Source: a virus
Lineage: Duplodnaviria; Caudoviricetes
IMG/VR virus record: IMGVR_UViG_3300047509_000139
Coordinates: 1-61,500 of that record
DNA: 61,500 nt
Reading direction: 5' to 3' (one strand)
Position 1 is the stretch's first letter. Every line of letters starts with the position of its first letter. The notes under the pieces are model-generated. The model did no database searches. It was not told the origin of the DNA and saw only the letters and a program-made list of their open reading frames with translations. Below, piece after piece: positions 1 through 61,500 of this stretch. A program made the position numbers and the translations under genes.

Positions 1-17
1 CTTCCGGCGACAGGTAT

Positions 18-797
18 TCACGCGTTACTGGTTTTCCAGTCGCGCTTTTTGGGTTCCGGCTTCGGAAACGTGGGCGGCGCAGCGGGCCGACCTCCCGAAG
101 TTGTATGCGATTCCATCTCCGCCCGCTGAGCGTCGTCGATGAAGTCTACGTCAACCATCGCGCGCACGCCCTTGGTTCGATAGCCGGACGCGCGAAGGTT
201 TGAAGACGCAGCGGCAGCACGAAACATAGTCTGCTCGTGGCCGGCGGCGTAGTTCGCAATATTTCCGGGCGCTACTCCAAGCGAAGACCCTACCGCGTAG
301 CTATCGATGTTCGCGCCGAGGAAGCTGAACGTCCAACCTTCGGATTCCTTCTGCTTGATGAGCGCCTTGACGGTCTCCTTGGTAAACTCCGTCGAGGCGT
401 TCTCCATGCCGTCGGTGATCACCAGGACGATCACGCCGCGGCCGTTGGCGTCGGTCCTTCTAACGCATTCGCCGATCGCGTCGTAGAGCGGGGTGTTGCC
501 GCGCGGGACGTAGCCTTCGAGCGTCAATTCCGGCACGTCGGCGAGCGCCCGATTCTCGTAGCTAACCGTGAGTTCCGGGGTATTGACTGGAGCATCGAAC
601 TGGATCAGCGTCACGTCGTACGTTGAGTCCTTCTCCTGCTTCAGCCCGTTGATGTATTCGTTGTACCCAGAGATAGTACTGGCGCGGTTGCTGTTCATCG
701 AACCGGATCGGTCGAGGACCACGCTCACCAGTACCTTGCTGGTCTTGTCGTTTGGGATATTGCTCGGCGCTTCCGCGCCGGTTGTGGTTGTAGTCAT
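18..797 (-). CDS. von Willebrand factor A (vWA) domain protein
   Basis: MIDAS motifs VLDRSGSM, TPLYDAIG, ITDGMEN; TAAACT -10 lies 6 nt before the ATG. Confidence 0.9.
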   Translation of the reverse strand: MTTTTTGAEAPSNIPNDKTSKVLVSVVLDRSGSMNSNRASTISGYNEYINGLKQEKDSTYDVTLIQFDAPVNTPELTVSYENRALADVPELTLEGYVPRGNTPLYDAIGECVRRTDANGRGVIVLVITDGMENASTEFTKETVKALIKQKESEGWTFSFLGANIDSYAVGSSLGVAPGNIANYAAGHEQTMFRAAAASSNLRASGYRTKGVRAMVDVDFIDDAQRAEMESHTTSGGRPAAPPTFPKPEPKKRDWKTSNA

Positions 798-850
798 ATC
801 AATAGTTTACAACGATATGATAGGAAAGTAAAGTTATTTGTAGGAAGTAA

Positions 851-1072
851 TTACCGCTTCGCGTCTTTCACTCCGTACAGCCGCCTGATCTCGTTGCGCT
901 CGCCCTGGTTGATCGAGAGGTCGTGGATCGCTTGGGCCGTCTTGCGGCGGATCTCCTTCATCTCGTGGATCATAGCCTTGTGCCCGCCGAAGATTGCGCG
1001 GCTTGCGGCCTGAGCGATTTCGATGTCCGTAGGGATCGGCTCCTGGTTGTGCCTGTAGGGGCTTAGGGTCAC
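851..1072 (-). CDS. hypothetical protein
   Basis: Small ORF overlapping the stop of the upstream gene in a co-directional run. Confidence 0.45.
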   Translation of the reverse strand: MTLSPYRHNQEPIPTDIEIAQAASRAIFGGHKAMIHEMKEIRRKTAQAIHDLSINQGERNEIRRLYGVKDAKR

Positions 1073-1386
1073 AAATCTTTTGCCTCTTCGCCGATCGCAA
1101 CGTTTAGCAAGTTTTGAAGTTCAACGATTCTTGCGGTTGTTTCTTTGTACACCGACGCAAGGTCTTTCAGGCGATTGAGCCCACCCTTCGCGATCAGGTT
1201 GTCGAGCAACGTGTTAGCTTCTGCAAGGAGCGCGCCGTCGTTGCGAACGTCGATGCCTTGCGCTATCCGATGAAGCGCGAGAGGAAAGGCGTGAATCTCT
1301 GCCGACAGTTCTGCGGCCAGCCGGTTCTTTGTCGCCAATTCCACGGTCGTCTGCCCGATCTTGAATATATTCTGCGTATCGCTCAT
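1069..1386 (-). CDS. hypothetical helical protein
   Basis: Start/stop overlaps with both neighbours; protein-like composition. Confidence 0.65.
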   Translation of the reverse strand: MSDTQNIFKIGQTTVELATKNRLAAELSAEIHAFPLALHRIAQGIDVRNDGALLAEANTLLDNLIAKGGLNRLKDLASVYKETTARIVELQNLLNVAIGEEAKDL

Positions 1387-1847
1387 GTGATCTTTTCTTC
1401 CCTACACCGCATGCACAGCGCCTTGCCGTCCGCCAGCTTCAGGTCGCCGAACGTTTGAACGACGTGACCGCACTCCAGCGTACAGACGCTGCCGGCCTTG
1501 GTATTCGGGATTGATTCGCTCTTGATTATCCGCTTGTGAAACGGCGAGTTCCGGTCTTCCTTGCGCTCGCCTTCGATCCTCACTTCCACGGTTCGGTCTC
1601 CTTCCGCCGCCACGCGGAGCGTGTTGAGTTGCGGCACGATGTCGCAGTTGTCGCACGTCAACAGCGGGGCCTTGCCGTCTTCGAACGTGGACGTGCAGCA
1701 GAACTCGCAGGCCCAGTGACCGCACGAGCACAGCGTTAGTTCGACTTCCCGTGCTCCGTCGCACTCCGTTCGGACCGGGCACTTGCCGCGCTTCGTCTCC
1801 CACGGGACGGCGTTCACCTGAGCGTTGATCTCAGTTAGGTTTGCCAA
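1383..1847 (-). CDS. Cys-rich (zinc-binding) hypothetical protein
   Basis: Several CxxC/CGH motifs; GGAGG upstream of TTG start. Confidence 0.6.
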   Translation of the reverse strand: MANLTEINAQVNAVPWETKRGKCPVRTECDGAREVELTLCSCGHWACEFCCTSTFEDGKAPLLTCDNCDIVPQLNTLRVAAEGDRTVEVRIEGERKEDRNSPFHKRIIKSESIPNTKAGSVCTLECGHVVQTFGDLKLADGKALCMRCREEKIT

Positions 1848-1940
1848 CTTTCTCCTCCGCGATCTTCCGCAGCTGCGCAGCCTCTTCGCGGTGAAGACGA
1901 TTCAAAGCTTCGTCTGATAGGTTGTCAGCGCTAGCCATGA

Positions 1941-2228
1941 TTATTCCCGGGATTCCGCTCCAAACTCGACCGGGTCGTAGGTCTTGTGAAAGATCGCGTC
2001 CTTGACCGCGTGAAACTCGCCCTCCACCCCGCGAACTATCCAGCTGCCGACGACGGCTTCCATCTCGCCTTCCAGTGTGCAGATGATCAGCGTCCCATCT
2101 TCCGACGATGGCCGACGCCTGATGAACATGCTACCGTCCGGAACGTTCAGTTCGCGCCGAACTTCCGCGATGTTCTCACCGGTCCATTGAACCGCCTCGA
2201 CCATAACCGGCTTTTTGCGTACCTTCAT
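1941..2228 (-). CDS. conserved phage protein (RKKPV-vEAvQW...TLEG...GEF type)
   Basis: MKVRKKPVMVEAVQW and TLEGEMEAVVGSWIVRGVEGEF pattern; true start is internal to the listed ORF. Confidence 0.8.
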   Translation of the reverse strand: MKVRKKPVMVEAVQWTGENIAEVRRELNVPDGSMFIRRRPSSEDGTLIICTLEGEMEAVVGSWIVRGVEGEFHAVKDAIFHKTYDPVEFGAESRE

Positions 2229-2788
2229 GTAGTCCTTCCGAAGACCATGAACAGCACGGCAAGGCATACTACGACCGCCGCCGCGAGCATGTTGAGGAAT
2301 CCGGTGTTCAGCCCGGTCCCTGGATCGCTCGGGTCCGGCACCTCCGCTTGGAGCGCCCCATAGTGCTCCGTCCACGGGTTGCTGCCCTTGGTTACGTAGT
2401 CTACCATCGCGAACTCCTTCTCCGACCAGCGCTGGAGTTCGCCGTTGAGGTTGCCATGAATATTGTGACCCCACGTACCGATCAGGCAGTGCGTCGGCCA
2501 GATGCATAGCACGTACTTGCCTCCGTCCTTGAGCGCCTTGGTGTAGTCCAGCATCCGCGACCTGAAAGCCGGGTTGCGCGGCGTCCAGATCCCGGACTCC
2601 ACGTCGATCATCCTGTGGCTGTCCATCGTGACGTGTATATCGTCCAACTTGTGTCCTATGCGGTTTACCATCTTGGCTACGCGGTCCATGTCGGCGTTCG
2701 CCACGCTCACGGGCAGCGAAGAGTCCGGCAGGTCCATGAAGTCGTTCTGGGGGTCGATGACCACCAGGTGTACCTTGAGTTTTGCCAT
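2225..2788 (-). pseudogene. nicotinamidase/isochorismatase-family hydrolase, internally deleted and C-terminally truncated
   Basis: VIDPQNDF, DSH, WPTHC, KGSNPWTEHYG motifs present; C-terminal catalytic Cys segment replaced by a hydrophobic tail. Confidence 0.7.
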
Positions 2789-2830
2789 GGTTAGGTTGGT
2801 TGTTCCTTTCGACTGTTATTCTTGCTTCGT

Positions 2831-3103
2831 TCAGCTTCTCGGGGCCAAGAAGCAGTGAATCTTCCGCCCCTCCGTCCTCGTTGCCATCTTCCAGTCACCG
2901 TTTGGAAAGATCCGCGCACCGGCAGTCAGGAGTATCGACCGCACGTCCGGAACGTTTCTGTCTTTCGGACAGATCACAGTAAGCACGCCTCCCGGATCGA
3001 GCCGCTTTAGCTTGCCGCGAACTTCAGACCAGTCCGAGCGCGACCTCAGTGGCAGTTCCAAGAGGTCGCTCAGGTGCCGATTCTCCGTTCGGACCCTCTC
3101 CAC
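2831..3103 (-). CDS. hypothetical protein
   Basis: Co-directional ORF in the operon downstream of the TROVE gene. Confidence 0.6.
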   Translation of the reverse strand: MERVRTENRHLSDLLELPLRSRSDWSEVRGKLKRLDPGGVLTVICPKDRNVPDVRSILLTAGARIFPNGDWKMATRTEGRKIHCFLAPRS

Positions 3104-3112
3104 GATCTGGAC

Positions 3113-3442
3113 TTACCGGCCGGCTTTCGCCGTAGTAGACAGGCCGAGCTTCTTCTGAAGCGCTGTGATCTGGTTGGTAGCCTCGTTGCGCTTCTCAGCC
3201 GCGGTCTTGAGGCTGTCCACCGTCTGCTCCAGTTCGCGAAGCTTTGCCATGTCGGCCGCCCGGTTGCGCCGCGCGATCTCGGTCCGCAGCACGTCGGTGA
3301 CCTTTACGAGCCAGTCCGGTACATCTTGGCCGAGTTCTTCGTACTCGGACGCTAGGTTACGAGCGTAAGCCGACAAAGATACCGCCTCATCGTTGTCCAG
3401 CACGCGGTCTAGTTGCAGAGCCTTCAATGCTTGGATGTTCAC
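3113..3442 (-). CDS. coiled-coil hypothetical protein
   Basis: GTG start overlapping upstream TGA; heptad-like C-terminal half. Confidence 0.7.
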   Translation of the reverse strand: MNIQALKALQLDRVLDNDEAVSLSAYARNLASEYEELGQDVPDWLVKVTDVLRTEIARRNRAADMAKLRELEQTVDSLKTAAEKRNEATNQITALQKKLGLSTTAKAGR

Positions 3443-3624
3443 TTTGCTTTTCTCCTCTTCTTTCTCTTCGTGCTCCAACCGCTGGCTGATATATCCAGAG
3501 GCTCGATTGCTTCTACCTTCTTAGGCTTCCCGAGTTCCTCGTTGACGGCCTTCGCACGCAGAAACTTTTGATGACCGCTCACCCGCGCCGGGTGATAGGT
3601 TGAGCCCTTGACGTTGTGAGCCAT
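3439..3624 (-). CDS. small basic hypothetical protein
   Basis: Fills the gap with start/stop overlaps on both sides. Confidence 0.5.
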   Translation of the reverse strand: MAHNVKGSTYHPARVSGHQKFLRAKAVNEELGKPKKVEAIEPLDISASGWSTKRKKRRKAK

Positions 3625-4193
3625 CAGCGCGACCGTGATTTCACCTTCAAAGTTCTAAGCCGATCCAGATTCTCAAGCAACGACAGATTGCTATTGAGCC
3701 CAGCCCACGAAAGCCCCTTTGTACTTCGACGCGCATATTCTATAGAACCAATCCACCTCTCGTACGGCATGCTCCCGCGCGTCTTGTTGCAGTCCTTGCA
3801 GGCCGAGACAAGGTTCTCTTCTACCGTTGCTCCGCCGTCTTCCCAGAGAATAACGTGATCGACCGTAAGCGGGCCTTTTCGACCGCAGTACCGGCATCGG
3901 TACCCGTCGCGCTCGAAGACCTTCCACGCGACGATCTGGTCTATCTGCCGCTGGCTCTTGCGCAGGATAGCCTTGTTCGGTCCGGCGATGTCGAGAACGT
4001 CCGACTGGTTGAGAAACGCCGCCCACTCGGTTTCGTTCATCCGCAGCCAATCGAAGTGAGCAAGCGGGTCGAAGTCTTCGTCCGGAAACGGTACGATGAA
4101 AACCCGCCCGATTCCTCCGTAGACCGCTCCCACCAGCGTGATCCTGTTGCCCACGTCAAGCAGGTCGAGTTCCTTCAACGAAACAACGTTCAT
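3624..4193 (-). CDS. HNH endonuclease with extra N-terminal domain
   Basis: VFERDGYRCRYCG, TVDHV, NLVSACKDCNKTRG; ATGA overlap with TROVE stop. Confidence 0.9.
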   Translation of the reverse strand: MNVVSLKELDLLDVGNRITLVGAVYGGIGRVFIVPFPDEDFDPLAHFDWLRMNETEWAAFLNQSDVLDIAGPNKAILRKSQRQIDQIVAWKVFERDGYRCRYCGRKGPLTVDHVILWEDGGATVEENLVSACKDCNKTRGSMPYERWIGSIEYARRSTKGLSWAGLNSNLSLLENLDRLRTLKVKSRSR

Positions 4194-5788
4194 TGCGCGG
4201 CCACCGCAAACCCTGGAGCGAACACCTGATCGAGCGTCAGCAACGGACATGCCATGATCTGATCAACCATGCTAAACCGGTTGACCTTCATTTGTTGCAC
4301 TAAATTTGGGATCGAATAATAATCGACTTGACCCTGTGAGATATCAAACTTAGTAAGCGATACCGGCCCAAGCCCGTAACTGCCTCCGCTCAAGTCAGTT
4401 AGCCCACCGTTCATGTACTGCTCGAACCTGTCCGGACGGGCGTTCTCCTGCACCGCAAACCGCGGCTCGCAGTACGTCTGATAGAAGTAGACGGCCAGTT
4501 CCTTGTCGAACCGCTTCTTGTACTCGTGCCACCTGCCGACGAATACCGGGGCACGGTTCTCGCCGCCGTCGCCAACTATCACGACGCCGTCTATGTCGAA
4601 CTTGTTGGAGATCGCCCAGTCAAGCCCGACACCGTACGACGTTGCTCCGTCCGCCTTGACCCACTTAGTTCCTTGCTGGATCTTCTCTAGCGATAGTCCG
4701 GTTACTTCAGTACCGTGAGCGCCGGTATCGCAGAACACCAGCCACACGCGCCCGGTGACGAACTTTGCGATGGCCGCCGCAACGTGCTTTCCCAGTTCGA
4801 TGCCGACTTCTTGGGACTGGGACTTGTCCAAGATCACCAGCCAGTTTCCGTCGATCCCGCGGCCGGCGTCCTTCTTAGCCTGGATCTGCCGCTCTTGGAG
4901 CTCGCGCAGCATCGTCTTCAGGCTTTCGTCTTCGACTTCTTCGGCGGCTACTGAGGTCTTCAGCGTTGCCTTCTTACTGCCCGTAGCCTTCGACACCTTC
5001 TTGCGGAACGCTTCTTTCAGCCCAGCGTCTCTCGACAGCCCCTTGCGCTCCAAGCTCGCCGCCCGCGTCACGACCTCCGTGTCACTCATCTGGTCCATCG
5101 TCGCCTGAACCACGGCGGAGTCTTCCTGCTTCTTGCCGGAACCGGCCATCGCCCCGCTGACTACCAGCGGAGACAGATGCCACTTGCGGATCGTTGCGGC
5201 AGCCGACGCCGGGTCCATCCGCGACAGGTTCGCAATGTCAGCGAAGATGCTGCCGGGAGCATGGCCAAGCATAATCTTTTGCCCGTCCTCGGCCTTCCGG
5301 AAGCCCCAGAGCGTTCGAGAGACGAACTCCGGAGCCGGCATGCGGGTGAGCGAGTACAGCGCCTTGAGCGGCCTCCGATGGCGTACGGCGAGGCGCTCCC
5401 AATTTCCTGGTTCCGACTGCTTCGCTTCCAAGTACCGACGGATGATCTTCTCTAACGCGTGCTGCCGCCGCGCCTTCGTCCCGCGCTCCATCGAGTAGCG
5501 AAGGGCTTTCAGGAGTTCGCGTGGCGGCTGCAAGCAAAGATGCGCCAGGGAATTCTCAACCAACTCGTCCGGAAACTCCGCAGTGCCAGCCGATATGATA
5601 GGCAGCGCGACCTTCGAGTCCTTGACCTGTCCGTGCGTGAAGTCCCACGCGATCAGCCGCGCGACGAACTCCGGATCTGATGCGCACGCCGGACCAATGA
5701 TCGGCTCATACTCAGCATACTTTCCGTGAGAGGACCGGTGGACTTCCCCGATGATCTGTTCTCTGGTTAACCCTTGCTCTTGCGACAT
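4190..5788 (-). CDS. Ro60/Rsr-like TROVE + vWA protein
   Basis: About 530 aa; helical N-terminal region with DPEFVARLIAW; C-terminal vWA (ILDKSQS, GATS, VIVGDGGEN); adjacent tRNA-like RNAs. Confidence 0.75.
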   Translation of the reverse strand: MSQEQGLTREQIIGEVHRSSHGKYAEYEPIIGPACASDPEFVARLIAWDFTHGQVKDSKVALPIISAGTAEFPDELVENSLAHLCLQPPRELLKALRYSMERGTKARRQHALEKIIRRYLEAKQSEPGNWERLAVRHRRPLKALYSLTRMPAPEFVSRTLWGFRKAEDGQKIMLGHAPGSIFADIANLSRMDPASAAATIRKWHLSPLVVSGAMAGSGKKQEDSAVVQATMDQMSDTEVVTRAASLERKGLSRDAGLKEAFRKKVSKATGSKKATLKTSVAAEEVEDESLKTMLRELQERQIQAKKDAGRGIDGNWLVILDKSQSQEVGIELGKHVAAAIAKFVTGRVWLVFCDTGAHGTEVTGLSLEKIQQGTKWVKADGATSYGVGLDWAISNKFDIDGVVIVGDGGENRAPVFVGRWHEYKKRFDKELAVYFYQTYCEPRFAVQENARPDRFEQYMNGGLTDLSGGSYGLGPVSLTKFDISQGQVDYYSIPNLVQQMKVNRFSMVDQIMACPLLTLDQVFAPGFAVAAQ

Positions 5789-5796
5789 AAACTTTA

Positions 5797-5935
5797 GAGG
5801 CAGCATGTCAGTGGACGACTCCTGAAGAGTGATTGACTGTCACTTGCCTTAACCACTAGGCTACTCGGGCATAAGCAAGCGCCCGAGGTTGGATTCGAAC
5901 CAACGTATGCGTGTACGTCCGCTATTCTCTGCCTC
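5797..5935 (-). ncRNA. Y-RNA-like RNA A: T arm, closed acceptor, D arm, anticodon-like arm (GTC)
   Basis: GAGGCAG/CTGCCTC terminal stem; GTTGG-TTCGAAT-CCAAC; CTCGGGC/GCCCGAG; GCCT-AGTGGTTA-AGGC; AGTGA-CAGTCAA-TCACT. Confidence 0.85.
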
Positions 5936-5942
5936 AACTTGA

Positions 5943-6085
5943 AGGGCGGCATGTCGGTGGACAACTAGCGATTTGGCATCAATTGCTCTACCGTTGAGCT
6001 ATTCCCCCATAAGTGGAGGGGGGAATTCGGAGTCGAACCGAATACAGATTGATAAGTTGCGTGTACGTCCGCCAGTCACCGCCCT
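5943..6085 (-). ncRNA. Y-RNA-like RNA B with YrlA-type topology: T arm, closed acceptor, D arm, opened at the anticodon
   Basis: AGGGCGG/CCGCCCT terminal stem; TTCGG-TTCGACT-CCGAA; TTCCCCC/GGGGGAA; GCTC-AACGGTA-GAGC; ATCAAT/ATTGAT. Confidence 0.85.
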
Positions 6086-6092
6086 AACTTGA

Positions 6093-6219
6093 TCACGGAA
6101 TGTAGGTGCGCTTGTAAGCCATTGCTGGCCGCAACTGGAGTCGAACCAGTAACCTTCTGCTTGAAATACAGACGCTCTACCCAAGTGAACTATGCGTGTA
6201 AGCGCGCCAGTCGCCGGGA
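6093..6219 (-). ncRNA. Y-RNA-like RNA C: D, anticodon (TTC) and T arms in normal order, opened at the acceptor stem
   Basis: Same scaffold; GTTC-ACTTGGGTA-GAGC, TCTGT-ATTTCAA-GCAGA, ACTGG-TTCGACT-CCAGT. Confidence 0.8.
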
Positions 6220-6274
6220 AACCTTTTTGCTCCGCTAACACTACCGGAGCAGATACCATCAATACCGAAGTACC

Positions 6275-6303
6275 AATTTAAGCTATCCGCGAAGGAATTG
6301 CAA
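6275..6303 (-). promoter_or_regulatory. sigma70-type promoter for the Y-RNA/TROVE operon
   Basis: TTGCAA-17 nt-TAAATT. Confidence 0.65.
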
Positions 6304-6655
6304 CAGTTTTTTTCGGATTTCTTGCCGCTCCCAATCCTCTCGAATGGTACGCGACGAACTCGCGAATACCCGCAAACACCGTTCGCGTGTTCGGCGGGAG
6401 GCTTAGTGCCCGACCGTCGCGCGGCACCTTGCACACGTTGGCCCGGTAGATCGCCATGCCCGCACACTGCGGCCCGATCTTTGCATGGCACGGGTAGATC
6501 ACCTCGCCGTGGGCTTGCATGACGAACTCCATCGGAGTCTTGCCGCCGAGCCATCCCGGTATCGCGTCGCGACGGAACGGGCAGTCAGAGCACGGCGTCC
6601 GGTGCTGGACCTTTGACGGCTTCGCTTCGGCAGCGCAGATCAGCTTCCTCCTCAT
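6278..6655 (-). CDS. Cys-rich phage protein (PCxxCPFR type)
   Basis: PCSDCPFRRD, PCH, QCAG motifs. Confidence 0.7.
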   Translation of the reverse strand: MRRKLICAAEAKPSKVQHRTPCSDCPFRRDAIPGWLGGKTPMEFVMQAHGEVIYPCHAKIGPQCAGMAIYRANVCKVPRDGRALSLPPNTRTVFAGIREFVAYHSRGLGAARNPKKTVAIPSRIA

Positions 6656-7147
6656 GCAAGTATCGCCGACGCCGGAACGAGTCCTTCAATCAACTGACGG
6701 CAGTGTTCGCCCATCCAGTTGAATAGCAGAGAGTAACTCCCGCCGTTCTGCTTGCGACAATCGCCTAGGACTTCGGTCTTGCAGACTATCCCGAAGTACG
6801 AAACTCCTGGATCGGCCCACGTAATCTCGATGCCTTTTCCGGTCGCTGTATCGATCAGCCATGCATGCTCCATAGGTACGCGAATGTTCGATGGAACCGG
6901 CGTATCCTTCCACGTATCTATAGCGCCGGTTGCGACGCGCCACGCGGTAGCAGTTCATGAAGCACGCCTTGTTCTGCAAGCCGCCGCGCAATCTTGCCGG
7001 CATCTCTACGTTCGGAAACTCCCGCCCATGCGATAGCAGGAAATCAGGAGCGCCCGCATACTTCAATTCGCTCGTCCCTCGCATCTGCATGTTGAGCTTG
7101 AGCAGCATCTCAGCATAGTCCTTGGCTTCGTGATTCATCGCTTCCAC
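6652..7147 (-). pseudogene. frameshifted phage protein with transglutaminase/papain-like Cys-His motifs
   Basis: KACFMNC...YVEGYA in one frame and EHAWLID...ITW...YFGI in the next; break near 6880-6895. Confidence 0.65.
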
Positions 7148-7380
7148 CCCAACCTTTTCCTCTCAAGTGCAAATTCTTCGTCCGACATTATGTACTCGCA
7201 TGCTCCATCCAGATTCATCGGTAACCTGAACATATGCGGGCAGCACATATCCGACGGAACTTTGCCGCCAAGATATACCTTGTTGCGGCAGTCCGCAACG
7301 GAGCAATCCGGCCACCGAGCCAGTACGTCCGGAGGTATCCAGGAGAAGTCCCTCACTTGCGCCTCTTTGTTTTTGCCCAA
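7135..7380 (-). CDS. Cys-rich hypothetical protein
   Basis: CSVADC and CCPH motifs; co-directional. Confidence 0.5.
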   Translation of the reverse strand: MGKNKEAQVRDFSWIPPDVLARWPDCSVADCRNKVYLGGKVPSDMCCPHMFRLPMNLDGACEYIMSDEEFALERKRLGWKR

Positions 7381-7504
7381 CGCGCTGCAACCGCCTTCCG
7401 AGCGCGCCGCTTACGAGCCGCCGGAGTCATAGTCACCAAACAGCGCTTGCCGCCCTTACTCCCGGTCTTGCGGAAGAACTCCAAATCAAAGACTACCTGA
7501 CCAC

Positions 7505-7533
7505 TTGACATTTTCTTACCGCCTTAGTATACT
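7505..7533 (+). promoter_or_regulatory. near-consensus sigma70 promoter pointing against the flanking genes
   Basis: TTGACA-17 nt-TATACT. Confidence 0.75.
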
Positions 7534-7539
7534 TCCGCT

Positions 7540-7835
7540 TTGCAGTACGCAGTTCCGGCCATCTTCGGCGATCCTGGGATGGCATGGCAGCCGGAGTCAC
7601 AGTAGACATTTAAGCTGCCGAACCAGTTGATAGGAGCGTGTACGGGTAACCCAGCGGCGTATCGTCGTGAGCGGGGCGACCTCGGGTGATGTCCGAGGTT
7701 AAACAGCCTGCGGAGTCTTCCTAATGGGCAGGAAGAATCCAGAACCCGCGACACGCTCCTAACTTTAGATTCTACGCTATTCAACCTACGGGTTGCTAGG
7801 CGCAGGGCAATTGCTAAGAGCCCAAGGTAGAACTT
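7540..7835 (+). ncRNA. unidentified structured RNA
   Basis: No credible ORF; 11-bp stem 7631-7641/7751-7761 enclosing hairpins; further hairpins on both sides; follows the promoter. Confidence 0.5.
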
Positions 7836-7840
7836 TGCTT

Positions 7841-8176
7841 TCACGCTCGCTTCTCCCTCGGCCGCTTCGGACAGACCTCGAAATGTTGCTCTATCCCGTT
7901 CTTGCCGGTCTTCGAAAGCATAGCTCCGCACCCCCATCCGCATCGCATCAGCCGCTTCGGTTTCGGTCCGCTCCCCTCACGCGCTCCTCCGCGCGCCGGG
8001 CTCAACTGCTTCGCGCTCGAGATGAACAACTCTTTTGCTCCGTTCTCCACGTCTTCCGCCTTCCAGCCCACGCGGTTCTCGCGCCCTACGATCATCTCCA
8101 GGATCTTCACGCGCCGGACCTTGTCGCGCAGAGCAGCCTTGTAGGTTGCCCCTATCTTCACTTCGCTTGCTATCAT
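7841..8176 (-). CDS. hypothetical protein with C-terminal zinc finger
   Basis: CGWGC...HFEVC; GAGGAG upstream. Confidence 0.6.
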   Translation of the reverse strand: MIASEVKIGATYKAALRDKVRRVKILEMIVGRENRVGWKAEDVENGAKELFISSAKQLSPARGGAREGSGPKPKRLMRCGWGCGAMLSKTGKNGIEQHFEVCPKRPREKRA

Positions 8177-8668
8177 TGCTTCTCCTCACATACCGATAGC
8201 GTTCTTAGGTAGGTCTACATCTCGTCGCATTCTCCGGACTCGAATAGCGCCGTTGAGAACTCGGGGAACTCACGTCGGTACATCTTCAACAGATCTGGGC
8301 GCTGCTTAATAGCCGCTTCCGTATTGGCGATACGATCCGCCAATTTCAGGATGACTGCATTGACGCCGGCCGCCCTGATCTTCGGATAAGTCTTGATATG
8401 CCGCTCTTGGCGGTTTGCCCCAGGCTCATCGGTAACTGCTTTTTACCAGCGATACGGTGGCCGATGCGAATTCTCTTGCTAGTTCGGCTTCCGTAACGCT
8501 TGTATCTTCCAAAACATCATGAAGCCATGCCGCCTCAAGTACCGTCTGGGAGCGCACCTTGAACCTTACGAGTACGTCAACGACGTACTGGAGATGAGCA
8601 GAATACGGTTGCTCGACTCCGTACTTTTGATCTCCGTGGGCCTTGATCGCAAAGTCTTTAGCTTTCAT
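8173..8668 (-). pseudogene. HD-domain (p)ppGpp hydrolase-like protein (SpoT/Mesh1 family), frameshifted
   Basis: AHGDQKYG..PYSAH, LHDVLEDT; removing one base of the A5 run (8440-8444) restores VTDEPG...KLADRIAN; TAG at 8215-8217 may be premature. Confidence 0.8.
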
Positions 8669-8774
8669 CGTTGCTCCTCGGTAAACGACAACCAGAAGCG
8701 CGCGAGCAGGTTTCTCGTATGCTCTATATCGTCCGTATTCGCGACGGCTTCCAGAAAGGCGTACAGGCGCTCGA

Positions 8775-9170
8775 TCATTGGGTTTCTCCTCTGGCCATCT
8801 TTTGCAATCGACCGCATTCTGCCAGGACCTCGGTAACGCCGGATACCAACTCCGGATCAACCTTGCGACCGTATGCTTCTTCCCGTACTTCCATTGCCGA
8901 TAGCAGCAGAGCAAGGAGCGTTCCAGCCTTGCTCACAACCCCGTAGAGTTCAGGAGCCGCCGCGATCAACTGCGCGTTGTCGTCGTTAGGCAAGCCCTCG
9001 CCGTTGCAATCGCAGACGAAGGACGTACACCTCAGCCCTTCCGCGTTGATAAACTTGCGGACGACGTGAGCAGGGTACTCAAACGTTTCCACGGTACCGG
9101 GAGTAAACTCTATTGCGCCAGAGCCCGCCTTCCGCGCTTCCCATGGTCCGTCAGACCATCGATTGCTCAT
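8775..9170 (-). CDS. conserved phage protein (GPW...NAxLIAAAPEL type)
   Basis: GPW at N-terminus and NAQLIAAAPELY motif. Confidence 0.7.
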   Translation of the reverse strand: MSNRWSDGPWEARKAGSGAIEFTPGTVETFEYPAHVVRKFINAEGLRCTSFVCDCNGEGLPNDDNAQLIAAAPELYGVVSKAGTLLALLLSAMEVREEAYGRKVDPELVSGVTEVLAECGRLQKMARGETQ

Positions 9171-9460
9171 TCCGCACCGACCTTGTAGTACGTACAGTCC
9201 GGATACTCGGATTTAGGAGCCGGGAGGTCCTTGTCCTCCGGAAAAAAAGAGAGTACCTGATTGTTGAAGTCTTCCTCCGTCGCCGTTCCCAACACCATGA
9301 TCGGCCCGGCAAGAGGAGTCATATCGCACGCTATATTGTCGATCTCTTGCATGGGCTTTCCGACGGTCAACGGTTTCGAACTCCATACTACGAGGTAGCC
9401 CTGCACATCAATCACTAGTTGGGCAATCTGGCTTGCGTCTCTCATGTCGTACTGCTCCAC
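9167..9460 (-). CDS. hypothetical protein
   Basis: Overlap-coupled ORF. Confidence 0.55.
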   Translation of the reverse strand: MEQYDMRDASQIAQLVIDVQGYLVVWSSKPLTVGKPMQEIDNIACDMTPLAGPIMVLGTATEEDFNNQVLSFFPEDKDLPAPKSEYPDCTYYKVGAE

Positions 9461-9882
9461 TCGGGCGGGAGCGGCGGGAAGTCGAGTTCAAGCCAACAGG
9501 TAGCACTGGGCGTATTCTGCATGCTTCGGTTGCGCAGTTCCATAGCCTTACCGAAAGAAAATGGCCCCATCATTCCAGGGCTAACGCACCAGCACACCCG
9601 CGCCATCTGCTCGCGCCCCTGCCACCAGATATCGGCTGATTCGTTGCTAACACGGAGGCAGTTGAAGCCGCTACCAGCCGGAGCAATCTGGCCAATATTA
9701 AGCGCATAATCGGAATCGTACCCGATCAGGCCAATCTCCGGCACTTCCGGGCACTGGTCGCCGGAGGCTATGCCGGGATAGCGGCTGTTGCCGAGCTTGC
9801 CGCGCTCGACCGAGATGCAGATCGCGTTGTCGAAGAGGCTGCCAGCCGCCTGCGTAGTATCCGGAATTATCGCTGTTGCCAT
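9442..9882 (-). CDS. hypothetical protein, possibly a deletion fusion
   Basis: N-terminus resembles DUF3150-type starts (from memory); abrupt change after KLGNSR. Confidence 0.4.
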   Translation of the reverse strand: MATAIIPDTTQAAGSLFDNAICISVERGKLGNSRYPGIASGDQCPEVPEIGLIGYDSDYALNIGQIAPAGSGFNCLRVSNESADIWWQGREQMARVCWCVSPGMMGPFSFGKAMELRNRSMQNTPSATCWLELDFPPLPPEWSSTT

Positions 9883-9883
9883 C

Positions 9884-10192
9884 TCAGTACCCCATCTTTC
9901 GCTCTTCGTAGCAGTCCCGGCATTCGCCGCTCTTGTAGATCCGGTCGTAACGGTCGCCGTAGCGTGGCTTGTGACCGCAGACTACGCACTGCGTAGGAGC
10001 CCGCAGGCAGAGCGTGTAGCCGGCGCGGGAAGCGTTCTCGACAAGCCTTTTCGCTTCCGCTGCCTTCGCTTCCGAGACCATCCAGCACTTTTGGTCCTGG
10101 TTCCATTTTGCCCCGAGCGCCTTGAGAGCGTCTTTTACCGGGTACGTATTCCCTGTGATCGCTATTTGTTGGGTTGCCATCGTCGTCTCCAT
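9884..10192 (-). CDS. phage protein (GNTYPVKDxLKALG type), leaderless
   Basis: ITGNTYPVKDALKALGAKWN plus zinc-finger tail; ATG 7 nt after the -10. Confidence 0.75.
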   Translation of the reverse strand: METTMATQQIAITGNTYPVKDALKALGAKWNQDQKCWMVSEAKAAEAKRLVENASRAGYTLCLRAPTQCVVCGHKPRYGDRYDRIYKSGECRDCYEERKMGY

Positions 10193-10228
10193 GCTTTTGA
10201 ATATACCAGTATTCAAACAGGATGTCAA
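10190..10228 (-). promoter_or_regulatory. repeated promoter/operator copy 1
   Basis: TTGACA-17-TATATT with palindrome TTGAATA-N6-TATTCAA. Confidence 0.85.
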
Positions 10229-10332
10229 TGGTTATTTCGGCGCTGCCGCCCTCAATATCTCAGCGAACCACTCCTTAACCCGGCACCACCAGCATTCCAC
10301 CGTCTCTGGATCGAGGATAGTAGCGTCCGGAT

Positions 10333-10962
10333 TCATAGCGAGAATCCAGTTACTTGAACTAGTCCTTCCGCTCCGATGTTTACCTCGTACTGGAGCGGCG
10401 CGAAGTCAGCGAAGCTGTGCCGGTTGCTCAGTAACACCAACTGCTGATTGCTGCTCGACACGAAGTGAGCATCCGGACGCGAACCAGGCATGATGTCGGA
10501 CGCCGGCGAATTGCGGTCGTACCTTCCACAGACCGCCCAATCCAGTAGCGGGCTTAGTTGCGACTCCCACAGGGCTTTCTTGACTCCACGGTTTGCAAGC
10601 ACTCCGATGTCTTCCCGCAGGTCGTAGTCGCCGTGCTTCAGTTCTGTGATGTAGTAGCCGGAGAACATGCCGCACGACCATTCCGGACGCCGGAGTTTCA
10701 CAGCAAGCAGGAGTCGCCAAACGCTCTCCGCCTGGTGCATTGGTTCACCACCACTAATCGTCAGGCCGGTCGTTCCCGGAGCGGCACTATTAACTATCTG
10801 CTCGGCTAGATCGTAGGAGTCGATCTCTTCTCCAGCGTCAAAGGCGTGAGTTAGTGGATTCCAGCAGCCCTTGCAAGAAAGAGAGCAACCCTGCACCCAC
10901 GCGACTGAGCGGATGCCGGGACCGTTGACACAGGAGCCGTGAAGTACTGCGTGGAGTCTCAT
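10333..10962 (-). CDS. radical SAM protein, NrdG/activase-like
   Basis: NGPGIRSVAWVQGCSLSCKGCWN (CxxxCxxC), SGGEP, SSNQ. Confidence 0.9.
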   Translation of the reverse strand: MRLHAVLHGSCVNGPGIRSVAWVQGCSLSCKGCWNPLTHAFDAGEEIDSYDLAEQIVNSAAPGTTGLTISGGEPMHQAESVWRLLLAVKLRRPEWSCGMFSGYYITELKHGDYDLREDIGVLANRGVKKALWESQLSPLLDWAVCGRYDRNSPASDIMPGSRPDAHFVSSSNQQLVLLSNRHSFADFAPLQYEVNIGAEGLVQVTGFSL

Positions 10963-11198
10963 GCTATCGACTCCGGAATAGGAGCGTATCCTGCCATCCG
11001 CGTGTGTTGCCCTGACGGGACTATTTCTGTTTCCCATTTCCTCCGGTAGAACTCGCGATGGGTTTCTCTGCAATGCAACAGTACCGCTATATAGTCCCAG
11101 CACGGATAGATATGTTCACAGTGCGCGCATAATACCGAATTCCGGCCGTTGTGCGGCTTTCCATCCGGCCTCGGTTTTGTCCATCGCTGTTCACTCAC
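10959..11198 (-). CDS. hypothetical protein
   Basis: Overlap-coupled small ORF with CxxC. Confidence 0.5.
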   Translation of the reverse strand: MSEQRWTKPRPDGKPHNGRNSVLCAHCEHIYPCWDYIAVLLHCRETHREFYRRKWETEIVPSGQHTRMAGYAPIPESIA

Positions 11199-11386
11199 TG
11201 CCTACTCCTCTCCCGCGCCGCTTCCCGGTCAGGCTCTCCGTGCTCACGCTTCTTGCGATTCACAGATAGAGCTTCACCGTCCGTAAAGTCTTTCATAACC
11301 GCGTCGCAGCCTTCACCTCTGAAGTTCAAAAGGTCGATGTCCGTCGAACCGTCCGGCTGGACCGTAACCACGATCTGCTTGCTCAT
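11195..11386 (-). CDS. DUF2997-like small protein
   Basis: KQIVVTVQPDGST...NFRGEGC; adjacent to DUF1257-like gene. Confidence 0.7.
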   Translation of the reverse strand: MSKQIVVTVQPDGSTDIDLLNFRGEGCDAVMKDFTDGEALSVNRKKREHGEPDREAARERSRQ

Positions 11387-11805
11387 CCGCGCACCGAAAA
11401 AAGCAGCCTGACTGCTTTCCCCTTCTCCGTATCTACTTCCTCGCGACGGTCGAAGCGATACCCGCGCTGCCGCGCCGTTGCGATGGTCCGCTCCTCGGTA
11501 TATCGCTGCTTCAAGAGTCCCATCCAAGCGGTATCGAATTTTGCAGACTGGTCATATTCGCTTATGATCGCCCGAAACGGCTTGCCGACTCCGTCCCGCA
11601 CGAAGCCGATGTCGTTGCTTGAGCCGATCCCGGTGTTGTGCCGACGTATGATCACGTTAGCCTTCTCCGCCCTTGCGTCACCGAGGTAGCCGAAGAGGGT
11701 CTGAGGCGTAGCGTGCACTTCGCATTCGTAGCCCATCGCCTTGAGCGCGCAGACGAGGAAGTGTTCGTCTCGCAGCTCGGTCTCAAACTCGGCGTATCTC
11801 GACAT
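11383..11805 (-). CDS. DUF1257-like protein
   Basis: MSRY..TELRD..LVCALKAMG, SNDIGF, IISEYD. Confidence 0.75.
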   Translation of the reverse strand: MSRYAEFETELRDEHFLVCALKAMGYECEVHATPQTLFGYLGDARAEKANVIIRRHNTGIGSSNDIGFVRDGVGKPFRAIISEYDQSAKFDTAWMGLLKQRYTEERTIATARQRGYRFDRREEVDTEKGKAVRLLFSVRG

Positions 11806-11978
11806 TATTGCCTCCGCAATGAATTGAGAATCTTGATCATCCGCCGCTGCTCACCGGCTACAGCATCAGCCCGAGCGCAATCGAGATGACACCATCCGGG
11901 AGAATGCTTTGCGTCCGCTTCGTTCTGCGCCGCGCACCGCTCTAACTCCCGCACGATAGCCGCAAGCTTCTCAGCCAC

Positions 11979-12269
11979 TTATCGACGCTCTAGCAATAAC
12001 CCATGCTCGCGGGCTACCGTCACGATGATCTGAACAGCTGCGTGCAGTTGGTCTCCGCTATCGCTATGAGGTTCGATGTTCTGCTTGATTAGATTCAGCG
12101 CGGCGAAGAGACAGTCCCCATGGCTGACGATACCGTCATTGCTTACTACGTATTCGGCGTCCCTAATCCGTTCACTACACTTTGCGCAGCGGTAAAGGCT
12201 TACAGCGGCCGGATCGTTTTCCAGGTCTTGCTGAATCGCGCTCTTTTGTTGAACTTGCTTTCTGCTCAT
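11979..12269 (-). CDS. hypothetical zinc-binding protein, leaderless
   Basis: CAKC...HGDC; ATG 7 nt after the -10. Confidence 0.6.
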   Translation of the reverse strand: MSRKQVQQKSAIQQDLENDPAAVSLYRCAKCSERIRDAEYVVSNDGIVSHGDCLFAALNLIKQNIEPHSDSGDQLHAAVQIIVTVAREHGLLLERR

Positions 12270-12305
12270 GCTTTTGAATATACCAGTATTCAAGTTGGAT
12301 GTCAA
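12267..12305 (-). promoter_or_regulatory. repeated promoter/operator copy 2
   Basis: TTGACA-17-TATATT with the same palindrome. Confidence 0.85.
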
Positions 12306-12314
12306 CGTAAATCT

Positions 12315-12780
12315 TTAGTCTTCCACTCCTACCAGCACCGTCATCTCGTTTACCTGCCGCTGAAGTGCCTCGATTGGGTCTTCTCCAGGCTCGCAGCGGT
12401 AATCCTCCGACGCTTCAAGCATATCCAGCATCCACCGCATGAACTGCTCCAGCGACATGCGCGGCTCCTCCCCGCATCCGTGAATGCACGTCAAGGTAGC
12501 TACCCGGTGCCCGAATGCACGACAAATCAGTGGCCGGTCCTCGTAGATCGAGCAGCGGTTCTCGGCGTTCAGGAACTGGCACCGCTGGCCGTCCGGCCCA
12601 AGCGTAGGGAGGAACCATCAGATAGTACGCCTCTACCGGATGGACCGGAACGCGAGTGCAGGAGTCGTAGCACAAGCCCTTGCAGCCGGAGACCGCAGGA
12701 ACGCGCGCCTGGATCTCCTTCATCTTGTTGATTTCTATATTAGTTAGTTGCCGGTGCGGCTGGATTGCCATGAGCTTCAT
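12315..12780 (-). pseudogene. YkgJ-family Cys-cluster protein, frameshifted
   Basis: CKGLCYDSC in one frame and CQFL...CSIYEDRPLICRAFG in another; break near 12610-12620. Confidence 0.75.
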
Positions 12781-13206
12781 TTCAAGTCCTCAAGCCGCAT
12801 GCCAACAGGAACTGCATCAAAGATCGGATTGCCGCTGGAATCTTCCGCAGCTCTGCGGTAGTTTTCACACATGCAAGCATACCCGTAGTACGAGCATCTC
12901 TTGCCGGATTCCACTTCGCGCTGGTAGTGCTGAGACTTAGCATGCCCGCATTTGCATAGGGTTGTCATCGGTCTACCTGTTTCGTTATTTTCCTCAATCG
13001 TTTGCGCGGAAAACGTAGGTTTTTGTCCGGCAAGCGATCATAGTCATCTAAAGAAGGTTTTCGCCCGCTTGTGGCTTCCAGGTTCCTCTTCATACCATCC
13101 CACCATAGAAGCTTTGCCATCTATCCGTCTCCTTCCTAGGTATCTTCCCCTCTGCCACAAGCTCGCCGGACCAGCCAGCAGGCTCAGAACGCGCAGAAAC
13201 AGGGTT

Positions 13207-13521
13207 TTACGGAGCTTCCTCCAGGTAGTCGTTCGCCCAAGATGCCATGTCCCAGCCGGACGAGACATCCGTCATCTCGTAGACCTTCTTCCCGTCCGCG
13301 AACACCTGAAACTCAGGATCTCCGGGCTTGTGCTCGTCATCCCTCCAGATCGTTCGGGCGCATGCTTGCTCTCCCGGCTTGATGGGCCGGTTGCAGCCGT
13401 CGCATTCCCAGTGGCTTGCGTCGAGTTGGATCGGATCACCGTTGATCCGGATCACCCGCTGCTCCGGCTTGGGCTGCTTCGCGGTTCCCCACTGGATACG
13501 CTCGTACTCGGCAGGTTCCAT
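13207..13521 (-). CDS. hypothetical protein
   Basis: CDGC motif; co-directional. Confidence 0.5.
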   Translation of the reverse strand: MEPAEYERIQWGTAKQPKPEQRVIRINGDPIQLDASHWECDGCNRPIKPGEQACARTIWRDDEHKPGDPEFQVFADGKKVYEMTDVSSGWDMASWANDYLEEAP

Positions 13522-13603
13522 CCCCAGTAGCTTCGTAGATCACGCGCTGACCTTCGACCTTGCCGAATCCGCAATGCTGACAGAGGAAGTAACGCGCCGG
13601 CAT

Positions 13604-14104
13604 TTATTCTTCCTCTGCTCCGAGCGCCGCTTTCCATTCCGCGGCAACGGCGCGGCCGGCTTCGGTAATCTTGAGCACCTTGACGAACAGGGAATTGTGC
13701 TTTAGCCTTGCCTGGTCGAGATTCTGAAGAACTGCCAGAGCCGCAACCAGATCCGTCCCGTAGAGCTTCTCGCCAGGGTCATGAGCACGCGCAATCTCCC
13801 ATGCCGACGTGATCAGCCTGTTTTCTTCGCTGGCTATCGCCCGACGCTGCTCTTCATCGTCGATCTTCCACGTCTGGTGAATCCAGCTGCGAGATTTCAG
13901 GATGTCGAGCGTCTCCTGGCGGATGTTGTAGATATCGACCGTTCCATCCCAAAGCGGCCATACCACATCGCCAGTCTCCCGATCTCTTGTCGGGAAGCCG
14001 TACTTTCGCGCTGCTCTCCGCAGCACGTCCGCTTGCGCCGACGTGATATTGTGCTTCTTTAGCACGGTCTTGCTATCCGTTATCTTTTGCTCTTGAGCCG
14101 TCAT
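13604..14104 (-). CDS. hypothetical protein
   Basis: Start MTAQEQK overlaps the AAA stop, GGAGG upstream. Confidence 0.6.
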   Translation of the reverse strand: MTAQEQKITDSKTVLKKHNITSAQADVLRRAARKYGFPTRDRETGDVVWPLWDGTVDIYNIRQETLDILKSRSWIHQTWKIDDEEQRRAIASEENRLITSAWEIARAHDPGEKLYGTDLVAALAVLQNLDQARLKHNSLFVKVLKITEAGRAVAAEWKAALGAEEE

Positions 14105-15709
14105 TGTTGCTCCTCCACCCGGATCGTCCGGGCCTTCTTCGGTGCCGCCTTGTCTTCCGGTTCGTCCTGCCTTGCGAAGACGTACCGCCCCGGATGGCTC
14201 GCGCTGAGGTATCCGGCAGATTGCGCCGCCCTGCGAAGCTGCTCGATGCGCCGCGCGTCCGTATGAGCTACCGGAGTCAGGTACTCGGAAGCCTCGATCA
14301 GCGATATGCCAAATGACCAACTGGTCTCACATGCCTGCTTGATATCAGCAGCCGTCCAGCCCGCGTCGTTCGGCCGCTTCTGCTTCGGATTGATCTCGTA
14401 CCGCTTCAGGTAGATGTCCCAGATCGGTACCTTCTCCTCGTCACTTGGAAGGTCGAAGAAAAACGTGCCTTTGTTGAACCGCCGTTTCAGCGCAGGGCTG
14501 AGGTTGCCGGTAGAGTTGCACGAACCGATCCAGAATGCAGATCCCTGACTGATAGCCTTGATAACAGCAAACACCGAGTTAAGGTTCTCGTTGCTCGACC
14601 CGACCCACTTTTCCTGGATGCCGGCGAAGTCCAGAATGATCAGCGGTCGCCCAGCTTCACCTGCGAGGCTCTTGGCAAACTGTGTCTTCCCAGTGCCGGC
14701 CGGTCCGACCGCGATCATGCCGTCGTACTCGCGGTTCGCCATCGGAGTTATCCGCGCCGGCCACCGCTTTTTCCAATTCATCGATCAGGATGTACGTTCG
14801 ATACTGTTTTCGGCCGCCGATGATATTGCGCCCGAACTTCTTGGCCTGCTCAACTCCTCCCATTGCGGAGAAGCCGTCTTTACCGCGCCATACCGATAAG
14901 CCGCGCGTCCGCTCGATCTCTTCGACTTTGCGATTCCAGAGCGCTTCCGTATCCAGGGTTATTATCTTTCCGCCGCTATCCTTGACAAAGCTCATCGCTA
15001 CCGACTGCTCCGCCGGAAACGCTGCCAACCCGCAGACTGCGTCTACCGCAGCCGTCTTGGCTTCAGCGGACATCTCTACCGTTGCCGGAGCCCGCTTCGC
15101 TTTCTTCGCTGATTCTTTCTCTCCGAGGTCGGCCAGTTCCATGTTCTCGGTGACGATGTGCTCAAGCTCTTCGAGGCTCGGCAGTTCTTCGGCGAGCGGC
15201 AGCGCATCCCGCAGTTCCGTAGGCAGCGAGGCACTCTGAGTCGTTAGCAGCACCAGGATCTTGGCGTCTCGCTTGAACGAGTCACGGAGGTTGCAGATCG
15301 CCTGTACCACATGCGGCTTCTCCCACCATAGGTGAGCGTTCATGACCACGATAACGGAGCCGTCTTCGACCGCAGGAGTATCTACCGCCAGAAGCGCATC
15401 GACCAGATCAGCCGTAGCCTGGGCTAGTTCCTTCTTCGCGGCTTCCAGGTCGCCGGCGTTCTTTGGCACGGGCTCCGTCTTCCGGCCGAGAATGCCCTTC
15501 CAGCAGACTTCCAACCCTTGCTCGTTGCCCCACTGACAGCCGCGGACGGCATCCCATACCAGGACCGGAGGCGTTGAGCCGTTCGTTACGGCGGTCTTGA
15601 TCGCTTCCAAGGTCATTGCTTGGTCTGGCGTTTTTACATGCGCGATGGGGGTGCTGACTCTTCGCGCCGCGCGGAAGGATAGTTGGAATGGCGTCATGAT
15701 GCTCCCCAC
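14101..15709 (-). pseudogene. Ycf46-like AAA+ ATPase split by a frameshifting deletion
   Basis: N-part ends IDELEKAVAGADNSDG; Walker A GPAGTGKT and ALKRRF lie in another frame; junction near 14735-14745. Confidence 0.8.
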
Positions 15710-16182
15710 ACTACATCAGCCGTAGCGAGATTCCGGACCTGTTCTTCGGTTAGGTTGTGAAACTCTACCGTCCACTTCCCGATGCGTTCCGCTTCGCTTC
15801 CGTACTGCTCTTCGTGAACGTAGGTAGCATCACCGCCGAAGAGAGCGCCGAGTTCCGACCGCTTGCGTTCCGTCGCTTCCTTCTCCGCTTGCTTGCGCTC
15901 CGCTTCCTGCTTCTCACGCTGTTGCTTCTCGTCCCATGCCTTGCACTCTTGCGACGTAGCCCGGTCAAGGATCTGATCGGCAAACATGCCGGCCCCGATC
16001 TGAAAGCCTCCGTCAAGCTTAAAGCGGCACTCATAGGTAGGTGTAATCTTGACGACGGCCTGGGTACGGGTAACCTTGACTACCTCGCATATCTTTCCAG
16101 CCCATCTCCCGTATTGGCTGCGCCCGATCCATACGCGATCTCCGGCCTTGAGCGATGCTAGGATAACCGAATAGTCCGTCAT
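15694..16182 (-). CDS. hypothetical protein (SH3-like barrel plus coiled coil)
   Basis: LKAGDRVWI...VVKVTRTQ; overlap-coupled. Confidence 0.65.
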   Translation of the reverse strand: MTDYSVILASLKAGDRVWIGRSQYGRWAGKICEVVKVTRTQAVVKITPTYECRFKLDGGFQIGAGMFADQILDRATSQECKAWDEKQQREKQEAERKQAEKEATERKRSELGALFGGDATYVHEEQYGSEAERIGKWTVEFHNLTEEQVRNLATADVVWGAS

Positions 16183-16418
16183 TGCTTTGCTCCGATCTCC
16201 GGCAGCGGATTGGATACCACCGTATTAACCTTCTCCGACCACTGCTTCGCACAGTTGGTTGCGACGCTTGACCAACTCCCACTCCATAACGTCGTGAATC
16301 GCTTGGAGGAGTTCGCCGCCGTTGCCATCGGCATAATCTTCCGGCACTCCCGGACCTCGATCACGAAACGGGAGTTGTTCGAGGCGTTGCGGTGGACTGA
16401 GATTACGACGCCGTTCAT
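16179..16418 (-). CDS. hypothetical protein
   Basis: GGAGG upstream; overlap-coupled. Confidence 0.5.
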   Translation of the reverse strand: MNGVVISVHRNASNNSRFVIEVRECRKIMPMATAANSSKRFTTLWSGSWSSVATNCAKQWSEKVNTVVSNPLPEIGAKQ

Positions 16419-16442
16419 GCGGCACCTCCCGTACAGGCTAGT

Positions 16443-16838
16443 TCAGCACAACGACTCTTCCACTCCAGCCGCAGCCTGATCGCAGCATCTTGAGATTTGT
16501 CTACCGCCGCGCGATATCGCTCGGTCCATGTCGGCTTCTCGGCAACTACCGCTTCGCGAACGAGAAACCTTGTTTCCGTGCTTCCAGTAGTCGAGAGCAA
16601 CGCCTTCGTTCATCCCGATATCCTCGTGGGAGATTACAACTGCTGAACCGTCGAAACTAACGCCGATCATATAGAGCTTTGTAGCCTCATCACCCGGATA
16701 TAGGCGGATATTCCGCTGCCGCCAGTTGTTCTTGATGCAGCCGATCAGGCCGCGCGATTCAATCTGCTCAATCGAGAGCGCCGTGTTGTTATGAACGGTC
16801 TGCGTTACCGGTTTGCTCTTTGCTGTTGTGGTCTTCAT
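16443..16838 (-). CDS. hypothetical protein, leaderless
   Basis: ATG 6 nt after the -10 of the repeated promoter. Confidence 0.6.
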   Translation of the reverse strand: MKTTTAKSKPVTQTVHNNTALSIEQIESRGLIGCIKNNWRQRNIRLYPGDEATKLYMIGVSFDGSAVVISHEDIGMNEGVALDYWKHGNKVSRSRSGSCREADMDRAISRGGRQISRCCDQAAAGVEESLC

Positions 16839-16873
16839 GCTTTGAATATAGCAATGTTCAAAGTAGATGTCAA
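16836..16873 (-). promoter_or_regulatory. repeated promoter/operator copy 3
   Basis: TTGACA-17-TATATT; TTGAACA-N6-TATTCAA. Confidence 0.8.
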
Positions 16874-16899
16874 GAGAAAAGTGCGTCTATTTTTCGTGC

Positions 16900-17484
16900 T
16901 CAGATGTCGAACCGGTACGCGCGCTTTGGTTTGGGAGTCGGAGGCGGTTCAGGCTTAGCAACATTCTCGGTACGGTACCATACATGCGCCCACTCCCCTT
17001 GCTTCAGCGGAGGCTGCGACTTGTTGTGCCGAATCTGTCGGCCGCCGTCCCAGAAGAACGTGAACGTTCCGCCGATCCCTTCCGGCCCCCAGGACATCTC
17101 CTCGTCGGAGCCCATGCCCCAGCGCTTGATCGTGATCCGCTCGATAGACAATGCCGGGCCGGATAGCTCCCAGGTCCGCCGCTTCCCGTCGCCTTGCAAC
17201 GTATCGGAGACAGTTGCACCATTCGGAACGACGTTGATGCCGTACTTTTTCTCTACTTCTAGAACGACCTCGTTAACCTTTGTGAGTATCAACTTCGCTG
17301 GATCGACGCTGTTGAACAAGTCCTGTTCTTCCAGGTCACGCCGCGCCACCTGCTTGCCGTTCTGGTCCGATATCGCGATTACCGTCTTGTCGTCGATAGC
17401 GCTCCGATGAATCCACAAGCGGTATCCTCCGCCGAGGTCCTGGCCGTTGAAGTTGTTATTTCCTAATGCCGTAGTAAAAGCCAT
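16900..17484 (-). CDS. hypothetical protein ending KPKRAYRFDI
   Basis: TAATG overlap with the upstream small ORF. Confidence 0.65.
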   Translation of the reverse strand: MAFTTALGNNNFNGQDLGGGYRLWIHRSAIDDKTVIAISDQNGKQVARRDLEEQDLFNSVDPAKLILTKVNEVVLEVEKKYGINVVPNGATVSDTLQGDGKRRTWELSGPALSIERITIKRWGMGSDEEMSWGPEGIGGTFTFFWDGGRQIRHNKSQPPLKQGEWAHVWYRTENVAKPEPPPTPKPKRAYRFDI

Positions 17485-17603
17485 TACTCGTCCCACTTGT
17501 ATGCGCGCTTGGGCTTCTCTGCCACCGCATTAGCAACGACCGATTTACCTGCCGCATTCAGCCGCTTGAAGATCTTGGCGACCTTGACGACGAACTCGCT
17601 CAT
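17484..17603 (-). CDS. 39-aa ORF ending KPKRAYKWDE (absent from the ORF track)
   Basis: MSEFVVKVAKIFKRLNAAGKSVVANAVAEKPKRAYKWDE fills the gap and shares the C-terminal motif of both neighbours. Confidence 0.65.
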   Translation of the reverse strand: MSEFVVKVAKIFKRLNAAGKSVVANAVAEKPKRAYKWDE

Positions 17604-17607
17604 TTGT

Positions 17608-17997
17608 TCACTCTTCAAATCTATACGCCCGCTTGGGCTTGCTCTTGACGGCACTTTCTATCGGCTCTATCACGACCTCATCAACTCTTGGTACTTCTCC
17701 GGTCCCGTTGCAAACTGAACACGGTTCGAGATATTCCAAACCGGAGCTGAGTAGGTCTTTCATCCCAGATAGTACCTCTCCAGATCCGCCGCACGTACCA
17801 CACGGTATCAGCAAGTGCTCGGTACTCAGCCCGCGATGCTTCAACTCCGCGATCAGACTTTCTCTCAGCCACCACCATTTCGGATCTTTGAGTATTGCCG
17901 TCGTGGTCAGAAAGGATAGGTACGCGTCCGGTAGCAGTTTTATTCGCGCCCCGCGATGCTTGCCCCACGGCATCGTCGCTCTACCGTGCCTGAACAT
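17608..17997 (-). CDS. DUF3820-like domain plus DnaJ-type zinc finger
   Basis: MPWGKHRG...PDAYL; CGTCGGSG and CSVCNGTG. Confidence 0.7.
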   Translation of the reverse strand: MFRHGRATMPWGKHRGARIKLLPDAYLSFLTTTAILKDPKWWWLRESLIAELKHRGLSTEHLLIPCGTCGGSGEVLSGMKDLLSSGLEYLEPCSVCNGTGEVPRVDEVVIEPIESAVKSKPKRAYRFEE

Positions 17998-18183
17998 ATC
18001 ACTCCGCGTTCTCTTTCAGAATCGCCCGCTTCTCTTCTTCCCAGTCTTCGATGCCCAACGTTACGAGCCACGCTGGAGCCGTACCGTCTTTCACGCTCGG
18101 CAGGTTGCGGATTGCTTCGATCTCCCTGTCGCAGCGCGCCAGTTGTGATTCCATGTCCGGCTCGGCGCGCGGCAACTTCTCCA

Positions 18184-19173
18184 TTAGATCGCCGCCTCTT
18201 CCAATCGCAATTGCCCATGAGCTTCGTCGGCGATGGCAAGGTTGCGACAGCACTGATTGTAGTAGGTCTCTTTCAGTTCACTTCCTACGAACCGCCGCCC
18301 TTCTCCCAACGCCACGAAACCGGAACTACCGATGCCGACGAACGGATCGAAGACAACGTCACCTGGATTGCTCCACAATTCCAGCGCGCGGCGGATAACG
18401 GTCAGCTGCAAAGGACAGATGTGGCGCGAGTCGTCGTCCTCACGAGCGCTCTGAAATTGCAGCGTATCACCAGGATCAATGTCAAACCAGACAGGAGACG
18501 CATAGCGCTGCCAGACCTCGTGTGAATACTTATTCGTCCGCGGATCTACGCGCTGTAATGCTAGAGGCTCAGCCGATGGCGGACCTATCCACCGCTCGAA
18601 GCCTCCTGGCTTGTGGGATATTGGCTCCGGATTGCGCCCGGGCTTGCGAACGACCACGAGGTAATCCGGTATGCCGGTACGGCAGAGCGCCGAATCCTCT
18701 ACAATCTGTTTGTGGGCCAAGCCTATTGCGTGCGTCCGCGTCGCGGCCACCAACGGATCTTTCCAGATAACGACTTCGGAATGATAAATGAAATCGTGCT
18801 TCTCATACGCGCGGATGATATCTCCGCGAAAGTCGTACATTCCGATCGCGCCGTCGCGCTCCAAGGTTTTTGGTAACTGCATGCAGTGAGTCGCAACGAG
18901 ACGCCCTGGCATCATTGCCCGGTATAGTTGCGAGATCAGGAAATCCATTCCAGCGAAGAATTGCTCCGGCGTCTCGATATTCGACATGTCTTCGACGGCA
19001 TCCGTATATGAATACAGTGAGGAAAATGGCCACGATGACACCGTTAGGTGAAGAGAATTGTCCGGTATCCCGTGCAGTACCGGAACAGCGTCAGCATGAA
19101 ATACGGCGTACTTGCCGTTCACGACCTGATTGATTACCTTGATCTCTTTCTGTATCGCGGCGGTTTTGTTCAT
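18184..19173 (-). CDS. DNA amino-methyltransferase (N6A/N4C)
   Basis: SWPF (SPPF-like) catalytic motif, HICPLQL, DPFVGIGS. Confidence 0.9.
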   Translation of the reverse strand: MNKTAAIQKEIKVINQVVNGKYAVFHADAVPVLHGIPDNSLHLTVSSWPFSSLYSYTDAVEDMSNIETPEQFFAGMDFLISQLYRAMMPGRLVATHCMQLPKTLERDGAIGMYDFRGDIIRAYEKHDFIYHSEVVIWKDPLVAATRTHAIGLAHKQIVEDSALCRTGIPDYLVVVRKPGRNPEPISHKPGGFERWIGPPSAEPLALQRVDPRTNKYSHEVWQRYASPVWFDIDPGDTLQFQSAREDDDSRHICPLQLTVIRRALELWSNPGDVVFDPFVGIGSSGFVALGEGRRFVGSELKETYYNQCCRNLAIADEAHGQLRLEEAAI

Positions 19174-21143
19174 GCAACCTCTGATACGAGCCAGTTAGGT
19201 ACTTCCATCGGTATCTCGTGGTCATAGCGCGTTGCCTTGTGCCGCGCCAGCAGTTGCTCTTCGCGCATAGCCTCGTTCATCTCCGATTGCAGTTCTTCAT
19301 ATTGGGCCTCTTTCCGCCGAATCGTTGCCAATACCGGCCCTTCCGTCTCAGCGATCACGATATGGGCATCGACTGAATTCAACTGTCCGAATCTCCAGCA
19401 GCGGCGGATCGCCTGAAAGAACGCCTCGAACGAATAACTGAGTCCGACAAATACCATATTGTGGCATTGTTGAAGATTGAGCCCACTCCCTGCTATCGAT
19501 GGCTTGGTAAGAAGAATAGGTTTTTCGTTATTGAGCCATCTCAATATCCGCTTCTCCTTCTCTTCCGGACGCATGGAACCTCGTATCGATATACAGAGTT
19601 CTCCGAATAATCTTTCCAATGGCGTCTGCTCGTAATCTGTATTACACCAAACGATCCATTGTGGGAGTTCCGAGATACGAGACGGCTCGACGTAGCGTAT
19701 TTTCTGAGTGTTTGAACTTCCCGATTCCGAGGTTACAGTTTCCGCATAGCAGCCCTCTAACCTTTCCTGTTTTGTGACAGTGGTCAACGTGGAATCGTTT
19801 GCATCGTTTGTCAAGGGTTTTGGTCCGGCAAATAGCGCATCTTCCGCCTTGCGCCCTAAGTAATCGTTTATAGTCTGCCCCTGTAATTCCGTACGGGCGG
19901 AGTCGTTGATCGAGAAATTTGTCTGGATTGTTTGCCCGCCACTTTTTGCTTTGCGCGATGTAATATTGCCTGACTGCTGGATTGGATCTATACAAGTCCC
20001 GCTTGCCAGCGTTGATCTCTGTTTGGCGGCGTTGTCTTGACTCTGTCCATTTTGGTTTGTTGTTTCTATAGTACTCTCGCATGTATACGGAGTTTTCTTC
20101 TGGAGTTCGCGATCTTCTGTTTCTGGTTCGCGCGGCGTATTCTGGATCAGCCTTGAATTTTCGACGCCGATTGACTTCGTATTCTGGTTTCCACATGTAT
20201 ATAGATTACCATGTTTAGGTTTTAATCCCCAACCAACTCCAAGCACTATTTCAGCCGTTTTGAGCGCCCGGTCTTCCGCCGTCAATCTCATCTCCTTGTG
20301 CAATCCGGTAGCGCTGAGATCCGGACTCCGGTAGAGCATTCCGTCGCTTTCCACGCCGTAATCAATCGGCACGACGTGCTCGATCATGTTGAGCGGAGGA
20401 ATGTCGAATCCATCGTCCGGATAACCCAAGTCTGAAGGTCTCTTTATGCAGACGCTCCATGACGCGCAGAACCGAAAGAACGGCTTCTTTCCGTGCCCCT
20501 TCAGAGACCACTTGGAAGTCTCGCCTCCATCGTGCTCAAAGAACATGGCCAGCATCGCCGGCCGCCGCATCACGTCGAGCAGTTCGCAGTGCGTACCGAG
20601 TTCCGCATGGTCATTCGGAGACGGCGTCGCGCTAGAGCACAACTTGTACGGCGTCGCCTTCAGTCGCTCAATCAGCGTACTCGATGTCTTCGATGTCCAG
20701 TCCTTCAGGATACTCGACTCGTCGAGCGATACGCCAACGAACTTTGTTAGGTCGAACTGGTCTAGCCGGTCGTAGTTCGTTACGTTGATTCCTCTACGCA
20801 CATCGCCCTGATCTTTGCATAAAGTCACGTCGTAGTTAAATTTTATTGCTTCCCGCTTGAATTGTTGCGCCACGCAGAGCGGAGCAGCGATCAGCGTATC
20901 GCCCTTCGCACGCTCGCTAACATGACCGCACCATTCCATCTGCATCGGCCCCTTGCCGAGTCCGGTATGGGCGAAGTTCGCCGCCTTGCCGCGCATCAGA
21001 TCGAAGCGCACGGTATCTTTCTGAAACGCGAACAGACGAGGATTGATCTTGCTTTCCGATATCTCGAAGCCGCACGGCTGAGCGAGGGTGCGCTTGGTTG
21101 CAAGAAACTTTCGGTACTGTTCGAGAGAATATGGATCGATCAC
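19170..21143 (-). CDS. SNF2-like helicase with ~200-codon in-frame insertion
   Basis: HTGLGK, DESS, SATP, GLNLQ, QAIRRCWRFGQ. Confidence 0.85.
   Translation of the reverse strand: MIDPYSLEQYRKFLATKRTLAQPCGFEISESKINPRLFAFQKDTVRFDLMRGKAANFAHTGLGKGPMQMEWCGHVSERAKGDTLIAAPLCVAQQFKREAIKFNYDVTLCKDQGDVRRGINVTNYDRLDQFDLTKFVGVSLDESSILKDWTSKTSSTLIERLKATPYKLCSSATPSPNDHAELGTHCELLDVMRRPAMLAMFFEHDGGETSKWSLKGHGKKPFFRFCASWSVCIKRPSDLGYPDDGFDIPPLNMIEHVVPIDYGVESDGMLYRSPDLSATGLHKEMRLTAEDRALKTAEIVLGVGWGLKPKHGNLYTCGNQNTKSIGVENSRLIQNTPREPETEDRELQKKTPYTCESTIETTNQNGQSQDNAAKQRSTLASGTCIDPIQQSGNITSRKAKSGGQTIQTNFSINDSARTELQGQTINDYLGRKAEDALFAGPKPLTNDANDSTLTTVTKQERLEGCYAETVTSESGSSNTQKIRYVEPSRISELPQWIVWCNTDYEQTPLERLFGELCISIRGSMRPEEKEKRILRWLNNEKPILLTKPSIAGSGLNLQQCHNMVFVGLSYSFEAFFQAIRRCWRFGQLNSVDAHIVIAETEGPVLATIRRKEAQYEELQSEMNEAMREEQLLARHKATRYDHEIPMEVPNWLVSEVA
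19642..20196 (-). CDS. endonuclease VII-type homing endonuclease nested in the helicase gene
   Basis: YGIT..DY, CAIC, HVDHCHKTGKVRGLLCGNCNLGIG. Confidence 0.9.
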   Translation of the reverse strand: MWKPEYEVNRRRKFKADPEYAARTRNRRSRTPEENSVYMREYYRNNKPKWTESRQRRQTEINAGKRDLYRSNPAVRQYYIAQSKKWRANNPDKFLDQRLRPYGITGADYKRLLRAQGGRCAICRTKTLDKRCKRFHVDHCHKTGKVRGLLCGNCNLGIGKFKHSENTLRRAVSYLGTPTMDRLV

Positions 21144-21916
21144 AACGATATCGTCCTCATCACTTCACTCTGGCTTGCCACTGATACTTCTGCATTCAAC
21201 CCGCGCTCACGGACCGCCCGCTCCGCCATCAACCGTACCAGATCGAAGCTGTTGTTCTCACAAGACAGATGCGCCGCGATCAGATGTTTGGTATCTGGAG
21301 ACATAAACTCCCGTACGAACTCCATCGCGGCATCGTTTGATAGGTGGCCGAGAGAGCTCCTCACGCGCTTGCGAACTGGATCGGGATAGCTACTAACTGA
21401 CATAATCTCGTCGTCGTAATTGCACTCCAAGAGTAGCACCTGAGTCTTCGCAAGCACTCTTGTCGCCTCGCTCGGCACGAACCCTAGGTCGTACATGCAG
21501 CCGATCCGCGCGCCGTTTGCAGAGAAACAGAACGCGACCGGATCAGCAGCGTCGTGTGGCACCATGAAAGTCTCGCACTTAATATCTCCAACAGTGAACC
21601 CTTCTCCAGCTTCGAACAGTTTCAGCCGCGGCTCTCCCTGCCACTTGATCGCCTCCGCCGTCCCGCGCGTCATATGCATTGTGCCGTAGAACTTCCTACC
21701 CGACGCGAGAACCGGCAATGCTTCCGCGTGATCTCCGTGCTCATGCGTCACTACTATCGCGTTGATCCGCTCCAGGTCTTCTCCGATGGAAGCCAGCCGC
21801 TTTGCCAGATCACGAACGTTCAGTCCGGCATCAATCAGGATGCGAGTCTTGCCGGTTGACAGTAGGGCTGCATTGCCTCCGCTTCCGCTCGCGAGCACTA
21901 TGAACTTAACAGTCAT
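21140..21916 (-). CDS. metallo-beta-lactamase-fold hydrolase (YycJ/WalJ-like nuclease)
   Basis: LASGSGGN, IDAG, THEHGDH, PHDA, LECNYD, GHLSN, AHLS. Confidence 0.9.
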   Translation of the reverse strand: MTVKFIVLASGSGGNAALLSTGKTRILIDAGLNVRDLAKRLASIGEDLERINAIVVTHEHGDHAEALPVLASGRKFYGTMHMTRGTAEAIKWQGEPRLKLFEAGEGFTVGDIKCETFMVPHDAADPVAFCFSANGARIGCMYDLGFVPSEATRVLAKTQVLLLECNYDDEIMSVSSYPDPVRKRVRSSLGHLSNDAAMEFVREFMSPDTKHLIAAHLSCENNSFDLVRLMAERAVRERGLNAEVSVASQSEVMRTISL

Positions 21917-22653
21917 TGGCGATCCGACGACGCTGGCGGGGCAGTAAGGCGCTTGGCTCTCGATGCCGCTCTCCTTTGGTGGTTTACTGGATGCAAATAC
22001 GGAGTACCGACACCTTCCCCGAAAACTTCGGCAATTTCCGATGCGAACGTAAAGTAGCAATAGTTGGAGTTACTGAGCGTCCCTAGAAGCATGCGCTGCG
22101 CGTTGGCCTTGGAGATCCCCCGCGTTCGTAAGTAGAACAAGGCACTTTCATCAACACGGGCCTCATCGGACAGGTAGTGAATGAACAACCCGTCCTCATC
22201 ACAGAATTCAAGAAACTTTGCAATATCAACCTTACTGTATTCGTGCGGCCAGATATGGACCGCGCCATCAGGAGTGTTTATGACGGCCTGCTTCAGATGA
22301 ACGTATTCCAGGTTCTTCTGGCGTTTTGTTCCGATATCGCGCAGCAGAACCCTTGCATTAGAAGTATGCGGCATCGCGTACCAGAGCGAGAGACGTGGAA
22401 CGGTGATGGCTTTAGTGTTTGAATTGTCGATTAGTCGGCCAACCTTCACTGACATTAGCAGTATAATCCAAGCGCCGCTCTCCGGAATATCTTTGTCGTA
22501 TTCCTCTGGGAAGGCGTCCTCGGGACACTCACCGCGGTGACACGTGTCGTCCATCGTAAGCTTCCGCTGCAATTTGGCATCATCCGATGTAGTCCATGCG
22601 GGATTGGGAATCATCCGCGGAATATCTCCGAAATCGGCACTAGTGTTTTTCAC
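21913..22653 (-). CDS. hypothetical protein with SufB/SufD C-terminal-like motif
   Basis: DESALFYLRTRGISKANAQRMLL. Confidence 0.6.
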   Translation of the reverse strand: MKNTSADFGDIPRMIPNPAWTTSDDAKLQRKLTMDDTCHRGECPEDAFPEEYDKDIPESGAWIILLMSVKVGRLIDNSNTKAITVPRLSLWYAMPHTSNARVLLRDIGTKRQKNLEYVHLKQAVINTPDGAVHIWPHEYSKVDIAKFLEFCDEDGLFIHYLSDEARVDESALFYLRTRGISKANAQRMLLGTLSNSNYCYFTFASEIAEVFGEGVGTPYLHPVNHQRRAASRAKRLTAPPASSDRQ

Positions 22654-22768
22654 TCCCCCTCCTTCCGGCTCCGCTTAGTGCGGCTCCGCTGATATCGCAT
22701 GTGCAAGTAATCGATGACTATAGCAGCCATGCACGCCCCCGTTAAGAGGCCAACAATGTAGTCACGGG

Positions 22769-23047
22769 TCATCCGCTTTCCTTCCGGATCAGCATGATCT
22801 CATCTATTTGATGCTGAAGGTGCAAGAGCCTGCCCTCCAAACTGCCTCTGCTGTCGATATGATCCCCAACAAACACTCGCCATCCACACGAGCACGTAGC
22901 GTAAATAAATACCGTGCTCCCGGTGTGAATATGGCCCGCAGTATTGCAACTTTCCAGACACGGATACAGTTCGTATCTAGAGGCAACGGTGGCGTGAGTG
23001 AGCAAAGACTTGCGAGGCTCGTCTAGGAATGTGAGAGTATGTTTCAT
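22769..23047 (-). CDS. hypothetical protein
   Basis: CSCGW motif; co-directional. Confidence 0.5.
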   Translation of the reverse strand: MKHTLTFLDEPRKSLLTHATVASRYELYPCLESCNTAGHIHTGSTVFIYATCSCGWRVFVGDHIDSRGSLEGRLLHLQHQIDEIMLIRKESG

Positions 23048-23239
23048 CGGGCGTCATCCTTCCGGCTCCGCGCGATGGCGGCGCGAAGCAGTGGCATTTC
23101 TCCGGCGAGAGCGTCCTGTGCGTACCGCATTTGCCGCTTCAGATAATCGACAGACTGCGTATTTGTAAGTTCTAGGCGCGTGAATGCCTGAATAGCCGCC
23201 TTGCGAAGTTCAATAAGCGCCATAAGCGCCATCGTGTCC

Positions 23240-23623
23240 TCACTCTCCCGCTGGCCTAGCTCGTAGGCGGCCTAGCACGTCGCGCAATTCTTCGATGCGC
23301 GCCGCAAGTTGGCATTCTCGGCAGAGCGGAAACCGCAATGGCCGATGGCCGGGCTTTTCGCACAACCTATTTACGTCAAATGCAGTAACGGCCACCGCTG
23401 CCTGCCTGATTTCCGCCACCCTCCGGTCGCCCTCGGCTCGCTCGGCGGCCACGGCGGCTTGGATCTCGGCCTTGCGCTGCACGATAGGGTCCTGCATTGA
23501 GCGCACCCGCTCGCCCGTCCCGTAAAACTCTATTACCTCTTTCGCGTCCACTTCCGTGCGTCCGCTCCAGTCCGTTCTCGGCTTCGGCGGCAACTCCCGC
23601 GCTGCGTCGATGTGATCGCTCAT
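23240..23623 (-). CDS. hypothetical protein
   Basis: GGAGG upstream; overlap-coupled. Confidence 0.55.
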   Translation of the reverse strand: MSDHIDAARELPPKPRTDWSGRTEVDAKEVIEFYGTGERVRSMQDPIVQRKAEIQAAVAAERAEGDRRVAEIRQAAVAVTAFDVNRLCEKPGHRPLRFPLCRECQLAARIEELRDVLGRLRARPAGE

Positions 23624-23840
23624 ACACTCCTCCCGTATCTGCAATCCGCGCGGTGATTCCTTCGTCGGAGATCAGAACGGCAACGCGGGCAGATATGCTT
23701 GCTCCACTCTTCCATCGGGTCTTCCTCCACCATTCGCTTCCACTTGCACAAGACATCGAAAGCGAGCTGCTCTTCAGCGGAGCCGCCGCGCGATTGCTCC
23801 ATCTGTGCATAGGCCAGCAGGATCGCGAATTCTACTACGG

Positions 23841-24215
23841 TCACGTCGCCCTCCCGAACTTCATCCTACCGCCCATCGTCTCAACCCACCTGGTCACAGA
23901 CTTGCGCTTCTTGACGTACTTCGCTCGCTCCGCTTCCGCCTCGTACGAGTGGCAGTAGAAGCCTCCGTTCGCCTTGCGGTACCGGAACGCGAGCGAGTGA
24001 CCGCACTTCTGCTTCGTCGGCTCCCTCACCCCGGTCATCTCCGCCGCCTTACACCACTTCAGGAACTCCGGATCGTCCCACGGCTGCCACTTGATGAACA
24101 GGCTTCCGCCGGATATCCATATCCCGCTGAACTCACCAGCGCGGCGCTTCTCCAGGAGTCGCGCGACGATCAGGTCTTTCTCTGCGTTGGTCAGCGGTTG
24201 ACGAGGAGCGGTCAT
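23841..24215 (-). CDS. hypothetical protein
   Basis: Overlap-coupled ORF. Confidence 0.55.
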   Translation of the reverse strand: MTAPRQPLTNAEKDLIVARLLEKRRAGEFSGIWISGGSLFIKWQPWDDPEFLKWCKAAEMTGVREPTKQKCGHSLAFRYRKANGGFYCHSYEAEAERAKYVKKRKSVTRWVETMGGRMKFGRAT

Positions 24216-24505
24216 CGGTTAACCCTCTGGCGCAGTTCATCGATCTCAGCCGCGAGTTTCTGACACCGGTCCGCCTGGTTCTTCCAATCGTCGGCGCACT
24301 TGTTGATGATCTTGCCGCAGTCGCTCAGTAATCCCCAGATTCCGCATACGGACTGAATCGAGAGGCCGATTACGATGGCAAGGCAGATCCATCTCCACAT
24401 CTCATCTGGATGTTTTCCTACCGCGAAACCGTTGATTGCTACACAGATAATTAGCACTAATGATCCGTATGGATACCTTTGAAGCTTCGGGAGAGGTTCG
24501 GTCAT
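24212..24505 (-). CDS. small membrane protein
   Basis: Two hydrophobic segments; ATGA overlap with dnaB. Confidence 0.55.
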   Translation of the reverse strand: MTEPLPKLQRYPYGSLVLIICVAINGFAVGKHPDEMWRWICLAIVIGLSIQSVCGIWGLLSDCGKIINKCADDWKNQADRCQKLAAEIDELRQRVNR

Positions 24506-25854
24506 GCTTCCGCCTCATAGCCGACGTCTTCCGCACGGTTCTCGAATTTTGTCATCGCGTGCAAGAAAACAAGATTTGCTATGCCGATGGGTCCGTTGCG
24601 CTGTTTTGCGATTATTAACTCAGCCAACCCATGCAAGTCTTCACGGTCGCGCTTGTAAACTTCTTCACGATAGATGAATCCTACGAGGTCAGCGTCCTGC
24701 TCAATCGCACCAGATTCTCTGAGATCACTCAACTGTGGGCGGTGGTCGCCGGTGCGGTTCTCCACAGCGCGGCTCAACTGAGACAATACCAGCAGCGGTA
24801 TCTTGAGGTCCTTTGCGAGTAGTTTCATCCCGCGCGACAACCCGCTCACTTCCTGGTTGCGGTTCTCCCCGCGCCCGCTCATCAGTTGCAGATAGTCCAC
24901 GATAGCCAGTTTAACTCCGTGCTCTGCCTTGAGCCTCCGCAGTTTTGCGCTCATTTGCGCCATGCTAATACCGGCTGAGTCGTCGATGTACAGAGGGGCT
25001 TCAGTCAGTTCGTGCAGCGCGTGGTTCAACTTCTCACGCTCGTGCTGATTCAGATAACCCATTCGGAACTTCCAGCTATCTACCCGCGCCGCAGCGCAGA
25101 GCATCCGTACGAGGAGCGACTCCTTCGACATCTCCAGCGAGAATATTGCAACCGGTTCTTTGAGTTTCAGCACCACGTGCTGCGCGATGTTCAAGCCCAA
25201 CGATGTCTTCCCCATGGAAGGTCGGCCGGCCAGAATCAGCAGGTCTCCTTCATGTAACCCTCCGGTGTAGTCATCGAACTTCACGAACCCAGTACTCAGT
25301 CCTTTCGCGTGTTTGCTCGGGTCCAAAAACTCGCTTATCCCGCCTGGGTACGCCTGCAAGATCTGAAGCGGCGTCCGCGGGCCGTCTCCATTCACGTTGC
25401 CGTCGCCGATCTTGAGCAGCTCGTGGTTCGCACCAGCCAGGATTTCCTCGGCCGATTCCTCACCGTTAAGACAGCGGTTCATGATATGCTGAGCCGCGAA
25501 GATCGTTTGCCGCAGCGCGTGCTTCTCACGGACGATCCGAACGTAGCCCTCGATGTTGGGGACCTGAGGCAGCCCTTCATCGAGGTCCATCAGGTAGCTA
25601 AACCCACCGACGGATTCCAGTTCGCCGTTCTTCATGATTTCATTGGCAAGCGTGACGCGGTCGATCTTTTCACCACGCGAGTTCAGGTCTATCATCCGCT
25701 TGAATATGCGGCGATGTTTTTCGAGGCTGAAGGCGTCCGCGCTGAGCACTGAGGCCGCGTCTCCGAATAGGTCTCCGTTCAGTTGGATCGAGCCAAGGAT
25801 AAACCTCTCCGCGTCCAGATTTGAAGGAAGTCCCTTTTCTCTGTTCATTGGCAT
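24502..25854 (-). CDS. dnaB: replicative DNA helicase
   Basis: GRPSMGKT, FSLEMS, VDYLQLM, LSQLSR, DLRESGAIEQDAD, KQRNGP. Confidence 0.97.
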   Translation of the reverse strand: MPMNREKGLPSNLDAERFILGSIQLNGDLFGDAASVLSADAFSLEKHRRIFKRMIDLNSRGEKIDRVTLANEIMKNGELESVGGFSYLMDLDEGLPQVPNIEGYVRIVREKHALRQTIFAAQHIMNRCLNGEESAEEILAGANHELLKIGDGNVNGDGPRTPLQILQAYPGGISEFLDPSKHAKGLSTGFVKFDDYTGGLHEGDLLILAGRPSMGKTSLGLNIAQHVVLKLKEPVAIFSLEMSKESLLVRMLCAAARVDSWKFRMGYLNQHEREKLNHALHELTEAPLYIDDSAGISMAQMSAKLRRLKAEHGVKLAIVDYLQLMSGRGENRNQEVSGLSRGMKLLAKDLKIPLLVLSQLSRAVENRTGDHRPQLSDLRESGAIEQDADLVGFIYREEVYKRDREDLHGLAELIIAKQRNGPIGIANLVFLHAMTKFENRAEDVGYEAEA

Positions 25855-26357
25855 ACCTTCATTTTGTCTGCGATAGGATTCCCTGGTTTGACGTACTGCC
25901 TCCAGTGAATAAACTCGCTATTGTGCCAGAAACCCCACTCGCGTTCCGCCCTAAGCACGATCACGAGCGTCCAGCAGGACTTCTCAGGAACGGTTAGTCG
26001 GTGAATATAGTTTGCTGGGAAGGATCGTATCCACGGCGCTCGATATTCGCGAGCCTTTCTTCCAAACCCCACGATTGCTGAATCTGGCGTCCACTCAAAG
26101 TAGCGGCCTTTCAACCCTATCGAGATGAAGCGCTTGGGAATTATATACATGACTACCTTGGGAATAATGTATATAATTCCCAAGCGCTTCGGATGATCGT
26201 GAAGGTCCAGTGACCAATCATCGTTTACGAAATGATGAAGGTAAATTCCGCGACCGTGGCGGAGCTTTAGGACCGTCCAGCGCCAGAGGTACGTTGGGCA
26301 TCGGTTCGCGCCGTTGATCTCCTCCGGCTTCCCGAACAATCGCGTGAGTATATTCAT
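25845..26357 (-). CDS. cupin-like phage protein with an 18-codon insertion
   Basis: YLWRW, YLHHF..DD..DLHDHP, HRL, CWTL, REWGFW. Confidence 0.75.
   Translation of the reverse strand: MNILTRLFGKPEEINGANRCPTYLWRWTVLKLRHGRGIYLHHFVNDDWSLDLHDHPKRLGIIYIIPKVVMYIIPKRFISIGLKGRYFEWTPDSAIVGFGRKAREYRAPWIRSFPANYIHRLTVPEKSCWTLVIVLRAEREWGFWHNSEFIHWRQYVKPGNPIADKMKVCQ
26136..26181. mobile_element. 46-bp transposon-end remnant with 8-bp target-site duplication
   Basis: 15-bp terminal inverted repeats GGGAATTATATACAT; AAGCGCTT at 26128-26135 and 26182-26189. Confidence 0.8.
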
Positions 26358-26559
26358 CAGCAGAATCCCTCGCCAAGTTGTTCCGCTGTAGGTTGCGGGT
26401 TTAGACGGCAGTCGCGCTCTTTTTTAGTTTCCAGCCGCTCAATATCCACCATGTCACATTTTGGATACCGCCTATCGTGGTTTGCCCTGGATTCACGCAC
26501 AAGCGGAGCCAGCGCTTCCGAAGCCCAGTAAATGCGCCGCATGGGTCCCATTCCTGGCA

Positions 26560-26952
26560 TTACTTCACCGCCTTGATTACTCGCGCCAAAGCGGCGATCT
26601 TCTGAGCAGCCGTCGCGTGCCACGTTGACGCAGCAGTCGCATTGCTCCAGACCTCGAAGGAAAACTGCTCGTCGATCTGTGCGCGGTAGCCGAGAGCAAT
26701 CAGCCGTTCCTCGACTTCGTACAGGGCATCGAGAGTAAGTTGTCGCGGGCCGCTGATCCGCCACCAGCCTTCCGGTCTACTTGTCAATCCGTGCCATTGC
26801 AAGTCATCTAAATCCATCGTTGCAAAGTTCGGTTCCATCCACGTACAGATCTGTTCTTCGTTTGTCTCGGCAATGCCGATACCGATGCTCACTGGATAAC
26901 CTCCGCGTATACGCCGGGTGCTTTCTTGCGGAGGTCGTGAATGCTTCGGCAA
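26560..26952 (-). CDS. hypothetical protein (Lin0368-like HAtaxQK tail)
   Basis: LDALYEVE...WHATAAQKIAAL; start uncertain. Confidence 0.5.
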   Translation of the reverse strand: MPKHSRPPQESTRRIRGGYPVSIGIGIAETNEEQICTWMEPNFATMDLDDLQWHGLTSRPEGWWRISGPRQLTLDALYEVEERLIALGYRAQIDEQFSFEVWSNATAASTWHATAAQKIAALARVIKAVK

Positions 26953-27230
26953 CCAGTAAGGCTCTTAAACTCCGCTAACTCGCGCTCTATGTTTTCGGAT
27001 GTATCCTCCGCTCGATTGGCGGATTCCTGGCATTGAAGCGCATACTCCTGCGCTTCCCGAAGTTCCGTTAGGCGCGCTTTCTCATCGGTCCTCAGCGGAT
27101 CAACGCAAGCCGTCGGCATCTTGTCGCAACCGTCGTCCGGACCGAAGTGCGCCCAGGCGGCCTTTCGAGAGCGGAACACTTCATCGCAATGAAAGCAGCG
27201 CCACGATTTGCGCTTTGGTTTGATACTCAT
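26889..27230 (-). CDS. phage protein with C2H2-type finger
   Basis: WRCFHCDEVF....AWAHFG. Confidence 0.65.
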   Translation of the reverse strand: MSIKPKRKSWRCFHCDEVFRSRKAAWAHFGPDDGCDKMPTACVDPLRTDEKARLTELREAQEYALQCQESANRAEDTSENIERELAEFKSLTGCRSIHDLRKKAPGVYAEVIQ

Positions 27231-27640
27231 AGTGCCGCCTCAAATTCAGCTTCTTCGCGCTTATTCTGCTCAGCTAGCAACTTCAACCTGCGCGCGTAGT
27301 AATCCAGGATCGGTGCGCGGTAGTCGATCAGGAAGTTCTCAAACGGCTTGGCACCGTGGCAGAGACATCCCCATACAAGAATGCCTCCAGGTCCGTCCAT
27401 GACGGCGACTGAAGAATCAATCGAGTTCTGGATGTATTTGTCGGGATCGATAGCCGCGTTCGCCAGCAACCCCGCCAACTCGCCGTCTTCGTAATCCAGA
27501 TCGGTATTACTACAGAAATGCGTCCTCCCGCAACGACAGGTTGTAACGAGCGTACCGCCAAACTGAAAAGCATCCCAGAATTGCTCAGAGGCTTCCTCGG
27601 TGGGTACCGGTACCTTGCGCGGCGTTGGCAACTCGCGGCG
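27227..27640 (-). CDS. hypothetical protein (start uncertain)
   Basis: CRCGRTHF and WGCLC in the 3' part of the listed ORF. Confidence 0.55.
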   Translation of the reverse strand, partial: RRELPTPRKVPVPTEEASEQFWDAFQFGGTLVTTCRCGRTHFCSNTDLDYEDGELAGLLANAAIDPDKYIQNSIDSSVAVMDGPGGILVWGCLCHGAKPFENFLIDYRAPILDYYARRLKLLAEQNKREEAEFEAAL

Positions 27641-27696
27641 CTTACGGATTTCAGTTAAGAGACCAAACTGAAACCGAACGCCAAATAGCTCGATTC

Positions 27697-28101
27697 TCAC
27701 TGTATCGTTCCTTCCCGCTCTGCGTCTTTCGCCCTGAGCCACTGCCCGCGCGGACATATGCAGCGAGCACCGTTGACGAAGTAGCCCCAGCGAGGCGTCC
27801 ATCCATCCACTCCGATAGCATCCGCAGGCAGTTTGCACAACTCACAACCATCCGGAGCCTTCTCGGACTTTGCGGTTTCGCGTGCGATCTTGACCAGCTC
27901 AGCAATCGGGTTGTACCAGTTGGCAACGTTCTCCTGAAATATCTGGAGGACGAGTGATACGTGCATATCATCCTGGCAGTTGCGTTCAAGGGCAGCTACG
28001 ACTTCGCGCTTGCCGGTATCGCTCATGGCATCTAGCATCGGGATCGAGCTGAAAATTCTGTCGCATTCGTTTTTTACGTAATGCGTTATCGGTTTGCTCA
28101 T
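27697..28101 (-). CDS. putative replication accessory protein
   Basis: Directly follows the initiator; CELC...RCIC zinc motif. Confidence 0.55.
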   Translation of the reverse strand: MSKPITHYVKNECDRIFSSIPMLDAMSDTGKREVVAALERNCQDDMHVSLVLQIFQENVANWYNPIAELVKIARETAKSEKAPDGCELCKLPADAIGVDGWTPRWGYFVNGARCICPRGQWLRAKDAEREGTIQ

Positions 28102-28919
28102 AGATCTTTCCACCCTTTCCGTTGTTTCTCTGGTTCCGTTCTGGCCGGCGGTCGTATTGGGCGCTTCCACTCCACTTCCAAGAACTTTAGAGGCTTAGGT
28201 ATAAAACGGGGATTGCCTTGATATTCAGGCCGGTGTGCTCCAAGTGACGAGATCCTTTGACTTTTCTGATCAGGGTCTAGTGATTTCCAACAGAACTGAA
28301 ACGCCTGAGCAAAATCATCCTCGATGAATGCGCCGCCTAGTTTTTCGTATTCACTCTTGAACACTCCGAAGTCTTCGCTCTGCTTCCAGCGCTCATTAGA
28401 AAAGTGCCCGTTCTGCGGAACCTGAACGGACGTTGAACGAACGTTAGGAACGCCCTCTCTTGTTTTTGTAGTTGAAGTAGTTGTTGTAGTAGTAGGTATA
28501 GGTATAGGTTCAACAGCCGTTGTCAAGTCCGTTGTGGTATCCGTTTGAACAGATCTTGAACGAACGTTCAACGCTCGTTCGCGTCTTGCTTGCCCTGATT
28601 TTACTCCAGCAGTTTTCTTTTGAGCATGATAGGAGAATAGACGTTCGCGGACTTCGTCTACCTTGCGATGTACCAACCTGTCTCCATTTGGAGTTGAAAC
28701 CGCCTCGAACAGTACGCAAACTTCGCTCCATGCTGACGCGAACTCGCGCCCATCCGTACCAGATATGAGCTTGATCTGGTTTTTATCAGCCGGCAAACTT
28801 CCCTCCAAGTAACAATAATCGAGTAACTCTCGGTACAATCCGCGACCGGCAAGAGACAGCTTTAAGCGCGTTTCCGATTCCCTCCAGTCGGCTATGTACC
28901 ATGGGTAAGACTGAATCAA
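28098..28919 (-). CDS. DUF1376/YdaU-family phage replication initiator
   Basis: YPWYIADW...LSLAGRGLYRELLDYCY.EGSLP; low-complexity linker with repeats. Confidence 0.8.
   Translation of the reverse strand: MIQSYPWYIADWRESETRLKLSLAGRGLYRELLDYCYLEGSLPADKNQIKLISGTDGREFASAWSEVCVLFEAVSTPNGDRLVHRKVDEVRERLFSYHAQKKTAGVKSGQARRERALNVRSRSVQTDTTTDLTTAVEPIPIPTTTTTTSTTKTREGVPNVRSTSVQVPQNGHFSNERWKQSEDFGVFKSEYEKLGGAFIEDDFAQAFQFCWKSLDPDQKSQRISSLGAHRPEYQGNPRFIPKPLKFLEVEWKRPIRPPARTEPEKQRKGWKDL
28423..28580. repeat. iteron-like repeats, putative origin inside the initiator gene
   Basis: TTGAACGAACGTT at 28433-28445 and 28556-28568 plus partial TGAAC copies flanking a strand-skewed tract. Confidence 0.5.
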
Positions 28920-29226
28920 ATGACCGATTCCTCCCAGTAGCGCAGTAGATACTCAGCGAGTTGTTCGGCGGACGCACTTCTAGCGTCCAACGTGTTCGAA
29001 TCGTTCATTGTTTCCCCAAACCCACGAGGAACAGTCGTGGGGGGCCGGATGGCGGGTTTGGGAGTTGGTTTGGAACCACCCAAGCCCCGTGTCCGACTGC
29101 TTGCCTACGCCGCGGGGATCAGCCGCTTGCGGTTGAACATCAGGCTTTCAAACTATACTACGACGCGGACCGAATTGCAATAGAAAACTATATATCAAGT
29201 AGCGGACAGAAAGCAACGGGAAAATA

Positions 29227-29255
29227 TTGCAATCGCGCCGGAGACGGCTTATAAT
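29227..29255 (+). promoter_or_regulatory. promoter of tRNA block 1
   Basis: TTGCAA-17 nt-TATAAT. Confidence 0.85.
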
Positions 29256-29261
29256 CCTTGC

Positions 29262-29333
29262 ATGGACCACGCAACCATGCGACTAAGCAGTTCACTCCGG
29301 TCCTTGTTATCACTCTGTTTGTATAGTTGGTAA
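29262..29333 (+). CDS. leader peptide 1 MDHATMRLSSSLRSLLSLCLYSW
   Basis: ATG 6 nt after TATAAT; 15 of the last 16 codons are Ser/Leu/Cys/Tyr/Trp, the amino acids of block 1. Confidence 0.75.
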   Translation: MDHATMRLSSSLRSLLSLCLYSW

Positions 29334-29339
29334 TCCCAC

Positions 29340-29430
29340 CGAAGGGATGGGAGCAGTTGGCCGCTCCGCTCGTTTGCTAAACGAGAAATCCTTTTGGGAC
29401 ACGAGGGTTCGATTCCCTCCCCTTCGGCCA
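29340..29430 (+). tRNA. tRNA-Ser(GCT)
   Basis: Cloverleaf, long variable arm, loop TTGCTAA, G73-CCA. Confidence 0.85.
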
Positions 29431-29432
29431 TA

Positions 29433-29443
29433 GCTCTTTGACA
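29433..29443 (+). promoter_or_regulatory. boxA-like antitermination site
   Basis: GCTCTTTGACA versus rrn boxA GCTCTTTAACA. Confidence 0.65.
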
Positions 29444-29455
29444 TCTGAATCTTTT

Positions 29456-29543
29456 GGGTGGTTCGTCTAGCGGCAATGGCTCCTGGCTGTAACCCAGGCG
29501 ACGGTCTCCGTCTACATAGGTTCGAGTCCTATACCACCCACCA
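29456..29543 (+). tRNA. tRNA-Tyr(GTA)
   Basis: Cloverleaf with variable arm, loop CTGTAAC, CCA. Confidence 0.92.
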
Positions 29544-29546
29544 TGT

Positions 29547-29631
29547 GGCCCTCTGGCGTAATTGGCAGCCGCGCTGGTCCTAGAAACCAGTGCCTTCGGG
29601 CGTAAGAGTTCAAGTCTCTTGGGGGCCACCA
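29547..29631 (+). tRNA. tRNA-Leu(TAG)
   Basis: Loop CCTAGAA (C33), variable arm, CCA. Confidence 0.92.
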
Positions 29632-29639
29632 AAGTTTTT

Positions 29640-29723
29640 AGGCCCGTGGTGGAACGGTTTACGCAGCGCGCTCAAAACGCGTGGTCTTCGGACATGAGGG
29701 TTCGACTCCCTCCGGGCCTACCA
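29640..29723 (+). tRNA. tRNA-Leu(CAA)
   Basis: Loop CTCAAAA, variable arm, CCA. Confidence 0.92.
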
Positions 29724-29728
29724 AAGAT

Positions 29729-29804
29729 GGGGGATAGGCTCGACTGGGAGAGCGCCGGACTCCAAACCCGGTATTGCAGAGTTCGAATCTCTGATCCCCC
29801 GCCA
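29729..29804 (+). tRNA. tRNA-Trp(CCA)
   Basis: Loop CTCCAAA, G73-CCA. Confidence 0.9.
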
Positions 29805-29816
29805 AGAACATAATAC

Positions 29817-29891
29817 CCAGGGGATGCTGATCGGTTAAGCGGTCGCCTGCAAAGCGACTTGTGGCGGGTTCGATTCCCGCTCCCTGGTCCA
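29817..29891 (+). tRNA. tRNA-Cys(GCA)
   Basis: Loop CTGCAAA, U73-CCA. Confidence 0.9.
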
Positions 29892-29892
29892 C

Positions 29893-29979
29893 GGAAGGTA
29901 GGGGGCTCTGGGATGCCCAACCAGCTTCGAATACTGGCCCTCCGCAAGGATGATCGTTCGAATCGATTACCTTCCGCCA
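29893..29979 (+). tRNA. tRNA-Ser(CGA), 8/4 fold
   Basis: GGAAGGTA/TACCTTCC acceptor, ATCG/CGAT T stem, loop TTCGAAT. Confidence 0.8.
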
Positions 29980-29986
29980 CTTTCAC

Positions 29987-30071
29987 GGAGAGTACGGCAG
30001 TAGGATCTGCAATCGGGTTTGAATTCCGACGCTCCTTCGGGATGGCCGTTCGAGTCGGCTACTCTCCTCCA
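29987..30071 (+). tRNA. tRNA-Ser(TGA), 8/4 fold
   Basis: GGAGAGTA/TACTCTCC, GCCG/CGGC, loop TTTGAAT. Confidence 0.8.
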
Positions 30072-30079
30072 TGCCTTGC

Positions 30080-30164
30080 AGAGAGCGCCGCCGATGGTTG
30101 GCGACCGGTTTGGAACACCGGGGATTCCTTCGGGAATGCGGTTCGATTCCGCCGCTCTCTGCCA
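30080..30164 (+). tRNA. tRNA-Ser(GGA), 8/4 fold
   Basis: AGAGAGCG/CGCTCTCT, GCGG/CCGC, loop TTGGAAC. Confidence 0.85.
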
Positions 30165-30173
30165 AAATACCTG

Positions 30174-30202
30174 TTGCAATGTTCAAAACTTTGCTTTAGT
30201 AT
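30174..30202 (+). promoter_or_regulatory. promoter of tRNA block 2
   Basis: TTGCAA-17 nt-TAGTAT. Confidence 0.75.
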
Positions 30203-30253
30203 TGAATTGCGAAGGAACTGCCCTACCCAGTAGGCATTTAGACTGTTTAGACA

Positions 30254-30346
30254 ATGATTCGAACCGTCCAATTCGGGAGAAGGCCGCAAGGAACAAATCC
30301 AACGTGCGCCGCCATCATGGCAGACACGCATGAAGGCGGTCCTTAG
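30254..30346 (+). CDS. leader peptide 2 MIRTVQFGRRPQGTNPTCAAIMADTHEGGP
   Basis: 30 codons, 26 different; no Ser/Leu/Tyr/Trp; stop codon overlaps the antiterminator strand. Confidence 0.7.
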   Translation: MIRTVQFGRRPQGTNPTCAAIMADTHEGGP

Positions 30347-30384
30347 CCCCAGTTGAACAGGTGTTGTTAGTTTTCAACGGGGCT
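30345..30384 (+). promoter_or_regulatory. antiterminator hairpin
   Basis: AGCCCC-A-GTTGAA (30345-30357) pairs with TTCAACGGGGCT (30373-30384), which overlaps the terminator 5' arm. Confidence 0.75.
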
Positions 30385-30413
30385 GATCGAAAGATTGGCC
30401 CCGTTTTGTTTTT
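30376..30413 (+). terminator. intrinsic terminator (attenuator) before tRNA block 2
   Basis: AACGGGGCTGATC-GAAA-GATTGGCCCCGTT followed by TTGTTTTT. Confidence 0.85.
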
Positions 30414-30414
30414 G

Positions 30415-30488
30415 CGGGGTGTAGCTGGAAGGTCGAGCCCGTGGCCTGGGACCACGAGATTGGAGTTCAATTCTCCACACCCCGACCA
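30415..30488 (+). tRNA. tRNA-Pro(TGG)
   Basis: Loop CCTGGGA (C33), CCA. Confidence 0.88.
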
Positions 30489-30495
30489 TGAGTTT

Positions 30496-30573
30496 CGGGA
30501 TGTAGCGCAGTCTGGTCAGCGCACACGCCTCGGGCGCGTGGGGCCGCTGGTTCGAATCCAGCCATCCAGACCA
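30496..30573 (+). tRNA. tRNA-Pro(CGG)
   Basis: Loop CTCGGGC, CCA. Confidence 0.92.
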
Positions 30574-30656
30574 AGTTCGCTGCGGCGAGAATCGTCACGG
30601 AAGACGGGATGCTGCTGTAAGGGCGATAACCGTAGCACCCGCGCCACAGCGATTCA

Positions 30657-30668
30657 GTTCTTTGACAA
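30657..30668 (+). promoter_or_regulatory. boxA-like antitermination site
   Basis: GTTCTTTGACAA, preceded by a branched hairpin at 30577-30652. Confidence 0.65.
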
Positions 30669-30688
30669 TTGAAAGTCTTGATTCATAA

Positions 30689-30762
30689 GCGGGCGTGGTA
30701 TAGAGGCCGTGCCCTGGGCTTCCAACCCAGAGACGAGGATTCGAATTCCTCCACCCGCTCCA
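30689..30762 (+). tRNA. tRNA-Gly(TCC)
   Basis: Loop CTTCCAA, U73-CCA. Confidence 0.9.
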
Positions 30763-30770
30763 ATTTGCTT

Positions 30771-30845
30771 GCTGGGTTCGTCTAGCGGCTAGGATTGGGC
30801 GTTGCCAATGCTCAGACACGGGTTCGAGTCCCGTACCCCGCACCA
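30771..30845 (+). tRNA. tRNA-Gly(GCC)
   Basis: Loop TTGCCAA, CCA. Confidence 0.88.
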
Positions 30846-30846
30846 T

Positions 30847-30921
30847 GCCGGAATAGCTCAGGTGGAAGAGCACCTCACTCGTAACGAGGAGATCTGGTTT
30901 CGATTACCAGTTCTGGCTCCA
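30847..30921 (+). tRNA. tRNA-Thr(CGT)
   Basis: Loop CTCGTAA, CCA. Confidence 0.9.
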
Positions 30922-30995
30922 GCCGGTATAGCTCAGTGGAAGAGCAGTTGCTTGGTAAGCAACCGACGAGCGTTCAATTCGCTCTGCTGGCTCCA
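30922..30995 (+). tRNA. tRNA-Thr(GGT)
   Basis: Loop TTGGTAA, CCA. Confidence 0.92.
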
Positions 30996-31001
30996 AGTTT
31001 T

Positions 31002-31076
31002 GCCGCGCAAGCATTGCTGGCGATGCGCTGCTCCTGTAAAGCAGTGAATTCCGTTCGATTCGGAAGCGTGGCTCCA
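31002..31076 (+). tRNA. tRNA-Thr(TGT)
   Basis: Loop CCTGTAA (C33), CCA. Confidence 0.88.
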
Positions 31077-31077
31077 T

Positions 31078-31154
31078 CCCCTCCAAGCTCTCCGGGTGGG
31101 CGCTCGTCTGATACGCGAGTTATCGACTGTGTTCGATTCACAGGGAGGGGACCA
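31078..31154 (+). tRNA. tRNA-Ile(GAT)
   Basis: Loop CTGATAC, CCA. Confidence 0.85.
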
Positions 31155-31201
31155 AGTTCTATTGCGGAACCCGGTGCGTTATGCCGTAGCATATAAGCTT
31201 A

Positions 31202-31550
31202 ATGGCGAACCGATACGCATACGTAAAGAAGGCAATTGCTAAAAGGAAACTCTGGGCCGACAAACTTAAGGATCGTCCATGTGAGCGATGTGGTATCAGG
31301 TATCCGCCATGTTGTCATGGAGTGGCATCATAGAGATCGAGCCAAGAAGTCCTTTGGGATTGGCCCAGGCAATTTTACGCGCAGTCGCAAGTTGTTACTT
31401 GAAGAGATTGCCAAGTGCGATTTGTATTGCGCTAACTGTCATCGTTTGGTTGAGGAATCATTGCGGCGAAGTGGACCGGTGCCATGCGAGGCTCATAACC
31501 TCAGCGAGTCCGTTCAACTCGGAACGCCGCAACCATTTTTGGGGTGCTAG
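31202..31550 (+). pseudogene. HNH endonuclease inserted in the tRNA array, frameshifted
   Basis: KDRPCERCGIRYPP in one frame; VMEWHH...EEIAKCDLYCANCHR in the next; extra base near 31290. Confidence 0.8.
31462..31535 (+). tRNA. tRNA-Met(CAT), initiator-like
   Basis: TGCGGCG/CGCCGCA-A-CCA, loop CTCATAA. Confidence 0.8.
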
Positions 31551-31616
31551 CTCATTCAGGAGAGCGCCGGTCCTGCAAACCGGAGGCGCTGGGGGCAGAG
31601 CCCAGGCATTCCACCA
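31541..31616 (+). tRNA. tRNA-Ala(TGC)
   Basis: G3:U70, loop CCTGCAA (C33), atypical T loop GGCAGAG. Confidence 0.85.
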
Positions 31617-31621
31617 TTTTC

Positions 31622-31697
31622 GCAGGGGAGGCCGTCGTGGTCGAGGCGCTGGCCTGAAAAGCCAGACAAGCACGTTCGATTCGTGCCCCCTGCACCA
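31622..31697 (+). tRNA. tRNA-Phe(GAA)
   Basis: Loop CTGAAAA, CCA. Confidence 0.88.
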
Positions 31698-31700
31698 GAT

Positions 31701-31775
31701 GTGACCGTGGCCGAGTGGCTTAGGCGTGCGGCTGTGAACCGCTCCACGAGAGTTCAATTCTCTCCGGTCACCCCA
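31701..31775 (+). tRNA. tRNA-His(GTG)
   Basis: Loop CTGTGAA, C73-CCA; T rather than G at -1. Confidence 0.9.
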
Positions 31776-31782
31776 TTGTTGA

Positions 31783-31857
31783 TGGCGGGTCGTTCAGTGG
31801 CCAGGACGGCAGATTTTGAATCTGTTCACGCCGGTTCGAGTCCGGCCCCGCTAACCA
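31783..31857 (+). tRNA. tRNA-Gln(TTG)
   Basis: U1-A72, loop TTTTGAA, CCA. Confidence 0.9.
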
Positions 31858-31858
31858 T

Positions 31859-31933
31859 AGCCGGTTCATTCAGCGCTTAGGATTCCTGGCTCTGACCCAG
31901 GCCACGAAGGTTGAAATCCTTCACCGGCTACCA
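31859..31933 (+). tRNA. tRNA-Gln(CTG)
   Basis: Loop CTCTGAC; D loop GC and T loop TTG (swapped 19:56 pair). Confidence 0.85.
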
Positions 31934-31940
31934 TTTTCAA

Positions 31941-32018
31941 GCCCCCGTCGTTCAATGGATTAGGATACTGCGCTACGAACGCAGAGATTTGTAGGTTCGA
32001 GTCCTACCGGGGGTACCA
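31941..32018 (+). tRNA. tRNA-Arg(ACG)
   Basis: Loop CTACGAA, A20, CCA. Confidence 0.92.
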
Positions 32019-32022
32019 TTTT

Positions 32023-32100
32023 GACCGTGTAGCTCAGTTGGAAACGAGCGCTGTCCTCCGAAGGCAGAGGCCGCTGGTTCGATCCCAGCCACGGTCACCA
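32023..32100 (+). tRNA. tRNA-Arg(CCG)
   Basis: Loop CTCCGAA, A20, CCA. Confidence 0.92.
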
Positions 32101-32108
32101 AAGTTTAT

Positions 32109-32183
32109 GGGCGCGTCTTCCAGCGGCCAGGATGGGGCTCTGTCTAAGCCTCGACGGGAGTTCAACTCTCCTCGCGCCCGCCA
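32109..32183 (+). tRNA. tRNA-Asp(GTC)
   Basis: Loop CTGTCTA (U37), G73-CCA. Confidence 0.88.
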
Positions 32184-32189
32184 TATTAC

Positions 32190-32266
32190 GTCCGCATGGT
32201 GCAGACGGCTAGCATACCTGATTCTCAATCAGGAGATCGCGGGTTCGAGTCCCGCTGCGGACGCCA
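32190..32266 (+). tRNA. tRNA-Glu(CTC)
   Basis: Loop TTCTCAA, CCA. Confidence 0.92.
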
Positions 32267-32267
32267 C

Positions 32268-32343
32268 GGCCCAGAGCACGAACGGATGAGTGCCCTGACT
32301 TTCAATCAGGTGACAGTGGGGTCAGCACCCACCTGGGCTACCA
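32268..32343 (+). tRNA. tRNA-Glu(TTC)
   Basis: Loop CTTTCAA; atypical T loop GTCAGCA. Confidence 0.8.
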
Positions 32344-32350
32344 AGTTTTC

Positions 32351-32425
32351 GGGACCAAAGCTTAGATGGCGAAGCAGGAGGCTCTTAACCTTCAGAACTC
32401 GGTTCGATTCCGAGTGGTCCCACCA
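32351..32425 (+). tRNA. tRNA-Lys(CTT)
   Basis: Loop CTCTTAA, CCA. Confidence 0.9.
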
Positions 32426-32431
32426 AGTTGT

Positions 32432-32518
32432 TGGCAGGTACCCGAGCGGTAGCAGGGATCTGGCTGTTAACCAGACGGCGCAAGCCCATCGCAGGTTCGA
32501 ATCCTGCCCTGCCAGCCA
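32432..32518 (+). tRNA. tRNA-Asn(GTT) with long variable arm
   Basis: U1-A72, G73, loop CTGTTAA, GGC-GCAA-GCC variable hairpin. Confidence 0.88.
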
Positions 32519-32526
32519 ACATTCGA

Positions 32527-32600
32527 TTCCTGGTCGTCCAACGGCAGGGCGGTGTTCTTATAAAGCACTTACGGTGGTTCGACTCCACCCCAGGGAACCA
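32527..32600 (+). tRNA. tRNA-Ile(TAT)
   Basis: Loop CTTATAA, A73-CCA. Confidence 0.88.
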
Positions 32601-32601
32601 T

Positions 32602-32680
32602 GCGGGAGTCACCGGTATTGGCATCCGGTCCTAGTCCTACAAACTAGTGATTGCTGGTTCAATTCCAGCCTCCCGTACCA
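32602..32680 (+). tRNA. tRNA-Val(TAC)
   Basis: Loop CCTACAA (C33); 5-bp D stem. Confidence 0.85.
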
Positions 32681-32685
32681 TTTTC

Positions 32686-32761
32686 GGGAAGGTAGCTCAA
32701 ACGGCAGAGCGCAGTCCTTTTAAGTCTGGCGATCGGGGTTCGAGGCCCCGCCTTCCCACCA
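32686..32761 (+). tRNA. tRNA-Lys(TTT)
   Basis: Loop CTTTTAA, CCA. Confidence 0.88.
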
Positions 32762-32763
32762 AG

Positions 32764-32842
32764 ATCCCCGTATCGGTCCTGTTTCCTAAACAGGTAAAGC
32801 CGTAATTGGACGATGCGAGTTCGAGTCTCGCCGGGGATACCA
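32764..32842 (+). tRNA. non-canonical tRNA-Arg(CCT), D arm absent from its usual position
   Basis: 7-bp acceptor, CCTGT-TTCCTAA-ACAGG, CGT-AATTGG-ACG 3' of the anticodon arm, canonical T arm, CCA. Confidence 0.75.
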
Positions 32843-32843
32843 C

Positions 32844-32920
32844 GGGCGCGTACCGGCCTCGGTTTCTACCCGAGTTCACCGTAATGGACGATGCGGGTTC
32901 AAGTCCCGCCGCGCCTTCCA
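32844..32920 (+). tRNA. non-canonical tRNA-Arg(TCT), D arm absent from its usual position
   Basis: 7-bp acceptor, CTCGG-TTTCTAC-CCGAG, CGT-AATGG-ACG 3' of the anticodon arm, canonical T arm, CCA. Confidence 0.75.
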
Positions 32921-33031
32921 CCTCGTTCGTTGAGCTTGCCGCACGCGATGGCATCGCGCTTGCGCACCGCTCTCCGAAGCTTGCGCCGTTTCTGCTCGTT
33001 GCGCCACTTCGTCTGTTCTCGTGTAGTCATC

Positions 33032-33244
33032 TCAGTTTCGAGCCTTTGCCCTGGAGTCGATGGCCGGCCCAGGCATGGAAGTTATGAACCACCGGTCATC
33101 GTCGTTCTCGCCGAGTGCCCAGAGCAGGGTCTTGCATGCAGCTATCTTGCTGTAGACGATGCGAGGATCGTGAGCTTTGCGGCAGTCCATGGAGAGCAGT
33201 GCTTTCAGTTTTTCTCTCAACTCCTGCTTTGTCTTGACGCTCAT
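33032..33244 (-). CDS. hypothetical protein
   Basis: AGGAG upstream of MSVKTKQ; ATGA overlap. Confidence 0.5.
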   Translation of the reverse strand: MSVKTKQELREKLKALLSMDCRKAHDPRIVYSKIAACKTLLWALGENDDDRWFITSMPGPAIDSRAKARN

Positions 33245-33570
33245 TGCGAACTCCTTGGCAGCGCTGGGCCGTCGCTCAGCCGATTCTTCAACCTGCCCTG
33301 ATTCGCCGGAGTAAAGTCTTCCTGGTCCAGCTTTTCGCGCGGGTTGAGAGCTTGCAACGCTCCGTCCTTGGTCAACCAAAACAGAGAGTCGCCGCCGAAT
33401 GGTATGGTACTACCCTGGCGTACGCATGCGTTTCCCTCGACAACCATTTGCATCCAGTCCACATAATCATCGTGATCTACGCCGGCAACGAAGCGGTTGC
33501 GGTAGGACATCCGCATCTTGTTCGGCAAGCCCAAGGCATGGCGAGCGAGTTCCCTTTGTTTCTCTGTCAT
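33241..33570 (-). CDS. conserved phage protein (ARHALGL...SYRNRF type)
   Basis: QRELARHALGLPN...SYRNRFVAG. Confidence 0.7.
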   Translation of the reverse strand: MTEKQRELARHALGLPNKMRMSYRNRFVAGVDHDDYVDWMQMVVEGNACVRQGSTIPFGGDSLFWLTKDGALQALNPREKLDQEDFTPANQGRLKNRLSDGPALPRSSQ

Positions 33571-33758
33571 GGTTGGACCTTCTGCCCAATTCGTGTATTC
33601 CACTGAAAGGCTGCACCGCCTTGGTCTCCACCGATTGGCCCGGTGGCCCCGCATGGGCATGTGACCCGAACGCCACGAGGCGATGCTAGAAACGATAAAT
33701 CTTCTCCGGATTCACCGCACCACGGGCACGGTAGCAGTTTATCAGTCTTGACGCTCAC
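33567..33758 (-). CDS. Lar-family zinc-ribbon protein
   Basis: LLPCPWCG...CPCGATGP...WNTR. Confidence 0.75.
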   Translation of the reverse strand: MSVKTDKLLPCPWCGESGEDLSFLASPRGVRVTCPCGATGPIGGDQGGAAFQWNTRIGQKVQP

Positions 33759-34126
33759 TTCGTCTTCTCCAGAATGGCTATCGCGCGATCCGCCAATGCG
33801 CTCGTGATACCGGTAGAGAACTCGGTCTGCACGAGGTTCGGTTGAAAACCGTCAACGTCTCCATCATCGTCTATGATCACGAAAGATTCCAGGTCGAATT
33901 TGTGCCCGTTCTCGTCGAACCACTTCCAGATCTCACGCCCGCGCGTTGGAGATTCCAGGAGCAGAGAACCAGGCTTCGGATACTCGCGCAGGTCCGGAGT
34001 CTTGCCGACCACCTGAGCGCGGACTCCCCAAGATGACAGATATTCTCGGAGCTTTACCAACGGCGTACCGTAGCGCATTGTTTCCGAGGTCCGCAAGCAC
34101 GCGGAACTCATGGATTTCCTATCCAA
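33755..34126 (-). pseudogene. HAD domain of the Swiss Army Knife RNA-repair type, N-terminus apparently missing
   Basis: VVGKTP, RGREIWKW, FVIIDDD, LVQT..STGIT present; no N-terminal DxDG motif. Confidence 0.6.
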
Positions 34127-34626
34127 TCTCCAAACAAATCATGCGGAGGAAAGATCGGGGATAGCAGCGTTGAGTTTTTCCAGTTGAACAGGATTTTGCC
34201 AGTTCGCCCATTGCCGTCAACGAACGGATGAATCAGTTCGAACTCTTTGTAGAATTCCAGCGGCGTGAGGTTATCTTTCTGCTCAAACAAGAAGGCAAGT
34301 TTTAGCGGTACTTCCTCCCAATCTGGGAATATTCGCGAACCGATACGCACGCGTACCTGACGGAGGCCGTTTAGATTCTTGCGTGGCTCAATCATCTGCC
34401 CAAGCATGATCGCATCCTTTAATACAGGCCCACTCTGCGGACATGCTTGTGCAAGCGTCCACGCCCAGGCATTGAGCATCCAACCAACGCGGGTTATCCC
34501 GTCAAGAGCAGATACATCGTGCCCCTGCCTGCGAACTTCTTCAGCCACGTAATCGATAACACCGTACTTCAATCGGCACCTTCCTGCAATTGTTCCGGAA
34601 GTGGTGCAGGTATTGCACCATTCCAT
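34108..34626 (-). CDS. Fic/Doc-family protein (start uncertain)
   Basis: FELIHPFVDGNGRTGK. Confidence 0.85.
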   Translation of the reverse strand: MEWCNTCTTSGTIAGRCRLKYGVIDYVAEEVRRQGHDVSALDGITRVGWMLNAWAWTLAQACPQSGPVLKDAIMLGQMIEPRKNLNGLRQVRVRIGSRIFPDWEEVPLKLAFLFEQKDNLTPLEFYKEFELIHPFVDGNGRTGKILFNWKNSTLLSPIFPPHDLFGDWIGNP

Positions 34627-34877
34627 AGTTCGTCCTCATAGATCGGCTTGCCGAACTTGATCTGCGGTTGTACTCCGCAAGACGGGCACCAGAGGTGGTC
34701 AACGTATCGGACCTCGCCACCGCCGCCTCCGGCACAACCCCACTCTCTGCCCCACCAGATCGAGCGGCCGGTTCGGACGGTCTGGATGAACGCTCCAGTC
34801 TTCTTGCACTTGTAGCCGCCGTCCGGCTGACGCACGGCGTGCGCAGCGAGAAATAGCCAGTCAGTCTTTCGCATCAT
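34569..34877 (-). CDS. hypothetical zinc-binding protein
   Basis: CKKT...CPSC; co-directional. Confidence 0.55.
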   Translation of the reverse strand: MMRKTDWLFLAAHAVRQPDGGYKCKKTGAFIQTVRTGRSIWWGREWGCAGGGGGEVRYVDHLWCPSCGVQPQIKFGKPIYEDELWNGAIPAPLPEQLQEGAD

Positions 34878-35154
34878 GCGGTACCTTTCCGGACACCACG
34901 AAGTCCGCGAACTGCTTCAGCACCGCGCTGTAGCGGTCGTGATGCACTTCCGGATTCGAATGGAAATCCACTTCGGCCTCTTCCAGCCTGCGCCTCAACA
35001 GGTCTTTCGATCAGGTCGTCTATCATTCGCTGCAATCTGCTCCTTCTTGCTGATCAAATTCTTCGTAAGCGCCCATGTCTTGACGCGCGTCGTCTAGAGA
35101 TTCATTGAACATTTCATCGTTGTTGCGTTGCTCTTCCGTGTATTTTGCGTATGT

Positions 35155-35192
35155 CATGCGTTGAATATACCAGTATTCAAGTTGGATGTCAA
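35155..35192 (-). promoter_or_regulatory. repeated promoter/operator copy 4
   Basis: TTGACA-17-TATATT, palindrome, ATG 6 nt downstream. Confidence 0.85.
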
Positions 35193-35215
35193 CAGAAAAG
35201 TGATGTGCAAGAAGT

Positions 35216-36726
<1,511 letters not shown>

Positions 36727-36730
<4 letters not shown>

Positions 36731-37521
36731 TTTGCAACGTTCCAAAACAGAGCACCAGGAGACGCCTGTGTCTTTATGAACTGCCACGCCTTGGCATCGT
36801 AGTTTGTACACGACGGAAACGGCGGAGGTGCCTTGGCGTCCTGCTCGAACCTTTCCGGTGCAACCGTCAGGAACGCCCTCCCCGCATCCGGAACTGCGCC
36901 GATCTGAACTGCATGGAACTGAGCGCACGGCCAAGCCAACTGAAGTGCGCGTGTGAGCACGCCGCTTCCGGCTACGGTCCACACCTCAGTCGGCATTACT
37001 GGCAGCGATAACGCAAAGTAGGCAAGAGCACTGATGAACTCCACCGTATCCAACCCGAACGGTAGAAACGTTGCTCCAGAGATGGCACAGTAAGAACGCG
37101 CACGCGCACGGACCACAGACATGTATCCGACCGGGACCTCCACAATTCGCGCTCCCATGCGTTCAGCTTCCAGCGTCAGCGGATACCGTTCGGACCGCTG
37201 AGCGCAAAATATCGTGGCTCTCTTTCCAGTTGCAATAGCGGCATGAGCTAGCGCCACCTGAGCATATCCGTAAACCGGTGAAGCATAGACATATTCTTCC
37301 TCCGAACCATTCATCAGCAAGGGCAAGATGCGGGCTTTCGTTCCTCCAGGCACCAGATCGTCGCGGACCACGGTTATGCCTTCCACTTCCTCGATCACAG
37401 CCGGGGGTCCGAAACAGGTATCGGATGACAACGATATGCCGGAATCGAACAATCCCTGCTGTGCCGTCGTTCTAGCCACGCTTGCGCCTCGGAACAACTG
37501 GTTCCTGGACAGCCCGGCCAA
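36727..37521 (-). CDS. PLP-dependent enzyme-like protein (Trp synthase beta/cysteine synthase fold; start uncertain)
   Basis: VVRDDLVPGGTKAR, GYAQVALA, VAGSGVL, YDAKAW. Confidence 0.75.
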
Positions 37522-37673
37522 GGTGCTCCATCATCGCTGGATTGTCGCGCAGAGCATTGCGGAGTTCGACGATGCGTTTGGATGCGCGCACGACACCCGC
37601 TGGATCGACGCCACCCATGCATCGGTTCAGATCCCGTTTGGCACTTTCGAGTTCCGACAGCAGTACCGCACGA

Positions 37674-37916
37674 TCAGGCATCGTTGTCCCTCAGTTCGTA
37701 CACGGTGATACCGGAGTCTCGATCTCTGGCGATGCATACGATCACATGTCCGGCCTTCCTGAGATCGCTCACACGGCCGGTATACTTCAGCGATATTTCC
37801 GCCAACTCCCGGTTGGTAGCCCGCCCTCGCTGTAGCCGCTCCAGAATGGCGCGGCATTGGGCAGAAAGGCGGGCTACCTCTGGCGGAGTAGCCCATTGAA
37901 GACTCAGTTGATCCAT
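37674..37916 (-). CDS. small winged-helix protein
   Basis: ILERLQRGRATNRELA...RVSDLRKAGH. Confidence 0.7.
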   Translation of the reverse strand: MDQLSLQWATPPEVARLSAQCRAILERLQRGRATNRELAEISLKYTGRVSDLRKAGHVIVCIARDRDSGITVYELRDNDA

Positions 37917-37933
37917 GGCCGCCTCAGCGCCGA

Positions 37934-38614
37934 TTAAACAGGCTCCGCGTAATAGGTTCGCTCGCCGCTCTTCTCGGATTTCTCCGAACGCACTCCCTTG
38001 CCGGTAAGCGATTCTGCTCCGCGCTTAATCGTCCCGCCGAGCGCAGCCCGCACCGTGGATTCGCCCCAGCCGGTGCGCTCCATGATCTGAGCTATCGTTG
38101 CTCCACTCTTTCGCTGGAGCATGGCGACAACTTCCAGCGTCTTCGGTCCGAACGCTTCGTGACCATTGCTCGATGCCCTTGCTTTTCGGGCTTTCTTCTC
38201 CGCGGCCGGCTTTGCGACCTTCGCTGTCTTTGCCGCCTTTGCCGCCTTCGGCTTGCGCACTAGCTTATTCTTCGTTGCCATTTCCTCTCCTTCTCCTTTG
38301 CTTGCTTCCGCTGCCGCGATCTCTTCCTCGGTAGGACCGAGGCGCGAATCAGCGAGCCGCTGGATGACCTTCCAGATTCTACCCAGCATGTCTGTATTCG
38401 ACCGGACTTTGTTGACTGGCTTGCAATCCGCAAAGCCCGGTATACCAGCAAAGCTGTTCCACAACGCTACCAGCTTGCTACCCGGCCAGTCCGCGCCGAT
38501 GCGTAGCAGTTCTTCTTTCGCACTGAAGCAGATCTTATCCGGCTCGACCTCAGGATCAATCGGTTTTTCTACCGCAGCCACATTTAGATCAGAATCGATC
38601 GTGAAATAAAACAT
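37934..38614 (-). CDS. DUF3489-domain protein
   Basis: KTLEVVAMLQRKSGATIAQIMERTGW..TVR...GERTY; GGAGG upstream. Confidence 0.8.
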   Translation of the reverse strand: MFYFTIDSDLNVAAVEKPIDPEVEPDKICFSAKEELLRIGADWPGSKLVALWNSFAGIPGFADCKPVNKVRSNTDMLGRIWKVIQRLADSRLGPTEEEIAAAEASKGEGEEMATKNKLVRKPKAAKAAKTAKVAKPAAEKKARKARASSNGHEAFGPKTLEVVAMLQRKSGATIAQIMERTGWGESTVRAALGGTIKRGAESLTGKGVRSEKSEKSGERTYYAEPV

Positions 38615-38633
38615 CGTTCGTGTTTCCTCCGAC

Positions 38634-38665
38634 TTGAATGTACCAGTATTCAAAGTGCATGTCAA
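38634..38665 (-). promoter_or_regulatory. repeated promoter/operator copy 5
   Basis: TTGACA-17-TACATT; TTGAATA-N6-CATTCAA. Confidence 0.8.
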
Positions 38666-38870
38666 GAGAAAAGTGCACTGAGATTTAGTTGCTCCGGCTC
38701 CGGCGCGGTTTCTGCCGCCCGCGCGCGCTTCTTCGCGGCCCGCTTCTCCTCGCGCGCCTTCTGCCGCACCGCAAACCCATTGAGTCCGTCCAGCCGCCAC
38801 TTCACTTCGTCCCGAATTTCTCGCGAAGACGGAGTAAAACGGTTGAACGGATAAGGAAACCGCTCCTGCC

Positions 38871-39917
38871 TCACAAACCGCAACCTCCCTCACATTCCAT
38901 GGCGAAGCGGTTCTGCTTTTCGTTACCAAAGTCGATCTTATCTATAGGCTTGCAGGCTTTGTGCAGATAGAGTTTCTGCTTTAGATCGCGCGATACTAAA
39001 ACGTTCGGCGCTCGCATACCGGCGTCGATCCTTATAAGTGCATCGTGAGTAGTTGGCTGCTGCATGTGCCGCGCCCACGTCGGGTCATCCTTGAACGGGC
39101 ACATAATGCATGCGGAGCCGTAGACCTTGTGCGGGACGGAGTGCTGTAGCTCCCGGTCGCAATCATCGCGCGTAAGCATGCGGCCATCTTCGATCAACGG
39201 GAAATGAACGCGCCAGTTTGCCTTCTGTCGTCGCCCTGTCGTTACTGATATAACCGTCTCTTCGCCGAATAGCCCTTCCTGAACGGTATCTTCTTTATCC
39301 GCCGTCTCAAAACGCCGCGCTATATCGTATGCTCGTGAACGTTCGTCCCAGGAGATGCCGATGTACTGATGAACCACCATATCCTTTGGCAGACGATCTC
39401 CTGGCGACAGGCCGAGCAGTTCATACCTAATCGCGCGCTCGATGACCTCGATCTTGTATTCCTTCGTGCACTGACGTGGAACGATGGATAGATTGCGTCC
39501 TTCTATCGCGGCCGTATAGGCCGGAATGGTTGCGAACCGGTGGTGCATGTTCTCAGTAAGAGCATCGCCATTCGGATGATTAGGAGATACCGCATCATCG
39601 CGAAGCAGGTCCGAGCTAATCTGTCCTCGCGTGCGTACGAGGATCGGGCAACCGTACCCACCGTGGTTCGAACTCTTCACTAGCGGAGACTTAGAGTCCA
39701 GAAACGCGGCCTGCGTTCCAAGCCAATCCAGATGAGCGTAGAACGATTCCTCCGGGTCGGGTAAACCTTGCCGTCGTTCTTCTCCGCCTATTTCATCCTG
39801 TGTATCTGATATAATCGCGTAATCGAACCGCTGGATATCTCCGCGCATCGAAAGCAGGTACAGCCACGTTGACTGAACTCCCGCGCCAAGGTTGAGGATA
39901 TGCAATTCAAAAGTCAC
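38871..39917 (-). CDS. PAPS reductase/PP-loop family protein
   Basis: NLGAGVQS, SDTQDE, RQCTKEYKI, SACIMCPF, ECEGGCGL. Confidence 0.85.
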   Translation of the reverse strand: MTFELHILNLGAGVQSTWLYLLSMRGDIQRFDYAIISDTQDEIGGEERRQGLPDPEESFYAHLDWLGTQAAFLDSKSPLVKSSNHGGYGCPILVRTRGQISSDLLRDDAVSPNHPNGDALTENMHHRFATIPAYTAAIEGRNLSIVPRQCTKEYKIEVIERAIRYELLGLSPGDRLPKDMVVHQYIGISWDERSRAYDIARRFETADKEDTVQEGLFGEETVISVTTGRRQKANWRVHFPLIEDGRMLTRDDCDRELQHSVPHKVYGSACIMCPFKDDPTWARHMQQPTTHDALIRIDAGMRAPNVLVSRDLKQKLYLHKACKPIDKIDFGNEKQNRFAMECEGGCGL

Positions 39918-40201
39918 CGCGCCAACTCCCGCGCCCGCTCGTTCATCCTGGTTTCCAGCCGTTGCCGCTCCATCCTAATCACCGCGCGGAGATCTTCCTC
40001 CGTTGCCATACGCACGAACGTCCTCGCTTTGCCTACCCTACACGATGGACAGATGGCCGGAAGCCAAGGAGCAACGTACATCGCGACGCACGTCGGACAG
40101 AATACGTCGATGCCGCGGAACGGCTCTAGTTGCTCAGGCACCGACCAGGAACCTCGCTTCCCGAGCTTCGGTGATGGACCGAAACTTGTAGATCCTGTCA
40201 C
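39914..40201 (-). CDS. small zinc-finger protein
   Basis: CPTC...CPSC. Confidence 0.5.
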   Translation of the reverse strand: MTGSTSFGPSPKLGKRGSWSVPEQLEPFRGIDVFCPTCVAMYVAPWLPAICPSCRVGKARTFVRMATEEDLRAVIRMERQRLETRMNERARELAR

Positions 40202-40506
40202 CGTGCTCGATCACTACGGGAGTCGGTTTGTGAGCATCGAGCGACTTCCCGCACTCTAGGCAGCCGTCCCCGCTCCTCGGAGTCTTGCGCTGCGGTTCAC
40301 GAAATGGATGATCTTGTGGCATTGCTGGTGACCTCCTTCGGTACATAGACTGGATGCAGTATCGTCGGCTTGTTCGGACGCTGAGGAACCGGCAACGGTT
40401 TGATGCCCATTAGCACGAACTTGCGAAACCACTTCCGAACGGAGATTGCAGCGACGTGCCACTCAAGGCAGGGAAGAGGATCGCAGTAGCGGCAAGCGTT
40501 AGGCAT

Positions 40507-40968
40507 CTATCCGGTTACCTCCATCAACAGATCCATTTGCCCCTTGGCCGCGCCGGTATGGAGCCACGAGAACCTTTTCTCATAGCGGGCCATGAAGTCG
40601 TCCAGGTCTTTGATGTCGCCCCAAACCTCGGCACCGCGCTGCCGTTCGCGTTCCTGCCACCGGAACTGGCGGCAGACTCCGCATACCTTTGAATCTCCTG
40701 GGATACAGGTACACTGTCGGCGATCACCACGCTGCTTGAACTCGCACCATAGCACCAGCGTCAACCCGGCGATCTTGAAGTCGTCACCGATGTACCGGAC
40801 GAACAGGTAGTCACACTGGCCAGGCTCGCCGGAGGAGAACGTCTGCGCCGGTCCCTGAAACACTCCGCGCGTAATCCGAACGGCCCGCCACTGCCTCCAC
40901 GCCATGAAGTCGCAGCACTGCCGCGTTACATGGCGCTCCAGAACCTTGATCGAAGTGGACTGCTTCAT
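40507..40968 (-). CDS. VRR-NUC-like PD-(D/E)xK nuclease
   Basis: ERHVTRQC, GEPGQCDYL, WCEFK. Confidence 0.7.
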   Translation of the reverse strand: MKQSTSIKVLERHVTRQCCDFMAWRQWRAVRITRGVFQGPAQTFSSGEPGQCDYLFVRYIGDDFKIAGLTLVLWCEFKQRGDRRQCTCIPGDSKVCGVCRQFRWQERERQRGAEVWGDIKDLDDFMARYEKRFSWLHTGAAKGQMDLLMEVTG

Positions 40969-41103
40969 AACTTCACAATACCAAACATTCCACGTCAATC
41001 GTCATCTGCCGCCGGCCAGAATCCTGATAGCCGATCCCATTCGGTACGGCCATCTTGATCGGTAGCATGGCAAGAACATTCACATTGCCAGTCGTCGTCT
41101 ACT

Positions 41104-41466
41104 TCATCTCCGTCTCCGTAACCGATACGCCTTCAATTCATCTAGCCGCGATTTCAGGATCGCCATAGCCTTGCCGAATTCTTCTGGATCTTCTTCCATC
41201 GCCTCCCACTTCTCCATCGCTTCAGCCGCCGCGATGCAGATGTTGAGGAACTTCAACTCCGGCCGCTTTGGGCATTTCAGGATATGAGCTAACAGACGCT
41301 TGCTGCGTTCAGCATCCGACAACCCGCCGTAGTCCGATAGTTCTCCGCAGTAGGAGCAGTACGCCCGACCGATGGCATGCCACGTAGCCGCCTTGATCAG
41401 CCGCACGCGGTCCTGCTTCGGCGTGTGCAAGAGATCGGTCGAAAGTTGAGTGGCCCAGTCTTTCAT
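41104..41466 (-). CDS. zinc-finger hypothetical protein
   Basis: CSYCG...HILKCPKRP. Confidence 0.65.
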   Translation of the reverse strand: MKDWATQLSTDLLHTPKQDRVRLIKAATWHAIGRAYCSYCGELSDYGGLSDAERSKRLLAHILKCPKRPELKFLNICIAAAEAMEKWEAMEEDPEEFGKAMAILKSRLDELKAYRLRRRR

Positions 41467-42227
41467 ATCCCCGCCTCTGGAGCCCATATGGAATGCTGGT
41501 TAGAGTGCGCCCAGTACTTCTTCTCATCCGATCTCATCATCAACAAATGCGCCAACACGTCGTCTGTTGGTACGAGCGCTCCCGCCCAAGTCCCGTCAAA
41601 TAGTCCTATCGGATGCATGCAGAGAGCGCACAGGAGCCGAACGCCCACGTCTCCGCGCTTCCGGTCTGGAGTCGTCGTCATGGCTAACGTTGGACGTAGC
41701 CTGCGGAACATGTAGATTATCTTGCTGCGCGGGCTCGTTTCCAGGAACGTGCCGGTCATGACGTAAGCCTGATAAGCCCACTCCGAGACGTGCCGCTTGA
41801 AGGTTTCCAGTGCTTTCAGTTCCGCCTCAAAGCTCCATGACCGCGCCGCACCGATTGTATCGATCAACATCGTTGCTTGGTTCTGCCGCCGTCCATAGGT
41901 GAAGTAAAACCCTTTGGAATCGCGCCAGATCTGCAATCGTTTGCCGTCGCGGTAGGATTCCCAGGAATTGCGAAGAGTCACCGATTCGTCTACGTCAACG
42001 TTTCGGCATACGTGAAGGCTCGGCTCCGGATCAAAGGTCTGGGAAAGCCTTTCAGCGAACGGATACGACGGGTGAATTACCATCCGCATCCCCTTGACCG
42101 GCATCGGCATGCCGGCCCATTCGCCTTGCCGCTTCGCTTCTCGTGCGATGGCAGCGTGAACCTCGTCCCAGGAAACGCTTCCGGGAGTGATCTTGGCTCG
42201 CTTTGCTAGGTCCGTTAGGATGGCCAC
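41463..42227 (-). CDS. conserved hypothetical protein
   Basis: GGAGG before GTG; FLETSPRS..YMFRRLRPT, LCMHPIG. Confidence 0.7.
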   Translation of the reverse strand: MAILTDLAKRAKITPGSVSWDEVHAAIAREAKRQGEWAGMPMPVKGMRMVIHPSYPFAERLSQTFDPEPSLHVCRNVDVDESVTLRNSWESYRDGKRLQIWRDSKGFYFTYGRRQNQATMLIDTIGAARSWSFEAELKALETFKRHVSEWAYQAYVMTGTFLETSPRSKIIYMFRRLRPTLAMTTTPDRKRGDVGVRLLCALCMHPIGLFDGTWAGALVPTDDVLAHLLMMRSDEKKYWAHSNQHSIWAPEAGI

Positions 42228-42229
42228 GG

Positions 42230-42823
42230 TTATCCTCCAGCCGAGCGGCCTACCGCCGTCGCCTTGGTCGTCTCCATCGGTAGCCGCCTCTCCTTCTTGT
42301 GGGGTCCCTTGTGGCCTTTCGGGCGACCGCAGCTGCACAGAGTTGTATCTTCCGGTTCGACTGCGACGGTTGCAATCTTCTGAAATTTCTCTATGTAGGC
42401 TTGGTCTACAGGGGGATAAGTTGTAATTACATCGTTAGTTTCACGCTGTTTTCTTAGCCGATATGCACCTTCTTCCATGTCGGACTCTCGTGCTGCAAGC
42501 GGATCGAAATCGGCCACGATATACTCCCCGCGCGCTTCATCGAAGTCCTTGATTCTCTCGTACGCCTTCTTGCCATCGCGCTCAATTTCAACGATCAATG
42601 CGAACCCGCGCCGAAGCATGTCCGTAATGATCCGCTTCGCGCGTATGGTTTCGGACGGATTGTCCTTATCATATGTGATCTTCACATCCCCTCCCTGCAC
42701 ATTAAGAATCTCCAGTACGCCGGTCGGTTGCGGAAGTGCGGCTGCTTTTGCCGCCTGGGCTTCAAGGCATGCACGGCAAGCCTCCTTGTTCTCGCTGATC
42801 GTTTTACCGCATGCGCACTTCAT
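42230..42823 (-). CDS. hypothetical protein ending in Gly-Gly
   Basis: C-terminus TKATAVGRSAGG. Confidence 0.75.
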   Translation of the reverse strand: MKCACGKTISENKEACRACLEAQAAKAAALPQPTGVLEILNVQGGDVKITYDKDNPSETIRAKRIITDMLRRGFALIVEIERDGKKAYERIKDFDEARGEYIVADFDPLAARESDMEEGAYRLRKQRETNDVITTYPPVDQAYIEKFQKIATVAVEPEDTTLCSCGRPKGHKGPHKKERRLPMETTKATAVGRSAGG

Positions 42824-43098
42824 TTTGCCCCCCTTCGCTTCAGCAGCGATTGAAGCTCTTCCACGAGCGGAAAGATGTGCTTCTCCTGATGCTCGATCTT
42901 GTCCAGAAAGTGGTTGATTTGGCTCCGCCGTTGAAACAGCGCCTTCCGGATCTGGACGATGCGCAACTCGTCACCGCCTTCCCGCTTGATCTTGGCGTAC
43001 CGTTCCGCAGATTGATTGCGGACGCGCTCCTGATAGTCAGGATGAGTTTTGTAGTAGCGCTGATGGTAGGAAAGCGACCGGACAGGCATTACATGCAC
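42820..43098 (-). CDS. small basic coiled-coil protein
   Basis: Overlap-coupled ORF. Confidence 0.55.
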   Translation of the reverse strand: MHVMPVRSLSYHQRYYKTHPDYQERVRNQSAERYAKIKREGGDELRIVQIRKALFQRRSQINHFLDKIEHQEKHIFPLVEELQSLLKRRGAK

Positions 43099-43621
43099 CC
43101 CCTCAATATGAATACGGCCGCGATGAGGATGGCGATCAGAGCCCAGGGAGACGGTCGCCGGTTAGTCATTCATTGCCTCCATGGGTACGTCTCCGGCACC
43201 GCTTGATCGTTCAGCAGCGAGTATCTTGTTTATCTGCCGCTTCCATGCGTTGCGGACTTCATGGCGCGGACAGTCTCCGCCCATTTCGAATAAGCACTTC
43301 GGACGGTCAACTCCGGCTCCGCATGCTGGGCACTTCGGTTCAGGAGGAAGATTCATACCACCCCGATCAAGTGGAGCAACCACGTAACGATGGCCGCAGG
43401 CACCATGAACTCTCCGAGGAATAGTCCCGCTATCGCGCACGGCCAGAACGGTACGGCGACCGCATTGGCTCACGATGAGCGGCAACCACGTTTGGAGAAC
43501 GTACTGCGTCGTGAATCCTCCGGCTAGGAGGTTCGCCGCGACGATCATGATGCAGCAGCCGGAACTTAGGGTAAATCCTGCGAGCTGTTTAGCCATCGAA
43601 AACTAGTTTACTACTTTTCTG

Positions 43622-43650
43622 TTGCTTTTTCAAAACTTTTATTCTAGAAT
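43622..43650 (+). promoter_or_regulatory. promoter at the strand switch
   Basis: TTGCTT-17-TAGAAT, ATG 7 nt downstream. Confidence 0.7.
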
Positions 43651-43657
43651 CTTTTCG

Positions 43658-43855
43658 ATGGCTGAAAAAGAAGATTGGCGAACATTTGCAGGAGCTACCT
43701 TTCCTGTCGAAGTGGCTGAGCAGTTGGAGCGTCCATGCAAACGGGCCGATATAAAGAAGCGCAAGCGTCTACTTGAAATTGTACGACGCGGCCTTGCCGC
43801 TGAACGAAACCGTATGTTCGGACCGAAAGAATTGAAAGGCGCTACCAAACGATGA
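43658..43855 (+). CDS. putative ribbon-helix-helix regulator
   Basis: Strand-helix-helix pattern; first gene after the divergent promoter. Confidence 0.5.
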   Translation: MAEKEDWRTFAGATFPVEVAEQLERPCKRADIKKRKRLLEIVRRGLAAERNRMFGPKELKGATKR

Positions 43856-45270
43856 CCCCACAAGAGCAGCGCGGCCTAGTCAAGCGTGAAGAGTTCGCGG
43901 CTACGCAGGTTGAATCTTCCGCCGAGATCCAGGTAGCTGGAATTACGGCACGGGAGCGTGCCCGCGTTGAGGCCATGTCAATTATCGCGGAGCGACATCC
44001 GAGAAACTGGGATACTGTCCGTGTCCGGCTGCTATCGCACTGTGACCGTCCGGGTTTTGCCGAGATCGCCCGCTACTGCAAGCCGGTGGGAAAGAAGAAG
44101 GTCAACGGCAAGTGGGAGGATAGCTTTGCCGAAGGTTTGTCAGCGCGGTTTGCAGAAACCGCTCGTCAGGAAATCGGCAATATGTGTGCAGAAACCAGCG
44201 TCGTCTACGAGGACGACCTCATCCGCATCGTGCGCGCCTCAGTACTTGACCTCCAGCGAAATAACCTCGACTCTCGTGAGATCACTGTTGCCAAGGCAGT
44301 AGAGAAACGCGGGAAGAAGAACGCGAAAGGTGAATGGGAACCGCCAGAGGGCCGCGAAGTGATCGGACATCCGCGCATCAACTCGTACGGCGACCCAGTA
44401 TGGCTCGTCAAGGCTACCAACGACGAGATCCGCAACGCTCAAAACTCAGAGATCTCCAAGGCCCAGCGTGACGAGTCGCTTAGGCTTATCCCGAAGGACA
44501 TCCGCGACGATTGCGAAGCGCGAGTGCTCGAAACGTTGAACGATCCAAAGAAGGTAGATCCTACAGCGGCGCGCAAGCGGATCATCGACGCCTTCGCTTC
44601 GATCAACGTTACTCCGGACGACCTGGAGCTATACATTGGTACGAGGCTGGACAAGATTTCGCCGGCTCAGTTGAACAACCTGCGCGGCTTGTTCTCCGCG
44701 ATCAAAGACGGCGAGATATCGTTCGCTGATGCCTTTGAATCTGCTCAGGGCAAGAAACCGAGCGGTTCTCAGGCAGCCGCCGACTCCGTAGCCGACCAAA
44801 AGATCCGCGACCTGGAAGAACAGGCGCGAAAAGGTCAAGCGGGTTCGAATCCCGCCTCTGTTGAGTCGCAGAGAGACGCTGCTGGTAGCAGCACAGGCGG
44901 TTTGAAAGTTCCGCCAGACTCATCCAAATCCCCGCAAGCACCCTCGCAGCAAGAGGCCGCTTCTACCGCTGCTCCGCCGGACGCACAGACTGCCACTGCC
45001 GTTCCAGCGGAGGAGCGGCAAGCGGATGTACGGATTCCTATCTACACCATCGAGAATCCGCCGCCTGACCCTGAAGAAACCAACCTACCCAACGGATCGC
45101 GGTGCAACTTCATGGGGAAACCGCTCGTCGTAACGGAGGAAGCGGGTGAACCGAAGAAGTGGTCTCCAGATACAACCGCTCAGTCTCAACCGAAGCAGGA
45201 GCCGCCGAAGGATGCCAAGCCGGACGCTCCGAAGATCCAGTTTGGGAAGAAGCCGGGGAACGGGAAATGA
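43852..45270 (+). CDS. putative single-strand annealing/recombination protein
   Basis: Long ORF with low-complexity tail next to a Rad50-like ATPase; family assignment is inference. Confidence 0.55.
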   Translation: MTPQEQRGLVKREEFAATQVESSAEIQVAGITARERARVEAMSIIAERHPRNWDTVRVRLLSHCDRPGFAEIARYCKPVGKKKVNGKWEDSFAEGLSARFAETARQEIGNMCAETSVVYEDDLIRIVRASVLDLQRNNLDSREITVAKAVEKRGKKNAKGEWEPPEGREVIGHPRINSYGDPVWLVKATNDEIRNAQNSEISKAQRDESLRLIPKDIRDDCEARVLETLNDPKKVDPTAARKRIIDAFASINVTPDDLELYIGTRLDKISPAQLNNLRGLFSAIKDGEISFADAFESAQGKKPSGSQAAADSVADQKIRDLEEQARKGQAGSNPASVESQRDAAGSSTGGLKVPPDSSKSPQAPSQQEAASTAAPPDAQTATAVPAEERQADVRIPIYTIENPPPDPEETNLPNGSRCNFMGKPLVVTEEAGEPKKWSPDTTAQSQPKQEPPKDAKPDAPKIQFGKKPGNGK

Positions 45271-45653
45271 TCACGCGCCGCTACTTATTCTGGATGATCG
45301 CATGCGCCGTACTCGGTAGAAAGTTGTTCGCTGAATTGCATCTACCGATCGTAGATGACTTGCGCGATCTTCCACCGGGAGTTCCGGGGCTACTGCGCTT
45401 TGACTTTGCCGCGCAGTTTGCGAACGCTCTAGGAGTTCCGATGAAACCCGACCATCAGCCGGTCTGGTACTACATCTCCGCGATGGATAACAAGGTGCTG
45501 TGCCTAATCGTTCCGGATTACGAGACCGGCAAACCGGCAGCTATCCCGTGGATGAAGTCGCCGTATCCGGAGTTCGAGAAGAAGCTCTTGATTGAACACC
45601 TATCCGGAGTACAAACTAAGAATCGAACCCAATGGGTAAAGTTGCCGGAGTAG
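45267..45653 (+). CDS. hypothetical protein
   Basis: ATGA overlap. Confidence 0.55.
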   Translation: MITRRYLFWMIACAVLGRKLFAELHLPIVDDLRDLPPGVPGLLRFDFAAQFANALGVPMKPDHQPVWYYISAMDNKVLCLIVPDYETGKPAAIPWMKSPYPEFEKKLLIEHLSGVQTKNRTQWVKLPE

Positions 45654-47149
45654 CCCAAGTGAAAATTACCAACATCACGATCACGGACACTTATGGGACA
45701 ACCCATGCAGCGTTCAAGCCCGGTACGGTTACGCGGATCTGTGGCCGCAACGGGAGCGGAAAGTCATCGGTACTCCGAGCCCTGCTTTACATCTTCTCCG
45801 GTGGCTGCGATCCGTCCGTCGTGCGCAAGGGAGCCGAGAAAAGCTTCATCTCACTTACCCTGGACGACGGTACGATCATCGCGAAGACTACGAGGCCGAA
45901 GCGCGCACGCAAGGGATCGGAAATCACCGGCTGGGTAGCGGACCTAGAGATTACCGCGCCGGACGGGTCCGTGATCGATGCACCGCAGTCGTACATCAAC
46001 CAACTAAGCGAGGCGCTGGCCGTCGATCCGTCTGTATTGCTCCGAGTAGACGCAACCACCGTACCTGGACGCAGGCAACTTGCCGCAGAACTCATGAGGC
46101 TGGTGCCGATAGTATTTACACAAGAGGAGATTGCAACCGCAATCAGATACCGTAGCACGGTTGAGGTGCCAAGAGGGAACGAAGACGTACTCGCACTTCC
46201 TCCAGCAATAGACTTGCCTGCTGAGATGTCCATCAATCTGGAGCAATTAAAGAAACTTGCTGCCTCTGTAACCGAGCAGCGCCGCAGGATCGGACAGATG
46301 CGCGATGAATCCTCCGGAGCGGTAGCGCAGCTCAAGAAAGCATTGCCGGAAACGACCGGGGAAGTCGCCGCTGCTTTCTTATCCGACCAACTCAAAGATC
46401 TGGAAGCCGCGCGTATCGAGATTGAGAAGGCTCACGCTGACCGCCGCCTTGAGATCGAACGCGAGAAGACGGCAGCACTGGATAAGGCACGGCAGGAGTG
46501 GACAGAATCGGTTCAGGCAACAAACGCTGAAATCGATGCAAAGATTCGTGCTCTAGAAACGGAGCGTAGCACGCGCAATGCTGCCGCGAAAGATATCCAG
46601 TTGAAGATCAATGCCGCATGCGCTGAGGCCGAGAAGTTGGCACTCGCCGAACTCGAAAAGGAAGCCGACCCGGAGAAGCAGCGTGTAGTCCAGGAGATTG
46701 CGGTAATCAAAGAGCGCATCGTCGCCAACGCCAAGGCCGAAGGAGTGCGGCAGCAGATCGCCATCCAGGAGCAGTCGGCCCGCGCTGCGAACTGGACGTA
46801 TGACCAACTGACCGAAGTACTTACCCGCATGGAAGCGCTACGGCTGGAGAAGCTGAACGGATTGCCGGTCAGCGGGTTGACGGTTGAAGGCGATGCGGCT
46901 TACCTGGACGGGATACCGTGGGAGAATCAGAATACTATGCGCCGCGTCCAGGCCGTGCTGGAGATCTGCACGCAGCGGTCCGGCAAGCTCCCTTTTCTGA
47001 TCATAGATGACGCCGAGCATGCCGATGCAGAGATGCGCGCGGCTATCGAGCGCGGATTGGCGGAGGCGGGCTACCAGGTGATCGAGGCGATTGTGTCGGA
47101 GGGGCCGCTGACGATTGAGACGGTAAGCAAGGAGACGCTGTTCGCATGA
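45632..47149 (+). CDS. SbcC/Rad50-like coiled-coil ATPase
   Basis: GRNGSGKS Walker A, central coiled coil, LIIDDAE Walker B. Confidence 0.88.
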   Translation: MGKVAGVAQVKITNITITDTYGTTHAAFKPGTVTRICGRNGSGKSSVLRALLYIFSGGCDPSVVRKGAEKSFISLTLDDGTIIAKTTRPKRARKGSEITGWVADLEITAPDGSVIDAPQSYINQLSEALAVDPSVLLRVDATTVPGRRQLAAELMRLVPIVFTQEEIATAIRYRSTVEVPRGNEDVLALPPAIDLPAEMSINLEQLKKLAASVTEQRRRIGQMRDESSGAVAQLKKALPETTGEVAAAFLSDQLKDLEAARIEIEKAHADRRLEIEREKTAALDKARQEWTESVQATNAEIDAKIRALETERSTRNAAAKDIQLKINAACAEAEKLALAELEKEADPEKQRVVQEIAVIKERIVANAKAEGVRQQIAIQEQSARAANWTYDQLTEVLTRMEALRLEKLNGLPVSGLTVEGDAAYLDGIPWENQNTMRRVQAVLEICTQRSGKLPFLIIDDAEHADAEMRAAIERGLAEAGYQVIEAIVSEGPLTIETVSKETLFA

Positions 47150-47709
47150 GAATACGGAGGCCCTAGATGGGAAGCGATCCTCAGACCTACTTGCAAGATC
47201 AGCACGACCGCGACTTTGGAGACGTGGAGCGCATGCTGGAGCGTATCTACTCGTTTCTGGAAAAGGTTAACCACGTTCATCTACCGGACGCCACGATCCT
47301 GCGCGCGAGTGAAGTATGGGATCTTCTCCAGAAGGTGAAACGACGATGACGCGACCAACGGAAGGCGAACTGGTGGACATGCAGCGACGGGCGCGGGCCG
47401 TCATCGAGACGCTAAACAACGCTGAAGGATCCGTAAAAAACCGCCGAGGCAACGCCCTTGACTTTCAGGATGCGGCGGAGCGCATCGGCCAGTGCTCTGA
47501 TCTCGCCGAGCGCGTTTCGGACGACATCGACAAGCTCGCGGACTGGATACGGTCCGCAGATAACGTCACCCAGCGACGATAACCTGGGAGAAAATGGAGG
47601 TAGTCTCCCGCTTCGGTAAGGGATATGCAAACTTGAGTTTCACGGAGCCTGACTGTTAAGAATCAGCGGGACCGCTTGCAAACCGGTCCCGCGTTAAAAT
47701 TAAGCCAAT

Positions 47710-48537
47710 ATGCAAGAACTCAATCCAGACGGAGTAAGCGTTAAAGGTTGCTCGATCATTTACGCGCCCGCTGGCCAGGCCGGTGAGTATTCAGCGCTAG
47801 CTGCAAATCCGTACCGTGGCTGCGGTCATGCTTGTGCCTACTGCTACGTGCCGAACGTCCTACGCATGAGCCGGACGGAGTTCGATGCCGGTGCTATCGA
47901 ACGACCGGATTTCTTGCGGCTACTGGAAAAGGACGCGCGAAAGTATCAGGCTCTTGGCATCACCGAACAGGTAATGCTATCCTTCACGACCGATCCATAC
48001 GCGCCGAATGCCACGACTCTGACGCGTGACGTGCTTAGGACGCTGCAAGCCTATGGACTCGGAATCTGCACGCTCACAAAGGGCGGATATAGGGCGTTGC
48101 GAGACATCGACTTGTTTCGCCCAGGCCGCGATGCGTTTGCTTCCACGCTCACCTCCCTCGATGCCTCGTTCTCGGCGAAGTGGGAACGCGCCGCTGCCTG
48201 TCCAGATGAGCGCATCGATACGCTGCGAGAGTTCCATAGAATAGGGGTTTTTACCTGGGTAAGCCTAGAGCCGGTCCTCGATACGGCGGCTACATTGGAG
48301 ATCATCCGGCGAACTCATCGTTTTGTTGACCTGTACAAAATTGGGAGGGTAAACTACGTCGGGCTAACGAAGACGACAGACTGGCGGAAGTTCACCAGTG
48401 ATGTACTGAAAGTCCTAGCCGATACCGACGCGCGGCACTACATAAAGCGCGACCTCCAACCATACCTACCGGCCGGATATCAGAACCCGATGCGGGTAGA
48501 CCAGTTCCGGGCAGAGGCTTTTCCAATCTTGCAATGA
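47710..48537 (+). CDS. radical SAM protein (spore photoproduct lyase-like)
   Basis: NPYRGCGHACAYCY, FTTDPY, LTKGG, WVSLEPV. Confidence 0.88.
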   Translation: MQELNPDGVSVKGCSIIYAPAGQAGEYSALAANPYRGCGHACAYCYVPNVLRMSRTEFDAGAIERPDFLRLLEKDARKYQALGITEQVMLSFTTDPYAPNATTLTRDVLRTLQAYGLGICTLTKGGYRALRDIDLFRPGRDAFASTLTSLDASFSAKWERAAACPDERIDTLREFHRIGVFTWVSLEPVLDTAATLEIIRRTHRFVDLYKIGRVNYVGLTKTTDWRKFTSDVLKVLADTDARHYIKRDLQPYLPAGYQNPMRVDQFRAEAFPILQ

Positions 48538-48893
48538 CCAGAGCCGATAAAACCCCAATTGCCGCTAATCCTAGCCCCGCCATTGAATCGGCAAGCCGCT
48601 CCAGGTCTGTAACCATCCGGACGACGGAAGGCCCGGAGGACGTTGAGGCGGAGGTTTACGGTGTACTTGCCGTCCACGAAGGCGTCAACGGCAAGAAACT
48701 AAATAACTTAACTCATGTTTCGACCGGCAAATCCGTGATCCGAGACTTGACGGAACTGGAAGCGCTGCTCCTAGCGCGGATTCTCTGCCGGCTGGATTGG
48801 GAAAACTACGATGTCGCGCGGAAGGAAGAGTTCCGGCTGGGAGTCCGGCAGGCAGCCAAGGGAATCGCCGGACCGCAGGCAAACATCCCCTGA
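48534..48893 (+). CDS. hypothetical protein
   Basis: ATGA overlap; LTHVSTG motif. Confidence 0.55.
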   Translation: MTRADKTPIAANPSPAIESASRSRSVTIRTTEGPEDVEAEVYGVLAVHEGVNGKKLNNLTHVSTGKSVIRDLTELEALLLARILCRLDWENYDVARKEEFRLGVRQAAKGIAGPQANIP

Positions 48894-49251
48894 ACGGAAG
48901 CGGGAGGCCGAATCACTACTGCACCTCGGGTTCTCGATCAGAGCGGTATGCCGGGAACTTCAGATGGGGAAGGATACGGCGCGGAAGATCGCGCGGGAGA
49001 TGGGAAGCTGGAGGATCGCTGCGGTAGGGAAGCGGTGGAGGATCTAATGGTGGTAGCAGGACGAGTAATGCTGCGTTCGATAGCCGATTTTACGCACCGG
49101 TGCGAGACGTTGATCCGCGCCGAGCAGGAAAAGATTGCTCCGGACAACTTCCTGATCGACGTGCTCTGCGATGCGGTAAGATTATGCCGCGAAATGGAAG
49201 ATAGCCACAAGGACCTACTGAGCAACCTTCGCGGTTCCCAAAAGTTCTAAG

Positions 49252-49737
49252 GTGTACTGGAGACTTTCAGATCGCGCTGACGTAACGGTCCTGCCATTAG
49301 CCGACCGTCATTACAACCGCCAAAAGCCAGGTACACCACAATTTGTTCCGCCCGGTCGCTGTCTTGTACTAGCGACCGCCGATCAGGGTGCGCTGTGGGT
49401 AACCAGTTGGCCGCTGCCGCAATACGTGAAGCACCGCTGGCCTGGCGCGTGGGTCAATTCCCTATTCAGGCGTGAGAATGGCCCGTTGCCTTCTGTGCTG
49501 ATACGCGAAGCCGTGGCCGCAACTATGTGGTATTGGCCGGAAGTTCCAGAACTCGGCATGGTGACGTTTATCGATCGGGATAAGGTTCGACCGCGGCGCG
49601 CTGGCTATGGCAAGTGCTACCTGAAGGCGGGATTTGAGCCAGACGGCGAGACCAAGGGCGGCTTGCTAGCATTCAGATTGCGACCAGAACGCATGCCGGA
49701 ACCTGAAGCACCGGCAATTAGCGAACTATTTTTGTAA
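49252..49737 (+). CDS. conserved phage protein, possibly Mom/GNAT-like
   Basis: LADRHYNRQKPG..QFVPPGR, FRRE, GKCYLKAGF. Confidence 0.65.
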   Translation: MYWRLSDRADVTVLPLADRHYNRQKPGTPQFVPPGRCLVLATADQGALWVTSWPLPQYVKHRWPGAWVNSLFRRENGPLPSVLIREAVAATMWYWPEVPELGMVTFIDRDKVRPRRAGYGKCYLKAGFEPDGETKGGLLAFRLRPERMPEPEAPAISELFL

Positions 49738-49738
49738 G

Positions 49739-50377
49739 CTACTGAGCGATCCTGAAGACTGCCCTCGGAGACTTGATCTTCTTGCCGGTCACCGGGTCCT
49801 TCACGACCGCCGAGCCAAAAGCCGAGAGCGTGATCGAATCCATGGCCTTCAGAGTGAACGGTTGATCCAGCGCGTCATCGGTTAGTGACGAGAGATCCGG
49901 CTGCGATGCCTGCAACTGATTGCCGACCAGATGCAAAAACCCGATGCCCGCTCCGACCTCGCCCATCACCCGCACCGAGGCTGTAATAAATCCTCCCCCC
50001 ATGAACACCAGCCCGCCGTCCGCCGCCAGTTCGATCCCTTCCACAACGATGTGCTGCCACGATTGCGATTGTTTCTGGCTGAGATATGCGTTGAGTCGCC
50101 TCGGAGTAATCAGGTTGATGTCGCCACTCCCGGCACGGATGCGGGTGGGCTGAATCGGTTGATCGGTAGGGAGGTTGCTGATGATGTAGATGTTGTAGAG
50201 CATCAGTCCTTTGATGTGAAATTTCTTGACCGTCACCGGGTCTGGCTTGATGACTACACAAACCCCAACCACGCCGTCACAGGGATTGTCGGATAGAACG
50301 GGCGGAGCTGGCGCTCGCGGTTGGCCTGCATAAGCCGCCGCGGTCCAAAGCATCGGCAATAGGAGCAGCCGCGTCAC
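49739..50377 (-). CDS. exported/membrane protein
   Basis: Signal-peptide-like N-terminus ending AAAYA. Confidence 0.6.
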   Translation of the reverse strand: MTRLLLLPMLWTAAAYAGQPRAPAPPVLSDNPCDGVVGVCVVIKPDPVTVKKFHIKGLMLYNIYIISNLPTDQPIQPTRIRAGSGDINLITPRRLNAYLSQKQSQSWQHIVVEGIELAADGGLVFMGGGFITASVRVMGEVGAGIGFLHLVGNQLQASQPDLSSLTDDALDQPFTLKAMDSITLSAFGSAVVKDPVTGKKIKSPRAVFRIAQ

Positions 50378-50378
50378 G

Positions 50379-50828
50379 TCAACCAGCCTTGTTCCGACTT
50401 GCTACCCGCGCGATCGGCACCGGCTTCTCGTTCTCGGTATCGGAGTCTGGGCAGAAGATCGGGAATAGGTCCAGGTGCTCATCCCGCACCTTTTCCGCCG
50501 CACTCAGTTTGTCGAGTTCCCTCCGAATGACCGCAGAGGCTTCCGGCGAGATATCAATCGGAGACTCCACGTTCGTCTCCTTGTTCAGTTTAGTGAAGAT
50601 AGACGAGCCGGCGGGAACCTTGGTAATCGGCTTTCCGTCTGGTCCGAGAGTCTGAAACTCCGGCGGAATTGCATCGCCTTCCTGCAAAATCCCTAGAGCT
50701 TTGTGCTCTGCGGGACTTTCGAACGACAACGCTTCTTTCAGGCGTCGTACCGTTCTCATATTGACCAGACCGCCTTCGGCCGGCAAAAGCTTCATCAGAA
50801 CGATTCGTTGTGTTGGCGTCAGTTTCAT
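50379..50828 (-). CDS. hypothetical protein after the tail fibre (possible fibre chaperone)
   Basis: Co-directional ORF with purine-rich upstream sequence. Confidence 0.65.
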   Translation of the reverse strand: MKLTPTQRIVLMKLLPAEGGLVNMRTVRRLKEALSFESPAEHKALGILQEGDAIPPEFQTLGPDGKPITKVPAGSSIFTKLNKETNVESPIDISPEASAVIRRELDKLSAAEKVRDEHLDLFPIFCPDSDTENEKPVPIARVASRNKAG

Positions 50829-50843
50829 GTAATTCTCTTCCTT

Positions 50844-53800
50844 TTACGCGGTCAGAATACCGCCGCGAAACTGTCTTGTGCCGTTTGCTAGCGAGGCAGT
50901 CAGGCTCTCAGTCAATCCTATGTGGCCGCCTACGGAGAAATAGCCGGAATTTAGTAAAACGTTGGTATCTACTGAGATGCCTCCGGTTACCTGGAGCCGC
51001 AAGCCGCTTCCGTCATCCGACGTACGACCAAGATAGATCAGGCTGGTCGTTGTGATCCGCATGGCCTCAGCGTTGTTGGTAAAAAACGCCATCGGCAGGA
51101 ACGTACCTGCACCTGTTCGTCCGCTCGATACTGCTATATAGGTACTAGCGATTGCAGCGAAACTTCCGACCGACGCATTGGTCGAAGCCGTCACGCTCAC
51201 GAAAGAATTGATTGAGACGATGGCTCCAGCAGACAGTGATGCATCAGTGGAAGTGAGCCCAACCAATAACTGCCCGGCAGGCAACAGCCGCATTCGCTCA
51301 TTCGGATTGAGGAAGAAGCGGATCGGCAATAGCGCTCCGGTTCCAGTCTTGCCGGAAGATAAGTCAGCTCCAGCTCCGGTAGTAATGCCAAGAGCGAGAC
51401 ATGAACAGTTGGTAGCTGTATCGGCAGCAATGATCCCGTCCGCACTAACGATTGAACCTGGGAGTAGGCTGAGATCCGTAGAAGTGAATCCGAACAGCGT
51501 CGCCCCGTTTGTCAGCATCCTCACGCGCTCCGCCCCGTTGACAAAGAAGACGAGAGGAAGTTGGGTGCCTGATCCGGTAGCGAATGAAGACAGAGAGACG
51601 TAATTTCCTGCTATAGCGGCGAGACTGGCAACCGATGCGTTCGTCGAAGCCGTAACGCTTACGAAGACGCCTTTTACGATCAGGGCACTCGTAGACAGGC
51701 TTACGTCGGTAGAAGTAAGTCCAAAGAATCCGCTGCCGGCAATGTCCAACGGCCCTACTGCGCTTACGGCCCCTGCACCACTAACGATAAACGTGCCCGA
51801 GTTGGCCTGAAACGCTAGACTTGCTCCGGTAGCATACGATTGAATCAATCCGGATACGTTGACGGCACCGAGAACTTGAAGTTTGGCTCCGCTCCCATCG
51901 TCTGAAGTAGCGCCTACAAACACACTGCCCGGTGTCAGCGAGATACTCGGCACCGTAACCGCGCTGCGGTTGACCTCCATCCATACGAGGCTCGAAGCGC
52001 CAGTATCACTAGTGACGTAGAACAGAAGAGAATTTCCACTTACTGCACTAGCCCAGACCTTGTCATCTGTTGGGGCGGTCGTGTTGTTGTAACCCATTGG
52101 AGCCGACCCGCCCGCGCCCTGAACGAAGATCCCTCCGTCGCCGTGGATGACGCAACCGGAACTAGAAGTACCGACCAGGAAGGCGCTGCCTGAGATCGTT
52201 GAGGAGGAGAAGTCGATGCCGTTGAGGACCGTACCGCCGATGGTGCGCATAATGGTCCCGAACGTAGCATTGATCGGGAACGCGCCGTGGGCATCGCTAA
52301 TCAAGATTCCGTCCGTCCAGGTAACCGCACCTGTCGCGTTCGACAGCGCGAGCATGGAGTCATACGACGCACCGCGAACGGCGTCGTCAGGCCGTCCGCT
52401 AAGAGCCAGGATTTCCTTGATAGCTACCGACGAACCAGTCTGGGCCGCCGTATTCATCTCGCAGGCGAGGAGCGCGAACATGTGCTGGGCTGCTGATGTA
52501 AGAACTGCTTCCGCGCCCAACGCAAAGATGGAGCCTAACGGAGTGAGTGCCGTACCGCGATCTGATGACTGGGCATTGCACTGTGCACTGATCGCCTCAT
52601 ACTGGCGGTTGAACGGACTGCCGGCATCACTTGGACCTACGAGATAGGAATTGACGGACAAGCTCTGACGCCCGCCTCTCATCCCAGTGCCGCCGTAAAA
52701 ATGATTGATGAGCGAGGCTAAGACAAAGCCAGAACCAACATTCAATACGTCTGTACCGATCTCAATATCGGTGAAGCCGTTCCACGTATGCGTCCCGAGG
52801 GTGGCAATACCGATGGTATTGGTATACTTCCAGAGGACGTTGTTGCCGCTGTCACGGAAGTGAACCTCATGCTCTGGTAAAGCGTTGGTTCCTGCCAAGT
52901 TGATTCGAGTCAGGTCGAAATAATCGCCTTGGGCCTGCGACCACCGGCCTTTTACTCGGAACACGTTTCCTTCGCATCCATAGGCATCGACTATGAATGA
53001 ATCTCCGCCTAATCCTGTGGTTGCCGAACCTGGCGTTTGTCCCGTAGCGGTATCGAGCAACAGTCTGGCAAAGTAAGTACTGACTGACGTATTGCCGGTA
53101 AGTGACACGCTCCCGAGTACTTGTACCGGAGCGCCGGTGCCGTCATCAGAGATATGGTTAACGAGCACGTTTCCGCCGGATGTCAGGATGAAGTCTGGAT
53201 TAATATTGCCTTTTCCGCTCAGCCCGATGCCGGAGTATAAACCTGAGGTCCCGTAAGCCAATTCGATGTAGCCTCGATTGCCGCTTACGCCAGAAAAGCT
53301 GGCATCGACGGTAGGCTGAATGCGCCAGGCGCTCGTAGTCCATGACGATCCGGCGAGAGTGCGGTGCTGTACAAACAACAACCTGTCGTTATCGCCGCTG
53401 TTACCCATGAACTCAACGGCGTAGTTCATGGCGTCGAGGGTCGTGGCTAAGGAAGAGGTAGACTGCACCGCTAAGCCAGTCGCATTGTTTACACCGACTC
53501 CTCCGGTATTTACGGATAACAGGGCCGATGGAGAAGTAGTGCCTATTCCGACCTTAGCTGTCACGTCTACTGTGATCGCTCGCGTCGCGCCCATGAAGAC
53601 AGCTATCGGGAGAAGCGTCCCGCTGTTCGTCTTATTGCTGCTGAGGGCTACATAGTTTCCGGCGATGGCAGCGAAGCTCCCCACGGAAGCGTTCGACGCG
53701 GCAGTAACGCTCACGATGGCATTGCTCGTAAGCAGCCCGCCGACGCCGCTGAACACCACGTCCGTAGTCGATATGCCGACCAGAACTGGGTGAGTATTGG

Positions 53801-56072
53801 AAGAATGAAGAAACGTTCCAGAATCCAACCACAGAGAACTCAGGTCGCCGCCAACTCCTCCGGAACCGGCACCGCTCAGGCGTATCAATACCGTCGAATC
53901 CGGAGGGAACAGGATTACTACGAGGCCGGTCGCGTCGAACTGGTCCGGCAGGATTACGAACGTGGCCCCCGAATCAAAAGTATTGGCCGCGTTCGCGACT
54001 ACCTTTACGTAGTTGATGTCCGTGGAGATCTTCTTGATAGCCAGGCGATGATCTGGCACGCTGGTATTCACGAGAAGCGTAAAGATCAATCCACCTGGAA
54101 GCGTTACCGCAGCCCCGTTGCTGTGAGTAGCCGGAGTCGTTCCTGACGCTCCGCGTTCTACCGTCGGTGTCGCCGTCAAGGCTCCGCTGATGATCCGCAT
54201 GCGCTCCGTACCGCACAGGGTGTCTGTACCGTTGACCGTTCCCGCACCGCTAGACGATAGCGTAATAACTTCTTGGGTTCCCGGCGCTGGCGTAGTTGTG
54301 ATTGCGGCACCGAGCGTCAGGGCGGTAGGTTGGGTAATAGTGCTAGTATCGCACTCAACCAAGTCATCAGTAGAAAGTTGCGTACTGCTAGCAGTTATCT
54401 TTCGTGCTAATCCGAGAGGCCCGGAACCTCCTCCTCCGCCGCCAACGCCGGAAATGCTTCCGGCGGAAGAACCACCCAACGTAGAACGCCAGTCCCAGTT
54501 AATCAGCGAACCTTTGATCGCCGTAGCTTTCCAGAGCGACAGGTTGTCTTGGGAGGTCAGAACTACGGAGTCGATCAGGAAGTCGTCATTGACGCCGAAG
54601 TCGCTCAGCTCGATGTGGATCATTTGCCCGATGGCAAGTCCACTGCGGTACGTTTCAATCTCGAAGCGCGATGGAACCTTGCCGTACTGAAGCACGGTTG
54701 CCTGAGCCTGAGCCTGACCATCGTTTGCTCCAGGACCGGTAGAAGCAGCGTCGAACACTTGCTCGTAGTATCCGGTGCCACTCTCCAAGGCTGCGCGATT
54801 GCCTACTTCCGTGTCGTCGCTGTAAAGAAAGATCGGATTGATGTTGTACTGATAGGTTATATGAAGATTCTGCGCAGACGTGAGTACTGTACCGCCCGCA
54901 TCTTGAGTGATCACGGTCGAGTCTTGGTTCCAATACCAGTCTTTGCCGGTATCTGACCCGAGGACGCCGACCGTCTTCATTACTCCGTTTACATCGATCG
55001 TCGGAGTTGCCCCGACCGGATGCGTCGTATAGAAGACGGTCTTCACCGAATCACCGGCAAACGTATCGACGACGCTTCCCCCTGTCAGTGATTGGCCCAG
55101 ATGGACGTACGCGCGGTTCAAATACTGCTCACGCGTCTCGGTGTCTTTAATATGAACGAGGACGTTGCCATCGCTGAGGTCGGAGTCGTCTACGTTGAAC
55201 GGAGCCGCCGTGGTCGTTTGCTTCGCCAGAACCACCACGCGGTACGGCGTGGTGTACCAATACCATACGTCGGTGCCGCTGGCCAACGTGCAAAGGTTGT
55301 CGAACCAATTGCCCACCGTGTCATACTTGATGCTCGATACGCTGGGAATGGTAGGCCCGGTAATAAGGCTCAGTCCGATGCCATCGTCGTATAGAGAGAA
55401 GCCGATCCCAACTCCGGTATCATGGATGGCCTGGAAGATGGCATCCAGCGTCATGTTGCTGAACGTCTGTCCAGGGATCACGCGCTTGTATAGCAAAAGA
55501 TCCCACGAGACGCACGAGCACGTTACCATGATCAGGTTGAGGTTCGAAGACGCCCGCTGCGAACCAGGAAGGTTGTCAAGTTCAACTTGATCTACCGTTC
55601 CTCCGAAGATTGCACCGATCACGTCGTCGATCAGCATCACCGGTTGGCCCTGGAACGGTAGGGCGGTAAGCCCATAAGATCCACCTGGGTCACCGAACGC
55701 TCCGGCTTTGAACTTCAGCGTGTCCCTAACCGTCAAAGAAGAGTCGTATTCGATGGAGCCGGACTCCGCAGAGATCGCGCGAAAGATGATGCCGTTTGGA
55801 GTGTCAGCGGTGACGGTGGTCAATGCAGCGTTCGCCAAGCTGCACGCTCCAGGTCCGGACACGGAAACGATGGTCGTGACGTGCAGCCCGCCCAACGCGC
55901 CGGCTCCGATGATCGTGACCGGGCATCCTACATCCGCAGACGTCAGGGTCTGCCCGGCAGGCAAGCCCCACCCCGTTACGTTGAAGCCGAACGCCGTAAT
56001 ATTGAGACCTCCTACGTACCCAAGGCGGAGCTTCAGCGTTGAAGTAGTATTCGGAGATGGAGTGAATCCCAT
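50844..56072 (-). CDS. large tail protein/tail fibre
   Basis: 1742 aa, Gly/Ser/Thr-rich, follows tape measure; VGIGTTSP and internal repeats. Confidence 0.85.
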   Translation of the reverse strand: MGFTPSPNTTSTLKLRLGYVGGLNITAFGFNVTGWGLPAGQTLTSADVGCPVTIIGAGALGGLHVTTIVSVSGPGACSLANAALTTVTADTPNGIIFRAISAESGSIEYDSSLTVRDTLKFKAGAFGDPGGSYGLTALPFQGQPVMLIDDVIGAIFGGTVDQVELDNLPGSQRASSNLNLIMVTCSCVSWDLLLYKRVIPGQTFSNMTLDAIFQAIHDTGVGIGFSLYDDGIGLSLITGPTIPSVSSIKYDTVGNWFDNLCTLASGTDVWYWYTTPYRVVVLAKQTTTAAPFNVDDSDLSDGNVLVHIKDTETREQYLNRAYVHLGQSLTGGSVVDTFAGDSVKTVFYTTHPVGATPTIDVNGVMKTVGVLGSDTGKDWYWNQDSTVITQDAGGTVLTSAQNLHITYQYNINPIFLYSDDTEVGNRAALESGTGYYEQVFDAASTGPGANDGQAQAQATVLQYGKVPSRFEIETYRSGLAIGQMIHIELSDFGVNDDFLIDSVVLTSQDNLSLWKATAIKGSLINWDWRSTLGGSSAGSISGVGGGGGGSGPLGLARKITASSTQLSTDDLVECDTSTITQPTALTLGAAITTTPAPGTQEVITLSSSGAGTVNGTDTLCGTERMRIISGALTATPTVERGASGTTPATHSNGAAVTLPGGLIFTLLVNTSVPDHRLAIKKISTDINYVKVVANAANTFDSGATFVILPDQFDATGLVVILFPPDSTVLIRLSGAGSGGVGGDLSSLWLDSGTFLHSSNTHPVLVGISTTDVVFSGVGGLLTSNAIVSVTAASNASVGSFAAIAGNYVALSSNKTNSGTLLPIAVFMGATRAITVDVTAKVGIGTTSPSALLSVNTGGVGVNNATGLAVQSTSSLATTLDAMNYAVEFMGNSGDNDRLLFVQHRTLAGSSWTTSAWRIQPTVDASFSGVSGNRGYIELAYGTSGLYSGIGLSGKGNINPDFILTSGGNVLVNHISDDGTGAPVQVLGSVSLTGNTSVSTYFARLLLDTATGQTPGSATTGLGGDSFIVDAYGCEGNVFRVKGRWSQAQGDYFDLTRINLAGTNALPEHEVHFRDSGNNVLWKYTNTIGIATLGTHTWNGFTDIEIGTDVLNVGSGFVLASLINHFYGGTGMRGGRQSLSVNSYLVGPSDAGSPFNRQYEAISAQCNAQSSDRGTALTPLGSIFALGAEAVLTSAAQHMFALLACEMNTAAQTGSSVAIKEILALSGRPDDAVRGASYDSMLALSNATGAVTWTDGILISDAHGAFPINATFGTIMRTIGGTVLNGIDFSSSTISGSAFLVGTSSSGCVIHGDGGIFVQGAGGSAPMGYNNTTAPTDDKVWASAVSGNSLLFYVTSDTGASSLVWMEVNRSAVTVPSISLTPGSVFVGATSDDGSGAKLQVLGAVNVSGLIQSYATGASLAFQANSGTFIVSGAGAVSAVGPLDIAGSGFFGLTSTDVSLSTSALIVKGVFVSVTASTNASVASLAAIAGNYVSLSSFATGSGTQLPLVFFVNGAERVRMLTNGATLFGFTSTDLSLLPGSIVSADGIIAADTATNCSCLALGITTGAGADLSSGKTGTGALLPIRFFLNPNERMRLLPAGQLLVGLTSTDASLSAGAIVSINSFVSVTASTNASVGSFAAIASTYIAVSSGRTGAGTFLPMAFFTNNAEAMRITTTSLIYLGRTSDDGSGLRLQVTGGISVDTNVLLNSGYFSVGGHIGLTESLTASLANGTRQFRGGILTA

Positions 56073-56075
56073 GAC

Positions 56076-58427
56076 TTAGAGGCTGGGTACGCGGGCTGGA
56101 GCGGCGAGCTTCAGGTTGCGCAGGGCGCGCTGCATCATGTCGCTCACGGACCGGTCGTTGAGGCCGGCACCGAACGACGAGCCGCGCATGTCGAAGTAGT
56201 GGCCGGTAGGCTGCCTGTTGTCATCTCCGCCCATCGTCCCTATCACGTTGCGGAGGCCGGTAGCCAGGTCGGCAGGGAGGACCATTTCGTCCGGATGGAG
56301 CATGGTCAGTGTTTCTTTCTTGACGTCGAACCCACCCTGTGCGGCGGCCAGGCCGATCAACGGAGTAATCGCCGCCATCTCTGCTGCTGCTGCCGCGGCT
56401 CCGAGTGCTTCACCGATAAACGGAATGTCCGCGTACGCCGCCATCGCCTTTGCCGATGCTACGGCACCCTCACCGATAACCTGATTGGTGCGGAGCGCTA
56501 CGCCACTGGCTAGGCTTGCGGCGTCTGCTGCTTCCTGGGCAGTCTTTACGCCCATGATGTGAGCGACGATGGTAGTTAGGTACCGTGCAAAGCCAGCTTC
56601 TATGGGTGCAAGCATTTGCCCGAGTACGATGCGCAGCACGTCGGTCCCCAAGGTCTGAAACATCCCTTTAATTGCAGAAACGAACCCGGTCCAGTGAGTC
56701 AAGCTGTTGATCAGTCCGTTCTCTATGCCGACGAACGCCTTCTGGCCTTCCTTGTAGATCGTTTGAAAGAGGTCTAGGTGGCTGTTCTTGATACGCTGGT
56801 TGTCGGCGACTTGCTCGGCAACCAACTGCCCCATGTGGTCACCGATGTCATTGATTGTTTCCAGGGAAGTCTTGTCGGCATCAACCATTGCGGCGCTGAG
56901 TTCGTTCTCTACTACTATGGCGCGGCGCAAATCATCAGCGGCGGTACGCACCACCGGAGGTATGCTCGCCCATGCTTCGGCCATCTGATCAACGGCGTCG
57001 TTTACTTGCTTCGTCCAGAAGGCCGTCTGATCGAGGCCTGATTCGGCCATGGCTTTTATTACTGCTGATTGGGCAGAGGCAAGCAACTTCTCCTTTTCGA
57101 CGAGAACCGCGGCATCGACGGACATCTCCTTGAACGGAGTATGCTTCTTCAACTGCTCAAAGTCGTCCGCCACGTGGTTGATAGCGGTAGATACAGAATC
57201 TAGATGAGTCTTGGCCCCTGCAAACCCGTTGGTCATGTCGAGCGTCGTTTTGTTGACGACCTTGTCAACCATGTCGATGCTAGCCGCGATGGCTCCGCCG
57301 GTGCCGCCAACGAACATTTGAAGGAAGTTCTTCCACGACACCATCCCCTTGTCAACCCATCCGATGAACGTTGTAATCGAACCAGTGAGTTTGCTGAAGA
57401 AATCCACGACCGGAGTAAGAACCGGAACGGTTAACTTCCCAAGTTCTTCAAGGAAAAACTCAATCTGCTGCCACAGGTTCTTCCACGTACCGGCGCTCGA
57501 CGCGGCGATCTTTTCGGCGGTACCGTCGTATCGCTGCATAGCCTCGGTCAGTTTGTCCAGGCGGTCGCTTTCGTCGAGAGCCTTGAAAGCTTTGGACACT
57601 TCGTCGCTGGCCACACCCATGGCTTTCGCGAGGTCCTGCGTATTGATGCCAAGGGCCAACATCGTGCGCCCTGTAACCATGCCTGACACGGTTATGCGTT
57701 GTAGTGCTGTAGCGATGCCTTCGAACGGTCTGCCAGTAGCCGCCGCCGTTTCTGCTGCTCCGTGAAGCGCGGCCTGGATTTCCTCCGCTGTCACTCCTGT
57801 GCCTTGCAACTGTGCGGTCATCCGCTGAGTCTCGGATACCAGTTCTTCAAACGATGTAGCTGTTGCGAGCGACATGTCTTTCAAGCGTTCAATGGTCTCT
57901 TCCGCTTGTTGCGAACTACCAGTGAGCGCCGTTAAAGATATCGTAGCTTTTTGGACGGTCGCGAACAGTTCGCCCGCTTCCTTCGCCAATTCTGCTATTC
58001 CCATCGATAGCCCAGCGGCTGCGGATAGTTCCAAAACGAACTCCAAAAACTTGTGAAGTCCCTCGCCTCCTGCCTCGGCTTCCTCACCGACGTGTTTTGT
58101 TTCTTCGCTCAAGTTTTCAAGCGCTGGAGTAACTTCAGCAGCCGCACCAGCGATAGGCTCCAACTCGGTAGCAAACAGGTTCAACTGTCCAGTAGCATCG
58201 GCATAGGAAATCTGCATTGACTCGTCGAACAGATTCAGTTGCTCTGATGCAGCCTCAGCAGCCGTACCCACCGGAGCAAGCTGCGCTTCAATAGATGCCA
58301 GAGCTTCAGTGAGAGACATCCCCTGTGCTTCGAGTTCGGAGATGCTTGCACCGAGGTCCTTGAACCCAGAGTCGTCCAGTTGAGCCGACAGCGTCACCAC
58401 TAGGTCGGCAAGTGAAGTTTCTGCCAA
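56076..58427 (-). CDS. tail tape measure protein
   Basis: Ala-rich helical protein directly after the chaperone genes. Confidence 0.88.
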   Translation of the reverse strand: MAETSLADLVVTLSAQLDDSGFKDLGASISELEAQGMSLTEALASIEAQLAPVGTAAEAASEQLNLFDESMQISYADATGQLNLFATELEPIAGAAAEVTPALENLSEETKHVGEEAEAGGEGLHKFLEFVLELSAAAGLSMGIAELAKEAGELFATVQKATISLTALTGSSQQAEETIERLKDMSLATATSFEELVSETQRMTAQLQGTGVTAEEIQAALHGAAETAAATGRPFEGIATALQRITVSGMVTGRTMLALGINTQDLAKAMGVASDEVSKAFKALDESDRLDKLTEAMQRYDGTAEKIAASSAGTWKNLWQQIEFFLEELGKLTVPVLTPVVDFFSKLTGSITTFIGWVDKGMVSWKNFLQMFVGGTGGAIAASIDMVDKVVNKTTLDMTNGFAGAKTHLDSVSTAINHVADDFEQLKKHTPFKEMSVDAAVLVEKEKLLASAQSAVIKAMAESGLDQTAFWTKQVNDAVDQMAEAWASIPPVVRTAADDLRRAIVVENELSAAMVDADKTSLETINDIGDHMGQLVAEQVADNQRIKNSHLDLFQTIYKEGQKAFVGIENGLINSLTHWTGFVSAIKGMFQTLGTDVLRIVLGQMLAPIEAGFARYLTTIVAHIMGVKTAQEAADAASLASGVALRTNQVIGEGAVASAKAMAAYADIPFIGEALGAAAAAAEMAAITPLIGLAAAQGGFDVKKETLTMLHPDEMVLPADLATGLRNVIGTMGGDDNRQPTGHYFDMRGSSFGAGLNDRSVSDMMQRALRNLKLAAPARVPSL

Positions 58428-58434
58428 TTTGTTG

Positions 58435-58821
58435 TTACCTGTTGTACGGAGTTAGTCCTGCGACTACTTGCTGGAACTTTGCCTCGTCATCAACTTCTTC
58501 ACCGGAGTCTTGATCGTCGCCATCCCGTTCGCGGAGAAGCGGGAATAGTTTCCCTGCGTCGGGGAGTTCCTTAAAGTGATGCGAGGCCCAGATTATCAGA
58601 TAAGCACGGCGGTCTTCCACCCTCTGCTCAGCGTAATAGTCTGCGAGCAGCAAGTAAAATTTTCTGAGCGTGAGTCGCCCTATCTCCCGCTCGCTTAGGT
58701 GAAAGCGTCTACAGGCAATTCGATAGAGCGTTCCCCACCAGCGGTCCCGTTCGATTGAACTGCGGGCGCGGCTTCTGCTGGTGCCGTTGCTGCTTTCGGA
58801 AGCTGCGCCGCGGATTCCCCC
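58435..58821 (-). CDS. -1 frame extension of the tail assembly chaperone (gpT-like)
   Basis: -1 frame is open from the slippery site through WWGTLY...LTLRKFYLL to 58435. Confidence 0.7.
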   Translation of the reverse strand, partial: GGIRGAASESSNGTSRSRARSSIERDRWWGTLYRIACRRFHLSEREIGRLTLRKFYLLLADYYAEQRVEDRRAYLIIWASHHFKELPDAGKLFPLLRERDGDDQDSGEEVDDEAKFQQVVAGLTPYNR

Positions 58822-59240
58822 ATCTCTTCCCTCGTCGGGCTGTTGAGTGATTGCCCCTTGAGAAAACTAGTAAACACCGGAACGATGTCTTCCGGCTGAA
58901 GCAGCCGCCCGACCTGCGATATAGTCAGCGGCCAGTGCGGCTCTCCGCTCTTGTCATATTCATGCAGCGATGCCCATAAGAGAGCCCGCAGAGCCTTCAT
59001 GGAGACATGGCGGATCACTTCGAGAGGGTTGATGCGCGGATCTCCATTCGCGTTGAGGTCCTTTGCCGCGATTGCCTTCTCCCGCGCGGCCGTGACCACG
59101 TCGTACAGAGTGGCCACGGTGTCGAGAAAGAACTTGTCGGTGGCCTCTTCATAAGCAGTAAAACTGTTGAGGTTGAATACGAGTACGCGCTCTACGCCTC
59201 CGAGAGTGATCGGAACGCGCCTCTCTGCGATTGGGTTCAA
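58695..59240 (-). CDS. tail assembly chaperone (gpG-like)
   Basis: GGAGGAGG then TTG; ITLGGVERVLVFNLN; lies between tail tube and tape measure. Confidence 0.8.
   Translation of the reverse strand: MNPIAERRVPITLGGVERVLVFNLNSFTAYEEATDKFFLDTVATLYDVVTAAREKAIAAKDLNANGDPRINPLEVIRHVSMKALRALLWASLHEYDKSGEPHWPLTISQVGRLLQPEDIVPVFTSFLKGQSLNSPTREEMGESAAQLPKAATAPAEAAPAVQSNGTAGGERSIELPVDAFT
58815..58821 (-). other. programmed -1 frameshift site GGGGGAA
   Basis: ATG GGG GAA in the chaperone ORF. Confidence 0.7.
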
Positions 59241-59268
59241 AATTAGTCCTCCTCCTTGATACAATCTA

Positions 59269-59835
59269 ATGATGGCCAACACGGACCAAACAATCTCCGA
59301 ACGATTTTGGGCGCTCGTGGACAAAACGAACGGACCCGTTATCTATCCAAAGCTCGGCCGATGTTGGATTTGGTTTGGCAAGCGGGACACAAAGGGCTAT
59401 GGGAGCATCGCTCGATGGTTCGGCGCAAGAAACGCTCATCGCCTCGCTTGGTTTCTAACATACGGAGCACTACCAAAACCTTGCGCGCTCCACAAGTGCG
59501 ACAACCCGTCTTGCGTTCGTCCTTCTCATTTATTTCAAGGCACTAAACGCGACAACAATTTGGACATGTTCGCAAAAGGTCGAAACCGCTTGCATGGCTG
59601 GGCTCCAGAATCGAGAGCCAAAGTTTCCCAGTTCATGAAAGGAAATACGTTCAGGCTAGGAACGAAACTTTCGCAAGAGCACAAGGAAAGTATCCGTAAG
59701 GCGTCCCTGGGAAACACGTACTACTTGAAGCGAAAGACATTCAAGCGTACGACTGAAACCAAAGAAAAGATTCGCCTATCATGGATTGTACGACGGGCCA
59801 AGAGTAGCAATGGACTCGGCCACGCTTATTCCTAA
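59269..59835 (+). CDS. free-standing HNH homing endonuclease with NUMOD3-like tail
   Basis: RFWALV, CWIW.G, AHRLAW, LHKCDNPSCVRPSHLFQGT..DN. Confidence 0.92.
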   Translation: MMANTDQTISERFWALVDKTNGPVIYPKLGRCWIWFGKRDTKGYGSIARWFGARNAHRLAWFLTYGALPKPCALHKCDNPSCVRPSHLFQGTKRDNNLDMFAKGRNRLHGWAPESRAKVSQFMKGNTFRLGTKLSQEHKESIRKASLGNTYYLKRKTFKRTTETKEKIRLSWIVRRAKSSNGLGHAYS

Positions 59836-59837
59836 CT

Positions 59838-60518
59838 TTACGCGGCACCTACTGCATCAGTGATAGACATTTGGATTTTCGCGGCGAGCACATTGTCCAC
59901 GGGTGCCATAAACTCATGCTGGCCGACGTATCCCTTGAACGTCAGCGTACCGGCAGAGTTCGGGAAGATCATCTGCAAGCCCGTCAGGACCAGACCGACC
60001 ATCTGGTTCCACATACCAGTCGTGAACGACTGAGTGGCGTCGGCCTTGTTGAAGTTGACCTCGAAGCTGATGTCTCCGCCGTCGATCAGTACGGCCAGTT
60101 TGCGCCGCCAGAATCCCGGCGTGTCATGCGTCGTGATATCGACCACATGTGGCTTAACTGTAGGACCGGTGATCGACCGGACTTGTGTGATCGCGGCGTA
60201 CGTCGGAGGTGACGCTACGTCGCTCATGTTCAAACTGTTGTGTTGCGACCGGGATCGCTACTCCCGACCTTCTGCCGGTTTCCTCGGCAGCACAGACTAT
60301 ATCATCACCCTGTTTTAAAGGGCGTCTCGCGCTTCCAGCCGCTTGGCCGTACGTGCTCTCGCACTAGTCGTTGAACCTGCCCATTTCTGGGATTGGCTGC
60401 TGATTACCATGAGCATATGCTTTTAGGCTTCCCAGCAATTCACGAGATTATTCACTGACCGGTTACCCGGTCAGGCCACAGATTGGGCCATGGTGCCCTT
60501 CGCGGTTGTGATGGCCAT
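59838..60518 (-). CDS. tail tube (major tail) protein; exons 60518-60490 and 60234-59838
   Basis: Spliced N-terminus MAITTAKGTILNMSD; ITQVRSITGP, VDITTHD, DGGDISFEVNF; AAGGAG upstream. Confidence 0.85.
60235..60489 (-). ncRNA. group I intron without ORF
   Basis: P AATTGCTGGGAA, Q AATCAGCAG, R GTTCAACGACTAG, S GATGATATAGTC; exon ends in U pairing with GUGG guide; terminal G. Confidence 0.9.
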
Positions 60519-60553
60519 AAGACCTTTAACTCCTTTTTAGCGTTCGAACGGTG

Positions 60554-61231
60554 TTACAACAAACGTGTTTGCTCAGCGATATTCTCGAAATTCGGCAGCT
60601 GCTCCAGCATGATACCGACCGCGCGGAGGCACTTTTTGATGTCGTCCGCGGTTGCCTTCCCGGCATCCATCGCGACCTTCCACCGCTGAAGTATGGGAAT
60701 GGCTTCCGATGCCCGGTGAAGCCCGAGGCTCATCTCGATCAGCTTCGCGACGTAGACGCGGTGAACCGAGACGTCACCGGCGAAGTCTTTCTTCTTTGAC
60801 GTCACGCGGTAGTAGTAGAATATGCCGCGTGCCGCTTCCAGGGCTGGCTTTGAGATGACGTGCTGCTCAGGCTTGTTGCTACCGAACTCCAGCGGTGTTT
60901 CCAGCGTAGTTACCACCCTGGCTTCCTGGACGGATTCCTTTGGAAGCATAGCGAACGCGTCGAGCATGCGTTGGAGAAAGCCCGCGATCTGTGGAGCCGT
61001 CGCCGTGTTTGCGTGCATGCGCTCCTGCCAGTACCGAAGCTCTGGGCGAACGTTGGCGACGTGGAAGACGTTCGACATCCAGTCGATCACGATGGCAAGG
61101 CACTTCTCGGTCGCTTCCAGGTTTGGAATCCGGCCGGACGGCAGTTCCTCGATGGGCTTCGCTTCCAGCGTATAGTGCTTGAGAACCACGCGCGCTGCAT
61201 GGAGCGCGGCTGCTGATACGCGGTGAGCCAT
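60554..61231 (-). CDS. hypothetical protein with two similar halves
   Basis: RVSAAALHAARVV and VISKPALEAARGI internal repeat. Confidence 0.7.
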   Translation of the reverse strand: MAHRVSAAALHAARVVLKHYTLEAKPIEELPSGRIPNLEATEKCLAIVIDWMSNVFHVANVRPELRYWQERMHANTATAPQIAGFLQRMLDAFAMLPKESVQEARVVTTLETPLEFGSNKPEQHVISKPALEAARGIFYYYRVTSKKKDFAGDVSVHRVYVAKLIEMSLGLHRASEAIPILQRWKVAMDAGKATADDIKKCLRAVGIMLEQLPNFENIAEQTRLL

Positions 61232-61372
61232 TAGTTTGCTATTCTAAGATCTAGGGCGCGTAGGCTATTCGGGCGGCATCCCGAGGTACTCAGAAGATAG
61301 CTCTCATGCCGAGTAAGCAAATCTTTTGAGGGAGTCCGGAGATTTGAAAACCTCTGGGCATGGACGCGCCCT

Positions 61373-61500
61373 CTATTCTGCCTTGAACTGGTAATCCTTG
61401 AACTTCGCCGGTTCTTCTTCCGTCACGATTGCTTTGCCTTCGCCGTCTACCAGCGGAGAAACGCGCGTGATCTTCTTCGGAGCCTTGCCGTTCAGCGTAT
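61373..61500 (-). CDS. 3' end of a gene starting beyond the window
   Basis: Open frame ...SPLVDGEGKAIVTEEEPAKFKDYQFKAE-stop. Confidence 0.5.
   Translation of the reverse strand, partial: TLNGKAPKKITRVSPLVDGEGKAIVTEEEPAKFKDYQFKAE

Follow-up and report, generated by a model that had tools for sequence, protein, structure and literature searches.

The two genes that close a phage tRNA array, at 32764..32842 and 32844..32920 on the plus strand, probably encode functional phage tRNA-Arg species, the first with anticodon CCU reading AGG and the second with anticodon UCU reading AGA. They would belong to a phage-borne family whose core is wired unlike the cloverleaf. The predicted RNA is a three-way junction that retains a canonical 7-bp acceptor stem and a canonical T arm. 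As judged from comparative sequence analysis, the family is one of conserved, widespread and unannotated phage tRNAs, mostly tRNA-Arg for the codons AGA and AGG.

Two odd genes end a phage tRNA array

The stretch of DNA that was analysed, called the window throughout, is 61.5 kb long and is an IMG/VR virus record with a completeness estimate of 73%. Phage replication families are represented among its proteins by a DnaB-like helicase, a primosomal protein and a DNA methyltransferase. The tRNA array occupies positions 29340..32920 on the plus strand. ARAGORN identified 30 tRNA genes there, and the last of these ends at 32761. Additional tRNA genes emerge when thresholds are lowered. The two odd genes are the final members of the array and lie 2 nt and 1 nt from their neighbours. 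Both were missed by ARAGORN in the run that called 30 tRNAs in the window. Rfam RF00005 gave no match on either gene, neither at the gathering score nor at E<=10, and the sole overlapping Rfam match was tRNA-Sec with 21.3 bits on gene 2. A BLAST search against phages and plasmids revealed no syntenic relative of the whole array and only scattered similarities of single tRNAs. Among the sequencing runs listed as containing the locus there was no RNA run, and the one DNA run may come from the source sample. In the ORFs within the array no HNH domain was found by Pfam, although two frames show a C-x-x-C ... C-x-x-C-H motif. A protein with the HAD domain of 'Swiss Army Knife RNA repair proteins' is encoded about 0.8 kb downstream of the odd genes, on the opposite strand.

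Gene 1 comprises 79 nt including A73 and an encoded CCA and scores 82.4 bits with the covariance model R1 (see below). Its acceptor stem is ATCCCCG/CGGGGAT (32764-32770 with 32832-32838), followed by A73 (32839) and CCA (32840-32842). The spacer from the acceptor stem to the anticodon stem is TATCGGT (7 nt, 32771-32777). Within it lies the 5' strand of a short helix, here called helix D, with the sequence CGG (nt 11-13, 32774..32776), which pairs with the 3' strand CCG at 32800..32802. This pairing is present in the MFE fold of the gene itself and is supported by covariation in 46 members and by RNAalifold. The anticodon arm (32778..32794) has 5 bp and the loop TTCCTAA with the anticodon at 32785-32787, and is identified from sequence and covariation. 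Downstream of the 3' strand of helix D follow a D-loop-like connector, TAATTGGAC-GAT (32803..32814), whose T-A-A, G-G-A and A-T columns are invariant in the family alignment A2, and the T arm (32815-32831).

Gene 2 comprises 77 nt including U73 and an encoded CCA and scores 75.0 bits with R1. Its acceptor stem GGGCGCG/CGCGCCT (32844-32850 with 32910-32916) contains a G1-U72 wobble, with U73 at 32917 and CCA at 32918-32920. The spacer to the anticodon stem is TACCGGC (7 nt, 32851-32857), and its CGG (32854..32856) pairs with CCG at 32879..32881, as supported by covariation and RNAalifold. The anticodon arm (32858..32874; sequence, covariation) has the loop TTTCTAC with the anticodon at 32865-32867. 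The D-loop-like connector is TAATGGAC-GAT (32882..32892; sequence, alignment A2), and the T arm spans 32893-32909. All of these elements are on the plus strand.

In both genes the acceptor stem forms 7 of 7 pairs, a CCA is encoded, and a 5-bp T stem carries a 7-nt loop (T54-Psi55-C56, R57, A58), which reads TTCGAGT or TTCAAGT across the two genes. The acceptor, anticodon and T stems have unlike sequences in genes 1 and 2, yet all of them pair. The distance from the anticodon arm to the T stem is 20 nt in gene 1 and 18 nt in gene 2. A common motif, CCGTAAT(T)GGACGAT, is located at 32800-32814 and 32879-32892; the window thus has two matches, against an average of 0.00 in its 100 dinucleotide shuffles. 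The canonical tRNA-Arg(ACG) of the window has a D loop that reads AATGGA, as in both odd genes. Over 71 nt, gene 2 furthermore shares 81% identity with an unannotated segment of the Stenotrophomonas phage SOVA965 tRNA array.

An earlier sequence-only reading had noted that just 7 nt separate the acceptor and anticodon stems and that the shared motif lies 3' of the anticodon arm, and both observations are borne out by the sequence of either gene. It was also right that a normal D arm is missing. The D stem-loop (10-13 with 22-25, loop of 7-11 nt) is absent 5' of the anticodon arm, and the helix that is present spans the anticodon arm instead. The D-loop-like A-A-U-(U)-G-G-A element 3' of the anticodon arm, which that reading had pointed out, is found in both genes and is conserved in A2. 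The 7 nt had been taken as a plain unpaired connector, and this part has to be revised, as covariation and RNAalifold pair nt 11-13 with the three nt 5' of UAAU.

The family is widespread in phages and escapes annotation

Relatives of the two genes were collected with three pattern scans. The strict motif scan of IMG/VR returned six stretches, among which L006 is the only family member. The other five were rejected as chance matches in coding-like sequence. L006 lies on an unrelated contig, and every one of its stems differs from those of the window genes and still pairs. The second scan fixed only TAYCGG, CCGTAAT and GGAC, left the anticodon free and returned 63 stretches. Besides the window, 26 loci were perfectly tRNA-shaped, with 11-12 of 12 acceptor and T pairs. 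A clear UCU or CCU anticodon was present in 27 of the 28 tRNA-shaped rows, the exception (L019) having an irregular anticodon arm. About 35-37 of the 63 stretches lacked the tRNA shape and were dropped as chance matches. In the third scan the anticodon loop and TAAT/GGAC were fixed and the helix D positions were free. It returned at least 119 stretches, and members with other sequences at the helix D positions were found among the matches listed. The family is under-sampled, and all member counts given here are lower bounds.

The search for the motif in other arrays thus recovered relatives in IMG/VR contigs and also in several groups of cultured phages, where full-length relatives were found by BLAST. 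They are carried by Felixounavirus coliphages (heid, with the gene at L181:2496-2573, bumzen, warpig, tootiki and others), by Salmonella phage Meda and by the Pseudomonas phages PA11, TC6, PSA11 and HHBS10_2. Further BLAST relatives are in Stenotrophomonas phage SOVA965, three Vibrio phages and one crAss-like phage. The family genes are usually inside or beside a tRNA array. In the seven annotated phage regions examined, no tRNA annotation was present at the family gene; the site was either empty or overlapped by a CDS named 'HNH endonuclease' or 'hypothetical protein'.

The covariance model R1 was built from alignment A2. It gave at least 60 matches with scores of 50.9-91.3 bits in IMG/VR contigs and cultured phages. 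The best non-member scored 31.5 bits, and the non-members were mostly ordinary tRNAs of the same loci. R1 also added members outside the reach of the patterns. Two of them have the anticodon ACG (L047:690-766 and L125:2552-2628), one has CAU (L161) and one, in a crAss-like phage, has UAU (L186). A further CCU member (L133:945-1017) lacks both the GG and the T-loop TTC. ARAGORN, when run on the family, found none of the 46 aligned members. Standard tRNA finders would miss these genes because the parts of the D arm are re-ordered around the anticodon arm.

The distribution outside viruses was addressed with a narrow pattern that covers the CGG/CCG subgroup with a YTYCTAA loop. This pattern matches the window and 23 IMG/VR loci of the collected set. 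Among 32.2 million contigs from 185,579 prokaryotic species, it matched one contig only, a 1,359-bp contig of a metagenome bin in which another tRNA adjoins the match. With many viral loci against this single prokaryotic contig, the odd tRNA family looks phage-borne.

Covariation supports a helix that encloses the anticodon arm

The secondary structure was evaluated on alignment A2, a MAFFT alignment of 46 distinct members, by counting the pairs of each named structure. The acceptor helix was 99.4% paired, with compensatory changes in 7 of 7 pairs. The T stem was 98.7% paired, with compensatory changes in four of its five pairs and the fifth pair invariant. For the anticodon stem, 91.7% pairing and compensatory changes in 5 of 5 pairs were obtained, and the first pair of this stem is unpaired in 16 of the 46 members.

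Helix D is formed by nt 11-13 and the three nt directly 5' of UAAU(U)GGA. In A2, pair 11-43 is CG in 38 members, GC in 4, AU in 2 and UA in 2, and pair 12-42 is GC in 29, CG in 12, UA in 3 and AU in 2; neither is unpaired in any member. Pair 13-41 is GC in 27 and CG in 13, the remaining 6 being other combinations. Overall, 95.7% of the helix D cells are paired, with both-sided changes in 3 of 3 pairs. The triplets observed are CGG/CCG, CCC/GGG, CTC/GAG, CAC/GTG, ACC/GGT, CGC/GCG and CTG/CAG. Two subgroups, GCC/AGC and TGG/GCA, have a non-standard third pair (C-A or G-G; 6 of 46). The CGG/CCG rows were partly selected by the scan patterns, whereas the 20 other rows were not. Among these 20 rows, all three helix D pairs form in 14 and two of three in 6, compared with about 5% for random triplets. 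The helix is only 3 bp long.

As a control for the alignment as a whole, columns were shuffled. The complete structure is 92.4% paired versus 61.0% in the shuffles, and none of 500 shuffles reached the observed value. When the 3' partners were slid by 1-3 columns, pairing fell to 38-47%. From the alignment alone, RNAalifold arrived at the same helix D and placed no hairpin in the connector. At the level of single genes, the MFE fold of gene 1 includes helix D. The MFE fold of gene 2 was without the CGG/CCG pairing, and its z-score was weak (-0.96). Two other pairing schemes were considered and rejected. For position 10 and the U that precedes A-A-U, pairing was seen in only 6.5% of A2. An assignment in which the anticodon-like hairpin would be a D arm, or the connector an anticodon arm, was discarded as U33, a purine at 37 and a conserved Arg anticodon in a 7-nt loop occur only in the hairpin.

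The anticodon arm is thus located inside helix D, at a distance of 1 nt on the 5' side and with a bulge of 2-13 nt on the 3' side. Helix D is joined directly to the T stem by U-A-A-U-(U)-G-G-A-N(1-6)-A-U, which is single-stranded. From the pairing of nt 11-13 with the three nt before UAAU(U)GGA, the order of elements follows as acceptor, U8-A9, one D-stem strand, anticodon arm, the other D-stem strand, A-A-U-G-G-A, A-U and T arm. Given the covariation of helix D and the helix found by RNAalifold, the D loop and one strand of the D stem would both be re-ordered around the anticodon arm. This predicted secondary structure is supported by covariation and is, to our knowledge, new.

Counterparts of the conserved core nucleotides occur in a different order

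In tRNAs of solved structure, position 9 contacts the 12-23 pair, 45 contacts 10-25, 21 contacts 8-14, and 15 pairs with 48. The available part of PMC10424219 lists as universally conserved nt of tRNA U8, A14, G18, G19, A21, U33, G53, T54, Psi55, C56, A58 and C61, and as semi-conserved nt R15, Y48 and R57. Every one of these has an invariant or near-invariant counterpart in A2, in a re-ordered arrangement, with the apparent invariance of UA, UAAU and GGAC following largely from the search patterns. The A-T (A-U) just before the T stem is invariant in A2 and was fixed by no scan. Along A2, U8-A9 precedes the 5' strand of helix D and the anticodon arm; the 3' strand of the helix comes next, and then U, A-A, U(U), G-G, A, 1-6 nt, A-U and G53 onward.

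Based on these observations, we propose that the RNA may have the canonical tRNA core in a changed strand order. Positions 23-25 would be represented by the 5' strand of helix D, which would be continuous with position 26 and the anticodon stem. The 3' strand of the helix would correspond to positions 10-12 and be followed by the D-loop nt A14, R15, G18, G19, A20 and A21 and then by Y48. The A-U at the end would stand for A21 and Y48, with Y48 as the Levitt partner of R15. For the connector of gene 1 we infer the equivalents 13, A14, A15, 16, 17, G18, G19, A20, 20a, A21 and U48. In place of the 13-22 pair there would be two linkers, namely position 10, which is unpaired, and the U preceding A-A.

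Such an arrangement would require three new joints of the chain, from 9 to 22/23, from 44/45 to 10 and from 21 to 48. By the tertiary contacts given above, each joint would connect nt that touch or stack in solved tRNAs. As the new joints link nt already in contact, the L-shape, the elbow between G18G19 and the T loop and the length of the anticodon limb could all be kept. The limb would contain about the same stacked layers as in a normal tRNA, namely 5 bp, a layer like 26/44 and 3 bp.

Predicted arginine identity and decoding

For bacterial tRNA-Arg, the accessible part of PMC9976931 lists the determinants A20, C35, U/G36 and A/G73, with U73 also listed, and it gives U20/U21 among the Ile determinants. 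C35 and A37 are invariant in A2, and the window anticodons CCU and UCU have C35 and U36. The discriminator base 73 is G in 21, A in 20 and U in 11 members of the family; A73 of gene 1 and U73 of gene 2 are within the listed Arg set. An A follows the GG in both window genes and in 50 of 52 members, where GGAC was forced by the scans for most. GGA is also kept in the Arg members that were found without the GGAC constraint (L181, L182, L183, L047b, L125b, two members at L168, L185, L187 and L188). In contrast, the CAU member L161 has GGC and the UAU member of the crAss-like phage (L186) has GGUU. The proposal that the A after GG acts as the A20 of ArgRS recognition is in line with these data: members with Arg anticodons retain the A and the two non-Arg members have lost it, as would fit an A20 determinant (PMC9976931, as far as its available text goes). 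This supports the relocated A as a putative equivalent of A20, with a small sample of two non-Arg cases on the other side of the comparison and a placement in space that is deduced from the model.

The anticodons of 52 distinct members are UCU in 35, CCU in 13, ACG in 2, CAU in 1 and irregular in 1. A CCA is encoded in 26 of the 52. At least one canonical tRNA is present in 39 of 50 member loci, and 22 loci have at least five. Among these 22, only one (L168, canonical UCU) has a canonical tRNA with the same anticodon as the odd gene. Several arrays illustrate the division of codons. L047 has odd CCU and ACG together with canonical UCU and CCG, and L125 has odd UCU and ACG together with canonical CCU. 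In the window, the odd anticodons are CCU and UCU, and the canonical Arg tRNAs called by ARAGORN have the anticodons ACG and CCG only. AGA and AGG account for 17% of the Arg codons in the 39 long ORFs of the window. These properties would fit working isoacceptors and not relics.

In the mechanism that we envisage, the odd tRNAs would be released from the array, like their neighbours, by RNase P and the 3' processing enzymes. The host ArgRS would charge them via C35, U36 and the A after GG, read as A20. The odd tRNAs would then supply the decoders for AGA and AGG that are not covered by the canonical tRNAs of the array.

Alternative interpretations

As the main alternative, the same secondary structure could belong to a flexible RNA of the D-armless type, like metazoan mitochondrial tRNA-Ser(AGY), in which helix D merely lengthens the anticodon arm and the GG connector is not docked canonically on the T loop. 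The three-way junction and the extended anticodon limb do recall the mitochondrial type, as it is portrayed in the available portions of PMC4013460 and PMC7609411. However, mitochondrial D-armless tRNAs are without the elbow nt, whereas in the phage family U8, A-A, G-G, A-U and the full T-loop consensus are retained and are invariant or nearly so. The one member that lacks GG (L133:945-1017) lacks the T-loop TTC as well, which is expected if both interact. In addition, the translation apparatus of the host is bacterial and has no known co-evolution with armless tRNAs. We therefore regard a D-armless molecule of this kind as unlikely.

A role outside translation is very unlikely in our estimate. 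Conserved tRNA-like RNAs might serve as decoys or sensors in the conflict over tRNAs between phage and host, or as substrates of phage enzymes. Phages do counter tRNA-targeting defences of their hosts, and the HAD-domain protein mentioned above is encoded near the two genes. Against such a role, U33, R37 and Arg anticodons are preserved in the anticodon loops, and the acceptor stem, discriminator and CCA are kept. Moreover, 21 of 22 arrays have odd anticodons that complement their canonical tRNAs, and the A after GG goes with the identity of the anticodon.

The sequence-only reading had proposed a different fold, with 7 unpaired nt in place of the D arm and the relocated element folded as a CGU/ACG mini-hairpin that exposes GG-A in its loop. 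This hairpin can form in both window genes and is present in the MFE fold of gene 2. Across the 46 members it did not hold: all three pairs are possible in 10 members, two in 32 and one in 4. When the 5' partner of the hairpin changes, the nt after GGA stay unchanged, and the nt of this 5' partner covary with nt 11-12 instead. As RNAalifold also left the connector unpaired, we consider the mini-hairpin highly improbable.

That the genes are decayed tRNA pseudogenes or chance tRNA-like sequences, as their rejection by standard tRNA finders might suggest, is hardly credible and is contradicted by the covariation: at least 60 matches come from unrelated phages, compensatory changes occur in each of the four helices, and the motif occurs twice in the window with 0 expected, in agreement with the earlier view of conserved genes with Arg anticodons for AGG and AGA.

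Discussion

We propose to read the two genes as tRNA-Arg genes that resemble canonical ones in nearly all of their parts. They share with canonical tRNA-Arg the 7-bp acceptor stem with discriminator and CCA, the 5-bp T arm with consensus loop, the 5-bp anticodon arm with U33, C35, U36 and A37, and a D-loop-like A-A-U-G-G-A. Site and spacing within the tRNA array are likewise those of canonical genes. They differ in that the strands of the D stem flank the anticodon arm and the D-loop nt come after it. The canonical cloverleaf is a four-way junction, whereas the odd tRNAs would form a three-way junction, to which RF00005 and ARAGORN are blind.

Other departures from the cloverleaf are known. 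In red algae, circularly permuted tRNA genes encode the 3' half before the 5' half, and processing restores the cloverleaf. The order of segments in these genes departs from the canonical one, as it does here. The odd tRNAs, however, keep the normal order of acceptor, anticodon and T parts; their re-ordering is internal and would persist in the mature RNA. Mitochondrial tRNA-Ser(AGY/AGN) is similar in its short acceptor-anticodon connector, its extended anticodon limb and its AGN codons (PMC4013460 and PMC7609411, in the portions available). The mitochondrial D-armless tRNAs are organellar, have lost the elbow nt and need co-evolved factors, whereas the odd tRNAs are apparently phage-borne, keep the elbow nt in moved positions and have Arg identity by prediction. 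The available text of PMC5389517 describes naturally occurring bacterial and phage tRNAs whose acceptor/T branches are 8/4 or 9/3 (allo-tRNAs and tRNA-Sec-like forms). They too deviate from the usual cloverleaf, and standard tools overlook or mis-score them, but they keep four arms and alter stem lengths, while the odd family alters the connectivity of the D domain. A full-text literature search, which covered few subscription journals and no supplements, retrieved no description of such tRNAs, so that an earlier description is possible. In the accessible text of the review on non-canonical tRNAs PMC7609411, the words 'phage' and 'virus' are absent.

A wider proposal can be put forward tentatively, and we hold it to be possible but rather doubtful in its full extent. 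The odd tRNA may be a natural topological isomer of the tRNA core, with the same L-shape and conserved nt and with the D strands and D loop threaded otherwise. It might have arisen and spread in phages, often beside homing endonuclease genes, to serve rare codons (AGA, AGG and occasionally CGN and AUA). Such tRNAs would be charged and used by the host and might escape host enzymes that depend on the normal D arm, among them defence nucleases directed at tRNAs, modification enzymes and quality control. Of the possible reasons for this architecture, we find such an escape the most interesting one, and as far as sequences can tell it is a possibility.

In summary, a non-cloverleaf tRNA family appears to work with the bacterial translation machinery, and its carriers include well-studied cultured phages, namely Felix O1-type coliphages and phages of the Pseudomonas PA11 type. 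If the proposed structure is true, the core fold of tRNA would tolerate a re-ordering of its strands, which is relevant to how tRNA evolved and to orthogonal tRNA design. The AGA and AGG decoders that seem to be 'missing' from phage tRNA sets would be explained, and a blind spot of ARAGORN and of Rfam-type models would be exposed. Phages of E. coli K-12 would then offer a tractable system in which to study the reading of a rewired tRNA by ArgRS, RNase P, EF-Tu and the ribosome.

Rewired tRNAs deviating from the Arg pattern

Two rewired tRNAs carry a non-Arg anticodon. The first, with anticodon CAU, lies at L161:5640-5715 (+) in one of the further member loci and has GGC after the D-loop-like motif. 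The second was found in the crAss-like phage cr130_1 (L186:1494-1570, +); here the anticodon is UAU and the motif is followed by GGUU. The A after GG is gone in both. Judged by the anticodons, the rewired architecture is re-used for predicted decoders of the AUA/AUG type. A different deviation was observed in a rewired member with anticodon CCU (L133:945-1017, -). Its helix D, the 3-bp helix formed with the three nucleotides after the anticodon arm, reads CGA/TCG. The connector of this tRNA lacks G-G and its T loop (TGCAAAT) lacks TTC, which looks like a joint loss of the two elbow partners.

Further tRNA genes in the array

A tRNA-like gene at window positions 32268-32341 (+) folds as a cloverleaf with the anticodon loop CTTTCAA (UUC) and is predicted to be a Glu tRNA. 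It has an unusual T loop (GTCAGCA) and is followed by ACCA; neither ARAGORN nor Rfam called it. The gene would provide a Glu(UUC) decoder, which is absent from the rest of the array. With default settings, ARAGORN also made no call for the tRNAs at 31541-31613 (+) and 31462-31535 (+), one with anticodon TGC (Ala) and the other with CAT (Met). The Ala tRNA reached an Rfam tRNA score of 38.4 bits and has an odd T loop, GGCAGAG. The Met tRNA folds weakly and was matched by ARAGORN only with a lowered threshold.

The GTT (Asn) tRNA at 32432-32518 (+) is 87 nt long, with a long variable arm, and is about 82% identical to annotated tRNA-Asn genes of phiKZ-like Pseudomonas jumbo phages. This type-II-like form is unusual for an Asn tRNA. 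ARAGORN assigned the 79-nt tRNA at 32602-32680 (+) to Val (TAC). Its Rfam match was tRNA-Sec instead of tRNA, at 29.8 bits and below threshold, and it may be one more non-standard member of the array.

Other features of the window

A lone tRNA was detected at 6130-6196 (-; 43.7 bits, model positions 4-67) and a group I intron at 60272-60537 (-; 78.8 bits). Approximately 0.8 kb downstream of the array, an ORF (33755-34126, -) encodes a HAD domain of the 'Swiss Army Knife RNA repair proteins' (PF18143, E 1.9e-12). This ORF could have a bearing on how tRNAs are damaged and repaired in the course of infection.

Coding sequences at odd tRNA loci

In GenBank, a 'hypothetical protein' annotation of Vibrio phage 424E50-1 (L187:1474-1593) and the end of an 'HNH endonuclease' annotation of phage PA11 (L182:1069-1521) overlap an odd tRNA. 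Both annotations are probably over-extended or spurious. Within the array, two overlapping frames (31190-31550, +) contain C-x-x-C and C-x-x-C-H motifs. By these motifs they look like a frame-shifted HNH endonuclease; a Pfam search of the frames gave no match. Phages heid, PA11 and SOVA965 each have an annotated HNH homing endonuclease gene directly next to the odd tRNA or overlapping it. This suggests that the odd tRNA may travel with homing endonucleases.
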